From positions 7,630 through 71,629 of the forward strand of contig JAZDJA010000184.1 in the NCBI GenBank assembly GCA_043804415.1: a stretch of DNA of 64,000 bases, written 5' to 3'. The stretch is from Candidatus Latescibacterota bacterium (lineage in GTDB: Bacteria; Latescibacterota; 4484-107). Positions within the stretch are counted from its first letter, which is position 1. Every line of letters starts with the position of its first letter. The position numbers and the translations under genes are program-made. This document shows positions 1-64,000 of the stretch, piece by piece. The notes below the pieces were generated by a model that ran no database searches, was not told the DNA's origin, and saw only the letters and a list, made by a program, of their open reading frames with translations.

Positions 1-59
1 ACCTTCCCCCGTCGGATGTTCGCACCGACCCTCTCACAGGACTGGAAGGGAATGACGGC

Positions 60-1406
60 ATGAAACAGTCGCTGATGAACCATCCCGAGATGGACTACGC
101 AACGGAGTGGAAGCGCACCAATCCGGATCTGAAGGTCTATATGCCGGAGGGCGAGAACGGTTTTGATGCAACCAATCAGCACTTTCTGGTTTCGCCAACC
201 CCCCGGGGCAGTTGGTTTGCCACGTGGACGCGCTCGGCCGAGGAGGGTTTCGGGAACCAGCATATCGTGTGTTCCCGCTCGGAGGACCGGGGGAGGACGT
301 GGAGCCCCCCCATCGTGATAGACGGTCCGGAGGGGGCCGATGATCCGAAGCACTGCGCGTCACTCCAGAACGAGGGTACCTGGGCAGCCCCCAAAGTCGA
401 AAGAGACTCGATCGGCATCGCGTCGTGGTGCTTCTCCATCTTTGCGCACGCGACGGGAAGGATCTACGTATTCTACCACAAAAACATTGAAAAAACTGAT
501 TTCCGCTACGACATGAGCGGCGCAATGTGCATGAAATACTCCGAAGACGACGGCAGGAGCTTTTGCGAGAACATCTATCAGTATCCCATCGAGAGCAAGG
601 CCATCGACAATCCGGATCCCACGGTCAACAAGAACTGGATCGTCTGGACCCAGCCCCATGCGATGCCGGATGGCACGGTCATTGCCCCGTATTCGAGGTG
701 GAGCAGCCCGAAGAGCCCGTGTGCCGGCGGCTCGGAAGCATTCTTCTTCCACTTCGAGAACGTCCTCACCGAGACCGATCCGGAGAAATTCCGCATCGTA
801 ACCTACCCGGAGGGACCCCACGGATTGCGTTCGCCTGCGTGCACCAAGCCCGCCTCCTCGTTATGCGAAGAGCCGGTCATCGTGGCCCTGTCCGATGGCC
901 GATTGTTCTGCATCATGCGAACCGATCACGGAATCATTTACTCGAGCATTTCATCGGATAGGGGGAAGAGTTGGACCCCGCCGATCCCCCTCATGGACAG
1001 GCCCGGGGGAGATTTCCTGCTCAACCCCGTGGTCCCCTGTCCAATCTACAAGCTGCGAGATGGCCGGTATCTGCTCCTTTACTACAACAACGACGGGTCA
1101 GCCCACGGGGGAAAGTGCCCTGCCGGGTACACCTACTTCCGCCAGAACCGCTACCCCGCCTACCTGTGCGTGGCTCGCGAGGCGCCGGGGGACAAGAACT
1201 ACCCACTCCGGTTCGGCAAGCCGAAGGTGATCGCAGATACCGAGGGCATCGAGATCGGACCGAGCGGGAGGAGGGAAGCGGCCACCTACCCCAGCCTGCT
1301 TGAGGACGGAGCGGATCGCATCCTCTTCTATCCGGACCGGAAACACTGGCTGCTCGGGAAGTATGTCACCGACGAGTGGCTTGCCGATATCGACCCGGGG
1401 AGATAA
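60..1406 (+). CDS. BNR/Asp-box repeat sialidase-like six-bladed propeller protein (exo-alpha-sialidase-like family), no signal peptide
   Basis: 448-aa ORF with Asp-box motifs (SRSEDRGRTWS, SSISSDRGKSWT) spaced as in sialidase-fold propellers; ATG at 60 preceded by a purine-rich RBS. Confidence 0.7.
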   Translation: MKQSLMNHPEMDYATEWKRTNPDLKVYMPEGENGFDATNQHFLVSPTPRGSWFATWTRSAEEGFGNQHIVCSRSEDRGRTWSPPIVIDGPEGADDPKHCASLQNEGTWAAPKVERDSIGIASWCFSIFAHATGRIYVFYHKNIEKTDFRYDMSGAMCMKYSEDDGRSFCENIYQYPIESKAIDNPDPTVNKNWIVWTQPHAMPDGTVIAPYSRWSSPKSPCAGGSEAFFFHFENVLTETDPEKFRIVTYPEGPHGLRSPACTKPASSLCEEPVIVALSDGRLFCIMRTDHGIIYSSISSDRGKSWTPPIPLMDRPGGDFLLNPVVPCPIYKLRDGRYLLLYYNNDGSAHGGKCPAGYTYFRQNRYPAYLCVAREAPGDKNYPLRFGKPKVIADTEGIEIGPSGRREAATYPSLLEDGADRILFYPDRKHWLLGKYVTDEWLADIDPGR

Positions 1407-1428
1407 CGGACAGCAAAGGAGTTTCGCC

Positions 1429-2646
1429 ATGAACAAGCAAAGAGCAGCGGGGGGCCCTTTGAGCGAAGATGCGCTGCGGGGTCCTATGAAAATCGCCAAG
1501 ATACGAACCTGGCTGGTGGAAGGGGTCCTATACAACTGGACGCTGATTAAGATCCATACCGACGACGGGCTCACGGGAATCGGAGAAGCCACCAACTGGC
1601 CCGGCAGCCCCCTGGTCGAAGCCGCCTGCCGACACGTGGCCGATTTGCTGGTCGGCGAAGACGCCACGCGTATCGACTATCTTTGGACCAAGCTCTACCA
1701 GGACATGAACTGGCTCGGGCAGGCGGGCCCGCTACTAAGTGCCATCAGCGCTGTCGATATCGCACTGTGGGACATCGCAGGCAAGCGCGCGGGGCTGCCG
1801 GTTTACCAACTCCTCGGTGGCGCCTATCGCACAGATATCGAACTCTATGCAAACTGCTGGTTCACAGAGAGCGATGGATCCCCGGAATCATACGCTTCGG
1901 ATGCGCGACGGATGCAGGCACTTGGGTATAGTGCCTGCAAATTCGATCCCTTCGCGCACACCAACTACACCTACGGCGCACACCTCTCCACCAATCTGTC
2001 GCTCTCAGAAGAGCAGAAGCGGCTGGCGATGGAGCGGCTTTGCGCGGTCTCCGAGGCGCTGGGCCCGGATTTTCCCATCGCGGTCGAAACCCACGCCATG
2101 CTCAACGGACCCGTGGCCATGGAGATGGCACACCGTATCGCAGCAGCAGGCATCAACTGCATGTGGTATGAGGAGCCGGCCGGTCCCGAGTTCCCCGAAC
2201 AGATCGCCGAGATCAAGCGCCGCATTCCGCTGCCCGTCTGCGTCGGTGAGCGACTGCACAGCCGTTTCATGTGCCGGCGGATACTGGACCTGCAGGCTAC
2301 CGATATCTTGATGCCGGACGTTACGCGCTGCGGCGGCATCAGCGAATTGCGCAAGATCGCCTATTTGGCCGAATGCTACAACGTGCCCATCGCTCCACAC
2401 AACCCCAATGGTCCCATCTCGACCATCGCGTCCGCGCACGTGGCGGCATCGATTCCGAATTTCTTCCGCCAGGAGTTTGTGGTCAACGACGTGCCGTGGC
2501 GGGATACGGTGCTGGACAAGCCCTTGCCGGTCCAAGAGGGCCACTTCCTGCTCGGCGACGAACCGGGGCTCGGCTTCGACCTGGTGGAGCGGGAACTGGA
2601 AAGGCATCCGGGGGTACGCACGCCGCGCCCGGGATTTTATATCTGA
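1429..2646 (+). CDS. enolase-superfamily (mandelate racemase/muconate lactonizing enzyme family) sugar-acid dehydratase, galactonate/fuconate dehydratase-like
   Basis: KIHTDDGLTGIGEAT N-terminal capping-domain signature and TIM-barrel metal-ligand region; ATG 1429 has a strong AAAGGAG RBS (an alternative start is 1486). Confidence 0.8.
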   Translation: MNKQRAAGGPLSEDALRGPMKIAKIRTWLVEGVLYNWTLIKIHTDDGLTGIGEATNWPGSPLVEAACRHVADLLVGEDATRIDYLWTKLYQDMNWLGQAGPLLSAISAVDIALWDIAGKRAGLPVYQLLGGAYRTDIELYANCWFTESDGSPESYASDARRMQALGYSACKFDPFAHTNYTYGAHLSTNLSLSEEQKRLAMERLCAVSEALGPDFPIAVETHAMLNGPVAMEMAHRIAAAGINCMWYEEPAGPEFPEQIAEIKRRIPLPVCVGERLHSRFMCRRILDLQATDILMPDVTRCGGISELRKIAYLAECYNVPIAPHNPNGPISTIASAHVAASIPNFFRQEFVVNDVPWRDTVLDKPLPVQEGHFLLGDEPGLGFDLVERELERHPGVRTPRPGFYI

Positions 2647-2757
2647 TACCCTCTCAGGTGAAAAGGAGCCCCTTCGATACAAACTCCACCGATGAGACCG
2701 ATACGATCTCATCGGTCTGCATGAAATCGTCTCAAGACCAGCCAAGAGGAGTATGCT

Positions 2758-3781
2758 GTGAAACTTGTCCTGTATGGCGCTTTCCGGCGGCCCTATCTTC
2801 CGGTGCTGCGCGAAGCGCTTGCGACACAATGGGAGATCACCACCGGCGAGAACGACCAGAGCTGGCTGCTGGGCGAGATCGCCGAAGCCGACGCGCTGTT
2901 GGCACAGAAGCTGCCGTTGGAGGCGCGCCCCACGGCTCGGAGATTGAAAGCACTGCTGGTCCCTGGCGCGGGAGTAATCCATTCCGACCCGGCGGAGTTG
3001 CCCGCGGGCTGCGTGCTGGCCAACGTATTCGAACACGAAATCCCGATCGCGGAATACGTGATGACTGCGATCCTCCTGCACGTCACGCAGGCGGTGCCCT
3101 ATATGAGATCGTTCGGCGAGGGCTCTTGGGAAGGCAGCGGACGATTGGGCGGGCAGTTACACGATGAGATCCATGGCAAGACGCTCGGACTTATCGGGTA
3201 CGGCCATATCGGGCAGGCGGTTGCTGCCCGCGCTCGGGCCTTCGGCATGAAGGTGTGCGCGATCTGCGCCCATCCGAGTACGGCAGCACCGGAACCGGCG
3301 GCGTGGGCAGATTTCCTCGGCGGCCCAGCGGATCTGGACCGCGCTCTGGAATCGTCCGACTTCCTGGTGATCGCCTGCCCGCTCACGACCGCGACCGAAG
3401 GCATGATCGGAGAACGGGAGCTTGCCCGCATGCCCACCCACGCCATGATCATCAACGTGGCACGTGCCGAGATCATACAGGAAGCACCCCTGTACGAGGC
3501 CCTGCCGGACGCGCGGCATCGCCGCGTCCGCGCTTGATGCCTGGTACCGCTATCCCGCGCACCTGGGCGAACGGATGCACGGTTCCGCGCTGCCGTTTCA
3601 CGAGTTGGACAACGTTATGGCCACCCCGCATTTTTCCGGATGGACGCACGCCCTGCTCGAACGGCGCGTGCGCAAGATCGCCGCTAACCTGGACCGCCTG
3701 GCCCGGGGCGAGGAACTGGAGCGCGTGGTGCTGCGCGGGACGTGGCGGCCCGAGTCGCAGCCGTCTCCGGCGGGAAGATGA
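2758..3781 (+). pseudogene. D-isomer-specific 2-hydroxyacid dehydrogenase, interrupted by a +1 frameshift near 3500-3515
   Basis: GTG start with an AGGAG RBS; NAD-binding GKTLGLIGYGHIGQAVA motif in frame 1; the C-terminal IAASALDAW...MATPHFSGWT catalytic region continues in frame 2 (ORF 3464..3781). Confidence 0.65.
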
Positions 3782-3789
3782 TTTTCAAA

Positions 3790-3877
3790 GGAATTAAGGC
3801 TTCAGCCTTTCAACGGGAGTGGCATTCTTAGCGAAACACTACCTCCTTCGGAATTAAGGCTTTAGCCTTTCATTGGG
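3790..3877. repeat. two direct copies of a 28-bp motif GGAATTAAGGCTTyAGCCTTTCAwyGGG, each containing the palindrome AAGGCT-N2-AGCCTT
   Basis: copies at 3790-3817 and 3850-3877, about 60 bp apart, in the gap between the dehydrogenase pseudogene and the next BNR gene. Confidence 0.7.
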
Positions 3878-3925
3878 GGTGGGGGCGGGTAAACAACGAA
3901 CCGATTCAGCGACTAGGAGGAAACC

Positions 3926-5161
3926 ATGAGCAAAGACAGTGTCAAACTCACGAATTGCATTCAGACCCTTCCGACGGAGTATGTGATAGAGAGCAATGAC
4001 ACGGATGCCTCCGGGCTCTACCCGTTTTCGCGGCTGATCTCCTCGGTCTCGCCCCACGTGGTCAGACAGGAGAATCCCAAGGGTCCGCGCTACCAGGAAG
4101 GACTGAGCTACACCTTCCTGATCAATTCGGCGAAGTTTCCGGGACTCACCAAACTGGATGATGGGAGGCTGGCACTTACCCTCAGTGGAGACCTCAAATA
4201 TGAATTTGTCAACGAGGGAGACCGGCGCGAAGCACTACTCCTTTTCTCCGACGACGATGGGATCACGTGGACCCAACCCAGGCGGGTCCCGATCCACCGA
4301 AGCATCCCGATCAATCTCGGGGGCGAAAAACTGATGCTCCGAGGCAATGCCGGGCCCGCCCATGCGCACTGCATCAGTAACGATGGGGGCGCGACCTGGG
4401 GAAATGTGGAACCCATTCCCCCTGCTCCCGATGGCCGGGAGGGCTACACCGACCTGGTCCTTCATCCCCTGGTCGAAGGGGACACCGTCACCGCCATCTT
4501 TTACTCCTCAGAGCCCGGCTCCGACGACCAGTATGGCAAGCTCATCACAGACGGCAAACGACCTCCTCTTGCGCACAGTTTCATCAGGCGCTACCACCTC
4601 TCCACGAAAACGTGGGACGACCCGGTATATTTCCCCCTCGAGTGGCGCACGATCGAAGGCATGCTCACCCGCGCCAAAGACGGCAGCTTGGTGGCCGCGT
4701 TTCGCACGGACATGCCGGCCGACGTGACAGCGCCCTCGGATCACTGGGACGGGATCATGACCACCCGATCGACCGACGATGGAAAGACATGGTCCGAGCC
4801 CGCCCGTCACTTCAAGTACGGGTATATGCACACGCACCTGCTCTCCCTCCCGGACGGCCGCATCGTGCTGACCTACGCGGCCCGGATCGGCGAGTTGGAT
4901 GGGAGGAACTACCACGGCATCGAGGCGGTTGTAAGCTCGGATAACGGCGTTACGTGGGACTGGGAACACCGGTTCATTCTCTTCCGCTGGACCGATCAAT
5001 GCACCCACAGTCCGCAGTCCGTGCAGCTTTCAGATGGGAGAATCCTCACCGTGTTTCTGCACGGCAAGAACTTCACCTGGACCGATCGACCCGAGCGTAC
5101 CGTCAAAACCAATCTCTTGTACCTTGGAAACGTCACGGTGGTGATCTGGAATATCACCTGA
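3926..5161 (+). CDS. BNR/Asp-box sialidase-like propeller protein, a distant paralog of the tandem pair at 10965/12355
   Basis: Asp-boxes FSDDDGITWTQP, SNDGGATWG, STDDGKTWSEP, SSDNGVTWDW; strong RBS AGGAGG before ATG 3926; the C-terminal half is roughly half-identical to 10965..12152. Confidence 0.7.
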   Translation: MSKDSVKLTNCIQTLPTEYVIESNDTDASGLYPFSRLISSVSPHVVRQENPKGPRYQEGLSYTFLINSAKFPGLTKLDDGRLALTLSGDLKYEFVNEGDRREALLLFSDDDGITWTQPRRVPIHRSIPINLGGEKLMLRGNAGPAHAHCISNDGGATWGNVEPIPPAPDGREGYTDLVLHPLVEGDTVTAIFYSSEPGSDDQYGKLITDGKRPPLAHSFIRRYHLSTKTWDDPVYFPLEWRTIEGMLTRAKDGSLVAAFRTDMPADVTAPSDHWDGIMTTRSTDDGKTWSEPARHFKYGYMHTHLLSLPDGRIVLTYAARIGELDGRNYHGIEAVVSSDNGVTWDWEHRFILFRWTDQCTHSPQSVQLSDGRILTVFLHGKNFTWTDRPERTVKTNLLYLGNVTVVIWNIT

Positions 5162-5313
5162 GGGCACGGCAGCCACCGCCCATCCACCAAGCCTTGGCAT
5201 GCGGCACACCAGCGATCCGGGAGCGGAGCTTCCCCCACGCAGGCGGGCGGACAGAACGGATGGCGAGGGTACAGACAGTGGTGCAACCGGTAGATTCGAA
5301 AAAGGGAGCAGAG

Positions 5314-6468
5314 ATGAAGATCACGAGGATTACGGCACATCTGATGGGAATCCCCGGACCGGGCGGGCACTCCCCCGCGCGCAACTGGACCTTTGTCAAA
5401 GTGGAAACCGACGAAGGCATCGTGGGGGTCGGCGAAGCAACTACCGAATGGCATGAGCAGGCAGTTGTCGCGATGATCGAGCACCATTTTGCACCCCTGT
5501 TGATCGGTCAGGATCCGACCGGAGTGACGCGTGCATGGCAGCAAATGCAGCGCTTTTTCTGGTGGCGAAACGGTGTGGTGGCCGCAAGTGCCGCCAGTGG
5601 TATCGAGCAGGCTCTGTGGGATATTACCGGCAAAGCATACGGACAGCCGGTATACAAGTTACTCGGGGGCGCCGTAAGAGATCGCGTCAGGGTGTATGCC
5701 CGAAGCGATCTTGGATTGAGCAACTACGTGGAGGAGATCAAGACTGCCAGGGAGGAAGGGATTACGGGGTTCAAGTTTGCGCCCGGCAAGCTCGTGGAGC
5801 CATTCGATGACGAAAAGCAAGTCGATGTTGCGCTTGACTTGGCTCGGGACCTTCGAAAGGCTGGTGGACCCGAATGCGACCTCATGATCGATTGTCACGG
5901 CAACTTCTCTTTGCAGGCGGCACACCGACTGATCGACCGGATCCGGGAACACAAGATGCTGTTTATCGAAGAGCCCACGAATGCGGATACACCGGGCCCA
6001 CTCGTGGCGCTTCGACGCGCCTTTCCAGACCAGCGGATCGCGGCTGGCGAACGGCTGATGACTCGCTGGGGATTTCGCGAGTGGTTGGAGACCGGAGCGG
6101 TGGATGTGATCCAGGCCGACATTTCGCACTGTGGGGGAATTGGCGAATTACTGCGGATTGCCTCTTACGCCGAGATCCACAACGTCCGGGTGGCTCCGCA
6201 CAACCCTTATGGACCTGTGGCTTTGGCGGCCAGCGCCCACGCGTGCGCGGCCATGCCCAATTTTCTGATTTTGGAGTACTGCCGTCACCGGCCCTGGATT
6301 CACGAGGTGGTCAAATTCGGCCCGCAAGTTGCGGAGGGATGCGTCCAGCTCGATGATCGCCCGGGCTTGGGAGTGGAACTGGATTGGGACTATGTGGCCA
6401 GGCACCCCTATCAGCCGCTGGACTATTGGATTTACAGCGATCGAGACAACGCCCTTCCCTGCATCTGA
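5314..6468 (+). CDS. enolase-superfamily sugar-acid dehydratase (mandelate racemase family)
   Basis: VETDEGIVGVGEAT capping-domain motif and barrel domain; RBS GGGAGCAGAG before ATG 5314; paralog of 1429..2646. Confidence 0.8.
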   Translation: MKITRITAHLMGIPGPGGHSPARNWTFVKVETDEGIVGVGEATTEWHEQAVVAMIEHHFAPLLIGQDPTGVTRAWQQMQRFFWWRNGVVAASAASGIEQALWDITGKAYGQPVYKLLGGAVRDRVRVYARSDLGLSNYVEEIKTAREEGITGFKFAPGKLVEPFDDEKQVDVALDLARDLRKAGGPECDLMIDCHGNFSLQAAHRLIDRIREHKMLFIEEPTNADTPGPLVALRRAFPDQRIAAGERLMTRWGFREWLETGAVDVIQADISHCGGIGELLRIASYAEIHNVRVAPHNPYGPVALAASAHACAAMPNFLILEYCRHRPWIHEVVKFGPQVAEGCVQLDDRPGLGVELDWDYVARHPYQPLDYWIYSDRDNALPCI

Positions 6469-6522
6469 GACCGCAAATCGTGGATCACAGGGCTGCGGCA
6501 AAAACCAAAAAGGAGGCACCCC

Positions 6523-7413
6523 ATGCCAGCTGTCAAACCGTACGACCTCAATAAGATCAGGTATTTCAAGTGGGTGGATCATCCGGAATCGATTTCCGTG
6601 GGTCCGGAAGGCGAGGCCTATACCACAGGAACCGGATTCCAGGTGTACCGGCTGGACGTGACGAACCACACCAGCGAGCAATACGCCTCGACCGCCCCGC
6701 GACGCATGCTCGGGCAGGCAGTGGATGCGGATGGAAACCTGTATTGTGCGGACATAGGGCATTATTCTTCTCCCGATATCCTCAGCAAGGTCATCCGCCT
6801 GACCCCGGATGGGAAGGAAAGCGTGTATGCCACTGCGCCAGGCGGCAAAGGTTTTCTATGTGCGAATTATCCTGCGTTCGATCGCAAGGGCAACATGTAT
6901 CTGTCGGACAGCGGGGACTGGTCAGAAGAGATAAACGGGCACATTTACAGAATCCCGCCCGGAGGGGGTGAGGCGCAGCTCTGGTTTCCCGAGCCGGTAT
7001 ACACGCCCAACGCGATCGCTTTGGATGCGGCAGAGGAGTTCCTTTATTTTGTGGACTCATTCGGGAACGGTGTCGCTCGTATTGCCATCAAGAAGGACGG
7101 CTCCGCAGGGGCGCTTGAATATGTAGTATATATGCCCCACCATATTCCGGACGGCATCGCTCTGGATGAGGAGGGAAACATTTGGATCTCCTGTCATCGT
7201 CCCGACGTCATCTACATCCTTGATATCAAGACCAGGCGCCTTGAAGTGTTTGCCGAAGACTGGCGGGGTGAAGCGCTTCGCGCGCCCACGGATGTGGCAT
7301 TTGCGGGGCCCGACCGGGATGTCCTGCTTGTGGCATCCCTTGGCCGCCACGATGTGCATCGCCTTGACCATGTCGGCGTGCGCGGTCTGCGTCTCAACAA
7401 TCCCAAACTATAG
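6523..7413 (+). CDS. SMP-30/gluconolactonase/LRE-family lactonase
   Basis: 296-aa beta-propeller lactonase-like sequence; RBS AAAGGAGG upstream; sits between a dehydratase and a dehydrogenase in a lactone-forming oxidative sugar pathway context. Confidence 0.7.
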   Translation: MPAVKPYDLNKIRYFKWVDHPESISVGPEGEAYTTGTGFQVYRLDVTNHTSEQYASTAPRRMLGQAVDADGNLYCADIGHYSSPDILSKVIRLTPDGKESVYATAPGGKGFLCANYPAFDRKGNMYLSDSGDWSEEINGHIYRIPPGGGEAQLWFPEPVYTPNAIALDAAEEFLYFVDSFGNGVARIAIKKDGSAGALEYVVYMPHHIPDGIALDEEGNIWISCHRPDVIYILDIKTRRLEVFAEDWRGEALRAPTDVAFAGPDRDVLLVASLGRHDVHRLDHVGVRGLRLNNPKL

Positions 7414-7425
7414 GAGATCCCTCTC

Positions 7426-8466
7426 ATGGATGCCCCTAAGCTGCGCTTCGCCATGTTCGGGACGGGGGTTTTCGGTCAGATCTTCGCCCCCTACATCAAC
7501 GAAGTGGCCGAACTCGTCTCCATCTGCGACCCCAGTCCCGAGGCAAGGTCAGCCTTCCGGGAAAAGACAGGTCTCGCGCTTCCGGAATTCGACAACGCGG
7601 AACGGTTACTGGCGGAAGTGGACATCGATGCCGTGGCACTGACCGGTCCGAACCACACCCATAAGCCGCTCGCACTCGCGGCCGCCCGTGCAGGCAAACA
7701 CGTTTACTGCGAGAAGACCATGGCCCCGACCGTTCCGAACTGCTGGGAGATGGTCCGGGCCTGCGAGGCCGCCGGAGTACGTCTGATGGTGGGCCACAAA
7801 CGCCGGATCAGACCTCCCTGGGCGCGGATGATCCAACTCTGCGACCAGCTCGGACCTGTGTATGCCATAAGTTCGTGCAAATATCACGACTCCAGCGGCT
7901 ACAATCCACAGGGCTGGTGGTGGCGCGATGCCGAGTGCGGGGGAACACTGCCGTTGGTGGGCGTACATACGATTGACTGGATGCGAGCCATGTGCGGCGA
8001 TGTGGAGAGCGTCAGCGCCCTGGCCGCTCCGCAGATTAACTCGCATTTCGATTACCCGGACACCATGCACGTTTCGCTTCGGTTCCGATCAGGTGCGGTA
8101 GGTGCGCTGTCCGTTTCGGCCTCGTATCCTATCCTCCAGTACCGCGAGGCCTGCAGTTCGGATGTCATCACCCGCGAGGGAGGGATGCGCATCCAGACCT
8201 ACCTCGATCATATTGACCTTTCCTATCGGCGCCGGGACGACTCCGAGACCCATTACGAAAGATTTGATGATCTGGGTCACGCTCACGCTTTCCGGAAAGA
8301 GCTGGGAGACTTCGTCCGATGGGTGACAGAAGGAGCAGAGCCCTGTCTGACATGGCGGGAAGGACTGCGGTGCGTCGAAGTCATGGAGGCTGCTCATCAT
8401 TATTCAGCAAGACAAAACGGGCGCTGGGTTGATCTTCCACTATACCCGGAGCTGGAGGCGGCATGA
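7426..8466 (+). CDS. Gfo/Idh/MocA-family NAD(P)-dependent sugar dehydrogenase
   Basis: N-terminal Rossmann motif FAMFGTGVFGQ..., EKTMAPT motif; stop overlaps the next start (ATGA at 8463-8466). Confidence 0.8.
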   Translation: MDAPKLRFAMFGTGVFGQIFAPYINEVAELVSICDPSPEARSAFREKTGLALPEFDNAERLLAEVDIDAVALTGPNHTHKPLALAAARAGKHVYCEKTMAPTVPNCWEMVRACEAAGVRLMVGHKRRIRPPWARMIQLCDQLGPVYAISSCKYHDSSGYNPQGWWWRDAECGGTLPLVGVHTIDWMRAMCGDVESVSALAAPQINSHFDYPDTMHVSLRFRSGAVGALSVSASYPILQYREACSSDVITREGGMRIQTYLDHIDLSYRRRDDSETHYERFDDLGHAHAFRKELGDFVRWVTEGAEPCLTWREGLRCVEVMEAAHHYSARQNGRWVDLPLYPELEAA

Positions 8467-10607
8467 ACGCAAAGAGGCATGTAGGAGTTGTCGTGGGAAG
8501 TGCGGCCCCGCAAGTCGAGCAGTACGCCGCCAGTCAGCTGTGCGGGTATCTGGAGAAACTTTTTGACATCCAGACGGAGCCGAGCACGTCCATCCCTCCG
8601 GATTCCGATTATCTCATTCTGGTGGGTAATCCTTCGACGAATCCCGCAGTGGAGGAAGCAACCGGGCGTAACCCCTTCCCAAAGATCGGTGATCAGGGCC
8701 TGGTGCTGCGGCACACGCTCCATCAAGAGTGCCCGGCCCTGATTGTCGGGGGCGGGAGCGCCCGCGCAACAATGTGGGCTGTTTACGAGTTGGTGGAACG
8801 GTGGGGGGTACGGTATCTGCAGCATCGCGACGTTCTCCCCGAGAATCGGGAACCGTTCGAGTTGCCTGAGCTTGATGTGGTGATCGAACCGACCCTCCCG
8901 GTTCGCTATGGGTGGGGGATCATAGACTTCGCCGGCGGATACGAATCTTGGGGTATGCGCGACTACCGCCCCGTGATCGACCAACTGGCAAAGCTCAAGA
9001 TCAACCGGCTTTTGATCGTTGTCTTTGCGTGGCAGCCGTTCCTGGATTACGAGGTCAGTGGCATCAAGCGTGAATCCGCGTGGCTTTGGTACGACTACCA
9101 CTACCCGATCACGGCGGACATGGTGGGGAGAGAATTGTTCGGGGACGCCCGGGAGTTCTGGAATCCCGACTTGCCGATGGATGCCGGCTACCAGGAATTT
9201 ACTGCGGCGGGCGAACAGCTGGTGCATAACCTGATAGACTACGCCCACCAAAGGGGCCTCGAATGCGTACTCCAGGCCAACTTACTTGAATTCCCCCCTG
9301 AGTTCAAACCGCTGCTGAAAGGCGCGCAGAAGGTTCAGCAACTGGGGGAACTGACCATTGTGCCGGGTGCGGATACAGACCTTGACGACCCCGGCCTCGT
9401 CGAACTGGGTTCCGCTGTTTTGCGGGCTACGGTGAACACCTATCCGGAAGCGGACTTCGTGGCGCTGTGGATGCAGGAGCATCGCCAGTGGACGGAAAAG
9501 ACCTATGAGGGTGCCTGGAGTGCACTGGACGCCAAATACGACCTCAGCCAGATCCGAGCCCTGGACGATGTGCTTGCCAGGGCTGGCAATCGTACCGCTC
9601 ATACCGGGGGGGCCGAACGGGCTGTGCGCGAAGTCAAAGGGGATATCACCGCGCTTTACTTCTACGATCGGCTCCTGACGGATCTGGACGTACTGAACGG
9701 CACGCGCCGTCCGGACATGAAATTCATCTACGGCGCCCTGGCCGAAGAGATGTATCCCCTGCTCCCCCGGTTGATACCGCAAGGAGGGGAGACGTTGAAC
9801 TTTATTGACTATACCCCCTCTCGCGTCCTCAATCGGCGCGAAGTCCTCAAGGATCTTCCCTGTCGGGAGATCCCGTGCAGTCTTATCTACACGCTGGACG
9901 ACGACAACATCGGCGTCGTACCGCAGCTGACGACCCCATCTCTGCACGAACTGACCCGTGACCTCATCAAATATGGGTGCGCGGGGTTTGAAATGCGGCA
10001 GCGGTATCTGGGCGATCATGATCCTGCCGTAGCCTATCTGGCCAAGGTGGCTTGGGACGCCAGCGCAACACCGGACGAGGTATACAGAGACCAGATTCGG
10101 GCGGTTTGCGGAGAAGGGTGCGTGGAGGAGATGCTGACGGCTTTCCACGAGGTGGAGGCAGTAACCGTTAACCTGGAATGGAAAAACCTGAGTTTCTCGT
10201 TCCCTGTGCCGGGGATGATGATGAAGTTCTGGAAGCCGGGGCCCATGTCCGCCGACCTGATCGAAGACCGAGCCGGCTATCGGCGAGCCCTGGAGGCAGC
10301 CCGACAAGCGCAGGAGAAGGCAACGACGTCCGGTCGTCCTTACGTGGACTACTGGGTAGGACGGCTGCAGTTTGCGGCAGGCTATCTGGACGCAGTCGAA
10401 GCCGTTACCCTTGCCGCCACAGCCGAAGCGGCGAACAACCCGGGCCAGACGCTGGAGTACACACAAGCTGCACTCGGGATGGCTCGTCAATCCATAGAAG
10501 CCTATGCCCGCGTCGCACAGGATCAAACTGACCGCGGCACGATCGCGGTGCTGAACGAATACGTCTTTCGTCCTTTGAAGGCCAAAGTGGCTGAGTTGAG
10601 GAAGTAG
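8463..10607 (+). CDS. putative glycoside hydrolase (GH20b-like N-terminal domain plus TIM-barrel; DUF4838-like), cytoplasmic
   Basis: 714-aa ORF translationally coupled to the upstream dehydrogenase; domain architecture recognised only by pattern, family uncertain. Confidence 0.45.
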   Translation: MNAKRHVGVVVGSAAPQVEQYAASQLCGYLEKLFDIQTEPSTSIPPDSDYLILVGNPSTNPAVEEATGRNPFPKIGDQGLVLRHTLHQECPALIVGGGSARATMWAVYELVERWGVRYLQHRDVLPENREPFELPELDVVIEPTLPVRYGWGIIDFAGGYESWGMRDYRPVIDQLAKLKINRLLIVVFAWQPFLDYEVSGIKRESAWLWYDYHYPITADMVGRELFGDAREFWNPDLPMDAGYQEFTAAGEQLVHNLIDYAHQRGLECVLQANLLEFPPEFKPLLKGAQKVQQLGELTIVPGADTDLDDPGLVELGSAVLRATVNTYPEADFVALWMQEHRQWTEKTYEGAWSALDAKYDLSQIRALDDVLARAGNRTAHTGGAERAVREVKGDITALYFYDRLLTDLDVLNGTRRPDMKFIYGALAEEMYPLLPRLIPQGGETLNFIDYTPSRVLNRREVLKDLPCREIPCSLIYTLDDDNIGVVPQLTTPSLHELTRDLIKYGCAGFEMRQRYLGDHDPAVAYLAKVAWDASATPDEVYRDQIRAVCGEGCVEEMLTAFHEVEAVTVNLEWKNLSFSFPVPGMMMKFWKPGPMSADLIEDRAGYRRALEAARQAQEKATTSGRPYVDYWVGRLQFAAGYLDAVEAVTLAATAEAANNPGQTLEYTQAALGMARQSIEAYARVAQDQTDRGTIAVLNEYVFRPLKAKVAELRK

Positions 10608-10751
10608 GACGGGCTCCGTGATGCACACCAACGCCCGCGTCCTCACGACCTTCCGTGATACCAGGCACTATTCGTGGCACGATGGCGCCTTCGGCCCAAG
10701 GAGCCGGAAGACGATCGGGGGGAGGTCTCGGTTGTGATTTGGAGGCCGTAG
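10608..10751 (+). pseudogene. 3'-terminal remnant (about 45 codons) of a third BNR sialidase-like paralog, fused directly to the stop of the upstream hydrolase gene
   Basis: nucleotide similarity to the last ~140 bp of genes 10965..12152 and 12355..13560 (...cctcacgaccttcc...gacgatcggg...tag), followed by the same conserved 3' tail and 5' leader. Confidence 0.6.
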
Positions 10752-10964
10752 TGGAGATTGGCGGCGGCTGAGAGGGCAAAGGGTCGCCTCACGGGAGGTC
10801 GCCGGACCGATGAGAACTGGGACGGCAAGCCCGTCTCAGTGGGACCAAATGAGCATGTGATGAGCATGTCAGGAAATGAGTGACGCCGCACGTAAATCTT
10901 TAGGCCACGGAGCGGCAGACCCGGTGAAAACCAGCGCAGCAATGCTGCCAAAGGAGAGAGGACT

Positions 10965-12152
10965 ATGACAACCGAGACCCCATCCGTACCCAACATGCAC
11001 CAGATTCCCCGCGAGCGGCTGCAACGGGACGAGCTGACCAACGAGAGTGGGAACTACCCGCGCGACTGGGTCACGTCGCCGTTGCAGGCCACGGTTATCA
11101 GGCAGAACACCCCCGCAGGGGCCAGTTACAGAGAAGCGATCGGGTACACGTTCCTGCTGTATTCGATGAAGTTCCCATCCGTCGTGCGAATGGACGATGG
11201 CCGGCTGCTGATGAATGCCAGTTACGAGGACAAGTCCGACGACAGACCGTGGGTGCTCCTCTTCTCAGACGATGAGGGCAGGTCGTGGTGTCAGCCCGCC
11301 CCGAGCCAGCTTGGGCGGTCCACTCTCATCAACCTGGGTGGCAATCGGCTCGTGTCGATAGCGTCTGCTGTGGCGCTGCGGTTCAGCGAGGACGGCGGGA
11401 AGTCCTGGAGTGAGCCGGAGACGATCCCGCCCATGTCGGACGGACGGCATTGGTGCAGCGATGTACCTTACTCTCATCTGGTGGAGGGTCAGAAGGTCAC
11501 CTTTGTGGGGTCCGTGGACCTGCATCCGGGTTACCAGCGTTGGGAGGAAAGCGACACCATCTGGACTCGCGGGGTTATGCGCGCTTACCATCTCGACACG
11601 CACGAATGGGATGAGCCTTACCTGTTCCCGATGGATTGGGGGCTCTGCGAGGGTTCCATTACGCGGGCGACGAATGGGGATCTGGTCGCAGTGTTCCGCA
11701 CTCAGCTTATGGATGGGATACGGATCACTACCGACCACTGGATGGGGCTGGCGACCACACGGTCAGTCGACGACGGCAAGACCTGGGAGAAGCCGGTGCA
11801 GGCATTCCTCTATGGGCATCACCACATGAACCTGAGGACGCTGCCGGACGGCCGACTTCTCATGACCTATGCCTCCCGGATCGGGGAGCTTGAGGGCATG
11901 CCCTACCACGGCATCGAGGCGGTGCTGAGCCACGACGACGGCAAGACGTGGGACTGGAATCGCCGTTACATACTCTTCAGAGAGCTGAGCGACCAACTTA
12001 CGCACAGCCCCGGTTCTGTAATGCTCTCCGACGGCAGCATCCTCACGACCTTCCTGCATACCAAGGGCTTCACTTGGGACGACGGAACCGTAGGCCCAAA
12101 GAGCCAGAAGACGATCGGGAATGTCTCGGCCGTGATCTGGAAGCCCTGGTAG
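10965..12152 (+). CDS. BNR/Asp-box sialidase-like propeller protein (tandem copy A)
   Basis: Asp-boxes FSDDEGRSW, SEDGGKSWSEP, SVDDGKTWEKP, SHDDGKTWDW; RBS GGAGAGAGG; about 88% aa identity to copy B. Confidence 0.75.
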   Translation: MTTETPSVPNMHQIPRERLQRDELTNESGNYPRDWVTSPLQATVIRQNTPAGASYREAIGYTFLLYSMKFPSVVRMDDGRLLMNASYEDKSDDRPWVLLFSDDEGRSWCQPAPSQLGRSTLINLGGNRLVSIASAVALRFSEDGGKSWSEPETIPPMSDGRHWCSDVPYSHLVEGQKVTFVGSVDLHPGYQRWEESDTIWTRGVMRAYHLDTHEWDEPYLFPMDWGLCEGSITRATNGDLVAVFRTQLMDGIRITTDHWMGLATTRSVDDGKTWEKPVQAFLYGHHHMNLRTLPDGRLLMTYASRIGELEGMPYHGIEAVLSHDDGKTWDWNRRYILFRELSDQLTHSPGSVMLSDGSILTTFLHTKGFTWDDGTVGPKSQKTIGNVSAVIWKPW

Positions 12153-12354
12153 AGAGTGGCAGCGGCTGAGAGGGCAAGGGATCGCCCCACGGGAGGCCAT
12201 GTCCGGACCGATGCGGATAGGGACGGCAAACCAACAGCAGTGGGAACAAATGAGTAGGACATGGAATGAGTGATGCCGCGCGCAAATCTTTAGACCACGG
12301 AGCGGCAGAGCCGGTGAGAACCGGAGCAGTCATGCTGCCAAAAGAGAGGAAACT

Positions 12355-13560
12355 ATGACAACTGAGACCCCATCCGTACCCAACATGCACGAGATTCCCC
12401 GCGAGCGGCTACAACGGGACGAGCTGACCGACGACCGAGGAAACTACCCGAACGACTGGGTCACGTCCCCGCTGCAAGCCACGGTTATCAGGCAGAACAC
12501 CCTCACAGGGGCCGGTTACAAGGAGGCGATCGGGTACACGTTCCTGCTGTATTCGATGAAGTTCCCGTCAGTCGTGCGCATGGACGATGGCCGACTGCTG
12601 ATGAATGCCAGTTACGAGGCTCAGTCCGACGAGAGACCGTGGGTGCTCCTCTTCTCAGACGATGAGGGCAGGTCGTGGAGTCAACCCGTTCCGAGCCAGC
12701 TTGGGCGATGCACGCTTACGAACCTTGGCGGCAACCGGCTCATGTCGCTTGGAACCATGCCCACCTCGGCGGCTCTGTTCGCGCTTCGGTTCAGCGCAGA
12801 CGGCGGGAAATCCTGGAGCGATCCGGAGGCGGCCCCTCCCATTTCGGACGGACGACACTGGGGCACCGATGTGCCATACTCTCATCTGGTGGAAGGCCAA
12901 AAGGTCACCTTTGTCGGGGCCGTGGACGAACATCCGGGCTACGAGCACTGGGAGGAAAGCAACAGCATCTTTACCCGTGGGATTATCCGCACTTACCATC
13001 TCGACACGCACGAGTGGGATGATCCCTATCTGTTCCCGATGGATTGGGGGCTCTCCGAGGCTTCCGTGACGCGGGCGAAGAATGGGGATCTGGTCGCAGT
13101 GTTCCGCACACAGCTCATGGATGGGATACGGATAACTACCGACCACTGGATGGGGCTGGCGACCACACGGTCCACCGACGACGGCAAGACCTGGGAGAAA
13201 CCGGTGCAGGCCTTCCTCTATGGGCATCACCACATGAACCTGAGGGCGCTGCCGGACGGACGGCTTCTCATGACCTATGCCTCTCGGATCGGGGAGCTTG
13301 AGGGCATGCCCTACCACGGCATCGAGGCGGTGGTGAGCCACGACGACGGTAAAACATGGGACTGGAATCGCCGTTACATACTCTTTAGAGAGCTGAGCGA
13401 CCAGATCATGCACAGTCCCGGCTCCGTGATGCTCTCCGACGGTAGTATTTTCACGACCTTCATGCACACCAAGGGCTACACGTGGGACGACGGCACCGTC
13501 GGCCCGAGGAGCCAGAAGACGATCGGGAATGTCTCGGCGGTGATCTGGAAGCCGTGGTAG
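12355..13560 (+). CDS. BNR/Asp-box sialidase-like propeller protein (tandem copy B)
   Basis: near-identical to 10965..12152, including the duplicated 5' leader and 3' tail. Confidence 0.75.
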   Translation: MTTETPSVPNMHEIPRERLQRDELTDDRGNYPNDWVTSPLQATVIRQNTLTGAGYKEAIGYTFLLYSMKFPSVVRMDDGRLLMNASYEAQSDERPWVLLFSDDEGRSWSQPVPSQLGRCTLTNLGGNRLMSLGTMPTSAALFALRFSADGGKSWSDPEAAPPISDGRHWGTDVPYSHLVEGQKVTFVGAVDEHPGYEHWEESNSIFTRGIIRTYHLDTHEWDDPYLFPMDWGLSEASVTRAKNGDLVAVFRTQLMDGIRITTDHWMGLATTRSTDDGKTWEKPVQAFLYGHHHMNLRALPDGRLLMTYASRIGELEGMPYHGIEAVVSHDDGKTWDWNRRYILFRELSDQIMHSPGSVMLSDGSIFTTFMHTKGYTWDDGTVGPRSQKTIGNVSAVIWKPW

Positions 13561-13729
13561 AGCGTGGCGGCGGCTGAGGCGGCATCCCCTCCTGAGTCCG
13601 CCCTGGCACGCGGGTCGAAACACAAACACCGAGGAACCGGCTTTCCCTTCGCGAAGCCCTAAAGATAGCGTCTCCAGTATAGCAGATTTCGAGATTCAGA
13701 CATTTGGTCTATAAAAGGAGGAACTGACT

Positions 13730-14914
13730 ATGAAACATTCAGAACACCCCATGGTGATCAGTACTTTCAACGATGCCCTCGATTGGTGCTGGTCCTATGG
13801 CAACTGGGGCAGCTCCGGAGTGGAGCGGCTGATGGAACGCTACCAGCAGGCCAATATCCAGCGGGTCTATTGGCGCGCGAACCAGGGGAGCCTTTGCTGG
13901 TGGCCGAGCAAGGTCGGCACTCCCTACCACGGCGTCCACTTGCGCCGTCCGCCGGATTTCGTCGGACGCGGTCAGGATTGGTATGCCGAAAGGGATGCAG
14001 GATTCGACACTCGTGCTTTCGACCAACTGGCTGTTGCTTGCAAGAAGGCCCCCGAATATGGCATCGATCTTTGGGTTTACTGGACCCCCTTCCTGGATGA
14101 TGACACCGGCGACGGATGGGCCGGCGATTGGGAATCGGCGCACCCGGAATGGTGGCGTGTGTTTCGCAACAAAGTGGTGTCAAATACCAACATGAGTTTT
14201 GCTTTCCCCGAGGTGATGGCCCACAAGCTGGCCCTGATGAAGGAACTCCTTCAGTACGATCTCAAAGGGATCCTCCTGGATTGCGTCCGGCAGCATTGTT
14301 TCCTCCTTGAGGAGGACGGCGCGGTTGTAGACGAGGATCTGGCCTACCTCGGCGGCTATGAGGGACCGATCGTAAACGCGTTCCAGGAGAAGACCGGCAA
14401 AGATCCCTTCGGGCTGCCCAATGCGGACGAAGAGTGGATTCAGTTCCGAGCGGATTACAATACGGAGTTCGTGCGCAGACTGCGTACCATCCTTCGCGAA
14501 GCGAAGCCGGAGGTCAAACTGGGCGCCATGGTGCGGGCTAAAGGCGCCAAATCGGGAAAGCGCATCCACCAGGGGAACGCCCTTCGGGAGATGCTGATCG
14601 ACCTTCCGACATGGTCCAAGGAGGGCTTGATCGACACCTTGCTGCAGGATTCTTACGCTCCCCCGGCCACAAGCGAGCAGCTGGTGGAACAACTCAATGT
14701 CTCGCGGTCTCAGGTGGACGCGCAGAAAATCGCGGTCGGTGTGGAAATGGCGCTGTTTGGAGAATGGGACCTCCACACCTTGGCTGCGGCCATGAAGGGA
14801 CCTGCTGCAGCCGGTGCCCGGGAATTTGCCTTCTATCAGGATACTTGTTTTGAGGATCTGAGCCTTCGACAGAACATCAATGCATGGAGAGAACTCGGCA
14901 AACTCGTAAAGTGA
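13730..14914 (+). CDS. putative glycoside-hydrolase-like TIM-barrel protein (GHL10-like), paralog of 15081..16391
   Basis: 394-aa ORF with an excellent RBS AAAAGGAGG; shares RVYWRA / FAFPEV / ILLD motifs with the downstream paralog. Confidence 0.5.
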   Translation: MKHSEHPMVISTFNDALDWCWSYGNWGSSGVERLMERYQQANIQRVYWRANQGSLCWWPSKVGTPYHGVHLRRPPDFVGRGQDWYAERDAGFDTRAFDQLAVACKKAPEYGIDLWVYWTPFLDDDTGDGWAGDWESAHPEWWRVFRNKVVSNTNMSFAFPEVMAHKLALMKELLQYDLKGILLDCVRQHCFLLEEDGAVVDEDLAYLGGYEGPIVNAFQEKTGKDPFGLPNADEEWIQFRADYNTEFVRRLRTILREAKPEVKLGAMVRAKGAKSGKRIHQGNALREMLIDLPTWSKEGLIDTLLQDSYAPPATSEQLVEQLNVSRSQVDAQKIAVGVEMALFGEWDLHTLAAAMKGPAAAGAREFAFYQDTCFEDLSLRQNINAWRELGKLVK

Positions 14915-15009
14915 GGATCGCCGTTTTCGCCCCTCTTGGGAGCGCCCGTCATCCGGGCGTGCCGTCAGGCACGATTCAGTTTAGTGCGGCAGCATGCAGA
15001 GTCCTCATG

Positions 15010-15035
15010 CCTGATCCCTGATGCCTGATCCCTGC
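15010..15035. repeat. tandem CCTGATN heptamers (3.5 copies) about 50 bp upstream of gene 15081
   Basis: cctgatc cctgatg cctgatc cctgc; the same heptamer array is found at 29065-29099. Confidence 0.7.
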
Positions 15036-15080
15036 ATTCCAGCTCCTTAGTACTCACAAACACAGAAGAAGGAAGAGACG

Positions 15081-16391
15081 ATGACAGACGGATCGAAACG
15101 CGCAATGATTCTCTCCGCCCCGCTGACGCATTCGGACTGGATGATCCACGCCGATGCCCCGGACTGGGGACCGGAGGGCGTTCGCACGATGCTCGATCAC
15201 TGCCGGGCATGTGGCTGGTCGCGAATCTACTGGCGGGTCTTCGACGCCGGCATGGCCCTGTATGCCAGCCGCCTCCTGGAACCGATGAAGTATGCCACCA
15301 GTCCGCAGCCAAACTGCCTGACCACGGGCGAACTGGCCTCCCAGGCCCCGCCGGATCTGGTGGCCCGGGCGATGAAACTCGACTATCACGGATTTGACAC
15401 GCTGGCTGCGGCAGTGCGGATCGGTCACGAACTGGGGCTGGAGATTCACGCCTGGTTGTCCATCAATGAAGACGATCACGGGTGGGGCTGGCCCAGCCGC
15501 TTCACGCAAGCGCATCCGGAGTGTCGCTGGGTGCGCCGGGATGGGCGCGCCTATCATTCGCAACTGAGCTTTGGGTTTCCCGAGGTGCGGGAATACAAAC
15601 TGGATCTGATCCGGGAGATGCTGGCCTACGAAGTGGATGGCATCTTCCTGGACTGGATTCGCACGGGCGATATCCGCGACAACCCCCGGAACGATCCACA
15701 GGGCGTGGCCAACTATGGATATGAAGCGCCGCTGGTAGAAAGCTTCCGCTCGCGTTACGGACTGGACCCCCACGAGGTGGAGAACGGGGATGAGCGCTGG
15801 GTTCGGTGCCGCGCTGAGCCGATCACCGATTTCATGCGGACGGTTCGAAATGCGCTCGATCAACACCCTCGCCGGATAGTATTGGCAGGGATGGTGCATC
15901 ACTGCTGGGCATATCGGGGACTTCAGGAAGAGGGCTTCATCGATGGTGCGCTGCGGGGCGTCCTGTGTGATATTCGCACGTGGGCGCGCGAGGGACTGGT
16001 GGACGAGCTGGTGGTGGGCGGCTATTATATGAAAGACGGCACTCCGGAATCCGGATACCGCTGGCTGGAGGAGGAGACCGAGGGCCGGGTGGCGCTGTGG
16101 CTGTATGGCTGGGTTCCGGAGAGCACCGAGGACTTCGAACGGGATCTGACTCTGGCGCGCAGGCTGGGGGCCCGGCAGTTATTGTTCTGGGAGGCGGACT
16201 ACATTGACATGCGGCCCGAACCGCAGCGCGAGCAGATCATGACGGATGCGGGAATCAACCTGCTCCGGATGAAGAAGCTAGAGGAGTTACTGGGAGGAGC
16301 GCTTCCAAGGCTCTGCGTGAAAGAACCAGTTTGCCGAACAGTTTCAAGCCCGGACAAAAAGGGTAATACTATGGAACCCATTGAACACTGA
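15081..16391 (+). CDS. putative glycoside-hydrolase-like TIM-barrel protein (GHL10-like), paralog of 13730..14914
   Basis: 436-aa ORF; conserved RIYWRV, FGFPEV and FLDW motifs shared with 13730..14914. Confidence 0.5.
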   Translation: MTDGSKRAMILSAPLTHSDWMIHADAPDWGPEGVRTMLDHCRACGWSRIYWRVFDAGMALYASRLLEPMKYATSPQPNCLTTGELASQAPPDLVARAMKLDYHGFDTLAAAVRIGHELGLEIHAWLSINEDDHGWGWPSRFTQAHPECRWVRRDGRAYHSQLSFGFPEVREYKLDLIREMLAYEVDGIFLDWIRTGDIRDNPRNDPQGVANYGYEAPLVESFRSRYGLDPHEVENGDERWVRCRAEPITDFMRTVRNALDQHPRRIVLAGMVHHCWAYRGLQEEGFIDGALRGVLCDIRTWAREGLVDELVVGGYYMKDGTPESGYRWLEEETEGRVALWLYGWVPESTEDFERDLTLARRLGARQLLFWEADYIDMRPEPQREQIMTDAGINLLRMKKLEELLGGALPRLCVKEPVCRTVSSPDKKGNTMEPIEH

Positions 16392-16483
16392 AAGACACGG
16401 AAACACACCGAAAACCCATTAGCTTCCTTCAGGAAAGGATGCTCTCATTCAGTGTTCCCATGATCCACACAGGAGAGCCGTTC

Positions 16484-17641
16484 ATGTCCAAATGCCCGTA
16501 TCAGCAGTATGATCTGTGGCGCGTTGCGGAGAAGCGCACCATCTGTGACCTGGCGGACAGTGGTCCGGGCCTGGCAAAAACGCAGGCAGGCCATCTGCTG
16601 GCCTTCTTCGGCACCCCGCACGGCACGGAGCAACACGACGCCATGGCCGAAGAGGTCGCTGCCCTGGGACCTGCCCGCGTCATGATGAGCCGCTCCACGG
16701 ATGGCGGTCTGACGTGGTCTGAGCCTTTGGCGCTTCCCGCACCGAATGGACTCGATGTGCACTACGGCATGCCCAGTTGCGCCCTCGCACTGCCTTCCGG
16801 GAGGATCGTCTTGGTCGTGCGCTCCCATGAACACGGCGCGGACCGGGACGACTGGTTTTTTGCCGACCATCATGCGTACCACTCCGACGACGACGGTCAG
16901 AACTGGACCATCGGCAAGGCCATTGACCGGGCTCCTGCCGTGGGCAACCGCGCCTATGCGGGTGGGGAAATTCAGCAGATGGGTGGGATCCTGATACTCG
17001 GGTATCAGGGGACGCTCTCTCCCGAGGAGCACGATGCCAACACCTACAGTGCGTTTTTCTACCGCTCCTATGATGAGGGGCTCACCTGGGAAGATCCCTC
17101 TGTGCTCATTCGGCCGCAGGGACACTGCAAACTGGCGGCGGAACCCAGTCTCGCCGTCCTGGAGGATGGCCGATGGATCGCTCTGGTGCGCTATCATGGA
17201 CCGGAGGACTGTTGTCGCACGGTCCGCATCGAAAGCAGCGATGAGGGACGCACGTGGTCGGAGCTGGCCCATCTTTTCGTGGGCGGAATGGGCTGCCTGC
17301 GGAGCCTGCCGGGCGGGGGCTTGATGGTCAGCCACGTGACCACGGCCGGCATCGTGGTGCGCTTCAGCTACGACGAAGGCTGGAACTGGACGCGGGAGGT
17401 GATGGCCTATGACATCTGGGCGGGAGGTCACTACCGAAACGGTGCGGCCTGGAACCAGTCCGCGCTGGTGATCGACGACGACACGATCCTCTGCGGGTAT
17501 ACCTCCGTGGCGCCGGACGATCCGAACAAGGACCTCTATTATGGGGCACGAAAGGCCGAATGGGGACTTGCTGCACGGATTCGTTTCCTCCGTCGTCAGC
17601 GGGATCGATCCCTGACTGTTCCCTTGGAGGCAGGAGCGTAG
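16484..17641 (+). CDS. BNR/Asp-box sialidase-like propeller protein
   Basis: Asp-boxes SRSTDGGLTWSEP, SDDDGQNWTIG, SYDEGLTWEDP, SSDEGRTWSEL; start 16484 chosen for the AGGAGAG RBS. Confidence 0.7.
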   Translation: MSKCPYQQYDLWRVAEKRTICDLADSGPGLAKTQAGHLLAFFGTPHGTEQHDAMAEEVAALGPARVMMSRSTDGGLTWSEPLALPAPNGLDVHYGMPSCALALPSGRIVLVVRSHEHGADRDDWFFADHHAYHSDDDGQNWTIGKAIDRAPAVGNRAYAGGEIQQMGGILILGYQGTLSPEEHDANTYSAFFYRSYDEGLTWEDPSVLIRPQGHCKLAAEPSLAVLEDGRWIALVRYHGPEDCCRTVRIESSDEGRTWSELAHLFVGGMGCLRSLPGGGLMVSHVTTAGIVVRFSYDEGWNWTREVMAYDIWAGGHYRNGAAWNQSALVIDDDTILCGYTSVAPDDPNKDLYYGARKAEWGLAARIRFLRRQRDRSLTVPLEAGA

Positions 17642-17909
17642 AAGTTGGCAAGTGGTCAGTGGGTGAGTAGTGAGTGGTGTATGCAGCAACGAGCTTGGAA
17701 GAATCCCTAACGCACCGGAAAGCGTACCATGAAGAAACTGCTCGAGAGTATTGCACACTTTGGAGCTGCGTTCTGCGCAGATGCGATGAATTTCTCGGCT
17801 TATCGAAACCGTTTCCTGTCACCGATCAGTGACACGGGCGTGCCATCTGCAGGGTCACCGCAAAAAAACAACCGGCCAATGGACACCCCCATACCTGAAG
17901 GAGTGTAAG

Positions 17910-19700
17910 ATGAGCAACGCGCAGGACCGATCCATACAGGCACATGACGTAACCATCAAGGAGATTTACCACCCGAAGGTACGTCCGGGGTATGCGTGCT
18001 GGACCAGCCTGTGGCGGGCGCCAACCGGGGAATTGCTCCTGGCATTCGCAGAGAAGCGGCGCGCTCCCAATCCCTCTTACCGACCCATTCCGCTGGATTT
18101 CTATGAATCCATGGCCCTGCCGATCAAATACCAGGCCTCCTTCTGCAACGGGTCACCGGATCTGTTAGATGAAAGCGTGATCATGCGTTCTAGGGACGAA
18201 GGGGCCTCGTGGGAGGAGATCGGAAGAAGCGGCACAGGCGGACTGATGAATGTCTTTGGCTATGCTTCCTTGCCCGACGGCACCATCCTCCGGGGGATCG
18301 ACACGGCGTATCTGTGTTTTTCTCAGGACGACGTTCCGGTTACCGGCATTGAACAATCCACCGATGGGGGAAATACATGGGTCCCAAAGTCCAAACTGCT
18401 GGAACCGGACTTCTGCGGGTGCATCTACCGGCTCAAACGCCTGCATGACGGCACCCTGGTGGCCTTGTGCATCTACTCCGTGCCCTTTGGGCCGGGAAAG
18501 GAGTCCAAACAGCGGGGCGGCAGCAAACCGAACATGGTCAGTACGAACATGGCAGGGCTCTGGACCTCCGGGGATGACGGGGCAACCTGGACTGGACCCA
18601 CGATCGTCCTGCCCGGGATCTCCGCGCCCGAACCGGATTTTGCCGAATTGCCCTCAGGGGATTTGCTCATCCTCAACTCCTCCGTACAGCACGGACCCCA
18701 GATGCGTCAGAAGATCCATCGCAGGAAAAGCGGCTTGCTGCCTGCCGCCATGTACCGTGTGGTGGACGGCACGGTACCGGAAACCGTCTGTGCCACTGGA
18801 ACCGGTCTGCTGGTGGGTGCCAGCAGAGGGGGCACGTATGTCTGCTGCAATGATGAGGGCGCCACATGGAAGGAGATCTCGAGCATGCCGAGGTGTGAGT
18901 ATCAACCCTTCATGATCGAGGGAATCGAGGACCGACTCCTGTGCGCATGGCATAAGCATGGAGACTGCGCATTTGGAGAACACCACCAGTTTGTGGGCAT
19001 GCACGCTTTCTCTCTGGATGACTCCAAACTTCCGGAGGCCACGCAACTGGTGCTCACTCGAGACCAGGATCGGGCGAAAACGCACTACACTAACTCCTAC
19101 ACGGCGCACCTTTCCTCAGGTGGGAAGGACCTGCCGAACCGGGAAATCCGTTTCCACACCCAGATGCGTTACCGGGACACCTACGACCTCGCCCCTCCCG
19201 CACCGGAGTCCAGAGAAATCGTCAAAGTGACGGACGGACACGGCAAGGCCCGGTTTCAGATGAGCGAGCTCTACCCGGATATAGCACGCGAGCTCAATAT
19301 CCACCAAGCCTTCGAAACCAAGGCCTTCTTCGCTCCCGGGGAGGGGGAACCCTTTGGTGCGGCGGAGAGTATGCAATATCAATCTTACGCTGTCACCCCC
19401 GAAATCGGAACGCCCAACAGCTGCCCTCTGTACGTGGCCGGGTGCAAGCTTTTTGTGACACCCGAAGTGATTCAAGCAGTTCCGGAAATTAAGGAACTAC
19501 TTCAGAAGATCGGTACCCCCAGAACAATCGACGCGCAAGAAAGCAAGCGAGTTCTGGGTTTATCCGATGCGCGCTTCGAAGCGGTCGTGGACTATCTGGC
19601 CCAGGAAAACGTGCTGGACCGAAAACCGGATGGGGACCGATGGCGCTATGATCTTTCCGGAGGATCGAGCGAAATCGAGATTCCGGATGACTTCGTATAG
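17910..19700 (+). CDS. BNR/Asp-box sialidase-like propeller protein with a ~200-aa C-terminal extension of unknown function
   Basis: Asp-boxes SRDEGASWEEIG, STDGGNTWVPKS, SGDDGATWTGP, CNDEGATWKEI; RBS AAGGAG before ATG 17910. Confidence 0.7.
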   Translation: MSNAQDRSIQAHDVTIKEIYHPKVRPGYACWTSLWRAPTGELLLAFAEKRRAPNPSYRPIPLDFYESMALPIKYQASFCNGSPDLLDESVIMRSRDEGASWEEIGRSGTGGLMNVFGYASLPDGTILRGIDTAYLCFSQDDVPVTGIEQSTDGGNTWVPKSKLLEPDFCGCIYRLKRLHDGTLVALCIYSVPFGPGKESKQRGGSKPNMVSTNMAGLWTSGDDGATWTGPTIVLPGISAPEPDFAELPSGDLLILNSSVQHGPQMRQKIHRRKSGLLPAAMYRVVDGTVPETVCATGTGLLVGASRGGTYVCCNDEGATWKEISSMPRCEYQPFMIEGIEDRLLCAWHKHGDCAFGEHHQFVGMHAFSLDDSKLPEATQLVLTRDQDRAKTHYTNSYTAHLSSGGKDLPNREIRFHTQMRYRDTYDLAPPAPESREIVKVTDGHGKARFQMSELYPDIARELNIHQAFETKAFFAPGEGEPFGAAESMQYQSYAVTPEIGTPNSCPLYVAGCKLFVTPEVIQAVPEIKELLQKIGTPRTIDAQESKRVLGLSDARFEAVVDYLAQENVLDRKPDGDRWRYDLSGGSSEIEIPDDFV

Positions 19701-19775
19701 GTCTTGATGAATGTTCCGGCCAAAACACATCGTGCAGTCTGCGCAGCAAATAGGTCCCCTACTGAAGGAGAAGAA

Positions 19776-20960
19776 GTGCCTGCAAACGTGAAGGTAAAGG
19801 TCGTGTCACATGGGGAATCCGTGACGGATCCGTTGGATTGCCGGATGCCCATCGTCGGGCCCGGCATCAACCAGCCGGATCCTTTTCCCGGGTATGGCGG
19901 ATTTGTGGGCTTTTCATCGCCGGCCCGGCTGAGGAACGGCACCTGGTTGGTTGGCTTTTTGGCCGGCTATTCCCACCTACACGGTCCCTCTCCGATGGAC
20001 TACTATACAGAGGAAGAGTTGGCGCATGTCCGGGAATCCGGATATGCGTTGGAGAATTACTACGCTCCCACAGGGGCCAGAGCGATGTTCGTTCGCTCGA
20101 ACGATGAGGGGAAAACCTGGTCGAAACCGGCGACGCTAATCGATACGCCCGCAAATGACGCCCATCCCTTCTTTCTGGAATTACCCACGGGCACGATCCT
20201 CTGCTCCTTCTTCACCGCGTGGGGGTGCCATCACAGAAATGATCCCGCCCTGGCCTATCACGTCCGTTTCATCCGCTCGTTTGATGGGGGATTCACGTGG
20301 GAGCAGGAACCCCGGCTCCTTCCGTCTCCTTTTCTGGCCGAGGAGACCGAGGCCCCCATGTTGCACCTCGAGGAGGGTGCGGTGCTGATTGCCGTTGATG
20401 GAGATCCCCGCGAAGGCGGGCCGCAACAGGCAGCGATATTCCGCACCATGGATCAGGGGGACACATGGGAACTCCTCTCCATCGTAAAGGCCGCCCATGA
20501 ACTGTCGGAGCCGGCCATCGCCCAATTGCCCGACGGCCGACTGGTTATGATCGCGCGTCCCAAAGGAGCGATCTCCTGGTCCGAGGATTGCGGACGGACG
20601 TGGACGCAGCCCCAGAGCTTTGGAATACCGATGTACGCCCCCAGCCTGCAGGTGTTGCAGGACGGAAACCTGCTCTGCCTGCACGGATCATACAGCCCTG
20701 GGCATGGCGCTCTGCGCGCCATTTTGAGCCCGGACGGCGGAAAGACATGGCGGGCACCGGCGCCGGACCATGGGTTCCTGGTGGATCGCACTTACGGGTA
20801 TGGCAAGGGAATGCTCCTTCCAGATGGCTCCCTGTTTATCTCCTATATGAGCACAGGCGGCCATGCTCCCCAGGATGCCCGAACCAACTGCCTCTGGTCT
20901 GTACGCCTGCGTGTCCGCGCCGACTGCGCCGGCATCGATCTTTTGCCCGCAGCCCGGTAA
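19776..20960 (+). CDS. BNR/Asp-box sialidase-like propeller protein
   Basis: Asp-boxes SNDEGKTWSKP, SFDGGFTWEQEP, TMDQGDTWELL, SEDCGRTWTQP, SPDGGKTWRAP; GTG 19776 follows an AAGGAG RBS (an in-frame ATG at 19704 is the alternative). Confidence 0.6.
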   Translation: MPANVKVKVVSHGESVTDPLDCRMPIVGPGINQPDPFPGYGGFVGFSSPARLRNGTWLVGFLAGYSHLHGPSPMDYYTEEELAHVRESGYALENYYAPTGARAMFVRSNDEGKTWSKPATLIDTPANDAHPFFLELPTGTILCSFFTAWGCHHRNDPALAYHVRFIRSFDGGFTWEQEPRLLPSPFLAEETEAPMLHLEEGAVLIAVDGDPREGGPQQAAIFRTMDQGDTWELLSIVKAAHELSEPAIAQLPDGRLVMIARPKGAISWSEDCGRTWTQPQSFGIPMYAPSLQVLQDGNLLCLHGSYSPGHGALRAILSPDGGKTWRAPAPDHGFLVDRTYGYGKGMLLPDGSLFISYMSTGGHAPQDARTNCLWSVRLRVRADCAGIDLLPAAR

Positions 20961-20986
20961 CCCCATGCCCTTTCAAGGAGGAACGC

Positions 20987-22114
20987 ATGAGAGAAAAAGA
21001 GCGCTTTTTGGATACGCTGCAGTTCAAACCGGTGGATCGGGTTCCCTTTATGGAATTGGGCGCATGGAACCAGACCATCGCCCGATGGGTGGGGGAAGGA
21101 TTGCCGGAGTCGGCTGCCAACTTCCGTTTCATGGAGGGCAATGCCTACTTCGGGCTGGAGGCGTACGAGAGCGCTCCCATCGATGGGGTTGGGCCCCATC
21201 CCCCCTTTGAGGAAAGAACGCTGTCCGAGGATGACCGTTATATCAAGTTCACCGATACCATGGGAAGAACCCGCCTGGCGCTCAAGGAGGGAACGGTAGA
21301 CGGCCAGCGAACCAGCATGGACAGCTATGTGGACTTCCCGGTCAAGAACAGACGGGACTTTCTAAACATGAAGAAGCGCTACGAGGAGAGTGAGTCCGTC
21401 CGGTACCCGAAAGACTGGGAGGAGATCAAAGAAAGGCTGAACAAATCCACCAGGCCGATCACCCTCCTCAATCCGCTGGATGGCACCTTCGGCTGCTACA
21501 GCATGCTCAGAAACTGGATGGGCACGGAGAACCTTTCCTATCTGTTTTACGACGACCGACCGCTGATCATGGAATGCCTGGATTTTCTGACCGATTTCTT
21601 CATTCGGGTCGTGGAGAAAGCCGTCACAGAAGTTCCTTTTGACTTCTACATGATCCACGAAGATATGGCAGGAAAGGGCGGGCCCCTCGTGTCCCCCCAG
21701 CTTTTCAGGGAGATATTCACGCCCTTTTATAGACGCCTCATCGACTCCCTGAAGTCGCACGGCGTAAAGCTCATACTCGTGGACACGGATGGCGATTTCG
21801 AAGCGCTGATCCCTGCCTTTCTCGAGGCCGGTGTGGACGGATTCAGTCCCATCGAACGGGCATCTAATATGGACCCCATCAGATTGCGGAAACAGTATGG
21901 CAACGCGTTTTCTATGCTCGGAGGCATCGACAAGCGGGTCCTGGCAAAGGGGAAAAAGAAAATAACAGAGGAGATCGAAAGAAACGTGCTCCCGCTCATC
22001 GAAAAAGGCGGGTATATTCCGATGGTGGATCACGCCGTACCGCCGGACGTTTCGCTGGATCATTTCAAGTACTACCTGGAATTGAAATGGAAGGCCATTG
22101 ATCATGCGTGGTGA
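20987..22114 (+). CDS. uroporphyrinogen decarboxylase (URO-D) superfamily protein (MtaA/CmuA-like fold), inside a glycan operon
   Basis: 375 aa; RBS AAGGAGG; N-terminal ...LQFKPVDRVPFMELGAW... and central ...YMIHEDMAGKGGPLVSPQLFRE... are typical of URO-D-family proteins. Confidence 0.7.
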   Translation: MREKERFLDTLQFKPVDRVPFMELGAWNQTIARWVGEGLPESAANFRFMEGNAYFGLEAYESAPIDGVGPHPPFEERTLSEDDRYIKFTDTMGRTRLALKEGTVDGQRTSMDSYVDFPVKNRRDFLNMKKRYEESESVRYPKDWEEIKERLNKSTRPITLLNPLDGTFGCYSMLRNWMGTENLSYLFYDDRPLIMECLDFLTDFFIRVVEKAVTEVPFDFYMIHEDMAGKGGPLVSPQLFREIFTPFYRRLIDSLKSHGVKLILVDTDGDFEALIPAFLEAGVDGFSPIERASNMDPIRLRKQYGNAFSMLGGIDKRVLAKGKKKITEEIERNVLPLIEKGGYIPMVDHAVPPDVSLDHFKYYLELKWKAIDHAW

Positions 22115-22191
22115 GGACGTGTATTCCCTGATCTGCGAGAGAACGATTTGCGGGAAAGACCGCTGACATCTCTTTGAAGGAGGAGACCGAG

Positions 22192-23883
22192 ATGAACCCA
22201 TATACTGCCTGCCAGAACGAGCTGGTTGAGATAACGCTTACTTCGGACAGGAGCTATCCGGACCCGTTCAATGACGTCGAGCTGGATGCCCTGATCGTAA
22301 GCCCGGATGGAATCAAAGCGATCATACCGGCCTTCTGGGCTGGGGGGACGACATGGAAGATTCGGTATGCGTCCCCTTTGGTTGGAAAACACCCGTTCCG
22401 GACCCGGTGTTCGGACCCAGAGAATACCAGTCTGCATGACCTGAGAGGAACCATCGAGGTATCGCCCTATTCGGGGGAGAACCCGCTACTCCGGCACGGT
22501 GCGCTGAAAGTGAGTCCGAGCCGAAAGTATCTGGAGCATGCCGACGGCACCCCTTTTCTGTGGCTGGGGGACACGTGGTGGTATGGATTGGCCGAAAGAC
22601 TCAAGTGGCCCGAGGAGTTTGGGGAACTCGTGCAGGACAGAGTCTCAAAAGGCTTCAATGTGGTACAGCTTGTGGGGGGCATGCTTCCGTATTTCACAAA
22701 GTTCGACAACTGGATGGCCAATGAGGCCGGACATCCCATGGATGAGGATTTCAAGACCGTCAATCCCGCCTATTTTGACATGGCGGATCGCAGAATCAGC
22801 TGTCTGACAGCAGCCGGGATCGTCCCGTGCATCCTCCCCGCCTGGGGCTATTTCCTGAAACTTGCGGGAATAGAAGGGATGAAGAAAATCTGGCGTTATA
22901 CGGTGGCCAGATGGGGCGCTCATTGTGTCATCTGGTGCCTGGCGGGTGAAGTGAGAATGCCCTATCCCCTCTATCCTTTGGTGGAGCATCCGAAGGAATG
23001 GGCGGAGGCCATACGGGAACTGCAGGACGGCTGGACAGAGATCATCAAGTATCTGAGGGACCTAGATCCCTATCACCATCCGGTGACTGCGCATCCCAGC
23101 CCTGCGGATGCCAGCTATTCCTCCCGCGACCTGTTTGACGACCCTTCCCTGGTCGATATCGATAGGCTTCAAACCGGTCATCTGGGCAACATGACCCAGA
23201 ATGTTTTTGAGTATACGCTGGAGAAACTGAACAAAGCCTTGTCCAATAGGGACGTAAAACCTGTCGTGAATGGAGAGCCCAGCTACGAAGGCGTAGGCGG
23301 CGGATTCTGCGGGGAGGCCACGCAACGATTTCTGTTTTGGACTCATCTCTTGAAGGGGGCAGCGGGTTACACCTACGGATCGGCGCCGGTGGTCTTTTTC
23401 ACGGACAGGGACAGTAGGTATAGTAAAGGCGACATGCTGGGATCATGTGATGCCACCTGGCAGGAAGGCGCCTACCATTTCCCGGGATCCGCGCAACTTG
23501 GATTGGGCAAGAGATTCCTGGAGCAATTCGACTGGAGCCGATTTGAGCCGCATCCGGAATGGGTCGAGCCGCACGCCAGCCCGTCCGATCCCTTTTCCCC
23601 CTACTGTGCCGGCATACCGGGAGAGGTCAGAATCATCTACCTCCCCTCCTTTGTGATGCCCAAAGGGAGAGACAGTTCCTACGAGAAAATACACGTCCTG
23701 GGCATCGAGGAGGACGTGGCCTATCGATCCTATTTCTTCAACCCCCGAAACGGCGATATCCTCAACAGAACCGAGGTCACGCCTTCAAGGGACGGAAAGT
23801 GGACCCTTTTCCCGGAGGGACACCTTTTCCTGGCCGTTCCCAATCTGGGGGATTGGATCCTGGTGCTGGAAGCCAAAAACTGA
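22192..23883 (+). CDS. putative glycoside hydrolase with DUF5060 (Ig-like) plus DUF4038 (TIM-barrel) architecture, GH140-like
   Basis: 563 aa; RBS GAAGGAGGAG; architecture recognised by motif pattern only. Confidence 0.5.
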   Translation: MNPYTACQNELVEITLTSDRSYPDPFNDVELDALIVSPDGIKAIIPAFWAGGTTWKIRYASPLVGKHPFRTRCSDPENTSLHDLRGTIEVSPYSGENPLLRHGALKVSPSRKYLEHADGTPFLWLGDTWWYGLAERLKWPEEFGELVQDRVSKGFNVVQLVGGMLPYFTKFDNWMANEAGHPMDEDFKTVNPAYFDMADRRISCLTAAGIVPCILPAWGYFLKLAGIEGMKKIWRYTVARWGAHCVIWCLAGEVRMPYPLYPLVEHPKEWAEAIRELQDGWTEIIKYLRDLDPYHHPVTAHPSPADASYSSRDLFDDPSLVDIDRLQTGHLGNMTQNVFEYTLEKLNKALSNRDVKPVVNGEPSYEGVGGGFCGEATQRFLFWTHLLKGAAGYTYGSAPVVFFTDRDSRYSKGDMLGSCDATWQEGAYHFPGSAQLGLGKRFLEQFDWSRFEPHPEWVEPHASPSDPFSPYCAGIPGEVRIIYLPSFVMPKGRDSSYEKIHVLGIEEDVAYRSYFFNPRNGDILNRTEVTPSRDGKWTLFPEGHLFLAVPNLGDWILVLEAKN

Positions 23884-23989
23884 ATCCCCTTCGCTCTGCC
23901 GTGCGACGGACCCTGCGATTCGGCGAACATGGCCGGGAGCTTCCCCCGCAACGCGCCGTTTCCCCACAATAAAGAAATAAGGAGCAGCG

Positions 23990-24661
23990 ATGAATACCCT
24001 CTTGGAAAAGCTCAAAGAGATTGACACCCCAACCTTATCCAACGCCATCGAGAAACTCGCGGTGCGCAACCGGATCAGTGGATTTGCCGATCGCCGTCTC
24101 AGATGCCTCTTTCCCGAACTGGGGATCATGTGCGGGACCGCCGTAACCGCACAAGTGGAGAGTGTCGCCCCGGATACACTGGGAGGATTGGATGAGGGAT
24201 TCCTGGCGCTTTGCGAAGCATTGGAGACATATGAGGGCCCGAGCGTCATCGCGTTTCAGGAGATCAGTGGCCATCCCGATTTTGCGGCCCACTGTGGGGA
24301 AGTGATGACCACCATCTTTCAGAAGCTGGGGGGCATCGGCCTGGTCAGTGACTGCGCGGTAAGGGATATGGCGGAAGTCCGATCGCTGAAATTCCATTAT
24401 TTCGCCACCGGACAGGTGGCCAGCCATGGCTCGTTTCGAGTCGTGCGCGCCCAGGTGCCGATCACCGTATGCGGGCTGCAGATTGCGCCAGGCGATCTGC
24501 TCCACGGCGACGAAAACGGCTTGATCCTGGTGCCGGCCGAAGGGCGGGACCAACTCCCCCGTCTGGCTGACGAAGTCCGGCAGGCAGAATCCGCCTTGTT
24601 GGATTTTGTGAACAGCGAGAGATTTACCGTCGAAGGGTTGCGAAAACGCGTCACCCACTGA
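23990..24661 (+). CDS. RraA-family protein (RraA / 4-hydroxy-4-methyl-2-oxoglutarate aldolase / oxaloacetate decarboxylase-like)
   Basis: 223 aa with the swivelling beta/beta/alpha fold pattern (…GDLLHGDENGLILVPAE…); RBS TAAGGAG. Confidence 0.75.
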   Translation: MNTLLEKLKEIDTPTLSNAIEKLAVRNRISGFADRRLRCLFPELGIMCGTAVTAQVESVAPDTLGGLDEGFLALCEALETYEGPSVIAFQEISGHPDFAAHCGEVMTTIFQKLGGIGLVSDCAVRDMAEVRSLKFHYFATGQVASHGSFRVVRAQVPITVCGLQIAPGDLLHGDENGLILVPAEGRDQLPRLADEVRQAESALLDFVNSERFTVEGLRKRVTH

Positions 24662-24799
24662 CCTCTCGTACGGCATATGCGAAAGAGAGATCTCTCTCCT
24701 TTCGCGGCGCCCCCCCCCATGGTTTCGGGTAATGCCCCGTCGCTTGGGGAGCCCGCCGGAGGAAACAGAACCGTCACCAGAACAACCTGACCCAAGGAT

Positions 24800-25400
24800 A
24801 ACCGCCAGTGAAGCTCCCCGCCCAAAGGGCGGGGCATCTACTTGCTAACACCAAACAGATCAAGCTGGGCGGGAATTTTCTCCTCCCGCCGATGATATTG
24901 GATATACCGCTTGATGGTCTCAGAAGTCACCTTGTTCCCCACTGTGCGAGCAAAATACCCATCTTCCCAAAGCTCCCCACCCCAGAGCTCCTTTTTTACT
25001 TCGGGATGAGTCTGGAAAATCCGACTCGCAGAAATACTCTTCAATATCCCAACTACCCTCGCTATCGAATATCGAGGCGGAAAAGACAAAAAAATGTGCA
25101 CGTGATCTTCTGAAACTTCAAGCTCTACAATGTCAAAACCAAAATCCTCAGAAATCTGGCAAAATAACGCCCGAACATCCTCGCGAAGGTCTCCTCGTAG
25201 AATCCATTTCCAGTATTTCGGGGCCCATACCAGATGATACTGAGCTTCATAAACTGCATGACTCGTCCGCCTTATTGCCATCGTATACCTACGAATCTTA
25301 ACACCCTAATCCATCTTATCAGTCAGCATACGATAACAAATCTGCTTGCCTTTGGCAAGCAGAACTTTTCCTCCCCTTCCAAAGGAAGGGGTATCCAAGT
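24800..25400 (-). mobile_element. IS200/IS605-family insertion sequence (tnpA only, about 600 bp) with subterminal hairpins
   Basis: tnpA ORF plus hairpins at 24816-24834 (CCCCGCCCaaaGGGCGGGG), 25342-25362 (CTGCTTGCCtttGGCAAGCAG) and 25373-25391 (CCCCTTCCaaaGGAAGGGG); ends are approximate. Confidence 0.8.
24838..25281 (-). CDS. tnpA: IS200/IS605-family Y1 (HUH) transposase TnpA
   Basis: 147 aa with the HUH motif SEDHVHIFLSFPP and a C-terminal catalytic Tyr region typical of IS200 TnpA. Confidence 0.9.
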   Translation of the reverse strand: MAIRRTSHAVYEAQYHLVWAPKYWKWILRGDLREDVRALFCQISEDFGFDIVELEVSEDHVHIFLSFPPRYSIARVVGILKSISASRIFQTHPEVKKELWGGELWEDGYFARTVGNKVTSETIKRYIQYHRREEKIPAQLDLFGVSK

Positions 25401-25412
25401 TCAAAAACCTTC

Positions 25413-26473
25413 ATGAATGAACTCTCCTCCCGGGAACTCATGTGCCGGAGCATGCGTCGTATGCCCACGGATCGCATCCCCACCATGCCCCAGCTTTGCC
25501 AGGATACGCCCATCCGAATCTACCACGAAGACTGCGGGGATTGGATAGACAGAACGGCCCGGTGTCTGGAAGTGCCTTCCACTGCCCATGAGTATGTCAT
25601 CCGACTGGCCAAACAGATCCACTGCGATGGATTGCGGCTGTTTGTCCTTCCGGATCCCATGGAGGTGCGTCGTGTGGGAGACGACCTTTTTGGGGTCAGC
25701 CCTTCGGGAGAGAGGATGGGGAGAGTGGATCTTTTCGGCGGCGGACAACTGGTGCCGGACAGGCCGCATTCACCGATGAGAAACTGGAGCAGCTTCGATC
25801 TGCCCGAAATCGTGTTCCGAAAAAGTTCGTCGCGTCCAGTCCGAGCGGGATCACGATGAACACCTACAGCGTGTTGCGCGGAAGAGAACAGGCCATGATC
25901 GATTTCTTCGAGCGCCCGGATTTTGTGCGTGCGGCCATGGATCTGCAGGCGGAGGCCGCCATTCGCCTCGGAGAAAAGCTCATTCCCACGGGCATTGATG
26001 CGTTCTACATCGGCGATCCCGCTGCCAGTGGCAGCATCATTAGCCCCCGGCATTTTGAGGCTTTCTGCCTCGCGCCCTACCAGAAATTCTGTCGCCATTT
26101 CAAGGGCCGGGACATGCTACTTTATATCCACATCTGCGGGAACTCCAATCCGATTCTGGATATGCTGTCGGATACGGGCGCTGATGCCGTGGAGCCGCTG
26201 GATCCCTTGGGCGGCGTTTCCGTGGCCGATGCGAAATCGCGCATCGGGGAGAAAGTGGCGCTTATGGGAGGGGTCAACACGCTCACCCTCTCCCGGGGCA
26301 CTCCGGCCCAGGTGCGCGCAGAGGCGATCCAAAAGTGCCGGGAAGGCGGCCCTTCCGGGTACATCCTGGCGGCAGGGGATATGGTACCCCCGGATACCTC
26401 TCTGGAGAACTTACAGGCTCTGGTGGATGTCAGCACCCAGAGCCTCTGGAAAACGGATGCAAGCGCCCTGTAA
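25413..26473 (+). pseudogene. URO-D-superfamily protein, disrupted by a -1 frameshift near 25856 and sited about 10 bp downstream of the IS200 end
   Basis: the N-terminal part (25413..25859) and C-terminal part (25856..26473) together align to the intact paralog 20987..22114; there is no RBS before ATG 25413. Confidence 0.6.
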
Positions 26474-26627
26474 CCTGCGCTATTGCTGCTTGCTGCCATG
26501 AGGGCTTTGTTGGGTGCCCACTCGAGGAATCAGGAAGCAGCTATTTCTCTGCGGCGTCCGACCGTGTCATTCCGTCTTTTCGGGACACCTATTTGCTTTC
26601 CTGCCCATCAAAAAAACATAAAACCCC

Positions 26628-26656
26628 TTGCATAATCCTCTATGATTTATTATATT
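26628..26656 (+). promoter_or_regulatory. sigma70-like promoter (TTGCAT-N17-TATATT) upstream of the MFS transporter
   Basis: near-consensus hexamers in an AT-rich island within an otherwise GC-rich intergenic region. Confidence 0.5.
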
Positions 26657-26838
26657 AACAAGTTTATGTTTTCTTGTGCTACAAGAGCGAAACTCAGGGG
26701 GTGTAGCCTTTCGATCACCGCGAGACGGAAACAGCACGAAGTGCCCATCCTATGAAAACGACATCCTCTATGATGGGAAGAGCAACCATGACCCAGGGGG
26801 CACGCGGATCGAAGGGACCCCTTATCCAAAAGGAGCGC

Positions 26839-28032
26839 ATGACGGTACACACAAAGAGCTGGACAGGCTATGCGATTGGCGTGATGATCCCCTCGTCGTT
26901 GTGCGTCGCCATTCTGTCCGTCGGATCCATTTCGATTTTGGAAGCACTGAGTTTGGGACTGGACAAGGGGGGATTGTTATTTGGGGCGCTCAACGGAGGT
27001 TGCCTGCTCGCCTATGTGTTTGGGGGCGGATTGTGCGATCGCTTTGGCGAACGCCCGATGCTCTTCGGCGGAAGCCTCATCTGCGCCGGCGGCGCCCTGC
27101 TTTGCAGGGGGGCCCATTCCTTTCTGCCGCTTGGGTTCGGGATCTTCTTGCTGGGTATCGGAAGCGGGTTTCTCTGGCTGGCATCTGTGGTGCTCCTGAA
27201 TCATCTCCATCAGGAGCGACGCCGGTTGGCATTGGGGGGATCCCAGATGGCCATCGCCATGGCCTGTGTAATCGGACCTCCGGTCATAGGGGTGCTCATT
27301 CGGTGGCACGACTGGCGCATGCTCTATGCGATCCTTGCGGTGTATATGATTGGGATGGCGCTTCCGCTGTATCTGCTTCGCTTTCCCACTTCCCCTTCCC
27401 GTGAGCACGAAAAATCCCGCCTCATCGACATCGGACTTTTTCGGGAGCGGCGATACGGGCTTTTGAACCTTTGCGCCATCCTGCACACCGGCGCCGAGGT
27501 GGGCATCTCTTCCTGGGTGTGCCTTTACATGGCCAGGCGCTTTGGAATGTCCCAGGTGTCGGCCAGTCTCGGGCTGATGCTCTATGCCTTGGGGATGGTT
27601 CTGGGGAGGGCGGTTCTCAGCAAACTCCCGGAGCGCTATTCGGATGTTTTCGTGCTGAAGGTTTGTGCATTGGGTTCGGGATGTTTCGTTTCTCTTCTTT
27701 TCCTCAACGGAAACTATGTCGTTTCGCTGGCTATTTTTGCAGCGATCGGGTTTTTTATCGGGGGCGATTGGCCTGCGATGCTGATGTATGCAGGCAGACA
27801 CTTTCCCGAGCGAACCGGCACGGCAACCGGACACTTGTCACTCAGTGGCAGTCTGGGGGGCATCCTCTCCCTTCCCCTGATGGGACTGATCTCCGAGCAT
27901 TTTGGGATTGGCGCGGGGATGGGCATACCCCTGGTCTCTCTCGCGGGTATGTATATTGCCGTCAGCGCACTCGGACGGACAGATTTGGGTAAGCACACAG
28001 AACAAACGCAAGTCGCAGATAATTCAAAGTAA
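26839..28032 (+). CDS. MFS-family transporter (12-TM-like)
   Basis: multiple hydrophobic helices and a G-rich MFS motif; start 26839 chosen for the AAAGGAG RBS. Confidence 0.75.
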   Translation: MTVHTKSWTGYAIGVMIPSSLCVAILSVGSISILEALSLGLDKGGLLFGALNGGCLLAYVFGGGLCDRFGERPMLFGGSLICAGGALLCRGAHSFLPLGFGIFLLGIGSGFLWLASVVLLNHLHQERRRLALGGSQMAIAMACVIGPPVIGVLIRWHDWRMLYAILAVYMIGMALPLYLLRFPTSPSREHEKSRLIDIGLFRERRYGLLNLCAILHTGAEVGISSWVCLYMARRFGMSQVSASLGLMLYALGMVLGRAVLSKLPERYSDVFVLKVCALGSGCFVSLLFLNGNYVVSLAIFAAIGFFIGGDWPAMLMYAGRHFPERTGTATGHLSLSGSLGGILSLPLMGLISEHFGIGAGMGIPLVSLAGMYIAVSALGRTDLGKHTEQTQVADNSK

Positions 28033-28115
28033 CGGAAGGTACCTAGCACAAAACCACAAACTGTCCCCTGATATTTCCATACGGGAAGCGATCCGGGGGC
28101 AAGAAGGAGCGATCC

Positions 28116-28982
28116 ATGGCGTTACATAAAGTGGAAGGCATTACAAGCAACCAGGGAGCGGAAAACTGGAAACCGCGCATGAAAGCCGCTTTGGCAGAAA
28201 AACGCGCTCAGTTTGGGTGCGCGGTGAATTTTGGTCATTCGGTTCCGGTGGAGATCGCCGGGTATGCGGGATTTGACTGGGTGTTCATCCATTTTGAGCA
28301 CGGATCGGTATCCGTGCCTCAGGCGGAGACGATGACCTTGGCAGCCCGGCTATCCGGCACGGCGCCCATCTGGCGCCTCAACGCGCTGAACCCGGGGGAG
28401 ATCAAACGCGCGCTGGATCTGGGCGCAGAGGGGATCATCATCCCGCACGTCAAAAGCGCGGAGGATGCCGAAGAGATCGTGAAAGCCGCCTACTATCCGC
28501 CCATGGGGATGCGTGGCCTCGGCAGCAGACGGCCCATTCAGTTTGGCATATTGGATGCCCGGGAGTATTTCAAGGTGGCCAACCAGAGTACGGTGGTCTG
28601 TATGATGATCGAAGACCACGAGGCCATAGAGGACATCGAGCGCATCGTGGAAGTGCCGGGGATTGACGTGTTTAATATCGGCACATGGGATCTGTCCAAG
28701 TCTCTGGGGGTGCCCATCGAAACGAGACATCCGAAGGTACTGGAAGCGATCGATCGCGTATTGGCAGCAGCGCTCCCCAAAGGGATCACCGTGGGCGTCC
28801 CGCCGGAATCCCCGGAAGATGCCGCTTACTGGATGGGCAGAGGCGTGCGCTTTTTCGAGAGCGCCTCTGCAGGGGGACTAATGGTGCAGGCTGCCGTAGA
28901 TCATCTCACGTCCTTCCGGGGTGCGGTTGAGGGAACTTCCGATCAGAACCAGGATGGCAAGAAAAAGGGGATGTGGGGATAG
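28116..28982 (+). CDS. HpcH/HpaI-family 2-keto-3-deoxy sugar acid aldolase
   Basis: 288 aa class II aldolase pattern (…HVKSAEDAEEIV…, …MIEDHEAIEDIERI…); RBS GAAGGAG. Confidence 0.8.
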   Translation: MALHKVEGITSNQGAENWKPRMKAALAEKRAQFGCAVNFGHSVPVEIAGYAGFDWVFIHFEHGSVSVPQAETMTLAARLSGTAPIWRLNALNPGEIKRALDLGAEGIIIPHVKSAEDAEEIVKAAYYPPMGMRGLGSRRPIQFGILDAREYFKVANQSTVVCMMIEDHEAIEDIERIVEVPGIDVFNIGTWDLSKSLGVPIETRHPKVLEAIDRVLAAALPKGITVGVPPESPEDAAYWMGRGVRFFESASAGGLMVQAAVDHLTSFRGAVEGTSDQNQDGKKKGMWG

Positions 28983-29064
28983 GGAACCCAGAGGAAATCA
29001 GAAGGCTGAAGTCGGAAGCCTGAAGCCTGGAGAATTTTCCGTGATCCGTGAGCTTTGGGTTTCC

Positions 29065-29099
29065 CCTGATCCCTGATTCCTGATTCCTGATCCCTGATC
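29065..29099. repeat. five perfect tandem CCTGATY heptamers about 35 bp upstream of gene 29132
   Basis: cctgatc cctgatt cctgatt cctgatc cctgatc; the same heptamer appears at 15010-15035. Confidence 0.8.
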
Positions 29100-29131
29100 G
29101 CTGGCCTGCCTCTCTCAAGAAAGGTGAAACT

Positions 29132-31171
29132 ATGACCACCCATTCCGCATCGAAAATGGCCCCCCGCAAACCGCTCCGCTATCATCTGAGATACCAGCTC
29201 ATCCCTGGGAAGGATCTTGAGCAGAATACCCACGATCTGGTGGATTTCTGCACGGAGCACGGTGTGGAGGAGGTCGTGCTGTTTTTTGCAGCCGAAGAAT
29301 GGAACAACGGGCTGCTGTCCGGCCAGGATGAGGACATCTGGTATGATACCATCCGCACGGCGAAAGAAATTCTGGGGGCATCCGGCGTAGTCGTGAGTCT
29401 GAATCCCTGGATGACTGTGCTGCACGTCGACAGGGGCCGCACGCTCCCCGAGGATCGAAATATGAAACCCATGGTGTCGCCTTTGGGAGAGGTGAGCAAA
29501 GCTTGCGCCTCATTCGCCGATCCGGGATGGCAACGCTATATCTTCGGCCTCTATGGTCGCTTTGCGCAATTGGGTTTTCGGGTAATCTGGGTGGAGGACG
29601 ATTTTCGATATCACAACCACGGACCGTTGACCTGGGGCGGGGGTTTCGAACCCGAGGTGCTGGCGATCTTTTCACAGAAGGTGGGACGATCTGTCCGTCG
29701 GGAAGAGGTGGTAGCCAACATCCTTCGTACCGGCGAACCGCATCCCTGGCGGGAACTGTGGATGGATACCTGGAGAGAGATCCAGCTTGACGTGGCCCGC
29801 GGGATAGCCCACGCGGTGACCGAGCACTCCCCCGGAGAGACCCGGCTTGGACTGATGAGTTCCCTTCCCAGTGTGCATAGCGTGGAGGGACGTCGTTGGA
29901 AAGAGCTCTTTGATGCGTTGACCCTGGACAACCACGTGGTTCATCGGCCCCACTACGCAGGGTACAGCGATTCGGTTGGGAAGCAGGCGACCTATTCCAT
30001 CATGATGCTGGATATCCAGCGGAGTTTGAGGCCCTCCGGCTGCGAGGTAGCCCCGGAGGTGGAGAACTGGCCCTTCACGCACTGGAACAAATCCGACACC
30101 CAGACATGGACTGAAATGGCGCTCGACATGTTCTACGGATCCGACGCACTGCTGCTGGACCTGTTCCCCTTTTCTGGAAATTCTCCGAGCACAGAACCTC
30201 GGATCGGTACGATGCTGGATCGCTCCCGTCCGGCTCTGGAGTGGATATCCGAGCGCTTTCCGAAGACGTTTGAAACGCGCGGCGTGGGTATCCCCTGGAA
30301 GGAAGACGCCCAGGCTCATGTGCGCACGACAGAAGGGAAAGCCATGGGGGAGCTTAACGCGGCCTCCTTCGGACCGGGCACCTTGCTTTTGTCCTATGGA
30401 GCGCCCGTATCTGCAAGCGCCCAGAAAGTGAATGCACTTTTCGGCACCCTCGCCTGGGCCTTTGACGATGGGGAAATCCGCCGAATGCTTTCCGGAGGAC
30501 TGCTGCTTGACGGAGAAAGCGCCGATATCCTCTGTCAGCGAGGTTTCGGGTCGGATATGGGAGTGGACTTTGACGGATGGTTGGGCAGAGAAGGAAGCAC
30601 CTACTCCGTTGAGGAGATCGTGTCTGAGCACGCCGGTGTCCAGAAGGGGCTTTACTTCAGCGCAAACTCACCTTCCAGAATGGGCCTATTGAACCCGATC
30701 CATGGCGCAGAAGCGTGGACGTCCATCCTGACTCCAGAGGGGGCGCGCGTGGGCGCAGGGATCGTGGCCCATGAGAATCGGATGGGGGGACGGGTGGTAA
30801 CGTATGCCATGCCCACTCCCGCTGAATTGCCCCCGAGCACGCTGAGGCAAAAGGTCGTCCATTCCGTCGTCGCTTTTCTATCCAGGGAAGAATTCGACTC
30901 TCCTATGATCAGCGGCGGGGCTCACCTTATGCCTATGCACTTTCAGGGAGATGGGAAGAATTTTGTTGTGGTCCTCAACGGATCGCCGGACGCCGCCTTC
31001 CCGGTCGCTCGGATCCCCTGCGTCGAGGTGAGTCTTCGGTCGGCCACCTTGCTGGCCCCGCTGCAAGAGCCCGCGGAGATCGCCGTGGACGTTCAGCAGG
31101 AGAAGGGGCAGCTGATCGTGACCTGCGAGAATCCGGTTCCCTACATGGGATTTCTTGTGCTGGAATGGTAG
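29132..31171 (+). CDS. large hypothetical protein, possibly glycoside-hydrolase-like TIM-barrel
   Basis: 679-aa ORF with coding-like composition; no family confidently recognised. Confidence 0.45.
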   Translation: MTTHSASKMAPRKPLRYHLRYQLIPGKDLEQNTHDLVDFCTEHGVEEVVLFFAAEEWNNGLLSGQDEDIWYDTIRTAKEILGASGVVVSLNPWMTVLHVDRGRTLPEDRNMKPMVSPLGEVSKACASFADPGWQRYIFGLYGRFAQLGFRVIWVEDDFRYHNHGPLTWGGGFEPEVLAIFSQKVGRSVRREEVVANILRTGEPHPWRELWMDTWREIQLDVARGIAHAVTEHSPGETRLGLMSSLPSVHSVEGRRWKELFDALTLDNHVVHRPHYAGYSDSVGKQATYSIMMLDIQRSLRPSGCEVAPEVENWPFTHWNKSDTQTWTEMALDMFYGSDALLLDLFPFSGNSPSTEPRIGTMLDRSRPALEWISERFPKTFETRGVGIPWKEDAQAHVRTTEGKAMGELNAASFGPGTLLLSYGAPVSASAQKVNALFGTLAWAFDDGEIRRMLSGGLLLDGESADILCQRGFGSDMGVDFDGWLGREGSTYSVEEIVSEHAGVQKGLYFSANSPSRMGLLNPIHGAEAWTSILTPEGARVGAGIVAHENRMGGRVVTYAMPTPAELPPSTLRQKVVHSVVAFLSREEFDSPMISGGAHLMPMHFQGDGKNFVVVLNGSPDAAFPVARIPCVEVSLRSATLLAPLQEPAEIAVDVQQEKGQLIVTCENPVPYMGFLVLEW

Positions 31172-31204
31172 AACGGTGTTGTCGAACTTCGGGCCTGCGG
31201 CGGC

Positions 31205-31915
31205 ATAGCCATTGTACGCCAGAAGTGCATTTTCTCGTTCCCACGCAGGCGTGTGGGAACTTCGGCATGTCGCTCCGCGTCTGTTAAGGAGTCCGATGCC
31301 AGGAAGCCACTACAGAATCTGTGAGCATTACCTGCTCCATTTCTGACGCACACAATCGTCAACAACCTGTCCTGTGTCGCAAGCCCACTCCTCGCCCAGA
31401 TCATGCTCGATCTATGGCGGCTATTGCATGAATCCCAGTGTTTGGCAATCAATGCCTACGTAATCACGAGAGATCATCTGCACATGAGGGTCTCATTGAA
31501 ACACTCAGATTTTCTCGTTCCCACGCTCTGCGTGGGAAAGTCGGCATGACGCTCCGCGTCTCTAAGGAGTCAAAGGACCAAGAAGCCACTTCAACATCTA
31601 TGTGGAGACAAACGCTCGGCATCTCCTCCGGCCATTGACGCTCCACATGCTGCAACACAAGAAGGAAAGGGCCCATAGGTTCTGGCAAGAGGGGGTCACA
31701 CACAGTTGATTCGGACCGAAGATGGGATGCGCCAGAAAGTAGCGTATATCCACAACACCCCTGCAGGAAGGGGCTACATGGATGATCCGACGCTTGGGCG
31801 GCATTCGAGTGCGAAGGACCATGTGGGCCAATCTGGTTCATTGGAGGCGACTTCCGCCTGGTGACGCAGAGCGTCGGGGCGGTGCGTTCCCACGCAGGAG
31901 CGTGGGAACGAGATG
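31205..31915 (+). mobile_element. degenerate REP-associated tyrosine transposase (RAYT / IS200-like TnpA_REP) remnant flanked by REP-like hairpins
   Basis: HUH motif ...NAYVITRDHLHMRV... at about 31450-31500; RFWQEG at about 31689-31706; frameshift; Y-motif VAYIHNTPAGRGYMDDP at about 31735-31790; palindromes GTTCCCACGC-N3-4-GCGTGGGAAC at 31237-31260, 31516-31537 (inside the gene) and 31886-31909 (inverted); about 150 bp internal duplication (31211-31365 vs 31498-31660). Confidence 0.6.
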
Positions 31916-31951
31916 ATTTGTATGGTTCTTCTTAGGAGGAGGTCATAACTT

Positions 31952-32752
31952 ATGAACCCCGCCCAGAAGTGCTCCGTAATCATCGCGATCACGAATAACA
32001 GGAAGGATCTCCAGATCGCCCGGGAGGAGCACTGGTATCGCATTCCCGTCAAGAGTGCACCCAAACGTCTGAAAGAGGCGACCTATCTGGCGTTCTATCA
32101 GACAAAGGAGTTCGGCGAGGACAAATGGGCGGTGCGCTATTACGCGGAAATTCGGAGCAAGCGTATTCTCCGGCGCATCGAGCTATTCCCCGACGAACCC
32201 TATCACCCCAGAGCCAATGAGGAATACTACAAAATAGAACTCGGCGACCTCCAGACGCGCGGCGAACCTATCCTCAGCCGAAAAGGGCGGCGCATCGCCT
32301 TCATCTCCACGACTTGGGAGAAGTTTCAGCGGGCCGGAGAGATCAACGATCTGTTCGACGAGAGTCCCTTGGAGGATGAGATGTGGGCGGCTTTCAAGCA
32401 GGACAAAATCGAGACGGAGCGGCAATATTATGTTCTAATAGCGGATGTAAACTACTACCTGGACTTTGCTGTCTTCTGTCAGAAAGGCCGCATTGACGTG
32501 GAATGCAACGGAGATACGTGGCACAGCGCGAAGGAACAAATCCCAAGAGATAACGCCAGGGATAACTCCCTGACCAGCGGAGGATGGGCTGTCCTGCGTT
32601 TTTCGACACCGGCGATTCGTGAGGACATGCTGGATTGCCTGAGCAAGGTAAAGCATACGATCAACAAGTTGGGCGGATTGGCCACGGCGGATGGGGAGAC
32701 CCTACATTTCACGGACGATGAATCCCAGTTGGATCTATTTGAGGAAAGATAA
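31952..32752 (+). CDS. hypothetical protein with a C-terminal DUF559 (Vsr-like, PD-(D/E)xK-type) endonuclease domain and an uncharacterised ~150-aa N-terminal domain
   Basis: RBS TAGGAGGAGG; C-terminal ...YYLDFAVFCQKGRIDVECNGDTWHS...GWAVLRF... matches the DUF559 pattern. Confidence 0.65.
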   Translation: MNPAQKCSVIIAITNNRKDLQIAREEHWYRIPVKSAPKRLKEATYLAFYQTKEFGEDKWAVRYYAEIRSKRILRRIELFPDEPYHPRANEEYYKIELGDLQTRGEPILSRKGRRIAFISTTWEKFQRAGEINDLFDESPLEDEMWAAFKQDKIETERQYYVLIADVNYYLDFAVFCQKGRIDVECNGDTWHSAKEQIPRDNARDNSLTSGGWAVLRFSTPAIREDMLDCLSKVKHTINKLGGLATADGETLHFTDDESQLDLFEER

Positions 32753-33015
32753 CCCTTCCCTCTCACCTCAGAGATCGCAGAGTACGCGGAACATGGGACA
32801 GAGGGCTCCTTGCGTCAAGTTTCACGTCTAGTGTTTGCACAGTTACGAGAACGAATGTCAAATGTCGGACAAACGATTCGATCTTCTCCTGCACAGCGTG
32901 GCTGGTACCGGCGCGGCCATGCACAGGAATTCATCTCTTTCCCGACGATTTGGCCGGGAAAGAGATGGACGCGACGGGAAATCGGACAGTCCAAAATAGA
33001 ATCATGAGAATTGCC

Positions 33016-34056
33016 ATGGAATTATCGGACTACGAATATACGCTCCCAAAGGAACTAATCGCGCAGCATCCTGTGTCGGAGCGGGACTGTTCCCGATTGT
33101 TGGTGCTCAATCGAACATCTGGAGAGATTGCCCATCGCCATTTTGGAGATCTGATCTCCTATCTGAACAAGGGGGACGCCCTGGTCGTCAATGAGACCAA
33201 GGTGTTTCCCGCGCGCCTGCTGGGGGAGAAAGAGGGGACCGGAGCGCAGGTCGAGGTTTTTCTGCTGCGGAAACAGGAGGAGCACACCTGGGAGACGCTG
33301 GTGCGCCCCGGACGGCGGATTCCCGTGGGCACCTGCCTGTCCTTTGGAAACGGGCGACTGCGTTGCCAGGTAATCGCCTGCACCCCCGACGGTGGGCGCG
33401 TCGTTCGCTTTGAGGAGACGGCGGAGCCGTTTGAGGAGGCACTGGAGCAAATCGGCAAGATGCCCCTTCCCCCCTATATCCATCGGGACGCGGAATCCTC
33501 GGACCTGAAACGCTACCAGACGGTCTATGCGAAGGAAGTCGGGGCTGTGGCTGCTCCTACTGCCGGACTGCATTTTACGCAGGAGCTTTTGGACCGGATA
33601 CGGGAAAAGGGCGTCTCCGTGGTCCCCATCGTGCTGCACGTGGGGATCGGAACGTTTCGGCCCGTCAGTGCCCCGGATCCGAGAGATCACCCCATGGAGG
33701 CCGAATACTACCAAGTAAGCGAAGCCGCAGCCGAGTGTATCGGTCGGACAAAGGCAACCGGTGGGCGCATTGTGGCGGTCGGGACCACGGTGGTTCGAAC
33801 GCTGGAGACGGTGGCCACGGAGGATGGAAAGGTGCCATCAGGGGCCGGTTGGACCCAGAAGTTCCTCTACCCGCCCTACACCTTCCGTCTCGTGGATGCG
33901 CTGGTGACCAATTTTCATCTTCCGAAATCCACGCTGTTGATGCTGGTCTCCGCCTTTGCCGGACGCGAGTCCGTGCTGAGGGCTTACGAAGATGCGATCG
34001 CGCATCACTATCGCTTTTACAGCTACGGCGACGCCATGCTGATCTGCGATTGGTGA
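33016..34056 (+). CDS. queA: S-adenosylmethionine:tRNA ribosyltransferase-isomerase
   Basis: MELSDYEYTLPKELIAQHP... and ...TNFHLPKSTLLMLVSAFAG... align along the full length with QueA. Confidence 0.9.
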   Translation: MELSDYEYTLPKELIAQHPVSERDCSRLLVLNRTSGEIAHRHFGDLISYLNKGDALVVNETKVFPARLLGEKEGTGAQVEVFLLRKQEEHTWETLVRPGRRIPVGTCLSFGNGRLRCQVIACTPDGGRVVRFEETAEPFEEALEQIGKMPLPPYIHRDAESSDLKRYQTVYAKEVGAVAAPTAGLHFTQELLDRIREKGVSVVPIVLHVGIGTFRPVSAPDPRDHPMEAEYYQVSEAAAECIGRTKATGGRIVAVGTTVVRTLETVATEDGKVPSGAGWTQKFLYPPYTFRLVDALVTNFHLPKSTLLMLVSAFAGRESVLRAYEDAIAHHYRFYSYGDAMLICDW

Positions 34057-34070
34057 TTTTTCCCCATGTT

Positions 34071-34173
34071 GGGGCGACCCTTTTGGGGCGACCCTTGTGG
34101 TCGCCCATTTTCCAGGATTCCGTGCCGTAGGGGCAACCCTTGTGGTCGCCCGATGTACCCACGTGGTCGCCCC
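34071..34173. repeat. cluster of GGGGCGACCC / GTGGTCGCCC inverted-repeat units: two 22-bp hairpins (GGGGCrACCCttGTGGTCGCCC) plus extra half-sites
   Basis: units at 34071-34080, 34085-34106, 34131-34152 and 34164-34173 between queA and ispD. Confidence 0.65.
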
Positions 34174-34193
34174 TCATCACCAAGGATGCAACC

Positions 34194-34898
34194 ATGACCG
34201 TCACAGCCATCATACCCGCTGCAGGAATGGGAAGAAGAATGGGCGGCGCAATCCCAAAACCGTTTCTTATGCTCGGAGGACGACCCGTCCTGGCGCATAC
34301 GCTGGCGCAATTTGAGCGGTGCGACGCCATTGATGACGTGATTCTGGTCATCGGGACCGGTGACCTGCACGCGGGTGCGTCCGAAGTGGTGGACTACTAT
34401 GGACTTACCAAAGTGCGCAAGATCATCTCAGGCGGAAAAGAGCGGCAGGATTCGGTATGGGAGGGGCTCAAGGCCGTCGAAGCGGGCACGGAGATCGTGG
34501 TCATCCACGATGGGGTGCGACCCTTTGTTTCCACGCAATGCCTCCTGGCATCCATCGAAGCGTGCCACGCACACAGCGCAGTGATCACAGCCGTGCCGGT
34601 CAAGGACACGATCAAGGAAGCGGAGGAGGGATCGGTCACCCGCACGTTGGATCGCGAAAAACTGTGGGCCATCCAGACCCCCCAGACCTTTACGCGCGAT
34701 CTGATCACAAAGGCGTATGGGCAGGCGTTTGCAGCCGGCATCACCGCCACCGACGATGCGGCCCTGGTGGAGCGACTGGGCCATGCCGTGCACCTGCTCC
34801 GAGGCTCCTACGATAACATCAAGATCACCACGCAGGAGGATCTGGCCTTGGGAGAGATAATTCTCAAAAATCTGCGCCGCAGAAGCACAGAGGATTGA
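34194..34898 (+). CDS. ispD: 2-C-methyl-D-erythritol 4-phosphate cytidylyltransferase
   Basis: MTVTAIIPAAGMGRRMGGAIPKPF... N-terminal signature and length (234 aa). Confidence 0.9.
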   Translation: MTVTAIIPAAGMGRRMGGAIPKPFLMLGGRPVLAHTLAQFERCDAIDDVILVIGTGDLHAGASEVVDYYGLTKVRKIISGGKERQDSVWEGLKAVEAGTEIVVIHDGVRPFVSTQCLLASIEACHAHSAVITAVPVKDTIKEAEEGSVTRTLDREKLWAIQTPQTFTRDLITKAYGQAFAAGITATDDAALVERLGHAVHLLRGSYDNIKITTQEDLALGEIILKNLRRRSTED

Positions 34899-35158
34899 TG
34901 CCTTGAGCAGGAATGGGCATGCTCGGTCTTTGCTCTGTGCGGCTTTTTCCTCTGATTTTGCGCGATGCGCAGACCGTCCCAAAACCCCTTTTTTCTGTTG
35001 TGCCACAAGATGCTTTGAGGTTTTGCTTCCAGGACCATTCCCGCTGAGAACGCCCCAAACACACGTTTCATGATCCTGGAATGGTGAAGCATGCAGGTGA
35101 TTTCTGTCTGCGGACAACCGGCCCCATCCATTGACCAGCAAGAACCGACGGAGGAAAC

Positions 35159-36508
35159 ATGGGCAAATCCAAGACCCCGGACCTGATGGAGAAAATCGTC
35201 TCCCTGTGCAAGCGGAGAGGCTTCCTCTTTCAATCCAGCGAAATCTACGGAGGACTCAACAGCTGCTGGGATTACGGTCCCCTCGGCGTGGAACTGAAGC
35301 GCAACGTGAAGGCGGCGTGGTGGAACGAGGTGGTGCATAACCGGGAGGACATCGTGGGCCTGGACGCCAGCATTCTCATGCACCCGGACGTGTGGAAGGC
35401 ATCGGGGCACGTAGACAGTTTTTCCGATCCCATGGTGGACTGCAAATCGTGCAAGATGCGTTTCCGCTCGGATGATCTGGAGGAGACGGTCTGTCCAAAC
35501 TGCGGTGGCGAGCTGACCGAGCCCAGGCAGTTTAACATGATGTTCAAAACCTTCATGGGGCCGATGGAGGACAGCTCCTCCGTGGTGTATATGCGCCCGG
35601 AGACGGCTCAGGGCATCTTCGTGAATTTCCTGAACGTCCAGGCCTCCATGCGCATGAAGCTGCCATTTGGCATCGCCCAGATCGGGAAGTCCTTTCGCAA
35701 CGAGATCACGCCCGGGAACTTCATCTTTCGCACCCGGGAATTCGAACAGATGGAGATCGAGTATTTCGTGGAACCCGACACGGACGAACAGTGGTACGAA
35801 TCGTGGATCCAGGAGCGGCTGGATTGGTATCTCCGCTATGGCATCCGTCCGGAGAAACTTCGGCTCGAAGCGCACCCTGCCGAGAAACTGGCGCACTATG
35901 CCAAAGCCTGTACAGACATCGAATATGAGTTTCCCTTCGGATGGAAGGAGTTGGAGGGGATAGCGAATCGCACGGACTACGATTTGAGGCAGCACGCCGA
36001 GCACAGCGGGAAACGACTGGAGTATTTTGACGACCAAACCCAGGAAAAAGTCGTGCCTTTTGTGATCGAACCCTCCGGCGGCGTGGATCGCGCAGTGCTG
36101 GTCTTCCTGGCGGATGCGTTTGACGAGGAGACGGTGCGCGGCGAGACACGCGTGGTGCTGCGTCTCCACCCCAAATTAGCTCCGATCAAGGCCGCGATCT
36201 TTCCCCTGGTCAAGCGCGACGGTATGCCGGAGAAAGCCCGCCAAATCGTGAAGATGTTGCAGCCGCACTTCACGGTGTTCTACGACGAGGGCGGCTCGGT
36301 GGGACGACGATACCGCAGGATGGACGAGGCCGGTACGCCCTTCGGCATCACTGTGGATTCCGAGACGTTGGAGAACGACACCGTCACCGTGCGGGATCGG
36401 GACACCATGGAGCAGGTCCGGGTACAGATCGCCGCTTTGCGGGATCACCTGGCCGAGCAGACGGAGCACTGGGCCCGGCAGGAAGCGCAGGAAGTGAAAG
36501 CTGGCTGA
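35159..36508 (+). CDS. glyQS: glycine--tRNA ligase (alpha2 dimeric type)
   Basis: 449 aa; ...[20 protein letters not shown]... and class II motifs; RBS GGAGG. Confidence 0.9.
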
Positions 36509-36562
36509 CGGGAGATGCTCGTTTCCTTCTTTCCGATGCTATCGTTTCGATTGGAGAAACCC

Positions 36563-37651
36563 ATGACTGGTTTGGAAAGGGTATTGACCGCGCTTGGGCG
36601 GGGCGAGCCCGACCGGGTTCCGGTGTGGGAGTTGATCGTAAATGAACCGGTGATCCACGAGCTCTATGGGGATGTTTCCTATTGGGACTTTGTGGAGCGG
36701 CTGGACCTGGATGGGCTTACGATCTTCGAGGATCAACGGGTCGTCGCGTGGATCAACCAGGACACCTACCGGGACGAGTGGGGCATCGTCTGGAAGATAG
36801 CGCCCAACGGGATCGCGTATCCGTCCGGGGGACCGATCCGGGAGGAGCGGGATCTGGACCGGTATGCGCCGCCGGATCCCGATGCGGATCACCGGCTCCG
36901 ATCCCTGGAAGCCGCCGCAAAGCGGTTCAAGGGAGAGAAAGCCCTGGTGTTTCTCGGTCACGAGACCTTTGAGTTTTGCCATTATCTGCTGGGCGGAATG
37001 GATAAGCTCTTCCTGAACTACGTGCTCAATCCCGCGTTTGTGGATCGGCTCTCGGAGATGATCTGGACCTATAAGAGCCGGGTGCTGGCCCGCGCGGCCG
37101 AGGTCGGAGCGGACATCCTCCTGACCGGGGATGATTACGCTTCCAGAAATGGCACCTTGATGTCACCCACGCACTTCGAGCGTTTTGTGCTGCCCTATCT
37201 GACCCGCGCGGTGGCGGTGGCTCACGCCCACAAACGTCCCTTCATCAAACACACGGACGGCAATTTGTGGAAAGTGATGGACATGCTGGTGGGCACGGGC
37301 CTGAATGGACTCGATCCCATCGAGCCGATGGCGGGGATGGACATCGGAGCGGTCAAGGCCCAATATGGAGATCGCATCGCAGTGATCGGAAATGTGGACT
37401 GCACGGAGATTCTGCCTCACGGTTCCAGGCAGGACGTGGTCGATGCGGTGAAAGAGACCCTCGCCAAGGCCTCGGTCGGAGGCGGACACATCCTGGCATC
37501 GAGCAACAGCATCCATCCCGGCGTCAATCCGGAGAACTACCGGACGATGGTGCAAGCAGCGCGAGAGTTTGGCGTCTATCCTTTGGATCCGAAGATGGTG
37601 GAGACGTATCGCACACAGGATTATATGGCAAAATGGGTGCATGAAACGTGA
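36563..37651 (+). CDS. URO-D-superfamily protein (third copy in the window)
   Basis: MTGLERVLTALGRGEPDRVPVWEL... start typical of the family; ...DGNLWKVMD... core. Confidence 0.7.
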   Translation: MTGLERVLTALGRGEPDRVPVWELIVNEPVIHELYGDVSYWDFVERLDLDGLTIFEDQRVVAWINQDTYRDEWGIVWKIAPNGIAYPSGGPIREERDLDRYAPPDPDADHRLRSLEAAAKRFKGEKALVFLGHETFEFCHYLLGGMDKLFLNYVLNPAFVDRLSEMIWTYKSRVLARAAEVGADILLTGDDYASRNGTLMSPTHFERFVLPYLTRAVAVAHAHKRPFIKHTDGNLWKVMDMLVGTGLNGLDPIEPMAGMDIGAVKAQYGDRIAVIGNVDCTEILPHGSRQDVVDAVKETLAKASVGGGHILASSNSIHPGVNPENYRTMVQAAREFGVYPLDPKMVETYRTQDYMAKWVHET

Positions 37652-37687
37652 AGCTTAAGGCGGAGGGCGTAAGGAGGTGAGCACATC

Positions 37688-38392
37688 ATGAGGAGCTTTC
37701 AAACCACTCTCTTAACTGCTCTCGTATGGCTGACGACAGCGATTTCTTCAGCCTATGCCAACGATCCCGCCGACTTCTTCCCATTGCATGTGGGAGATGT
37801 CTGGGAATACGACAACTATGACATCCAGACTGACTGGACTGTGGTGGAAGTGGTGGGAGACTCGGCGATCAATGGGAGGCAATACTACAAGATGCGGGAA
37901 ACCTCGTCTTCCGTGGGAAACGTGTATCGATACAGTCCCCTCTGGGTGAGGATCAATGACGCCTTCGAGGTCTTACAATATTCCTTCCACCGGCAGGCTG
38001 ACGTCTTGATGCTTCGGCTCGACGCGTCGGTGGAGGATAGCTGGGAGGGATACGAGCCACTGCGTTCGGCTGATTTCATTTATGAGTCTGATGAGAACTG
38101 GATGCCGACAGTGGTGTTGCGAGACCGCGGACGGATGCGAGACATCTCCATGAACAAGTTTCTGGATTTCCTCGAAGACGAGCGGGAGGCGCTTCGCTTC
38201 GTGTATGATTTTGTTGCTATTGAGAATACCTACGCATATGTGGATGGGATTGGACTCGTCGGGTGGGCAGGAGAAGGAAACGTGGGGCTCAGGCTGCGTG
38301 GAGCGATCATTGGCGGCGTGCGCTACGGCACATTGACCGTTGGGGTTGAACCCTCTTCCTGGGGACATATCAAAACTCTTTTTGTGCACTGA
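37688..38392 (+). CDS. secreted hypothetical protein with the C-terminal motif ...PSSWGHIKTLFVH
   Basis: signal peptide MRSFQTTLLTALVWLTTAISSAYA; strong RBS AAGGAGG; the C-terminus shares (S/T)WGx(I/V)K with the proteins at 46351 and 47281. Confidence 0.6.
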   Translation: MRSFQTTLLTALVWLTTAISSAYANDPADFFPLHVGDVWEYDNYDIQTDWTVVEVVGDSAINGRQYYKMRETSSSVGNVYRYSPLWVRINDAFEVLQYSFHRQADVLMLRLDASVEDSWEGYEPLRSADFIYESDENWMPTVVLRDRGRMRDISMNKFLDFLEDEREALRFVYDFVAIENTYAYVDGIGLVGWAGEGNVGLRLRGAIIGGVRYGTLTVGVEPSSWGHIKTLFVH

Positions 38393-38505
38393 CCGTTCCC
38401 CGCGCTTCTCTGGAAATGATAGGCGCCAGAAAGTGCCACGCTGAGCGTCCAGCATGCATTCCCACCCTAGAGCGGGGAGGGGGAAAAACGAACAAGATGG
38501 GGCAC

Positions 38506-38961
38506 ATGCCAGGAGAACACCCGAAGCTGCAGATCCGCCTTATGCGGTCGAAGGATCTTCCCGGAGTACTTCGCATCGAGCGGGAGACCTTCTCCAATCC
38601 GTGGCCGAGAAGGGAATTGACCGCTGCCATGGAGGATCCGGACTGTCAGGCCATAGTGGGGAGGGAGGACGGCATCCTGGTGGGTTATGGTATGGCCTGG
38701 TTTCTAAGTGAAGAGGTGCATATCGGGAACCTGGCAGTAGCCAAACCACATCGCAGAAAAGGCATCGCGAGCACGCTCCTCAGGCATATTCTGGCGCAGG
38801 CGGGGAAAGCGCACATGGTCCGGGTCACCCTGGAAGTCCGGATATCCAACGAAGCTGCCCAGGCACTCTATCGGGCGCATGGATTTCTGGAGGTCGCCAT
38901 TCGCAGAGCATACTATTTCCGCCCCACCGAGGATGCGCTGGTGATGATGAAGTCCCTTTGA
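38506..38961 (+). CDS. rimI: ribosomal-protein-alanine N-acetyltransferase (GNAT family)
   Basis: ...LRIERETFSNPW...GILVGYGMAWF...VAKPHRRKGIASTLL... acetyl-CoA binding motif; start uncertain (38497/38506/38542). Confidence 0.7.
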   Translation: MPGEHPKLQIRLMRSKDLPGVLRIERETFSNPWPRRELTAAMEDPDCQAIVGREDGILVGYGMAWFLSEEVHIGNLAVAKPHRRKGIASTLLRHILAQAGKAHMVRVTLEVRISNEAAQALYRAHGFLEVAIRRAYYFRPTEDALVMMKSL

Positions 38962-39035
38962 ATTATCCCTTCTCCCTCACTTTGTCGCTTCGTCACCTTC
39001 CTGTTTTGTCATTCCCCCGCATTCTTGGACATGAA

Positions 39036-39104
39036 ACCTCCCGCAGGTCCAAAGAAAACCTGCGGGAGGTCCTCTTTCTCACTTTCTCGCTTTCTCTTTC
39101 TTCC
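39036..39104 (+). terminator. hairpin ACCTCCCGCAGGT-N9-ACCTGCGGGAGGT followed by a CT-rich tract; probable rimI terminator
   Basis: 13-bp perfect inverted repeat at 39036-39048 / 39058-39070, then a pyrimidine-rich run. Confidence 0.5.
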
Positions 39105-39156
39105 GCGCTCCCATGCCCCATCGCATTCAGAGAACTCCCTACAAGGTGAACATCGG

Positions 39157-39681
39157 ATGACCGCATCGTGTGCAGAACAGATTGAGATCGTGGACGAGCA
39201 AGGCCGTGTGATCGGTCGCGCGCTTCGCTCCGAGTGCCACGGCAATCCCGCCCTGATCCATCGAACCGTCCATGTGCTGGTCTTCAACACTGCGGGGGAG
39301 CTGCTGCTTCAGAAGCGCGGAGAGGACAAAGATATTCAGCCGGGAAAATGGGATACGTCCGTGGGGGGTCATCTGGATATCGGGGAGGACTACGAGGAAG
39401 CGGCGTATCGGGAGATGGGCGAGGAAGTGGGCATTCGGAATACGCCACTGGTACCGCTCTACGCATATCCGATGCGCAACACAATCGAATCGGAAGATGT
39501 GCGAACGTACAGGTGTACCTACGATGGCCCCATCACCCCGGATCCAGGGGAGATCTCCGAGGCGCGATTCTGGACGACGAAGGAGATCGAGGGAGCTTTG
39601 GGACGCGGATGCTTCACGCCCAATTTCGAGGAGGAGTTGGCTCGCTATAAGGACAGAAGACGGGAAGACAGGCAGGTGTGA
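39157..39681 (+). CDS. NUDIX hydrolase (Idi type-1-like)
   Basis: Nudix box GGHLDIGEDYEEAAYREMGEEVGI; the RBS is weak. Confidence 0.8.
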   Translation: MTASCAEQIEIVDEQGRVIGRALRSECHGNPALIHRTVHVLVFNTAGELLLQKRGEDKDIQPGKWDTSVGGHLDIGEDYEEAAYREMGEEVGIRNTPLVPLYAYPMRNTIESEDVRTYRCTYDGPITPDPGEISEARFWTTKEIEGALGRGCFTPNFEEELARYKDRRREDRQV

Positions 39682-39750
39682 AGAATCCTCAGGATTCTAC
39701 CCAACCTCCCGCAGGTCAAAACTCATTGTCTCCATCTTGAGGCGCTTCCC

Positions 39751-39785
39751 AACCTCCCGCAGGTCGGAAAAACCTGCGGGAGGTT
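39751..39785. terminator. hairpin AACCTCCCGCAGGTC-ggaaa-AACCTGCGGGAGGTT between convergent NUDIX and dnaG genes, preceded by a direct extra half-site at 39703-39717 and followed by a ~95-bp CT-rich tract
   Basis: same 12-bp stem sequence as the hairpin at 39036; plausible bidirectional terminator. Confidence 0.5.
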
Positions 39786-39873
39786 TCCTTTCTCACTTTC
39801 CCGCTCTCCTGTTTTCCCTAACCTCAACCCGTTTGCCCCTGACTTTCCTGCTCTCCTCTTCCTTTCCCTGCCT

Positions 39874-41643
39874 CTAGGCCTCTTTGCTCAGCAGGATAAG
39901 CTTCTCATACAACACGCCTACAAGGGCATCGTTGCCCTGCTGCTCCGCTTCCTTCAGATGGAGGCGGATGGCCTCGATGGCACGGCGCGCATTCTCTTTC
40001 CGAAGTTGAGCGATGCTGTCGGAGAGGGATTGATCGATCTGTTTTTCGTCGAAACCCTCCGAGGCCAGCCGCGAGATCACCCCCACGAGATCCGATCCCT
40101 GGAACCGATCCATCAGACTTCCCACATCGGATTTCCCTTCGCCCGTAACCATCTCGGCCATCCCCGCTGCAATCTGCCGAAACGGCCCCTCCTGAAAATC
40201 CTCCATGCGAATCAGACTGATGACCCGCACCGCGATATCGCCGCCGGAGAGCATGATCCGCACCAGCTCGCGTTCTGCTGAGGATCCCTGACGCAGGACA
40301 ATCCCCTTCTCGTTGGTCTCCCCGCCTTTCCCGCGGGTTTCTCCGCGCCCTTTCCGCCGCTCCCGCCTGATCGCCCGATGCAGCACCTCCTCGCCTATTC
40401 CAAGACGTTCGGAAACTTGCTGGGTCAGCAGGTTGCGTCGGATCTCGTCTCCAATCTTGGAGAGGGTCTGGATAAACTCCTCGATGCTTCGGCGTCTGCC
40501 CTCTACGGTGGCCAGATCCAGGGAACGGCTCATCTGATCCAGTTTATAGTCCAAGAGCGGCTGCGCATCCCGCAAGAGCTTCAGGAAAGGCTCCGGGCCC
40601 GCATCGCGCACAAAACTGTCCGGATCGTGCCCCTCGGGAAGGGCGATCACCCGGACCTCCAGATCCGCTTCCAGCAGGATGTCTATTCCACGCAGCGTGG
40701 CGGTGGATCCGGCCTGATCCGCGTCGAACACCAACACCACCCGGTCGCCGTACCGAGCAAGCAGTTTGGCCTGCTCCGGGGTGAAGGCCGTGCCGGATGA
40801 GGCCACCACATATTCGATTCCGCATTGCACCAGACGCAACAGATCGGTATACCCCTCCACGATGAGGGCCTGGCCCGCCTTCCGGATGGCATCTTTCGCC
40901 TGGCAGAGACCATAGAGAATGTGCCCCTTACGATAGATGGGGGTCTCGGGGGAATTCAGGTATTTGGGCTGGCCTTCCGGGTCCAGCGTACGCGCTCCGA
41001 ACGCCACCGGACGCCCTCCAATGTTGGTGATCGGGAACATCAGCCGGTCTCGGAACCGGTCGTAGTGCCCTCCCTTGGGCTTGGCAACGGCCAATCCCGC
41101 CTTCTCAAATGCAGCACCATCCAGGCCCCTTTTTGCGCCCACCTTCAGCAGTCCATCCCAATCCGGTGCCGCCACTCCCAATCCGAATCGCTCCGCAGTC
41201 TCTTGGGAGATCGCCCGCTCCGAAAGATAAGCTCGGGCCACCCTGCCGCTCGCATCCTTCCACAAAAGATGCTGGAAATATTTCTGCGCCAGATCGTTCG
41301 CCCGGTAGAGCGCATCGCTCACTTCGCCGGATGCGGGTCCGGAACGCTCCTCCGGCAGCAGGATTCCCGCCTTGGCGGCCACCAGCCGGACCGCTTCCAG
41401 GAAGCTGATCTTTTCCACGTCCCGGAGGAAGGTGAACACGTTTCCTCCCGCGCCACATCCGAAGCAGTGGAATATCTGTTTCTCCACATTGACGCTGAAT
41501 GAAGGGGTCTTCTCCACGTGAAAAGGGCAGAGACCAAAATAGTTCTGCCCTTTCTTCTTCAGCGCCACATAGTCGGAAACCACGTCTGCTATATTGACTT
41601 GCGCGCGAATGTCTTCGATCGTTTCTTCGGGAACACGGGCCAT
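39874..41643 (-). CDS. dnaG: DNA primase
   Basis: zinc-ribbon CPFHVEKTPSFSV...CFGCGAGG and TOPRIM EGYTDLL...VLVFDADQAG motifs. Confidence 0.9.
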   Translation of the reverse strand: MARVPEETIEDIRAQVNIADVVSDYVALKKKGQNYFGLCPFHVEKTPSFSVNVEKQIFHCFGCGAGGNVFTFLRDVEKISFLEAVRLVAAKAGILLPEERSGPASGEVSDALYRANDLAQKYFQHLLWKDASGRVARAYLSERAISQETAERFGLGVAAPDWDGLLKVGAKRGLDGAAFEKAGLAVAKPKGGHYDRFRDRLMFPITNIGGRPVAFGARTLDPEGQPKYLNSPETPIYRKGHILYGLCQAKDAIRKAGQALIVEGYTDLLRLVQCGIEYVVASSGTAFTPEQAKLLARYGDRVVLVFDADQAGSTATLRGIDILLEADLEVRVIALPEGHDPDSFVRDAGPEPFLKLLRDAQPLLDYKLDQMSRSLDLATVEGRRRSIEEFIQTLSKIGDEIRRNLLTQQVSERLGIGEEVLHRAIRRERRKGRGETRGKGGETNEKGIVLRQGSSAERELVRIMLSGGDIAVRVISLIRMEDFQEGPFRQIAAGMAEMVTGEGKSDVGSLMDRFQGSDLVGVISRLASEGFDEKQIDQSLSDSIAQLRKENARRAIEAIRLHLKEAEQQGNDALVGVLYEKLILLSKEA

Positions 41644-41780
41644 CTTGTCCTGCCTTGGAGGCATAGCGGCATGGGGACGCTAAGAAATGAAAAATGCAGC
41701 ATGGAAAATGACTTCGCCACTCACCCTCTCGGACTCCAATAGTTGCACTTTACAATCTGCATTTCTTGGGGTCTTCGTGG

Positions 41781-43091
41781 CTAGACGGCCTCTCTCATCA
41801 CCAGTCCGGTCAACAATTTCGGATAGAAGTAGGTGGATTTCTGGGGCATCACTTCCCCGCTTTCGGTGATGGCCTTCACCTGTGACACTTTGGTGGGATT
41901 GAGGAAGAGCGCCAGCTGATGCTGACCTTGATCCACCATCTGGACCGCCTTTTCCGCATCCGAACAGTAGGAGATGAACGCCCCCTTCTGGAGCACGTCC
42001 GGCCGCATCTTCAAAAGGTGCTCGATTAAAACTGCGTGGATGATCGCCACGTCCAGCGTCCTGCTCGCCGGGGAGTCGCTTTCTTTCATCAGTGCGTCCA
42101 CCCCCGCTCTGTTTGTCAGGGTCAGCAGGAAATAATCGCCGTGGCCGAAATAGAGCCCAAACGTGTTTTGTTCCGACTCCCGCTCCACCGCAGCCATCCG
42201 ATCCAGCAATTCCGAGGCGTCCTCCATCGGCTGAATTTCGAAGAACTTCCTCAGATGCGCCAGAAGAACCGATTCGTCAAAATCGGCCAGTTTGTGCAGC
42301 AGCCGATGGGTGGGCAGAACGGCCAGACCCGGGTGCTCAAGGTTGGTGAGGTACATCATCACGTAGTTGTAGGGAGCGTCCCCTTCGCGATCCGGATGGC
42401 ATGTTTGCTGCTCATTTCGGAAACTCAGGGCGGTTTCATACCGATGATGTCCGTCGGCGATGATGACCGTTTTCTCCGCCAACTTCCGGGTCACGACTTG
42501 GATGAGGTCCCCGTCGGTGATTCGGATCAGGCTGTGGTGATTCCCCTGACGGTCTGCCACGTCGCAGATGGGTGGCTCCGATGCCAGCCCGGAGAACAGG
42601 TGTTCCAGGTCTTGCGAGGGATCGTCGTAAAGTCCGAAGATCGGATTGAAGTTTGCCCGGGTGGCTCTGAGCAGATTCAGACGATCCACCTTGGGGCCGG
42701 ATAGCGTTCTTTCGTGGGGCTTGATCGAGCCGGAGCCCAGCTCCTCCAATCGAACGGCCGCAAGAAAACCCGTGCGCACGCGCGCCTCTCCCCCCGCGGT
42801 GTAAGTTTCCCGGCACAGGTAGATCGCCGGTTGTTCGTCGCGGATCAGGATGCCGTCTTTGAGCCATTGTTCCCAGAGCTCTGCCGCACGGGTATAGCAG
42901 TTCTCCTGATCGTTGTCCCCGGGGTACTCTTTCCCAGAGTCAATCCGCACAATATTGTTTGCCGTTTGCTCATATAGTTCCTCCCGCATCTGGGGAGAGA
43001 TCACGTCATAGGGGGGGGCCATTACCGAGCTGAGGTCGCCCGCTTTTTCTTCATTGTATAGGATGCCTCTAAAAGGTACAAGGTGTGCCAT
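41781..43091 (-). CDS. DUF1015-family protein
   Basis: MAHLVPFRGILYN... start with RBS AAGGAG; conserved ...IADGHHRYETAL... motif. Confidence 0.8.
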   Translation of the reverse strand: MAHLVPFRGILYNEEKAGDLSSVMAPPYDVISPQMREELYEQTANNIVRIDSGKEYPGDNDQENCYTRAAELWEQWLKDGILIRDEQPAIYLCRETYTAGGEARVRTGFLAAVRLEELGSGSIKPHERTLSGPKVDRLNLLRATRANFNPIFGLYDDPSQDLEHLFSGLASEPPICDVADRQGNHHSLIRITDGDLIQVVTRKLAEKTVIIADGHHRYETALSFRNEQQTCHPDREGDAPYNYVMMYLTNLEHPGLAVLPTHRLLHKLADFDESVLLAHLRKFFEIQPMEDASELLDRMAAVERESEQNTFGLYFGHGDYFLLTLTNRAGVDALMKESDSPASRTLDVAIIHAVLIEHLLKMRPDVLQKGAFISYCSDAEKAVQMVDQGQHQLALFLNPTKVSQVKAITESGEVMPQKSTYFYPKLLTGLVMREAV

Positions 43092-43173
43092 AGATCTCCT
43101 TCTTTTAAAATGCAAAACGTAGGGCAAGCAGCATACCCAGCCCTTGCGCCGCTCATCCATCCGGCATCTGCAG

Positions 43174-44238
43174 TCACCAATCCCCTATCGCCTCCCGAAT
43201 CTCTCCGAGAAGGGCCTCCAACAGGGCTTCTTCCTTCACCTTCCGCACAATTTCTCCCCTGCGAAAAACCACGCCTACACCCCGCCCCCCTGCGATACCA
43301 AAATCCGCCTCCCTGGCCTCTCCGGGCCCGTTGACCGCACAGCCCATCACCGCCACCCTGATGGGTTCCTTCACCTCGCGCAGGGCCCGCTCAACCTCCT
43401 CCGCCAGGGGAATCAGGTTGATCTCCGTCCGCCCGCATGTGGGACAGGAGATGATCGTAGGTCCCCGCTGGCGAAGGGAAAGGGCTTTGAGGATCTCGAA
43501 GCCCACGCGGATCTCCTCTACCGGATCGGCGGTCAGGGAGACCCGGATCGTATCCCCGATGCCATCGCCGAGGATCGCTCCGATACCAGCAGCGGATCGA
43601 ATCGTTCCCGTCCCCATCGTGCCCGCTTCGGTGATGCCCACGTGCAGGGGATAGGTCACCTTTTCCGAAATCAGACGGTACGCGGCAAGGGACAGCGGGA
43701 TGTCCGAGGATTTCAGCGAGATCACGATGTCCTCAAACCCCAACGCCTCCAGGATGCGCACGTGCCCCAACGCGCTCTCCACCATTGCTTCGGCCGACGG
43801 GCTTCCGTATTTCTCCAGCAGGTCTTTCTCCAGGGAACCGGCATTTACCCCAACGCGGATCGGGATGCCCCGTTCCTGCGCCGCCCGCACCACGCGCTCC
43901 ACTTTCTCCCGGCCTCCGATATTTCCCGGATTGATTCGAAGCTTGTCCACGCCCGCCTCAATGGCGGCAAGCGCCAAGCGGGCACTGAAGTGGATGTCCG
44001 CCACCAGGGGAATCGAGATCGCACGTTTGATCTCCGATAGTGCGGCAGCAGCTGTTTCGTCGGGCACGGCCACCCGGATCATCTCGCACCCGGCCCGTTC
44101 CAGGGCCTGGATCTGCCCGACGGTCGCCGCCACATCCCGAGTGTCCGTGTTGGTCATCGATTGCACGGACACGGGCGCGCCGCCGCCCACGGGCACGTTG
44201 CCCACGAGAATCTGTCGGGTCCCTTGTCTGTGATTCAT
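43174..44238 (-). CDS. ispG: 4-hydroxy-3-methylbut-2-en-1-yl diphosphate synthase
   Basis: ...[12 protein letters not shown]...[11 protein letters not shown]... GcpE signatures; start MNHRQG with a GGGAG RBS. Confidence 0.9.
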
Positions 44239-44634
44239 CGGGAATACTCCCATCAAAGGCTATCGGACACGGATGTCACGGAGTTCAGGAATCCAACCCA
44301 GGAAAAAGGGGCGGATAATTCAATGAGGGCCTACCCGCTGTATTTTCAGGGGTCCTCCCCAACGAGATTATTGTTCTAAATCTAATCAGTGGGCCCCGAA
44401 AAGTCAAGCGCTTTTCGAGGGACGCACACGTGCGGATCAGCCGACAACTCGCTATGCGGAATCTGGGAATGCTTCAGCATCACCGAACCCTTCCGCCCCG
44501 GATAGGCTGTCCGCACAAGAGTGCAAACCCGGGTATAAAAACGCTTGCTTTTTGCAGGCAAACTTTTTATGTTTCGAAAAGAGGGACTGCATTTCAACTA
44601 TTCTTTACCCCACGGAGCGCGAAAGGAACGCACG

Positions 44635-46041
44635 ATGTTACTCTTAGATCATGCCGCAAAACAGCGTATTCATGAGGGCAGTCTTTCGATCCTCTCCGAG
44701 CTGGGCGTACGGGTGGAACACGCGGAAACCTTAAGCCGCCTGGAATCGCGCGGGGCCAAAATCGACCGCACCGCCCGAATCGCCCATCTTCCAGAAACCC
44801 TCGTCGAATGGGCATTGGAGAGAGCGCCCTCAGCGATCACACTCTCGGATCGGAGAGGTCGACGGTTTGACCTGCACCCACGTGGGGACTCGATGTATTG
44901 GACGGGCAACGCTCTCTATATGATCGAGGGCGACCGGCGGGTGGACATCGATTCCGACCGGTTTATCCAAATGGCGCGGTTGGTGGATGCCCTGGATCAG
45001 CCGGATGCGATGGTGGGAACCAGCCTGTGCGATGTGCCACCCGTATGTCGGGATTTTGTGGGCTTCCGCCTGATTGCGGAGCATACCACCCGGCACATCC
45101 GACCGGTCATCTTCACCGCCCAGGGGGCCAACGCCATCCTGGAGATGGCCGAGGTGCTCTCGGAGGGAGCGGACATGGCCGAACACCCCCTCTTCAGTCT
45201 CGGATACAGCAACGTCAGTCCCCTCCGCTGGACGGAAACGGCGATGGGGCTGATGACCCTGACCTCCGGGAAGAAGATTCCCATGATGATCAATGCGGAA
45301 CCGATGGCAGGCGGCACGTCCCCGGTCACCCTCGCGGGTTCGATCCTGGCGGCCAATGCGGAAATTCTCAGCGGCATCGTGATCGCCCAACTGTTGGAGG
45401 AAGCGCGTCCGTGTATCTACAATCTGGGTTTCGCGCACGTCTTGGACATGCGCACCACCGTGGCCCTGACCGGCTCCCCGGAACCGTGCCTGTTCGCGGT
45501 CAGCGGGGCGGAGATGGCAGCACATTACGATCTCCCATGCGCCTCATGGGTCAGCACGGACGCGACTGTAATCGATTCCCAAAGCGCGTATGAGAAGATG
45601 ATGGGATTCCTCACGCACACCTCCGCCGGGGTCAATGCGATCTGGGGCATAGGCCAGATGGAGGCGCAACTCTCGCTCTCTCTGACCCAGGCGGTGCTCG
45701 ACGATGAGATGCTCGGAATGGTGCATCGTTTCCTCCGGGGATTCGAGACGGACGCGGAGCATCTCGCCCTGGACGTAATCCGGGAGGTCGGATTTGACGG
45801 GGATTTCCTGAGCCACGATCACACCCTGGACCACTACCGCGAGGAGCTGAGCACCAGCGAACTGGCCAACCGGAATCGGCGCGGAACATGGGAACAGGAC
45901 GGAAGGAAGAGCATCGAGCAGCGCGCTCAGGAGAAAGTGAAAAAACTCCTGGCAGTCGAAAAGGAATGTGTCACAGGGGACCAGAAGAGGGAACTTGGGA
46001 GGATTGAGAAAAGCTGGCGCAAAAAGTTGGGAGCCTTGTGA
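44635..46041 (+). CDS. MttB-superfamily (trimethylamine methyltransferase-like, non-pyrrolysine) methyltransferase
   Basis: 468 aa; TIM-barrel MttB-like sequence along the full length, with no in-frame amber. Confidence 0.75.
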   Translation: MLLLDHAAKQRIHEGSLSILSELGVRVEHAETLSRLESRGAKIDRTARIAHLPETLVEWALERAPSAITLSDRRGRRFDLHPRGDSMYWTGNALYMIEGDRRVDIDSDRFIQMARLVDALDQPDAMVGTSLCDVPPVCRDFVGFRLIAEHTTRHIRPVIFTAQGANAILEMAEVLSEGADMAEHPLFSLGYSNVSPLRWTETAMGLMTLTSGKKIPMMINAEPMAGGTSPVTLAGSILAANAEILSGIVIAQLLEEARPCIYNLGFAHVLDMRTTVALTGSPEPCLFAVSGAEMAAHYDLPCASWVSTDATVIDSQSAYEKMMGFLTHTSAGVNAIWGIGQMEAQLSLSLTQAVLDDEMLGMVHRFLRGFETDAEHLALDVIREVGFDGDFLSHDHTLDHYREELSTSELANRNRRGTWEQDGRKSIEQRAQEKVKKLLAVEKECVTGDQKRELGRIEKSWRKKLGAL

Positions 46042-46111
46042 ATCCGGGCCGCTTCACAGCTTCCCAGAGTCTGCTGATCCGCGGGAGGTCGCCCGTCCGG
46101 AAGGAACAAAG

Positions 46112-46150
46112 AAACCGCCCTGAGCTTCCTCCTCAAGGCGGTTTTTCCCG
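46112..46150 (+). terminator. rho-independent terminator AAACCGCCCTGAGcttcctcCTCAAGGCGGTTTTT downstream of the mttB-like gene
   Basis: GC-rich hairpin plus T-run; a near-identical copy is at 48721-48757. Confidence 0.75.
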
Positions 46151-46350
46151 TCTCACCTTTCACGTGTTGCACCTTCCGGAAACAATTTCCCTCGTTTCTT
46201 CACCGAATCGCCAAGGGAAGACAGCGCATGAGAAGCGTCTTCTCTTGGACAAAGCTTTTGTCCCCTAACCTGTCTCCTGGGCGCACGGGGGGATACCTCG
46301 AATGGGCATCTCCTTTCTTGAACCAGAGACGGCTGGGAAAACCGCGCTAC

Positions 46351-47190
46351 CTAGCGATGCGATGACTTGATCTGTCCCCAGGTGGCAGATCTTACGGCTA
46401 TTCGAGCGTGCCCCATCGAAATGGTCTCTTCCTGGGTCCAACCGGCGGTAAGCATTGAAGCATTGGTAAACACAATTTCAGGGGTGAGTGGATCAAATGA
46501 AAACGTCACAGTGAAACTAATCCAAACCCGATTCGGAAGAAAAGATTCCGTAATCGTGATTGTAACAGAATCGCCGGTTAGGATATACGTTCCTCGTTCT
46601 GCGGTAAATCCAACATCCTGACGAAACGAATAGAACGAACCCCCTTCCAACTGAATACCAATAATTGCTGAGTACTCTGCTTTCTGTTCCGGGGGATAGA
46701 TCTCCCACCATCCCTCGAACGGTTCAGGATCGTCATAGTCCCTATCATAAAAGGTAACCTGCTCTTCGCCAGCATAGCCAAAGGTCAACTCCAGAGCGTT
46801 TGTAAACGTAATATAACCTCCAGATCGTGAGACAGTTACGGTGAACGTAATCCCAATCCGATCGGCAATATCGGATCCGGTAATATCTATGATGACCGAA
46901 TCTCCTGAAACGGTGTATACACCCCGTTCACAGATAGTTTTCAGGGTATCTTCTCCAGGGGTAAAGTATCTATCCTGACCGGCCCCTTTCCGCTCAACAA
47001 AATCCTGATCGTAACACTCAGAGCCAAACGAGCCAGTTGTCGAGAATCTTAAAATGAAAGCCTCTGCTTTATAAGGTAATTCAGAGAAGAACTACAATCC
47101 CTCTACTCCACTATCTTCTGCGAATACCAGACCGCTCAATCCCATCGCGACAACCAACAGCACAGCAAGCATTGAGACGATTCCTCTCAT
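46351..47190 (-). pseudogene. secreted protein with the C-terminal motif ...SATWGQIKSSHR, interrupted by an in-frame TAG 9 codons after the predicted signal-peptidase site
   Basis: signal peptide MRGIVSMLAVLLVVAMGLSGLVFA-ED at 47190 with RBS GGAGGTG; TAG at 47092-47094; the open frame continues to 46351 without an alternative ATG until 46788. Confidence 0.5.
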
Positions 47191-47280
47191 AGTACACCTC
47201 CCTTTCGTGATCCAGAGACGGTTGAGAAAACCGCACCCTCTACTGATGCGATGACTTGATCTTGCCCCACGAGTTTGCCC

Positions 47281-48198
47281 TTACTTGAGACTCGCCTTCA
47301 CCGCACCCCAGGACGTGGGTGCCACCGCCACAGGTACATCATAGAGCGGATTGCCCACGAGGTAAGCATCGTTCAAGTAATCGGCACTCGTACCGGGGTA
47401 TGTGAGGTACTCGGGACCCGCAGTTCCGATCTGGGTATCCCTAGTGCCCAACTTCACATCGCAATCATCCCACCAGATGGCCAACCCTATAGGCACCCCA
47501 GCCTCGTAGGTTGCCATAGCGTCGTGCATCCTGGACTCCCCAACGGAAAGCCCAACTTCGTCCCAAAGGGCCAGCTTGAACTCATACGCATAGGTCACAT
47601 CCGTCGTGCCGGCGGGATAGTCAGTCACGGCGTAAAAAAACTCCGGGCTTGTTATCCACGCAGCTTCGTCCGAAGCCCAGATGTGGCACACGGTATCGTC
47701 ATCATTCCCACCGGGCCCCATGGCAACGCCCTGCTTAAGCCGTACGCCGAACATCTGGGCGTACTCAGCGTCCAAGTCGCCCCACCTGTAGTTCCCGCCG
47801 ATGTTGCCGGCATCCGTCATAATTTCGAGGTTGTCCTCCGTCCAGCAATTGCCGTTGGTGGGACGACCGACCTGCAGGACGTCGTCGGTCACCCGGCTGT
47901 ACCCATAGAGCATATTGTCGGTACTCCAACCGAGGTACAGGACAGCGGAAAAGTCCTCCGGTCCGGAAAGCTCGGAACCCCCCACCAGCCCGAAGTAATC
48001 GGGATCATCCACAGATGAGAGCATATAAGCCTGAGGATACACCGCAGGGTCCTCCCAATCAATACCCAACCCATCAATGGTGATGAGTGCTGGGTTGATG
48101 TAAGGAATGGTGAGATCCGGACGAGTGACCTGGGCATACACGGCGCCGGCCAACACACATATCATCAACACACCTATCGCCAAAATGATTCCTCTCAT
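47281..48198 (-). CDS. secreted hypothetical protein with the C-terminal motif ...PTSWGAVKASLK
   Basis: signal peptide MRGIILAIGVLMICVLAGAVYA-Q; RBS GGAGGTG; the 5' and 3' flanks are duplicated at the neighbouring gene 46351..47190. Confidence 0.6.
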   Translation of the reverse strand: MRGIILAIGVLMICVLAGAVYAQVTRPDLTIPYINPALITIDGLGIDWEDPAVYPQAYMLSSVDDPDYFGLVGGSELSGPEDFSAVLYLGWSTDNMLYGYSRVTDDVLQVGRPTNGNCWTEDNLEIMTDAGNIGGNYRWGDLDAEYAQMFGVRLKQGVAMGPGGNDDDTVCHIWASDEAAWITSPEFFYAVTDYPAGTTDVTYAYEFKLALWDEVGLSVGESRMHDAMATYEAGVPIGLAIWWDDCDVKLGTRDTQIGTAGPEYLTYPGTSADYLNDAYLVGNPLYDVPVAVAPTSWGAVKASLK

Positions 48199-48234
48199 AG
48201 TACACCTCCGTTGTGTATTGGATGCTGCAAAAAA

Positions 48235-48320
48235 GAACCTCCCGCAGGTTGGTGAGCGTTTGGCCAAACGTTCGCCTGAATTATGCGCCGGAGATTCGCT
48301 GGGAAACCTGTGGGAGGTTC
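48235..48320. repeat. composite inverted repeat: outer GAACCTCCCGCAGGTT ... AACCTGTGGGAGGTTC arms enclosing the 14-bp palindrome CGTTTGGCCAAACG
   Basis: arms at 48235-48250 and 48305-48320 (1 mismatch); inner palindrome about 48256-48269; same motif family as 39036/39751. Confidence 0.55.
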
Positions 48321-48720
48321 AGGAGCCCTGTTTCCCATCCATCATACCCCGAAATGCAAAAACTCCGGTCAAGGCCCATCCCGCGCCCACATACCGGAGT
48401 TGTACGACAAACGAAGAAAGGCTTAAGTTGCGGATAGATAGAAGTTGTCGCATGACTCCTCCTTCATCTTCCCCTGTACCCGAATCCTCTCCCTTATCCA
48501 ATTGCCATCAATATATGCAGAATCTCCCAAAAAGTCAAACTGTTTTTTAGGCATTCCCCCCTCACAGCTCGGACGAAATGCGATGCTCCCACCTCTCCCC
48601 GACACTCGAACTGAACATCCCCCAAAACATCAAAGCCCCCTCCCAAGACGAAGGGAGCCACGCAAAGACCTCCCGCAGGTTGGCATTGCTGGAGGTTTCC
48701 CGCCTCGAAGAAACACAAGA

Positions 48721-48757
48721 AAACCGCCCTGAGCTTCCTCCTCAGGGCGGTTTTTCC
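48721..48757. terminator. bidirectional rho-independent terminator AAACCGCCCTGAGcttcctcCTCAGGGCGGTTTTT (duplicate of the 46112 module)
   Basis: perfect 12-bp stem with T-runs on both strands; ends the minus-strand gene 48826..51489. Confidence 0.75.
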
Positions 48758-48825
48758 CTTTTCACGTTCCACGCTTCACGTTTTGCACTTTGCGTTCTTC
48801 GCGTTCACGTTTCAGTCTTCACTTC

Positions 48826-51489
48826 TCATTTCTCTCTTCTGGCACGCAGCACCGACAGCCCAGCACCATCGGTACCGAACCATATCCTCCCATCCGGCCC
48901 CTGAACGATGGACCGCACGCCCTCGCTACCGATCCCTGAGACCCACTCCCGGCCATCGAAACGGCTCAGGCCATTGTTCCTTGTGGCCACCCAGGCGAAT
49001 CCTTCGCTGTCCGCCATCAATGCCTGCACATCCAATCCAGGCAGACCGTCCTGTTCCCCAAAGTGGCTCCACGTCTCTCCGTCAAAGCGGCTCACTCCGT
49101 TCCCATCCGTGGCAATCCAGATGGTCCCCGCCGGATCGGTCGCAATCAGGTTGACCTGGTTGCTGAGCAACCCCTCTTCGGTGGTGTAGTGCGTCCACGT
49201 TTCCCCATCGAAGCGATTCACGCCACCCCCCCGGGTAGCCATCCAGATGGTCCCGGAGGCATCTTCGGCAAGATCGGTCACATTGTTGCTGCTCAGCCCG
49301 TCGCTCTCAGTGTAGGTCTTCCACCCCTTTCCGTCGTATACGGTGACGCCCTTCCCCTTCGCCGAATCCCAGTCCCTGGTCCACACCGAGCTCCACACCC
49401 TTCCCAGGTGATCCACGGTCACAAATCCAGTGCTCCCATCCAGATGGGGGATGCCTTTCTTCCCATCGTACCGGGAGAGGCCGTCGCGACTCGCGATCCA
49501 TGCCCCGCCCTCCAGATCCACTGCCAGGTCCCGAATGCCCCACATGGAGAAACTCTCATCCGCCTCGAACGCCCGCCAGCCTTCCCCGTCAAAGGTGCAC
49601 AAACCTCCCGCCAGCACCCACGGAAGGCCGCCCTTATCGAAGGCGATCGATCTGACCTGGTTTCCGGAGAGACCATCCTCAGTGGTCAGGGCCGTCCATG
49701 TGCCCCAATCCGACCGGTCGTCCCGATCCCCCACATTGAGCCATTCGTTGATCTGAAAGGTCACCACTTCCTTGACATCCACGCTGGCCGTCTCCGCCTG
49801 CGTCTCGGGAATATCGAACTTGAGCCCCATTACCCGGTTCCCGTCATAGCGGGGGTCGGTTTCGGGCTCACAAATATTCACGCTGAAGTCGAATCCGCCC
49901 CGAGACTGCTTCGCCTGCACCAACAGCGTGTTGCGCCCCTCGGTCACGGGAAGCTCCTTGCGGTCATTGGGCAGCTTATGACGCCGCACCCCCTGGTAAT
50001 CATACACTTCCGATCCGTTGATCCAGACCTTCAAGTCCTCCCCGGATCCGATCCAAAGTTCGGCAGTCTGTGATCTGGGGGCCACGAACTCCGTGTACGC
50101 ATACACCAGGCAGTTGACCGGATCCTTGTAGTAGGTGTCCAAGTCAATCCGGTCATCGTGGAAATACACCGGTTTGCTCCAACCGTCCTGATCCGGCACC
50201 ACCTGAAGCGCCTGAGGATCGGGCAACATACTTTCCTTCTCCGATATCCCGAAGGGACCGCTCAGCACCCACGTGCGCGCGCCCTGGCCGTAATGTCCCT
50301 GCTCACCCCATTTCCCAGTGCCCACCGGGCACTTCTCGAAACGGCGGGCCACCTGGTCAATGGTATTCCCATTCACCTTGATGTACGCCATGTCGGATTT
50401 TCCCAGCCCTTTGGTGGCTGCCAAGGTCAGGTACTCGATGTCATCCGGGTTGAATCCGATCAGTCGGGCCGAGACCGCGTCCGCTGCCACGATGTCCGCG
50501 CTGGCCACAATCATGTTCATCCGCACGGGCCGGCCGCCGCCGTATTCGTCGGTCTTGCGCCGCTCCATACACATGAGGGCATCCACCACCACAAAATCCA
50601 CACCGGACAGGGAGGTGAGATCCACGATGGTCTCATCCAAGATCGCCGGCGTATGCGCAAGTCCCGGGTTTCCGCTGCCCGGGGGAAAGCCCATGTTCTT
50701 GGACCACCCGTAGATCATGCCCGGAGCAATGCCCACAAAGTTCTTCATCGCATTGGTCATCCCCACCCCATCGTGAATTTTGAGCACCGGGACGGAAATC
50801 AGCACGTCGCATTCCAGCACCGTGGCCGGGATGAAATACTTCTCGCGCGCATACCACTGGTCTGGAACACTCACCTCGATGGCCTCATCGAAGTTTAGAT
50901 CCACGATGTCGAGCTGAATGCCGGCAAGGGCCTCATCCTTCAAAAGGGCCCGGTACCCGGCCACCTCAAAGCCATCTCCCAGATTGGACTGGGGGATCCT
51001 CGCCTGGATGTCGGCGTGGTCGGCGGTGATCCACTCCCCGTTGCCCTCGGCAATGGTGATCCGCGCCTCCGGAGCGATCGCATGCACGATCTTCACCAGC
51101 GCCTTGATCACCCGAACATCGGTGATCACGCCCGATCCGCTGGGCTTTAGTTCCACGACGTTCGCCTTGAGCACCACCCAGTCCGTGCCCGGCTCAATGA
51201 TCGTGTGCAGCCCGCCGGCCTCGGTGATCGCGTAACGGACCATGGCCTCCACCTGCGCCTCGGTCAGCGCCGAGTCCGGGGATGCCGGTTCTCCCAACTG
51301 CGCGAAGTCGGAGCGAATCACGCCAACCACGGATTGGTCCGGCTTGGTGGCTGCCGAGACCGCATCTACTATGCCATACCCGGCGCCCGTATGCTCCTCC
51401 GGAGACTTTGCCATATCCAACACGACCATCAGAACCAAGCCCACCCCAACCAGCCCCCACGATATGTGCTTCCTGGCACATTTGCTCAT
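48826..51489 (-). CDS. membrane-anchored or secreted protein with an N-terminal DUF362 domain fused to two-component-regulator-type beta-propeller repeats (Reg_prop)
   Basis: start MSKCARKHISWGLVGVGLVLMVVL (signal/anchor); DUF362-like ...VLKANVVELKPSGSG...LKIHDGVGMTNAMKNFVG...; repeated GL(S/C)RFDGExW propeller units. Confidence 0.65.
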   Translation of the reverse strand: MSKCARKHISWGLVGVGLVLMVVLDMAKSPEEHTGAGYGIVDAVSAATKPDQSVVGVIRSDFAQLGEPASPDSALTEAQVEAMVRYAITEAGGLHTIIEPGTDWVVLKANVVELKPSGSGVITDVRVIKALVKIVHAIAPEARITIAEGNGEWITADHADIQARIPQSNLGDGFEVAGYRALLKDEALAGIQLDIVDLNFDEAIEVSVPDQWYAREKYFIPATVLECDVLISVPVLKIHDGVGMTNAMKNFVGIAPGMIYGWSKNMGFPPGSGNPGLAHTPAILDETIVDLTSLSGVDFVVVDALMCMERRKTDEYGGGRPVRMNMIVASADIVAADAVSARLIGFNPDDIEYLTLAATKGLGKSDMAYIKVNGNTIDQVARRFEKCPVGTGKWGEQGHYGQGARTWVLSGPFGISEKESMLPDPQALQVVPDQDGWSKPVYFHDDRIDLDTYYKDPVNCLVYAYTEFVAPRSQTAELWIGSGEDLKVWINGSEVYDYQGVRRHKLPNDRKELPVTEGRNTLLVQAKQSRGGFDFSVNICEPETDPRYDGNRVMGLKFDIPETQAETASVDVKEVVTFQINEWLNVGDRDDRSDWGTWTALTTEDGLSGNQVRSIAFDKGGLPWVLAGGLCTFDGEGWRAFEADESFSMWGIRDLAVDLEGGAWIASRDGLSRYDGKKGIPHLDGSTGFVTVDHLGRVWSSVWTRDWDSAKGKGVTVYDGKGWKTYTESDGLSSNNVTDLAEDASGTIWMATRGGGVNRFDGETWTHYTTEEGLLSNQVNLIATDPAGTIWIATDGNGVSRFDGETWSHFGEQDGLPGLDVQALMADSEGFAWVATRNNGLSRFDGREWVSGIGSEGVRSIVQGPDGRIWFGTDGAGLSVLRARREK

Positions 51490-51514
51490 GGTGCGCTCTC
51501 TTTCTTTTACGCTC

Positions 51515-52522
51515 TCATTCCAGTGATACCGGCGCTCCCTGCCGGTCCATCGAACGTTGACATGCATCCAGCACCCGAAGTACGCGCAGACCGTCTCGTC
51601 CGTCGCTTCTCGGGGGAATGCGCGTTTGTACACTGGCGACGAAATGCTCGCACTCCGCGCGCAACGGCTCTGTCATGGCGATCCTCGGAATCAGCACATC
51701 GCCCCAGCGCAGAGAGAGCGATTCCCCGTAGGTGCTGTAGTCGCCGCTCTGTTCCACGCCCTTATCGTAAACCCGGATACTCTCCCCGGTGGCCATATCG
51801 TCGAACACGGCCATCTTTCGGCTGCCCACCAGCGTGAGTTTTCGGATCTTGTGGGGATCCAGCCAACTCACGTGAATGTGCGCCATTGCGCCTCCCTCAA
51901 AATGAAGAATGGCAAAGGCCACGTCCGGGACGCCGTCCTGAAGATAGGACTGGCCCACGGCAGTCACCCGGACCGGCTCCTTTCCCATCAGAAAAAGCAC
52001 CATCGACACATCGTGCGGCGCAAGGCTCCACAGGGCGTTCTCGTCCTTGCGCACCTTTCCCAGATTCACGCGCTCGGAATACAGATAGTAGAGATCTCCC
52101 AGATCCCCCTGATCCACATAGTCCTTCAGTTGGAGCAGTGCGGAGTGATACTCCATCAAATGCCCGACCATCAGGATGCGCCCCCGCTCCTCAGCCAGGC
52201 GCACCAGGCGCTCCCCGTCCGCCACAGCGAGCACCATGGGCTTCTCCACGAACACGTCCTTGCCCGCCTCCAGAGCCTGAGCAGCCAACGCATAGTGCGT
52301 GACAGGCAACGTGGCAATGACCACCGCATCCACTTCCGGATCGGAGATGACCTCGTCGGGCACCGCGGTCGTCCGAATCGCAGGGAAATTTTGGCCGATC
52401 CCCACAAGCACGTCCGGATTGGCATCGCACGCCATCACCACCTGGCTGTCCCGAAGCCCGTCAAAATTCCGGAGCAGATTCCTGCCCCAGCTTCCCACCC
52501 CGATCTGCCCAATACGTATCAT
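51515..52522 (-). CDS. Gfo/Idh/MocA-family oxidoreductase (nucleotide-sugar dehydrogenase-like)
   Basis: MIRIGQIGVGSWGRN Rossmann motif; RBS AGGAGGG; EKP catalytic motif. Confidence 0.8.
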   Translation of the reverse strand: MIRIGQIGVGSWGRNLLRNFDGLRDSQVVMACDANPDVLVGIGQNFPAIRTTAVPDEVISDPEVDAVVIATLPVTHYALAAQALEAGKDVFVEKPMVLAVADGERLVRLAEERGRILMVGHLMEYHSALLQLKDYVDQGDLGDLYYLYSERVNLGKVRKDENALWSLAPHDVSMVLFLMGKEPVRVTAVGQSYLQDGVPDVAFAILHFEGGAMAHIHVSWLDPHKIRKLTLVGSRKMAVFDDMATGESIRVYDKGVEQSGDYSTYGESLSLRWGDVLIPRIAMTEPLRAECEHFVASVQTRIPPRSDGRDGLRVLRVLDACQRSMDRQGAPVSLE

Positions 52523-52540
52523 GGCCCTCCTCATCCGTTA

Positions 52541-52719
52541 GAGGATTTTTTTCCTATGCGTGTGCTCCTGACTTTTCTTTTGCTCTTGACGTTGCCTTTG
52601 CTTTTGCTTTTGCTTTTGCTTTTGTCTTTGTTTTTTTGCCTGTTACTTTGTTTTAGCCTTAACCTCAACCTGCTTTTTCTCCACCTGCCTTTTCCTTACC
52701 TTTCCCTTTCCCTGCCGCC
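52541..52719. repeat. CT-rich low-complexity tract with (GCTTTT)n-like microsatellite units (purine-rich on the coding strand) between rfbB and the Gfo gene
   Basis: gcttttgcttttgcttttgcttttgtctttg... then ccttaacctcaacctgc...; a related tract is at 53785-53880. Confidence 0.7.
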
Positions 52720-53727
52720 CTACCCCTTCCCATACTGCTTCTCATAGTAAGCCGCAAAACTGCCATCCTTGATTTTACGCCACCACGATTCGTTCTTCAC
52801 GTACCAATCGATCGTCTGATCGAGCGCCTCCTCGAACGAGTGTCGGGAGCGCCATCCCAATGCCTTTATCTTGTCGCAATTCAGGGAATACCGGCGGTCG
52901 TGCCCGGGACGATCGGCCACATGGTGGATCAGGCTTTCGGGCTTGCCGAGGCGCCTCAGAATATGGCGGGTCATGTCGATGTTCCGAGTCTCCACCCCCG
53001 TGCCCAGATTGTAAATCTGGCCCGGTTTTCCATTGTGCAGGACCAGATCGATCCCTTCGCAGTGGTCCTGGACATACTGGTAGTCCCGCATCTGCAGTCC
53101 ATCCCCGTAGATGGGAAGGGGCAGGTCGTCTAGGGCGTTGGTGATGAAAAGGGGAACGACTTTCTCCGGGTATTGAAAGGGGCCGATGTTGTTGGATCCG
53201 CGCGTGATCGTGGCCGGCACGCCGAAGCTGACGAAGTATGCAGAGACCATGTGATCGCCGCCCGCCTTGCTCGCCGAATAGGGACTTCGCGGCTCCAATA
53301 AGTCCGTCTCCCTGGAGGAGCCTTCCATGACCGCGCCATAGAGTTCGTCGGTTGAAACCTGATGAAAGCGCTCCACGCCGTACCTTCTGGCCGCCTCAAG
53401 CAGCACGTAGGTGCCGTATACGTCCGTGTTGATAAATGCGCCGGGTTCCATCAACGAGCGGTCCACGTGGGTCTCGGCCGCAAAGTTGACGATCACGCTG
53501 ATCCGGTGTTGCTCCATGACCCGATCCACCAACGCCGCATCGCAGATATCTCCATGGACAAACGCATAGCGCGGGTCCTTCTCCACGTCCCGCAGATTTT
53601 CGGGATTGCCCGCATAGGTCAACTTGTCGAGATTGACGATTCGATATTCGGGGTATTTCCCCAGCATCCCGCGTATAAAATTGCTTCCAATAAAACCGGC
53701 GCCGCCCGTGACCAACAGGGTTTTCAT
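52720..53727 (-). CDS. rfbB: dTDP-glucose 4,6-dehydratase
   Basis: MKTLLVTGGAGFIGSNF Rossmann start, YxxxK catalytic motif (...SPYSASKAGGDH...); RBS AAGGAG. Confidence 0.85.
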   Translation of the reverse strand: MKTLLVTGGAGFIGSNFIRGMLGKYPEYRIVNLDKLTYAGNPENLRDVEKDPRYAFVHGDICDAALVDRVMEQHRISVIVNFAAETHVDRSLMEPGAFINTDVYGTYVLLEAARRYGVERFHQVSTDELYGAVMEGSSRETDLLEPRSPYSASKAGGDHMVSAYFVSFGVPATITRGSNNIGPFQYPEKVVPLFITNALDDLPLPIYGDGLQMRDYQYVQDHCEGIDLVLHNGKPGQIYNLGTGVETRNIDMTRHILRRLGKPESLIHHVADRPGHDRRYSLNCDKIKALGWRSRHSFEEALDQTIDWYVKNESWWRKIKDGSFAAYYEKQYGKG

Positions 53728-53784
53728 AGACGCTCCTTGCACGCTCAGTGGAAAAACCAAAAGAAACATCATGTTGAGGTTGAG

Positions 53785-53880
53785 AACGCCCCTCTAAACT
53801 TTCACTTTCGCTTTTGCCTTTGTCTTTGCCTTTACCTCTACCTTTGTCTTTTCCCTTACCCTCACCTCAGCCTTAACCTT
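53785..53880. repeat. CT-rich low-complexity tract (ctttygcctttg / ccttaacc units) upstream of rfbB
   Basis: shares motifs (gccttaacct, cttttgcctttgtctttg) with the 52541-52719 tract. Confidence 0.65.
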
Positions 53881-55201
53881 ATTCTTCCCTTGTCCTTCCA
53901 AAACACAAACACGCCGCAAAGGACCCATCCGTCCCGTGTCGATGCGGATAGGTTCTCACAAAATCTCCGAAGGGGGGTCCGATGCTCTTTGATGCCGGCT
54001 CCAAAACGAATTCCGGATGGCGCGACAGAAAATCTCCGACCACGCCCTCGTCCTCCTCCTCCTCCATCGTGCACGTGGAATATACGAGCCGCCCTCCGGG
54101 CCGGAGCGTTGAGGCCCCTTTCTCCAACAACTGCCCCTGGAGCGCGACCAGCTCCCCGATATCCTTTTCCTCCAAGCGCCACCGCGCATCCACTCTGCGA
54201 GCGAACACCCCCGTGCCCGAACACGGCGCATCCACCAGCACCCGATCGAATGCTCCGCCCTGATAGGCCAGCGCATCGATTGCCGCGGTCTGAACGATCT
54301 CAATCCCCAGCCTTCGAACATTTTGGACGATCCGATCCACCCGGCGAGGATGCCTGTCCAGGGCCACAATGGTTCCCACATTTCCCATCAGTTCCGCGAG
54401 GTGCGTCGTCTTGCCCCCTGGCGCCGCGCACAGATCCAATACTCGCTCCCCAGGTTGGGGATCCAGCAGCAGACCGGCCAATCCCGCACTCGGATCCTGC
54501 GCCTGAAACCAGCCCGATCTAAATACGTCCGTTTCAAAGAGCCCCTGCGCTTCGGGAATTTCCACAAAGCCCGGCGTCAACTCGCTCGGCACCCCGGAGA
54601 ATCCCTCTTTCTCCAGACGTGCCAGGAAATCCTCCACCGTGCCCTTCAGGCGATTTACCCGGACGGATACCGGGCGTCGCCGGTTGTTCGCTGCGCATAG
54701 GAGCGCAGCCTCCTCCATCCCGAATCGTTCGATCCATCGCGTACAAAGCCAGCGGGGATGCGATCCCACGACACAAAGATAGCCCGCCGGATCCCGCTCC
54801 AGATCCGGATAAGCCATCCGATCCCGCTCCTGGGATACCTTTCTCAGCACCGCATTGACCAATCCAACCGTTCCCCGATGGCCGACCCGTTTGGCCAATT
54901 CCACCGACTCGTGCACGGCCGCCCGATCCGGCACGCCATCTGAAAAGAGGATTTGATAGGCCCCGAGGCGCAGCACGTTTCGAATCGGAAGGGGCAATCC
55001 TTCCAAATCCCCTTTCAGACAGAGAGAAAGTGCCCAGTCCAGCCGTCCGCGCCAGCGCATCGCCCCCAACGCCAACTCCCGGCAAAACGCACGATCCTTC
55101 AGGCTCAGCCCGGACAGGCCCTCCCGCAAGAGCTCATCCACATAGGCACCATCGGTCTCCACACGCCGGAAAATCTCCAAAGCAGCCGCACGAGCATTCA
55201 T
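53879..55201 (-). CDS. rsmB: 16S rRNA (cytosine967-C5)-methyltransferase
   Basis: NusB-like N-terminal domain plus SAM-MTase motifs (...DLCAAPGGKT..., ...DAPCSGTG...). Confidence 0.85.
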   Translation of the reverse strand: MNARAAALEIFRRVETDGAYVDELLREGLSGLSLKDRAFCRELALGAMRWRGRLDWALSLCLKGDLEGLPLPIRNVLRLGAYQILFSDGVPDRAAVHESVELAKRVGHRGTVGLVNAVLRKVSQERDRMAYPDLERDPAGYLCVVGSHPRWLCTRWIERFGMEEAALLCAANNRRRPVSVRVNRLKGTVEDFLARLEKEGFSGVPSELTPGFVEIPEAQGLFETDVFRSGWFQAQDPSAGLAGLLLDPQPGERVLDLCAAPGGKTTHLAELMGNVGTIVALDRHPRRVDRIVQNVRRLGIEIVQTAAIDALAYQGGAFDRVLVDAPCSGTGVFARRVDARWRLEEKDIGELVALQGQLLEKGASTLRPGGRLVYSTCTMEEEEDEGVVGDFLSRHPEFVLEPASKSIGPPFGDFVRTYPHRHGTDGSFAACLCFGRTREE

Positions 55202-55590
55202 ACACCTGAGTCCTTATCTCGCAATTGGGAATGATGCGCTACGAGGGCGAACACACTATTGCCCCAAGTCAGGCCAATTGCGAAAGAACCAGAAACCTGA
55301 AGGGGGGGGTGCTTGCGGGAGTGGATTCCTATGGGATTGCTTGGGTACTTCGTGGCTGAGGATGACGCAAAATGGGACATGTACTTACAGGCCAATAGGT
55401 TTCTTGTCCGTTGGTACACTCTTTCAAGACGTTCAAGATAGAACAACCAAGGAAGGATGAAGGTTCCCTCTGCCGGTCGATCTGTGCTGTGAATCTGTTC
55501 TGGGCCGCCTCCTTCATCCCTCCCAACTCCGTGATTGTCGCACAGATTTCGTTCGCCGATTCTTCCCAATCGCTGATGATCCTTCCCCCA

Positions 55591-55731
55591 CTATCCCAAC
55601 AGATCGGTCATGAATTGATCGCCGATCTCAAAGGCCTCCCGCCAAGAACACTTTCTAAGAAACTTGATCGCGATCACCCCGCCAAACATGATCAACGCCG
55701 TCAACATCATCAATCTCAAGATGGTCTTCAT
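55591..55731 (-). CDS. possible small membrane peptide (46 aa)
   Basis: ATG with a strong RBS GGAGAGGGGAGCC; hydrophobic MKTILRLMMLTALIMFGGVIAI; below the ORF-track size cutoff. Confidence 0.2.
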   Translation of the reverse strand: MKTILRLMMLTALIMFGGVIAIKFLRKCSWREAFEIGDQFMTDLLG

Positions 55732-55830
55732 GGCTCCCCTCTCCTCTTCTGATACCCGGCAATGAGAAATCCCACACCCACCATGCCGAATCGTTTTGGG
55801 GGTGCGTGAGGCCGCTGCTCATTCCTCCGA

Positions 55831-64000: not shown

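What the first reader, a model, noticed from the sequence alone, without database searches (positions are those of the whole stretch)
31952..32752. Fusion of an uncharacterised N-terminal domain to a DUF559 (Vsr-like) endonuclease domain next to mobile-element debris
DUF559 is usually a stand-alone ~120-aa PD-(D/E)xK-like nuclease module. Here it follows a ~150-aa domain rich in conserved aromatics (HWYRIPV, YLAFYQTKEFG, WAVRYYAEI, YYKIELGDL), reminiscent of PUA-like/EVE/ASCH modified-base reader folds. Reader plus nuclease fusions are the hallmark of modification-dependent (type IV) restriction enzymes. The position beside the RAYT fossil, at an island edge, fits a defence gene.
Basis: inference. 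Interest (0 to 1): 0.55.

Follow-up and report, generated by a model that had tools for sequence, protein, structure and literature searches.

The report
Clamp-tethered base-reader plus Vsr-like repair nuclease
This gene encodes a widespread but unstudied enzyme that joins a base-reading domain to a DNA-nicking domain and ends in a tail predicted to dock onto the replication sliding clamp, so it looks more like a new DNA-repair nuclease than the anti-phage restriction enzyme first proposed.

Summary
ORF 31952-32752 (+) encodes a 266-aa protein with an intact DUF559/MTES_1575 (Vsr-fold) nuclease. In front of it sits a ~130-aa domain that no Pfam, NCBIfam, PADLOC or PDB-sequence model recognises.

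The type IV restriction reading is only partly supported. The family covers about 1100 clusters at 50% identity and 469 species. It is a stand-alone chromosomal gene in housekeeping contexts, with no conserved partner and no full-length phage or plasmid copies.

- A disordered C-terminal tail carries QLDLF, the beta-sliding-clamp-binding consensus. It is present in 49-61 of 80 species against 0.07 expected by chance, and its flanks are only 18% identical.
- The same reader domain, with the same invariant core, is fused to the UV-damage endonuclease UvsE/UvdE in at least 74 Chloroflexota clusters. There the Vsr domain is deleted or matches only weakly, with substituted core residues in the members read.

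Best reading, at about 50% confidence: a clamp-recruited, lesion- or modified-base-reading 5'-incision repair nickase. The ligand is unknown and no biochemistry exists.

The parts
31952..32752 (+). Complete ORF (266 aa plus stop): reader, linker, Vsr-like nuclease and clamp-binding tail
   Evidence: The identical protein is annotated at NCBI as 'DUF559 domain-containing protein [Candidatus Latescibacterota bacterium]'.
31935..31943 (+). Shine-Dalgarno-like AGGAGGAGG, 9-17 nt upstream of the ATG
   Evidence: Read directly from the sequence.
31964..32338 (+). N-terminal PUA-like (ASCH/YTH-like) domain, aa 5-129. Invariant core: D19, W28-Y29-R30-I31-P32, F48-Y49-x-T51, R75, Y92, R113-R114, F117-I118-x-T120-T121.
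   Evidence: No sequence-family hit. AF2 pLDDT 93. Foldseek TMq 0.60-0.62 to ZmASCH and S. marinus McrB NTD. ASCH proteins in BFVD. The invariant core is shared with the UvsE fusions.
32339..32377 (+). Inter-domain linker EINDLFDESPLED (aa 130-142), the most conserved stretch of the protein
   Evidence: 84% mean pairwise identity across 80 species, against 52-55% for the two domains. Modelled with high confidence (pLDDT 92-96 in the 10-residue blocks spanning aa 121-150) and partly helical (H131-134, H139-150). Retained in UvsE fusions that have lost the nuclease.
32378..32680 (+). DUF559/MTES_1575 Vsr-fold nuclease domain (aa 143-243) with intact core: D171, E184, N186, D188, H191, D200, R203
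   Evidence: Pfam above gathering scores. Family profile vs 3hrl E 3.8e-9 and vs 3r3p E 5e-4. Foldseek 3hrl TMt 0.76. Invariant columns.
32681..32749 (+). C-terminal tail (aa 244-266): fast-evolving throughout, and predicted disordered at its distal end (pLDDT <50 for aa 258-266)
   Evidence: pLDDT <50 for aa 258-266. 18-19% pairwise identity on either side of the motif.
32726..32740 (+). QLDLF (aa 259-263): predicted beta-sliding-clamp (DnaN) binding motif
   Evidence: Matches the consensus Q-L-x-L-F, which typically lies at C-termini (PMC4549789). Strict motif in 71/120 homologs and 49/80 species (61/80 relaxed), against 0.07 expected in shuffled tails and 0 in the folded bodies. With tails anchored on the relaxed motif, whose regex requires Q, allows only L/M/F/I at positions 2 and 4 and F/W/L/Y at position 5, L/L/F are 92-93% and D/E follows in 72%.
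31236..31910 (.). Context, not part of the gene: three REP-like palindromes CGTTCCCACGC-N3-4-GCGTGGGAACG (31236-31260, 31516-31539, 31885-31910), a roughly 280-bp duplicated unit, and a frameshifted RAYT remnant (about 31590-31850, +)
   Evidence: The same palindrome occurs at other intergenic sites in relatives L089 and L090.
32862..32966 (+). Context: 5' remnant of dprA (35 codons) between the gene and queA
   Evidence: 54% identity to the N-terminus of the DprA that follows the 76%-identical homolog in L089, E 2e-4. dprA also directly follows the 83%-identical homolog in L090.

Best explanation
The gene encodes a chromosomal DNA-repair incision nuclease with three parts. (1) An N-terminal PUA-like (ASCH/YTH-like) domain inspects DNA, probably by flipping a damaged, mismatched or modified nucleotide into an aromatic and basic pocket. 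(2) A rigidly coupled Vsr-fold (DUF559) domain nicks the strand next to the recognised site. Vsr and UvdE both cut on the 5' side of the mismatch or lesion, leaving a nick that Pol I and ligase-type resynthesis can process. (3) A disordered C-terminal QLDLF peptide docks the enzyme onto the beta sliding clamp, which would concentrate it on newly replicated or repair-synthesis DNA. This resembles how EndoMS/NucS, MutS/MutL and the translesion polymerases are recruited. Shown here: the domain folds, the intact nuclease core, the motif and its selective conservation, the stand-alone housekeeping context, and re-use of the same reader domain by the repair enzyme UvsE/UvdE. Inferred: base flipping, nicking polarity, actual clamp binding, and the identity of the ligand. 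The UvsE link and the bias towards Chloroflexota, Cyanobacteria, Armatimonadota and phototroph lineages make UV or other bulky and oxidative lesions a reasonable first guess.
For: Folds: full-length model pLDDT 91.4, pTM 0.84. The C-domain matches 3hrl with TMt 0.76 and profile E 3.8e-9. The N-domain has TMq 0.60-0.62 to ASCH and McrB-NTD. Catalytic core invariant. Clamp motif: QLDLF lies in the segment with pLDDT <50. The strict motif is in 49/80 species, against 0.07 expected (maximum 2 in 1000 shuffles), and never in the folded body. It is retained across Chloroflexota, Armatimonadota, Proteobacteria, Planctomycetota, Cyanobacteria and Firmicutes. Motif columns are 69% identical against 18-19% for the flanks. 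The consensus and its usual C-terminal location are documented in PMC4549789, and the precedent of a clamp-dependent repair nuclease in PMC6159521. Repair link: all 74 UvsE/UvdE homologs of at least 450 aa among the best 120 hits carry this N-domain (E about 1e-50 to 1e-60). 41 have no detectable Vsr domain, and 33 have only a weak or partial C-domain match; the core motif is substituted in the members whose sequences were read. The N-domain's invariant core is the same in both architectures, with 48% identity between the sets. Other rare fusions are to RadC and HRDC. Context: no neighbour family recurs in more than 5 of about 85 loci. About a dozen annotated contexts are mostly housekeeping. 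In this lineage the gene is linked to dprA, recQ and queA. No phage record matches and no plasmid match is full-length. A chromosomal, MTase-unlinked, SOS-induced DUF559 nuclease (Caulobacter VsrA) is a published precedent (PMC12907096).
Against: There is no biochemical or genetic evidence for any family member. PUA-like similarity is at fold level only (Foldseek E about 2.5e-3, 10-12% identity), and I had no access to model coordinates, so a binding pocket could not be inspected. The clamp motif is missing or degenerate in about a quarter of species, including a thermophile clade with truncated tails, in two thirds of the more distant cluster representatives with a complete C-domain, and in all UvsE fusions shown, so it is not essential to the module. 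Clamp-binding motifs also occur in transposases (PMC4549789), so the motif alone does not prove repair. The distribution is patchy (469 of 185,579 species), which is more typical of accessory than of core repair genes. A few contexts include RM or Abi genes or an integrase within a few kb. The shuffle control does not correct for shared ancestry of the tails.
Confidence: 0.5

Rival explanations
1. Type IV (modification-dependent) restriction enzyme. The PUA-like domain reads a modified base in invading DNA and the Vsr-like domain cuts it. The clamp tail might direct it to replicating foreign DNA.
For: The closest folds include the McrB N-domain. The phyletic distribution is patchy. RM or Abi genes lie within a few kb in 2 of about 12 contexts.
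Against: No defence-island signal or conserved partner (and the context calls). PADLOC gives only weak partial hits to the shared DUF559 module. The reader domain evolves slowly. The same reader domain is recruited by the housekeeping repair nuclease UvsE. Vsr-fold enzymes are single-strand nickases, which make poor restriction enzymes on their own (established knowledge of Vsr). The family is absent from phage records and from plasmids as a full-length protein.
Confidence: 0.18
2. The N-domain is itself an enzyme rather than a passive reader. ASCH proteins include N4-acylcytosine amidohydrolases and an RNase. The protein would then be a bifunctional enzyme acting on an RNA-containing or acylated substrate, for example embedded ribonucleotides, primers or R-loops at the fork, with the clamp tail as in RNase HII.
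For: The best structural matches are ASCH proteins. ZmASCH is an ssRNA-specific ribonuclease (PMC5615036), and other ASCH proteins hydrolyse N4-acylcytosines (PMC11037411). Polar residues D19, T51, S109, T120 and T121 are invariant alongside the aromatics.
Against: No sequence match to any ASCH model. Known ASCH catalytic motifs could not be mapped. The fusions are to DNA nucleases (Vsr, UvdE), not RNA enzymes.
Confidence: 0.1
3. Selfish or homing-type endonuclease, or a toxin-like nuclease, that uses the clamp as many transposases do, and arrived here together with REP/RAYT activity.
For: The family profile matches the catalytic domain of the homing endonuclease I-Bth0305I (3r3p, E 5e-4) and, weakly, a PADLOC 'HEase' model. 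Clamp motifs occur in transposases (PMC4549789). RAYT and REP debris lies immediately upstream. An integrase lies nearby in one context.
Against: No intron, intein or IS structure surrounds the gene. Each of the 80 species-level loci kept held a single match; whole genomes were not scanned. Synteny with queA and dprA is kept in relatives. The REP palindrome is dispersed independently of the gene. No antitoxin-like neighbour recurs.
Confidence: 0.05
4. Canonical very-short-patch repair: a Vsr orthologue that fixes T:G mismatches from 5mC deamination, with the N-domain as an accessory.
For: Vsr-fold domain with an intact core. JGI pipelines name homologs 'very-short-patch-repair endonuclease'. 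Vsr-like genes unlinked to an MTase exist (PMC12907096).
Against: No cytosine-5 methyltransferase neighbour in the window or in about 85 loci. The match is to DUF559/MTES_1575, not to Vsr proper. The conserved extra reader domain and clamp tail are absent from canonical Vsr (established knowledge). The UvsE fusions imply the reader domain is not specific to T:G.
Confidence: 0.08

Closest known systems
Vsr / DUF559 (MTES_1575) endonucleases, e.g. E. coli Vsr, N. gonorrhoeae NGO0050 (3hrl), Caulobacter VsrA
   Same: Same catalytic fold and core residues. Like Caulobacter VsrA, it is chromosomal and not linked to a methyltransferase (PMC12907096).
   Different: Carries a conserved ~130-aa PUA-like N-domain, an ultra-conserved linker and a clamp-binding tail. 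No link to 5mC methylation was found.
EndoMS/NucS (clamp-activated mismatch endonuclease)
   Same: Works alike on paper: about 250 aa, an N-terminal DNA-recognition domain, a C-terminal PD-(D/E)xK-superfamily nuclease, and a C-terminal clamp-binding peptide essential for in vivo function (PMC6159521).
   Different: No sequence or fold similarity was detected; NucS is absent from the Foldseek top 50. The nuclease is Vsr-type rather than RecB-type and the N-domain is PUA-like. Not a family member.
PUA-superfamily modification-dependent restriction enzymes (EVE-HNH VcaM4I/TspA15I, YTH-McrB, SRA-HNH)
   Same: N-terminal PUA-like reader followed by a C-terminal nuclease. A base-flipping reader is expected (PMC6765204, PMC7897488, PMC11037411).
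   Different: The nuclease is a Vsr-type nickase.
UvdE/UvsE UV-damage endonuclease (alternative excision repair)
   Same: A Chloroflexota UvsE clade carries the same reader domain at its C-terminus. Both UvdE and Vsr-type enzymes incise 5' of the recognised site (established knowledge).
   Different: The window protein has no TIM-barrel UvdE domain. Its nuclease is the Vsr-like domain, which is deleted or matches only weakly in the UvsE fusions.
ASCH-domain proteins (ZmASCH 5gus, AF2351 2kku, E. coli YqfB)
   Same: Best structural matches to the N-domain (TMq 0.56-0.62; BFVD ASCH hits).
   Different: 10-12% identity and no HMM match. Known ASCH activities (RNase, N4-acylcytosine amidohydrolase) are unrelated to DNA incision.

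Membership tests
DUF559 / MTES_1575 (Vsr-fold PD-(D/E)xK nucleases) | Pfam HMM match above the gathering score | tested here: met
   PF18741 40.9 bits (cut-off 38.2). PF04480 35.0 bits (cut-off 20.6).
DUF559 / MTES_1575 (Vsr-fold PD-(D/E)xK nucleases) | Vsr-like fold | tested here: met
   Foldseek top hit 3hrl, TMt 0.76, rmsd 3.3. Family profile vs 3hrl E 3.8e-9.
DUF559 / MTES_1575 (Vsr-fold PD-(D/E)xK nucleases) | Conserved acidic/His catalytic core (D ... E-x-[DN]-G-D-x-x-H ... D-x-x-R) | tested here: met
   D171, E184, H191, D200 and R203 are invariant in 39 sequences and align to the same residues of 3hrl.
Canonical Vsr (very-short-patch repair) | Genetic linkage to a cytosine-5 DNA methyltransferase | tested here: not met
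   No MTase within +-10 kb in the window. No recurrent neighbour in about 85 loci.
Canonical Vsr (very-short-patch repair) | T:G mismatch-specific nicking | not testable with these tools
   Needs enzymology.
PUA-like superfamily (ASCH / YTH / EVE readers) | PUA-like beta-barrel fold | tested here: met
   N-domain model pLDDT 93. TMq 0.60-0.62 to ZmASCH and SmaMcrB-NTD, 0.40-0.46 to YTH. Nearly all of the top 50 hits are PUA-like. BFVD ASCH hits at E 2e-4 to 5e-4. The E-values are modest.
PUA-like superfamily (ASCH / YTH / EVE readers) | Sequence-profile membership in a named family (PF04266 ASCH, PF04146 YTH, PF01878 EVE) | tested here: not met
   No hit at E <= 10 for any of 23 N-domains or for the full protein. 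No PDB sequence hit.
PUA-like superfamily (ASCH / YTH / EVE readers) | Aromatic or basic pocket that accepts a flipped base | tested here: inconclusive
Type IV modification-dependent restriction enzymes | Modified-base reader domain fused to a nuclease | tested here: met
Type IV modification-dependent restriction enzymes | Defence-island or mobile-element context, or a match to defence-system models | tested here: not met
   Mostly housekeeping contexts. No recurrent neighbour. PADLOC gives only weak partial DUF559 hits. No phage match and no full-length plasmid match.
Type IV modification-dependent restriction enzymes | Modification-dependent cleavage and phage restriction | not testable with these tools
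   Needs experiments.
Beta-sliding-clamp-binding proteins (QLxLF clamp-binding motif) | Pentapeptide matching Q-L-x-L-F | tested here: met
   QLDLF at aa 259-263. The consensus is given in PMC4549789.
Beta-sliding-clamp-binding proteins (QLxLF clamp-binding motif) | Motif lies in an accessible, disordered terminus | tested here: met
   pLDDT <50 for aa 258-266. A median of 6 residues follow the motif, and 11 of 61 tails end exactly at the motif.
Beta-sliding-clamp-binding proteins (QLxLF clamp-binding motif) | Motif conserved while the flanking tail diverges | tested here: met
   69% vs 18-19% identity. 49/80 strict vs 0.07 expected. Seen across six or more phyla.
Beta-sliding-clamp-binding proteins (QLxLF clamp-binding motif) | Physical binding to DnaN | not testable with these tools
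   Needs pull-down, ITC or a co-structure. No multimer prediction tool was available.
EndoMS/NucS | NucS N-terminal domain plus RecB-like nuclease | tested here: not met
   No NucS among PDB sequence hits or the Foldseek top 50. The analogy is functional only.

The most novel reading that the evidence does not exclude
The 'WYRIP' PUA-like domain defines a previously unrecognised bacterial damage- or modified-base-sensing module. It serves two unrelated 5'-incision nucleases: a Vsr-like one as here, and UvsE/UvdE in Chloroflexota. The stand-alone form would then be a beta-clamp-coupled incision-repair enzyme, a base-lesion counterpart of the clamp-dependent mismatch nuclease EndoMS/NucS. That would amount to a new replication-coupled alternative excision repair pathway in several hundred, mostly uncultured, bacterial species.
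Probability: 0.4. Interest if true: 0.8.

Novelty: new variant of a known kind. Interest (0 to 1): 0.62.

Why it matters
Reader-nuclease fusions are usually filed as type IV restriction enzymes. This family shows the same architecture apparently used for genome maintenance. Three things would follow if this is confirmed. First, it would add a clamp-recruited incision nuclease to the short list of replication-coupled repair nucleases (MutL, NucS, RNase HII). Second, it would define a new PUA-like DNA-lesion or base-sensing domain that current domain databases do not model. Third, it would explain a C-terminal extension found in a large Chloroflexota UvsE clade. In practice, it warns against reading 'PUA-like + nuclease' automatically as defence. 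It also offers a compact (266-aa) candidate lesion- or modification-directed nickase for biotechnology.

Tried and rejected
1. Sequence-level assignment of the N-domain found nothing in Pfam, NCBIfam, PADLOC, PDB sequences, or a Pfam scan of 23 N-domains at E <= 10.
2. I looked for a conserved genomic partner (methyltransferase, GTPase, antitoxin) by clustering neighbour ORFs over about 85 loci. None occurs in more than 5 loci.
3. An AP_endonuc_2 TIM-barrel gene lies 1-2 genes downstream in three lineages, which looked suggestive given the UvdE fusions. The three proteins are barely related to each other and are absent from the other loci, so I rejected this as coincidence within a huge metabolic family.
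4. I tested for insertion polymorphism using relatives of the upstream 679-aa neighbour. Synteny is already lost at 53-64% identity, so the test was uninformative.
5. I searched for archaeal-type PIP boxes in tails lacking QLxLF. One tail (L037) matched the loose PIP-like regex, but the match lies well upstream of its C-terminus and I read it as chance. Many tails carry degenerate variants such as QPSLF, QYTLF and KLNLF.
6. An apparent second dprA hit at 57.7 kb is only the HhH motif of UvrC.
7. Pfam did not detect the RAYT remnant. NCBIfam and tblastn did.
8. The promoter and terminator scan gave nothing on the + strand near the gene.
9. GC content of the gene (0.52-0.56) is only slightly below its flanks (0.57-0.63), which is not convincing evidence of foreign origin.
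10. A coordinate slip (motif taken as aa 258-262) was corrected (aa 259-263).
Full report
**1. The observation**

The + strand ORF 31952-32752 (ATG start, 266 aa) is preceded by AGGAGGAGG 9-17 nt upstream. Pfam places MTES_1575 (aa 166-235, 40.9 bits, cut-off 38.2) and DUF559 (aa 140-236, 35.0 bits, cut-off 20.6) in the C-terminal half. The first ~139 residues match nothing in Pfam, NCBIfam, PADLOC or PDB sequences. The identical protein is in NCBI as 'DUF559 domain-containing protein [Candidatus Latescibacterota bacterium]'.

**2. The fusion is a real, large, conserved family**

A search of 5.8 billion proteins gave 1574 hits. The best 120 are nearly all full length (about 245-320 aa) at 50-83% identity. 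A scan of one genome per GTDB species found 469 species. Chloroflexota dominate, and the list also includes Armatimonadota/Abditibacteriaceae, Zixibacteria, Ignavibacteria, Thiomargarita/Beggiatoa, Competibacteraceae, Pirellulales, Chloracidobacterium, a cyanobacterium (Argonema), Heliobacteriaceae, Poribacteria and WOR-3.

An exhaustive HMM search with the N-domain alone (alignment A2) found 1115 cluster representatives at 50% identity with E <= 1e-3. Across 80 species, mean pairwise identity is as follows:

| Region | Residues | Mean pairwise identity |
|---|---|---|
| N-domain | 8-129 | 55% |
| Linker EINDLFxESPLED | 130-142 | 84% |
| Nuclease domain | 143-243 | 52% |
| Tail before the motif | 244-258 | 18% |
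| Motif | 259-263 | 69% |
| Residues after the motif | 264-266 | 19% |

**3. Structure**

AlphaFold2 on a 39-sequence alignment gave pLDDT 91.4 and pTM 0.84. Only residues 1-4 and 258-266 fall below pLDDT 50. Foldseek against the PDB matched the C-domain to NGO0050 (3hrl, a DUF559 protein, TMt 0.76). It matched the N-domain only to PUA-like readers: YTH domains, ZmASCH and the N-terminal domain of Staphylothermus marinus McrB.

Modelled alone (pLDDT 93.1), the N-domain gave these TM-scores normalised to the query:
- 0.60-0.62 to ZmASCH (5gus, 5y6c) and SmaMcrB-NTD (6n0s)
- 0.56 to AF2351
- 0.40-0.46 to YTH domains

In the viral library the best named hits are ASCH proteins, at E 2e-4 to 5e-4. 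E-values against the PDB are modest (2.5e-3 or weaker) and identity is 10-12%. I therefore call this PUA-like at fold level, not a member of ASCH, YTH or EVE. The sequence-level tests for those families were negative.

The family profile matches 3hrl at E 3.8e-9 and the catalytic domain of the homing endonuclease I-Bth0305I (3r3p) at E 5e-4. D171, E184, H191, D200 and R203 are invariant. The nuclease therefore looks active.

**4.

Most homologs end in a variable, disordered tail that contains Q-L-x-L-F. In the window this is QLDLF, aa 259-263, nt 32726-32740.
- The strict motif is present in 71 of 120 homologs (87 with a relaxed pattern).
- It is present in 49 of 80 species-level sequences (61 relaxed).
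- Composition-matched shuffles of the same tails give 0.07 strict matches per 80 tails, with a maximum of 2 in 1000 shuffles. The folded bodies contain none. This control does not correct for shared ancestry.
- I anchored the tails on the relaxed motif, whose regex requires Q, allows only L/M/F/I at positions 2 and 4, and allows only F/W/L/Y at position 5. Within those limits L is 92%, x is S/G/T, L is 93% and F is 92%. An acidic residue follows in 72% of tails.
- Tails without the motif often carry degenerate versions such as QPSLF, QYTLF and KLNLF. A thermophile clade has simply lost the tail.

Q-L-x-L-F at a C-terminus is the documented beta-sliding-clamp-binding consensus, and it is also found in transposases (PMC4549789). 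A C-terminal clamp motif is essential for the repair nuclease EndoMS/NucS in vivo (PMC6159521). Binding itself was not tested here.

**5. Context**

In the window the gene sits between a sugar-metabolism block and core genes. The upstream block holds BNR, an apiosidase-like gene, RraA-like, URO-D-like, MFS, an HpcH aldolase and a 679-aa unknown. Downstream are queA, ispD, glyQS and further on dnaG. No methyltransferase, defence gene or integrase lies within +-10 kb.

About a dozen Pfam-annotated homolog contexts are mostly housekeeping: ribosomal proteins, the mur/ftsW cluster, accA/D, comEC, nadA and uvrB. RM or Abi genes or an integrase lie a few kb away in three of them. Clustering of neighbour ORFs over about 85 loci found no family in more than 5 loci. 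The protein has no match in 50,697 phage records, and plasmid matches cover only the DUF559 part. Those collections are biased towards cultured hosts.

In the two closest relatives (83% and 76% identity) the gene lies just upstream of dprA: directly adjacent in L090, and with one small 79-aa ORF between them in L089. In L089 the order is recQ, two small ORFs, the gene, a small ORF, dprA, an N6/N4 MTase, a BglII-like gene, queA. The window keeps queA and a 35-codon 5' remnant of dprA at 32862-32966. The locus is therefore ancestral in this lineage and has suffered a deletion. It is not a recent insertion.

**6. The 'mobile-element debris'**

The 780-bp upstream spacer holds three REP-like palindromes and a roughly 280-bp duplicated unit. 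It also holds a frameshifted remnant that hits NCBIfam 'REP-associated tyrosine transposase' (E 2.4e-6). That remnant is 43.6% identical (E 5e-15) to a protein that is itself a clear RAYT (E 2.7e-26). The RAYT fossil is therefore confirmed. However, the same palindrome occurs at unrelated intergenic sites in the relatives' contigs. It is a dispersed, lineage-wide REP family and says little about the function of the gene.

**7. The decisive comparative result: the reader domain is shared with UvsE/UvdE**

Among longer proteins carrying the N-domain, I found fusions to UvdE, RadC, HRDC, SAM methyltransferases, HEAT repeats and DUF3800, as well as tandem N-N-C forms.

Following up the UvdE fusion, 74 of the best 120 clusters are at least 450 aa long. 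Where sources give a name, they call these 'UV DNA damage repair endonuclease UvsE' from Anaerolineae, Chloroflexi or Caldilineales, and they sit on contigs of up to 254 kb. All 74 carry the N-domain C-terminal to UvdE, at E about 1e-50 to 1e-60.
- In 41 of them the Vsr-like domain is gone.
- In 33 the C-domain HMM matches only weakly or partially. In the ~14 of these whose sequences I read, the DVECDG core motif is substituted (for example VAVACSG, VVILCGE), so E184 is lost; I did not tabulate the catalytic columns across all 33.

The residues that are at least 90% conserved are the same in both architectures: D19, W28-Y29-R30-I31-P32, A47-F48-Y49-x-T51, F54, R75, Y92, R113-R114, F117-I118-x-T120-T121. 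Identity between the two sets is 48%. A module kept this strictly while attached to a bona fide DNA-damage endonuclease is unlikely to be a sensor of phage-specific modifications. It more plausibly recognises damaged or aberrant DNA, or otherwise targets incision nucleases to chromosomal substrates.

**8. Interpretation**

Best-supported model, at about 0.5 confidence: a clamp-recruited repair nickase. The PUA-like domain inspects and probably flips a nucleotide. The rigidly coupled Vsr-like domain incises beside it. The QLxLF tail concentrates the enzyme on clamp-bearing DNA, meaning newly replicated or repair-synthesis DNA.

Established here:
- the folds
- the intact nuclease core
- the selectively conserved motif
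- the context
- the sharing of the reader domain with UvsE

Inferred:
- base flipping
- incision polarity
- clamp binding
- the ligand

Rivals and their confidences:
- type IV restriction, 0.18
- an enzymatic ASCH-like N-domain or an RNA-related substrate, 0.10
- canonical VSP repair, 0.08
- a selfish or homing nuclease, 0.05

Points against my model:
- the phyletic distribution is patchy
- the motif is absent from about a quarter of species and from the UvsE fusions
- clamp motifs also occur in transposases
- there are no experimental data

**9. Novelty**

Reader-nuclease fusions, Vsr-like repair nickases and clamp-tethered nucleases are each known. PUA-Vsr fusions were mentioned once as uninvestigated (PMC6765204). 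I found no paper that links DUF559 with the clamp or UvdE/UvsE with PUA, ASCH or YTH. No domain model covers the N-domain.

I rate this a new variant of a known kind, with interest 0.62. It would become considerably more interesting if clamp binding and lesion-directed nicking were shown.

Noticed in passing
window 31236-31910: Three REP-like palindromes CGTTCCCACGC-N3-4-GCGTGGGAACG, a roughly 280-bp duplicated unit, and a frameshifted RAYT (REP-associated tyrosine transposase) remnant at about 31590-31850. The same palindrome occurs in relatives' contigs (L089 2743-2772, L090 2099-2132) at other intergenic sites, so it is a lineage-wide REP family in these Latescibacterota.
   Followed up: yes
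window 32862-32966 (+): A 35-codon 5' remnant of dprA lies between the gene and queA. Relatives have an intact dprA there, and one of them also has a type II RM pair. This implies a deletion in this genome. No intact dprA is present in the 64-kb window.
   Followed up: yes
P0127, P0271-P0342 (Chloroflexota proteins, not in the window): A large clade of UvsE/UvdE UV-damage endonucleases carries this same reader domain as a C-terminal extension, with the Vsr-like domain deleted or matching only weakly. This UvsE architecture appears to be undescribed.
   Followed up: yes
P0139, P0262, P0158, P0185, P0160/P0100/P0106, P0144, P0095/P0121: Other rare architectures of the module: +RadC(JAB), +HRDC, +SAM-methyltransferase, MTase-HIT-N, +HEAT repeats, N+DUF3800, and tandem N-N-C. 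It was not checked whether each is a true fusion or a gene-calling artefact.
   Followed up: partly
window 32339-32377 (aa 130-142): The inter-domain linker EINDLFxESPLED is the most conserved segment (84% identity). It is kept even in UvsE fusions that have lost the nuclease domain, which suggests a function of its own, such as DNA contact or a domain-coupling hinge.
   Followed up: partly
window 29132-31171 (+): A 679-aa ORF with no Pfam hit at E <= 1. It is conserved (53-64% identity) on a few metagenome contigs (L092-L095) and sits at the end of a sugar-utilisation cluster. Function unknown.
   Followed up: partly
L006, L010, L021, P0033, P0036, P0050, P0063 (hot-spring 'Bacterium HR' clade): A thermophile subclade has a truncated C-terminus ending shortly after GGLLRA and lacks the QLxLF tail altogether. 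This is a natural 'tail-less' comparison group.
   Followed up: no
window 57669-59639 (-) and 39874-41664 (-): uvrC (a GIY-YIG/HhH protein of 656 aa, identified only by eye and by an HhH match) and dnaG primase are on the same contig. The genome therefore appears to hold at least part of the classical UvrABC pathway alongside this gene.
   Followed up: no
window 25856-26473 and 36515-37651 (+): Two URO-D-family (uroporphyrinogen decarboxylase-like) paralogs lie on either side of the locus. The first covers only the C-terminal half of the profile and may be truncated, or its start may be miscalled.
   Followed up: no

Follow-up and report, generated by a model that had tools for sequence, protein, structure and literature searches.

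Small C-terminal sorting signals are characterized by a C-terminal position, several copies per genome, at least three near-invariant signature residues, a transmembrane helix, a basic cluster (2–5 residues), N-terminal signal peptides and otherwise unrelated carriers (10.1101/2023.06.07.544157). PEP-CTERM/exosortase, LPXTG, GlyGly-CTERM, MYXO-CTERM and IPTL-CTERM are of this kind, with a short C-terminal signature on unrelated signal-peptide proteins and several such proteins per genome (10.1101/2023.06.07.544157, PMC1569441). The PEP-CTERM signature is rich in E, P and S/T. Proteins that carry such signals, like those with the tag described here, are for the most part 'hypothetical', and few of their domains are known. 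The study of LPXTG, PEP-CTERM and the T9SS C-terminal domain revealed a dedicated envelope machine in each case, and C-terminal sorting tags let annotators predict the surface display of 'hypothetical' proteins.

Here we describe a C-terminal tag of about 15 residues in a 64,000-nucleotide stretch of DNA (hereafter, the window) from a Candidatus Latescibacterota bacterium. The tag resembles these systems in being a short signature, likewise E-P-S/T-rich, that recurs within a genome on unrelated proteins with signal peptides. It is found on many unrelated protein families of soil, sediment and marine bacteria that are abundant but uncultured, and it lies outside current domain libraries. The motif was not described in the literature that was searched for it as text or as sequence strings, where nothing relevant on Latescibacteria or sorting signals was found either, and the tag is apparently undescribed so far. 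An HMM of the tag would at once point out many proteins of the envelope or surface and give phylogenetic profiling a clean signal for a reader or processing enzyme.

Tail-bearing genes of the window

All three ORFs for which a common ending had been claimed were present in the window with those endings (Table 1). Judged by eye from the translations, each begins with a classical Sec signal peptide (...SSAYA/ND, ...GAVYA/QV and ...GLVFA/ED, where the slash marks the predicted cleavage site), and the mature domains were found to be unrelated to each other (best pairwise BLASTP E 0.06), as originally noted for all three ORFs and for the two adjacent ones, respectively. The mature domain of protein 1 had no match to a Pfam or NCBIfam family. 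A metagenome protein at locus L101 combines a canonical tail with an N-terminal motif, PL.VG..W.Y, that resembles one in protein 1; the likeness is one of motif, not of alignment. The tag of protein 2 is kept, as AVEP[ST]SWGAVKAS[LF][KR], even in homologues with only 43% identity.

The description of all three products as secreted proteins held for two of them, as the third ORF (gene 3) is, by its sequence, a pseudogene and not an intact gene. An in-frame TAG is located eight codons past the predicted signal-peptide cleavage site of gene 3, five homologues have Trp (TGG) at this position, and the NCBI annotation at this ORF consists of a 145-aa fragment only. Recoding of the TAG, as pyrrolysine or otherwise, was considered and rejected, based on the Trp of the homologues and on the neighbouring MttB-family gene, which is an uninterrupted ORF. 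The GC content of gene 3 is 46.8% compared to 58.3% for the window.

A fourth copy of the motif, absent from the earlier list, was detected as an orphan remnant of a gene-3-type tag directly past the stop codon of the protein 2 gene, between the two adjacent genes. The duplication reported for the flanks of these two genes was confirmed at both the 5' and 3' ends (Table 1).

Table 1. Coordinates of the tail-bearing genes, their tags and associated features in the window. A slash marks the predicted signal-peptide cleavage site.
Feature	Position	Strand	Remarks
Tail-bearing protein 1	37688..38392	+	234 aa; signal peptide MRSFQTTLLTALVWLTTAISSAYA/N
C-terminal tag of protein 1, VGVEPSSWGHIKTLFVH	38339..38389	+	46 bits against the tail HMM, whose training set includes this tail
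3' duplicated flank, copy 1	46312..46395		84 nt; tag-coding sequence and downstream untranslated stretch
Gene 3, tail-bearing paralogue	46351..47190	-	two lipocalin-like repeats; nonsense-inactivated
C-terminal tag of gene 3, IAVRSATWGQIKSSHR	46354..46401	-	family consensus AVR[PS]S[TS]WG[KQR]IKSS[HYC]R
In-frame TAG, codon 33 of gene 3	47092..47094	-	Trp in intact homologues
5' duplicated flank, copy 1	47155..47204		50 nt; ribosome-binding site GGAGGTG and signal-peptide start (MRGI...)
3' duplicated flank, copy 2	47201..47284		77% identical to 46312-46395
Orphan remnant of gene-3-type tag, ANSWGKIKSSHQ, with its stop codon	47240..47278	-	out of frame
Tail-bearing protein 2	47281..48198	-	305 aa, identical to V1800_09895; signal peptide ...LAGAVYA/Q; CBM9-like beta-sandwich mature domain
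C-terminal tag of protein 2, VAVAPTSWGAVKASLK	47284..47331	-	
5' duplicated flank, copy 2	48163..48212		76% identical to 47155-47204

Position of the motif relative to stop codons

The frequency of the motif near C-termini was compared to expectation. In the six-frame translation of the window, WG.[IVLM]K was found 4 times compared to ~1.07 expected, and all 4 copies are followed by a stop 4-5 codons further on. A stop 3-6 codons downstream is present at only 7% of positions, so that P for the pattern is ~2e-5; the pattern in the window is not due to chance. When an HMM of the tail was applied to 691 ORF ends, 7 C-termini scored at least 31 bits and the next best 6 bits.

Metagenomes were surveyed with a narrow degenerate DNA probe, by which at least 120 loci were detected. 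Among the probe matches listed, a stop was located 3-6 codons after the Lys codon in 102 of 124, compared to the ~7% expected. Two further searches gave fewer loci: a protein search with a 43-aa tail alignment, for which the word index is unsuited to short motifs, yielded 11 candidates and 2 matches, and a scan of genome contigs with a trimmed family alignment yielded 3 loci. The residues that follow the Lys, mostly polar, number 3 to 18 (mostly 4-5), and because of this variation the free C-terminus stands at no fixed distance.

Consensus of the tag and selection on its residues

The consensus of the tag is T-A-V-E-P-(S/T)-(S/T)-W-G-x-(I/V)-K-x-(L/I/M)-(Y/F)-(R/K)-COOH. To describe conservation independently of the probe, we used the 93 tails that had not been selected by it. 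In this set, the Trp is invariant (93/93) and the residue at Trp+4 is always Lys (93/93), never Arg. The position Trp+1 is occupied by G (75) or A (17), i.e., 92 of 93, and Trp+3 by I, V, L or M; upstream, S/T is found at Trp-1 in 84, E at Trp-4 in 64, V at Trp-5 in 83 and A at Trp-6 in 73 of the 93 tails. A single R or K is the terminal residue of 55 of 68 canonical tails. At the DNA level, third codon positions are only 46% identical among 66 distinct coding sequences, and the tag is conserved over contigs that range in GC content from 32% to 71%. These comparisons show selection at the protein level, with the residues fixed and the synonymous sites free to vary.

Resemblance of the tails that carries no function of its own, whether because related domains share an ordinary final strand or because the sequence is a DNA-level recombination site, is strongly disfavoured and close to negligible in probability. 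Such an origin would fit the duplication of gene ends at the DNA level in the window and the recombination remnants, but the mature domains are unrelated, the tail is unpacked in both structural models (see below), and the residues are fixed despite free synonymous sites and across this whole range of GC content.

Carriers of the tag

Hydrophobic N-termini resembling signal peptides were found by a hydropathy heuristic in 81 of the 95 5'-complete ORFs among the matches listed. The mature domains of the 106 tail proteins among these matches fell into 61 unrelated clusters, with CBM9-like, beta-helix, DVUA0089/PPC and lipocalin-like folds represented and many without a family. Most of the cargo is small and single-domain (median 283 aa). 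By exact look-up, 19 of 20 submitted sequences were found among called proteins, the missing one being a deliberately truncated 45-aa fragment, and all carriers looked up in this way were annotated as 'hypothetical protein'. The MAG of the window encodes at least 6 tags, i.e., the three of the window and those of V1800_01675, V1800_01685 and V1800_06855, in addition to the fragment V1800_01680. Tandem arrays of tail genes were detected on other contigs. The labels of the carriers, taken from cluster names, were only Latescibacteria/Latescibacterota, 'Gemmatimonadetes/Gemmatimonadaceae bacterium' and unclassified 'bacterium'.

These data show that the tag is real, C-terminal, coupled to signal peptides and independent of cargo fold. 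On the evidence of the metagenome sequences it is general and widespread among uncultured Latescibacterota-type and related bacteria. The original description is upheld, beyond the window as well as in it, for a short and modular motif at the C-terminus of proteins with signal peptides; its reading by a system for sorting or processing is what we infer.

Structure of the tail and of protein 2

The AF2 model of protein 2 had a pLDDT of 77.6 and a pTM of 0.81, with residues 293-305 of the tail at pLDDT below 50. A tail with pLDDT below 50 and no secondary structure was obtained in two AF2 models of different cargo families, and the tag is thus modelled as a linear motif that would extend, disordered, from the cargo. 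By Foldseek, the protein 2 model matched 7nwo and 1i82 (E 1e-7 to 4e-7; TM-score normalised by target length 0.71-0.72). The score of protein 2 against PF06452 was 19.4 bits, under the Pfam gathering threshold of 23.4, and PF06452 is precomputed on homologues of protein 2. By contrast to CBM9 modules, protein 2 stands alone as a protein of ~300 aa with signal peptide and tag and is not a module of a glycoside hydrolase.

Low-molecular-weight penicillin-binding proteins are tethered by C-terminal helices, and by comparison the tag could be a peripheral anchor: the last ~10 residues (W-G-x-I-K-x-L-Y-R) would fold on contact into an amphipathic helix at the membrane/LPS interface and tether periplasmic or surface proteins non-covalently. 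In such a helix the hydrophobic W, I, L and Y would be at i, i+3, i+6 and i+7, flanked by K and R, and the preceding S/T and Pro could serve as a cap; distant CBM9-like members retain this spacing alone (..SW..I..LLKP), and the hydrophobic moment of the canonical tail is 0.52 as a helix compared to 0.42 as a strand. This moment is modest, however, and for two of the three window tails the strand value exceeds that of the helix. The AF2 models have no helix, and ten residues make a weak anchor. A generic interfacial helix requires neither a Lys that is never Arg (93/93) nor the strong conservation of A-V-E-P. We consider an anchor of this type unlikely.

Comparison with established sorting signals

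Of the seven properties listed at the outset, the tag has five, namely the C-terminal position, copies per genome, signature residues, signal peptides and unrelated carriers. It lacks the other two, as neither a hydrophobic transmembrane segment after the signature nor a terminal basic cluster is present. The absence of a hydrophobic anchor and basic tail, pointed out from the window alone, extends to the wider set, in which the residues after the Lys are mostly polar and the terminal R/K is single. Compared to the three-part signals, the tag has no transmembrane helix or Arg cluster and only ~8 residues after its signature. Also in agreement with the original prediction, no match to a known sorting-signal model was obtained from NCBIfam with 13 full proteins (E<=1) or 10 tail peptides (E<=10). 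Assignment of the tag to PEP-CTERM (TIGR02595) was rejected, as the model gave no match and V-E-P stands in place of the near-invariant P-E-P.

The tag might instead derive from a PEP-CTERM-type signal by degeneration, with the transmembrane helix lost but recognition by an exosortase-like enzyme retained. The similarity of A-V-E-P-[ST]-[ST]-W-[GA] to the A-V-P-E-P-[ST]-[ST] start of PEP-CTERM domains points in this direction, and 'PEPxxWA' and IPTL(SEWG) are variants of such signals, although we found no paper for either. This origin is nonetheless highly improbable, considering that the tag has no NCBIfam sorting-signal match, hydrophobic stretch or basic cluster and that a PEP-CTERM-like three-part end was found on 0 of 697 proteins of the tail-carrying contigs, compared to 29 with T9SS-type C-terminal domains. 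No exosortase-like or PEP-CTERM-like protein was noticed on the 747 kb of tail contigs.

All small C-terminal sorting signals established so far are positioned at an intramembrane sorting enzyme by their transmembrane helix. As the tag has no such helix, this mode of presentation is closed to it, and its mechanism would be without precedent. A new mechanism is likely, since a tag with an invariant Lys and no transmembrane helix falls outside the established rule for such signals.

Two other C-terminal signals of exported proteins were compared. The beta-signal of outer-membrane proteins is a terminal aromatic residue on the last strand of a beta-barrel; this identity was rejected for the tag, which ends in R/K in 55 of 68 tails and, in the models, extends unpacked from a soluble beta-sandwich or lipocalin-like cargo. 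Braun lipoprotein (Lpp), which ends in ...YRK, is attached to peptidoglycan through its C-terminal Lys, and isopeptide systems use peptide tags that bear a Lys. The tag, with its end ...K-x-x-Y-R, has in common with both a strict Lys near the C-terminus of an exported protein. Its Lys is 3-18 residues from the end, unlike the terminal Lys of Lpp, and the likeness is a mechanistic lead only.

Comparison with T9SS C-terminal domains

T9SS C-terminal domains (type A, FlgD_ig PF13860 and CHU_C PF13585) are found in the same genomes as the tag, even in the same tandem arrays of paralogues, and like the tag they are placed at the C-terminus of Sec-exported cargo. The domains are folded, Ig-like and matched over 55-82 residues by HMMs of their own, whereas the tag has ~15 residues, is disordered and has no sequence similarity to them. 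The tag was therefore rejected as a T9SS C-terminal domain: it is short, disordered and without a Pfam match, and the FlgD_ig and CHU_C domains found on neighbouring proteins served as a positive control.

Tandem paralogues that share a mature domain were found to end in either the tag or a FlgD_ig/CHU_C-type domain (32% identity, E 5e-38, at locus L088; 35% identity at L104), and no protein was found with both the tag and a T9SS-type C-terminal domain. Within the CBM9-like family, 95 of 150 representatives have the tag. Of the 55 that do not, at least 9 have T9SS-type C-terminal domains and one has an IPTL-like signal, complete with transmembrane helix and basic end; fragments and proteins with other endings are among the rest. 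By sequence comparison, the tag and the T9SS-type C-terminal domains are shown to be mutually exclusive and to take the same position in paralogues.

Proposed function of the tag

We propose that the tag is a recognition tag or address label, read after Sec export, for sorting or envelope attachment, a reading to which we give a probability of about 0.5. The protein would be exported by Sec first, and a conserved envelope factor would then read the linear motif and decide the fate of the cargo, which would be either delivered to the outer membrane or cell surface or attached to it. The Lys is strict and never replaced by Arg, which suggests that its epsilon-amino group may be the key contact or the site of a covalent linkage.

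A search for the cognate enzyme or receptor by neighbourhood clustering revealed no non-tail protein cluster that recurs in at least 3 tail-associated loci, the gene cluster of the CBM9-like family aside. In this conserved cluster, CBM9-like tail genes are accompanied by genes for a conserved lipoprotein of ~240 aa, FlgD_ig proteins and an outer-membrane-like protein of 880-970 aa that ends in Phe. The same cluster is compatible with a docking peptide, analogous to a minimal dockerin or a SnoopTag-type peptide, that would bind, non-covalently or by a Lys isopeptide bond, to the receptor domain of either a scaffold or an outer-membrane protein, so that many small cargo domains are assembled on one surface structure. 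The small single-domain cargo with many binding-type folds (CBM9-like, beta-helix, PPC) and the disordered tail with its invariant Lys and Trp would also suit docking. The receptor domain, however, was not found among the proteins examined, and of the 61 cargo families only one has the conserved cluster. Docking overlaps with the recognition tag, the main difference being whether anything is 'sorted', and as a separate explanation we regard it as quite unlikely. The fit of a sorting tag to the data is only slightly better than that of a docking peptide or a peripheral anchor.

A bolder form of the recognition-tag proposal, which we put forward as doubtful, is that the tag belongs to a hitherto unrecognised system by which diderm bacteria of the FCB group, in its Latescibacterota/Gemmatimonadota-labelled part, sort or attach proteins. 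The reader, a soluble or an outer-membrane factor, would act in the periplasm, the Lys would act as nucleophile or acceptor to couple cargo to an envelope polymer or scaffold, and the system, whose tag would also be on at least one phage-borne gene, would run parallel to a T9SS-type route in the same cells. If true, the tag would be the first of the small C-terminal sorting signals to function with no transmembrane segment.

With the signal peptide conserved at the 5' end of the gene and the tag at the 3' end, tandem paralogues could exchange cargo bodies by recombination. Such an exchange would account for the duplication of the flanks in the window and for its orphan tag remnant. The other neighbours of the tail genes in the window are housekeeping genes.

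Tag copies in the window

The three ORFs (proteins 1 and 2 and gene 3) and their shared endings were recovered as the original prediction gave them, each with a classical Sec signal peptide in translation (predicted cleavage, marked by a slash, at ...AISSAYA/ND in protein 1, ...LAGAVYA/QV in protein 2 and ...GLVFA/ED in gene 3), with mature domains that are indeed mutually unrelated and, for the adjacent pair, with the duplicated flanks in the table. The ending is a tag of about 15 residues, T-A-V-E-P-(S/T)-(S/T)-W-G-x-(I/V)-K-x-(L/I/M)-(Y/F)-(R/K)-COOH. With all 64 kb of the window translated in six frames, only four copies of WG.[IVLM]K were found compared to about 1.07 expected from composition, and a stop codon followed each after 4-5 codons. 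Stops lie 3-6 codons downstream at only 7% of window positions (P ~2e-5 for all four copies to be terminal). When 691 ORF C-termini were scored with a tail HMM, seven reached at least 31 bits and the next best reached 6 bits. Genes around the tail genes are of housekeeping type (DnaG, IspG, MttB-family, UvrC, EPSP_synthase-family (MurA/AroA-type) and RsmB).

Three secreted proteins had been predicted; the endings are real, but gene 3 is interrupted by an in-frame TAG. Five homologues (36-68% identity) have Trp at this position, and gene 3 is therefore either a pseudogene by TGG-to-TAG nonsense mutation or misassembled; recoding of the stop is not indicated, since the homologues show that TAG in gene 3 replaces Trp. 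The NCBI annotation holds only a 145-aa fragment here. The MttB-family gene adjoining gene 3 is a member without pyrrolysine, as its ORF is uninterrupted. Gene 3 is markedly lower in GC (46.8%) than the window (58.3%), and its two halves are 49% identical over 55 aa. An AF2 model of an intact homologue has two lipocalin-like domains and a disordered tail (residues 267-282, pLDDT ~25).

An orphan makes up the fourth copy of the motif: ANSWGKIKSSHQ and a stop, out of frame directly past the stop of the protein 2 gene and of gene-3-type sequence. Apparently a gene-3-like paralogue kept its conserved ends while its body was swapped for a CBM9-like one that brought its own tag. The Candidatus Latescibacterota MAG to which the window belongs has a similar fragment at another site, V1800_01680, with a paralogue on either side.

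Coordinates of features in the window and at tag-carrying loci
Sequence	Coordinates	Strand	Feature
Window	37688..38392	+	Protein 1
Window	44545-46041	+	MttB-family (trimethylamine methyltransferase superfamily) gene
Window	46312-46395 and 47201-47284		84-nt 3' block common to adjacent genes, 77% identical
Window	46351..47190	-	Gene 3
Window	47092..47094	-	In-frame TAG, codon 33 of gene 3, eight codons past predicted cleavage site
Window	47155-47204 and 48163-48212		50-nt 5' block common to adjacent genes, 76% identical
Window	47281..48198	-	Protein 2
Window	48826-51633	-	935-aa protein directly upstream of tail-gene pair; N-terminal hydrophobic segment, DUF362, two-component-regulator propeller repeats; no tag
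Window	60118-63093	+	991-aa exported protein; M6 (immune inhibitor A) peptidase, right-handed beta-helix, FlgD_ig-type C-terminal domain
L001	11068-11802		CBM9-like tail gene in conserved cluster
L003	3395-4171		CBM9-like tail gene in conserved cluster
L013	7725-8456		CBM9-like tail gene in conserved cluster
L039	9013-9744		CBM9-like tail gene in conserved cluster
L106	2026-2751		CBM9-like tail gene in conserved cluster
L004	11727-20761		Same cluster
L005	11053-11544	-	163-aa protein, signal peptide, ending ...TAVEPSSWGEIKVRWVE
L046	11701-11733	-	Motif with 299-aa continuation
L088	815..2119; 2473..3864; 3765..5255		Tandem paralogues (first vs other two: 32% identity, E 5e-38)
L104	2932..3675; 3832..6789		Tandem paralogues (35% identity)
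L117	31-2272	+	Three tandem tail genes

The tag beyond the window

IMG/VR and JGI metagenomes were searched with a degenerate DNA probe, [AG]VE[PA][ST][ST]WGx[IV]K, which matched one IMG/VR contig and at least 120 JGI loci. The motif thus recurs at C-termini well outside the window and is far more general than the original prediction could know. After the Lys, exactly four residues were found in 69 of the 124 probe matches listed, five in 23 and three to six in 102. Among these listed matches, 81 of 95 5'-complete ORFs had a hydrophobic signal-peptide-like N-terminus, 106 tail proteins stripped of signal peptide and tail fell into 61 clusters, tail genes were often in tandem (median protein length 283 aa), and contig GC ranged from 32% to 71%. 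Third codon positions in the tag were only 46% identical (66 distinct coding sequences among the matches listed), which indicates selection on the peptide and not the DNA. An HMM of canonical tails added about 30 others from these contigs that are more diverged and have the core [ST]WGx[IVL]Kxx[YF][RK].

By exact look-up, 19 of 20 submitted sequences were present among called proteins; all named ones were 'hypothetical protein', the others were unnamed, and organism labels read Latescibacteria/Latescibacterota, 'Gemmatimonadetes/Gemmatimonadaceae bacterium' or 'bacterium'. The L046 continuation is the only long one among the matches listed, and its frame (...WGLIKRNLI-MSKKPVFEP...) suggests that loss of a stop codon fused a tail gene with the one that follows. 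In several cargo families one or two Cys precede the metagenome tags, at residues -6 to -3 before AVEP (..DDPCxPT/AVEP, ..GxGCxxxT/AVEP, ..DCDACDS/AVEP), and may form a disulfide closing the domain before a flexible tail. The L117 genes encode DVUA0089/FDP-family (NF038127) and PPC-like domains; the former family is combined with other C-terminal anchors.

The IMG/VR match, L005 (IMGVR_UViG_3300018063_000070), is a genuine phage contig by PHROGs (terminase large subunit, portal, head maturation protease, major head protein, head-tail adaptor). Its tail gene lies just upstream of terminase near the contig end and so could belong either to the phage, as a moron, or to host DNA next to a prophage.

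Known C-terminal signals and the CBM9-like family

Neither Pfam nor NCBIfam (June 2026) has a model that matched the tail in the three window proteins, in ten canonical carriers or, at E<=10, in ten tail peptides alone, and no description of the tag was found in either database or the searchable literature. AVEP[ST][ST]W[GA] resembles the start of PEP-CTERM-type signatures, which offers a lead; no HMM detected this likeness, and a regex for the PEP-CTERM-like three-part end found 0 among 697 proteins on tail contigs. T9SS-type C-terminal-domain ends numbered 29 in the same 697 (regex), and FlgD_ig/CHU_C domains were detected on neighbours of tail proteins, so T9SS-type C-terminal domains are in use in genomes that carry the tag; the window genome uses them as well, given its FlgD_ig-type protein. 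Haft lists seven features of small C-terminal sorting signals (10.1101/2023.06.07.544157), and five of them describe the tag, which differs in having neither transmembrane helix nor basic cluster; the mismatch to known sorting signals noted originally was thereby borne out.

Protein 2 is identical to V1800_09895 of a Candidatus Latescibacterota MAG, and AVEP[ST]SWGAVKAS[LF][KR] is kept in homologues down to 43% identity. Its AF2 model (pLDDT 77.6, pTM 0.81) shows a beta-sandwich of CBM9-like fold (Foldseek matches to 7nwo, E 1e-7, and 1i82), in which the C-terminal 13 residues lack secondary structure and score pLDDT <50. With the CBM9-like family profile, an exhaustive HMMER search gave a sample independent of the DNA probe (406 clusters at E<=1e-3). 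Among the best 150 of these 406, 95 representatives end in the tag, and of the 55 untagged ones at least 9 end in a T9SS-type C-terminal domain and one in an IPTL-like signal that includes a transmembrane helix and a basic end, the remainder including fragments and other endings. The L088 and L104 paralogues likewise have a mature domain in common and end in one or the other, and no protein carried both. The tag and a known secretion domain can therefore stand at the same position, and the tag behaves as one of the options for a 'choice of anchor' slot.

Conservation and proposed function of the tag

The tag is a modular, disordered C-terminal linear motif, conserved at the protein level on Sec-exported proteins. 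In 93 CBM9-like family tails, collected with a pattern that allowed any residue at Trp+4, this position was Lys in all 93 and never Arg. Trp+1 was G in 75 and A in 17; Trp+3 was I, V, L or M (68, 15, 7 and 3); Trp-1 was S/T in 84; and E, V and A stood at Trp-4, -5 and -6 in 64, 83 and 73, with 4-5 residues past the Lys in 69 tails and 6-11 in 24. The strict Lys and the fixed Trp-Gly and A-V-E-P point to specific contact with a protein, or to chemistry of the epsilon-amino group, and speak against a generic amphipathic anchor. The W/I/L/Y spacing and a modest helical moment of 0.52 nevertheless leave such an anchor some likelihood.

The best available reading, unproven and given a probability of about 0.5, is a sorting tag: a conserved envelope factor would read it after Sec export, and this reading would lead to sorting or attachment of the cargo. 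Neighbourhood analysis of tail-carrying loci and the window gave no candidate reader. We regard the tag as a probable C-terminal sorting or anchoring tag absent from the databases and literature searched; that it marks a mechanistically new system is possible but less likely than not.

The CBM9-like subfamily of P0217, P0232, P0239, P0248, P0231 and P0268 ends in ...FILDPP....W..I..LLKP, which retains the hydrophobic spacing of the tag and has lost Gly and Lys; this may be a diverged form or evidence for a helix in the last part. The conserved CBM9-like gene cluster, also seen at L020, L081 and L087 and absent around the window copy, includes a ~240-aa lipoprotein without Pfam match, 2-3 proteins of 600-800 aa with F5/8-type-C and FlgD_ig domains and, at some loci, a protein of 880-970 aa that likewise lacks a Pfam match and has a terminal Phe like that of an outer-membrane barrel.
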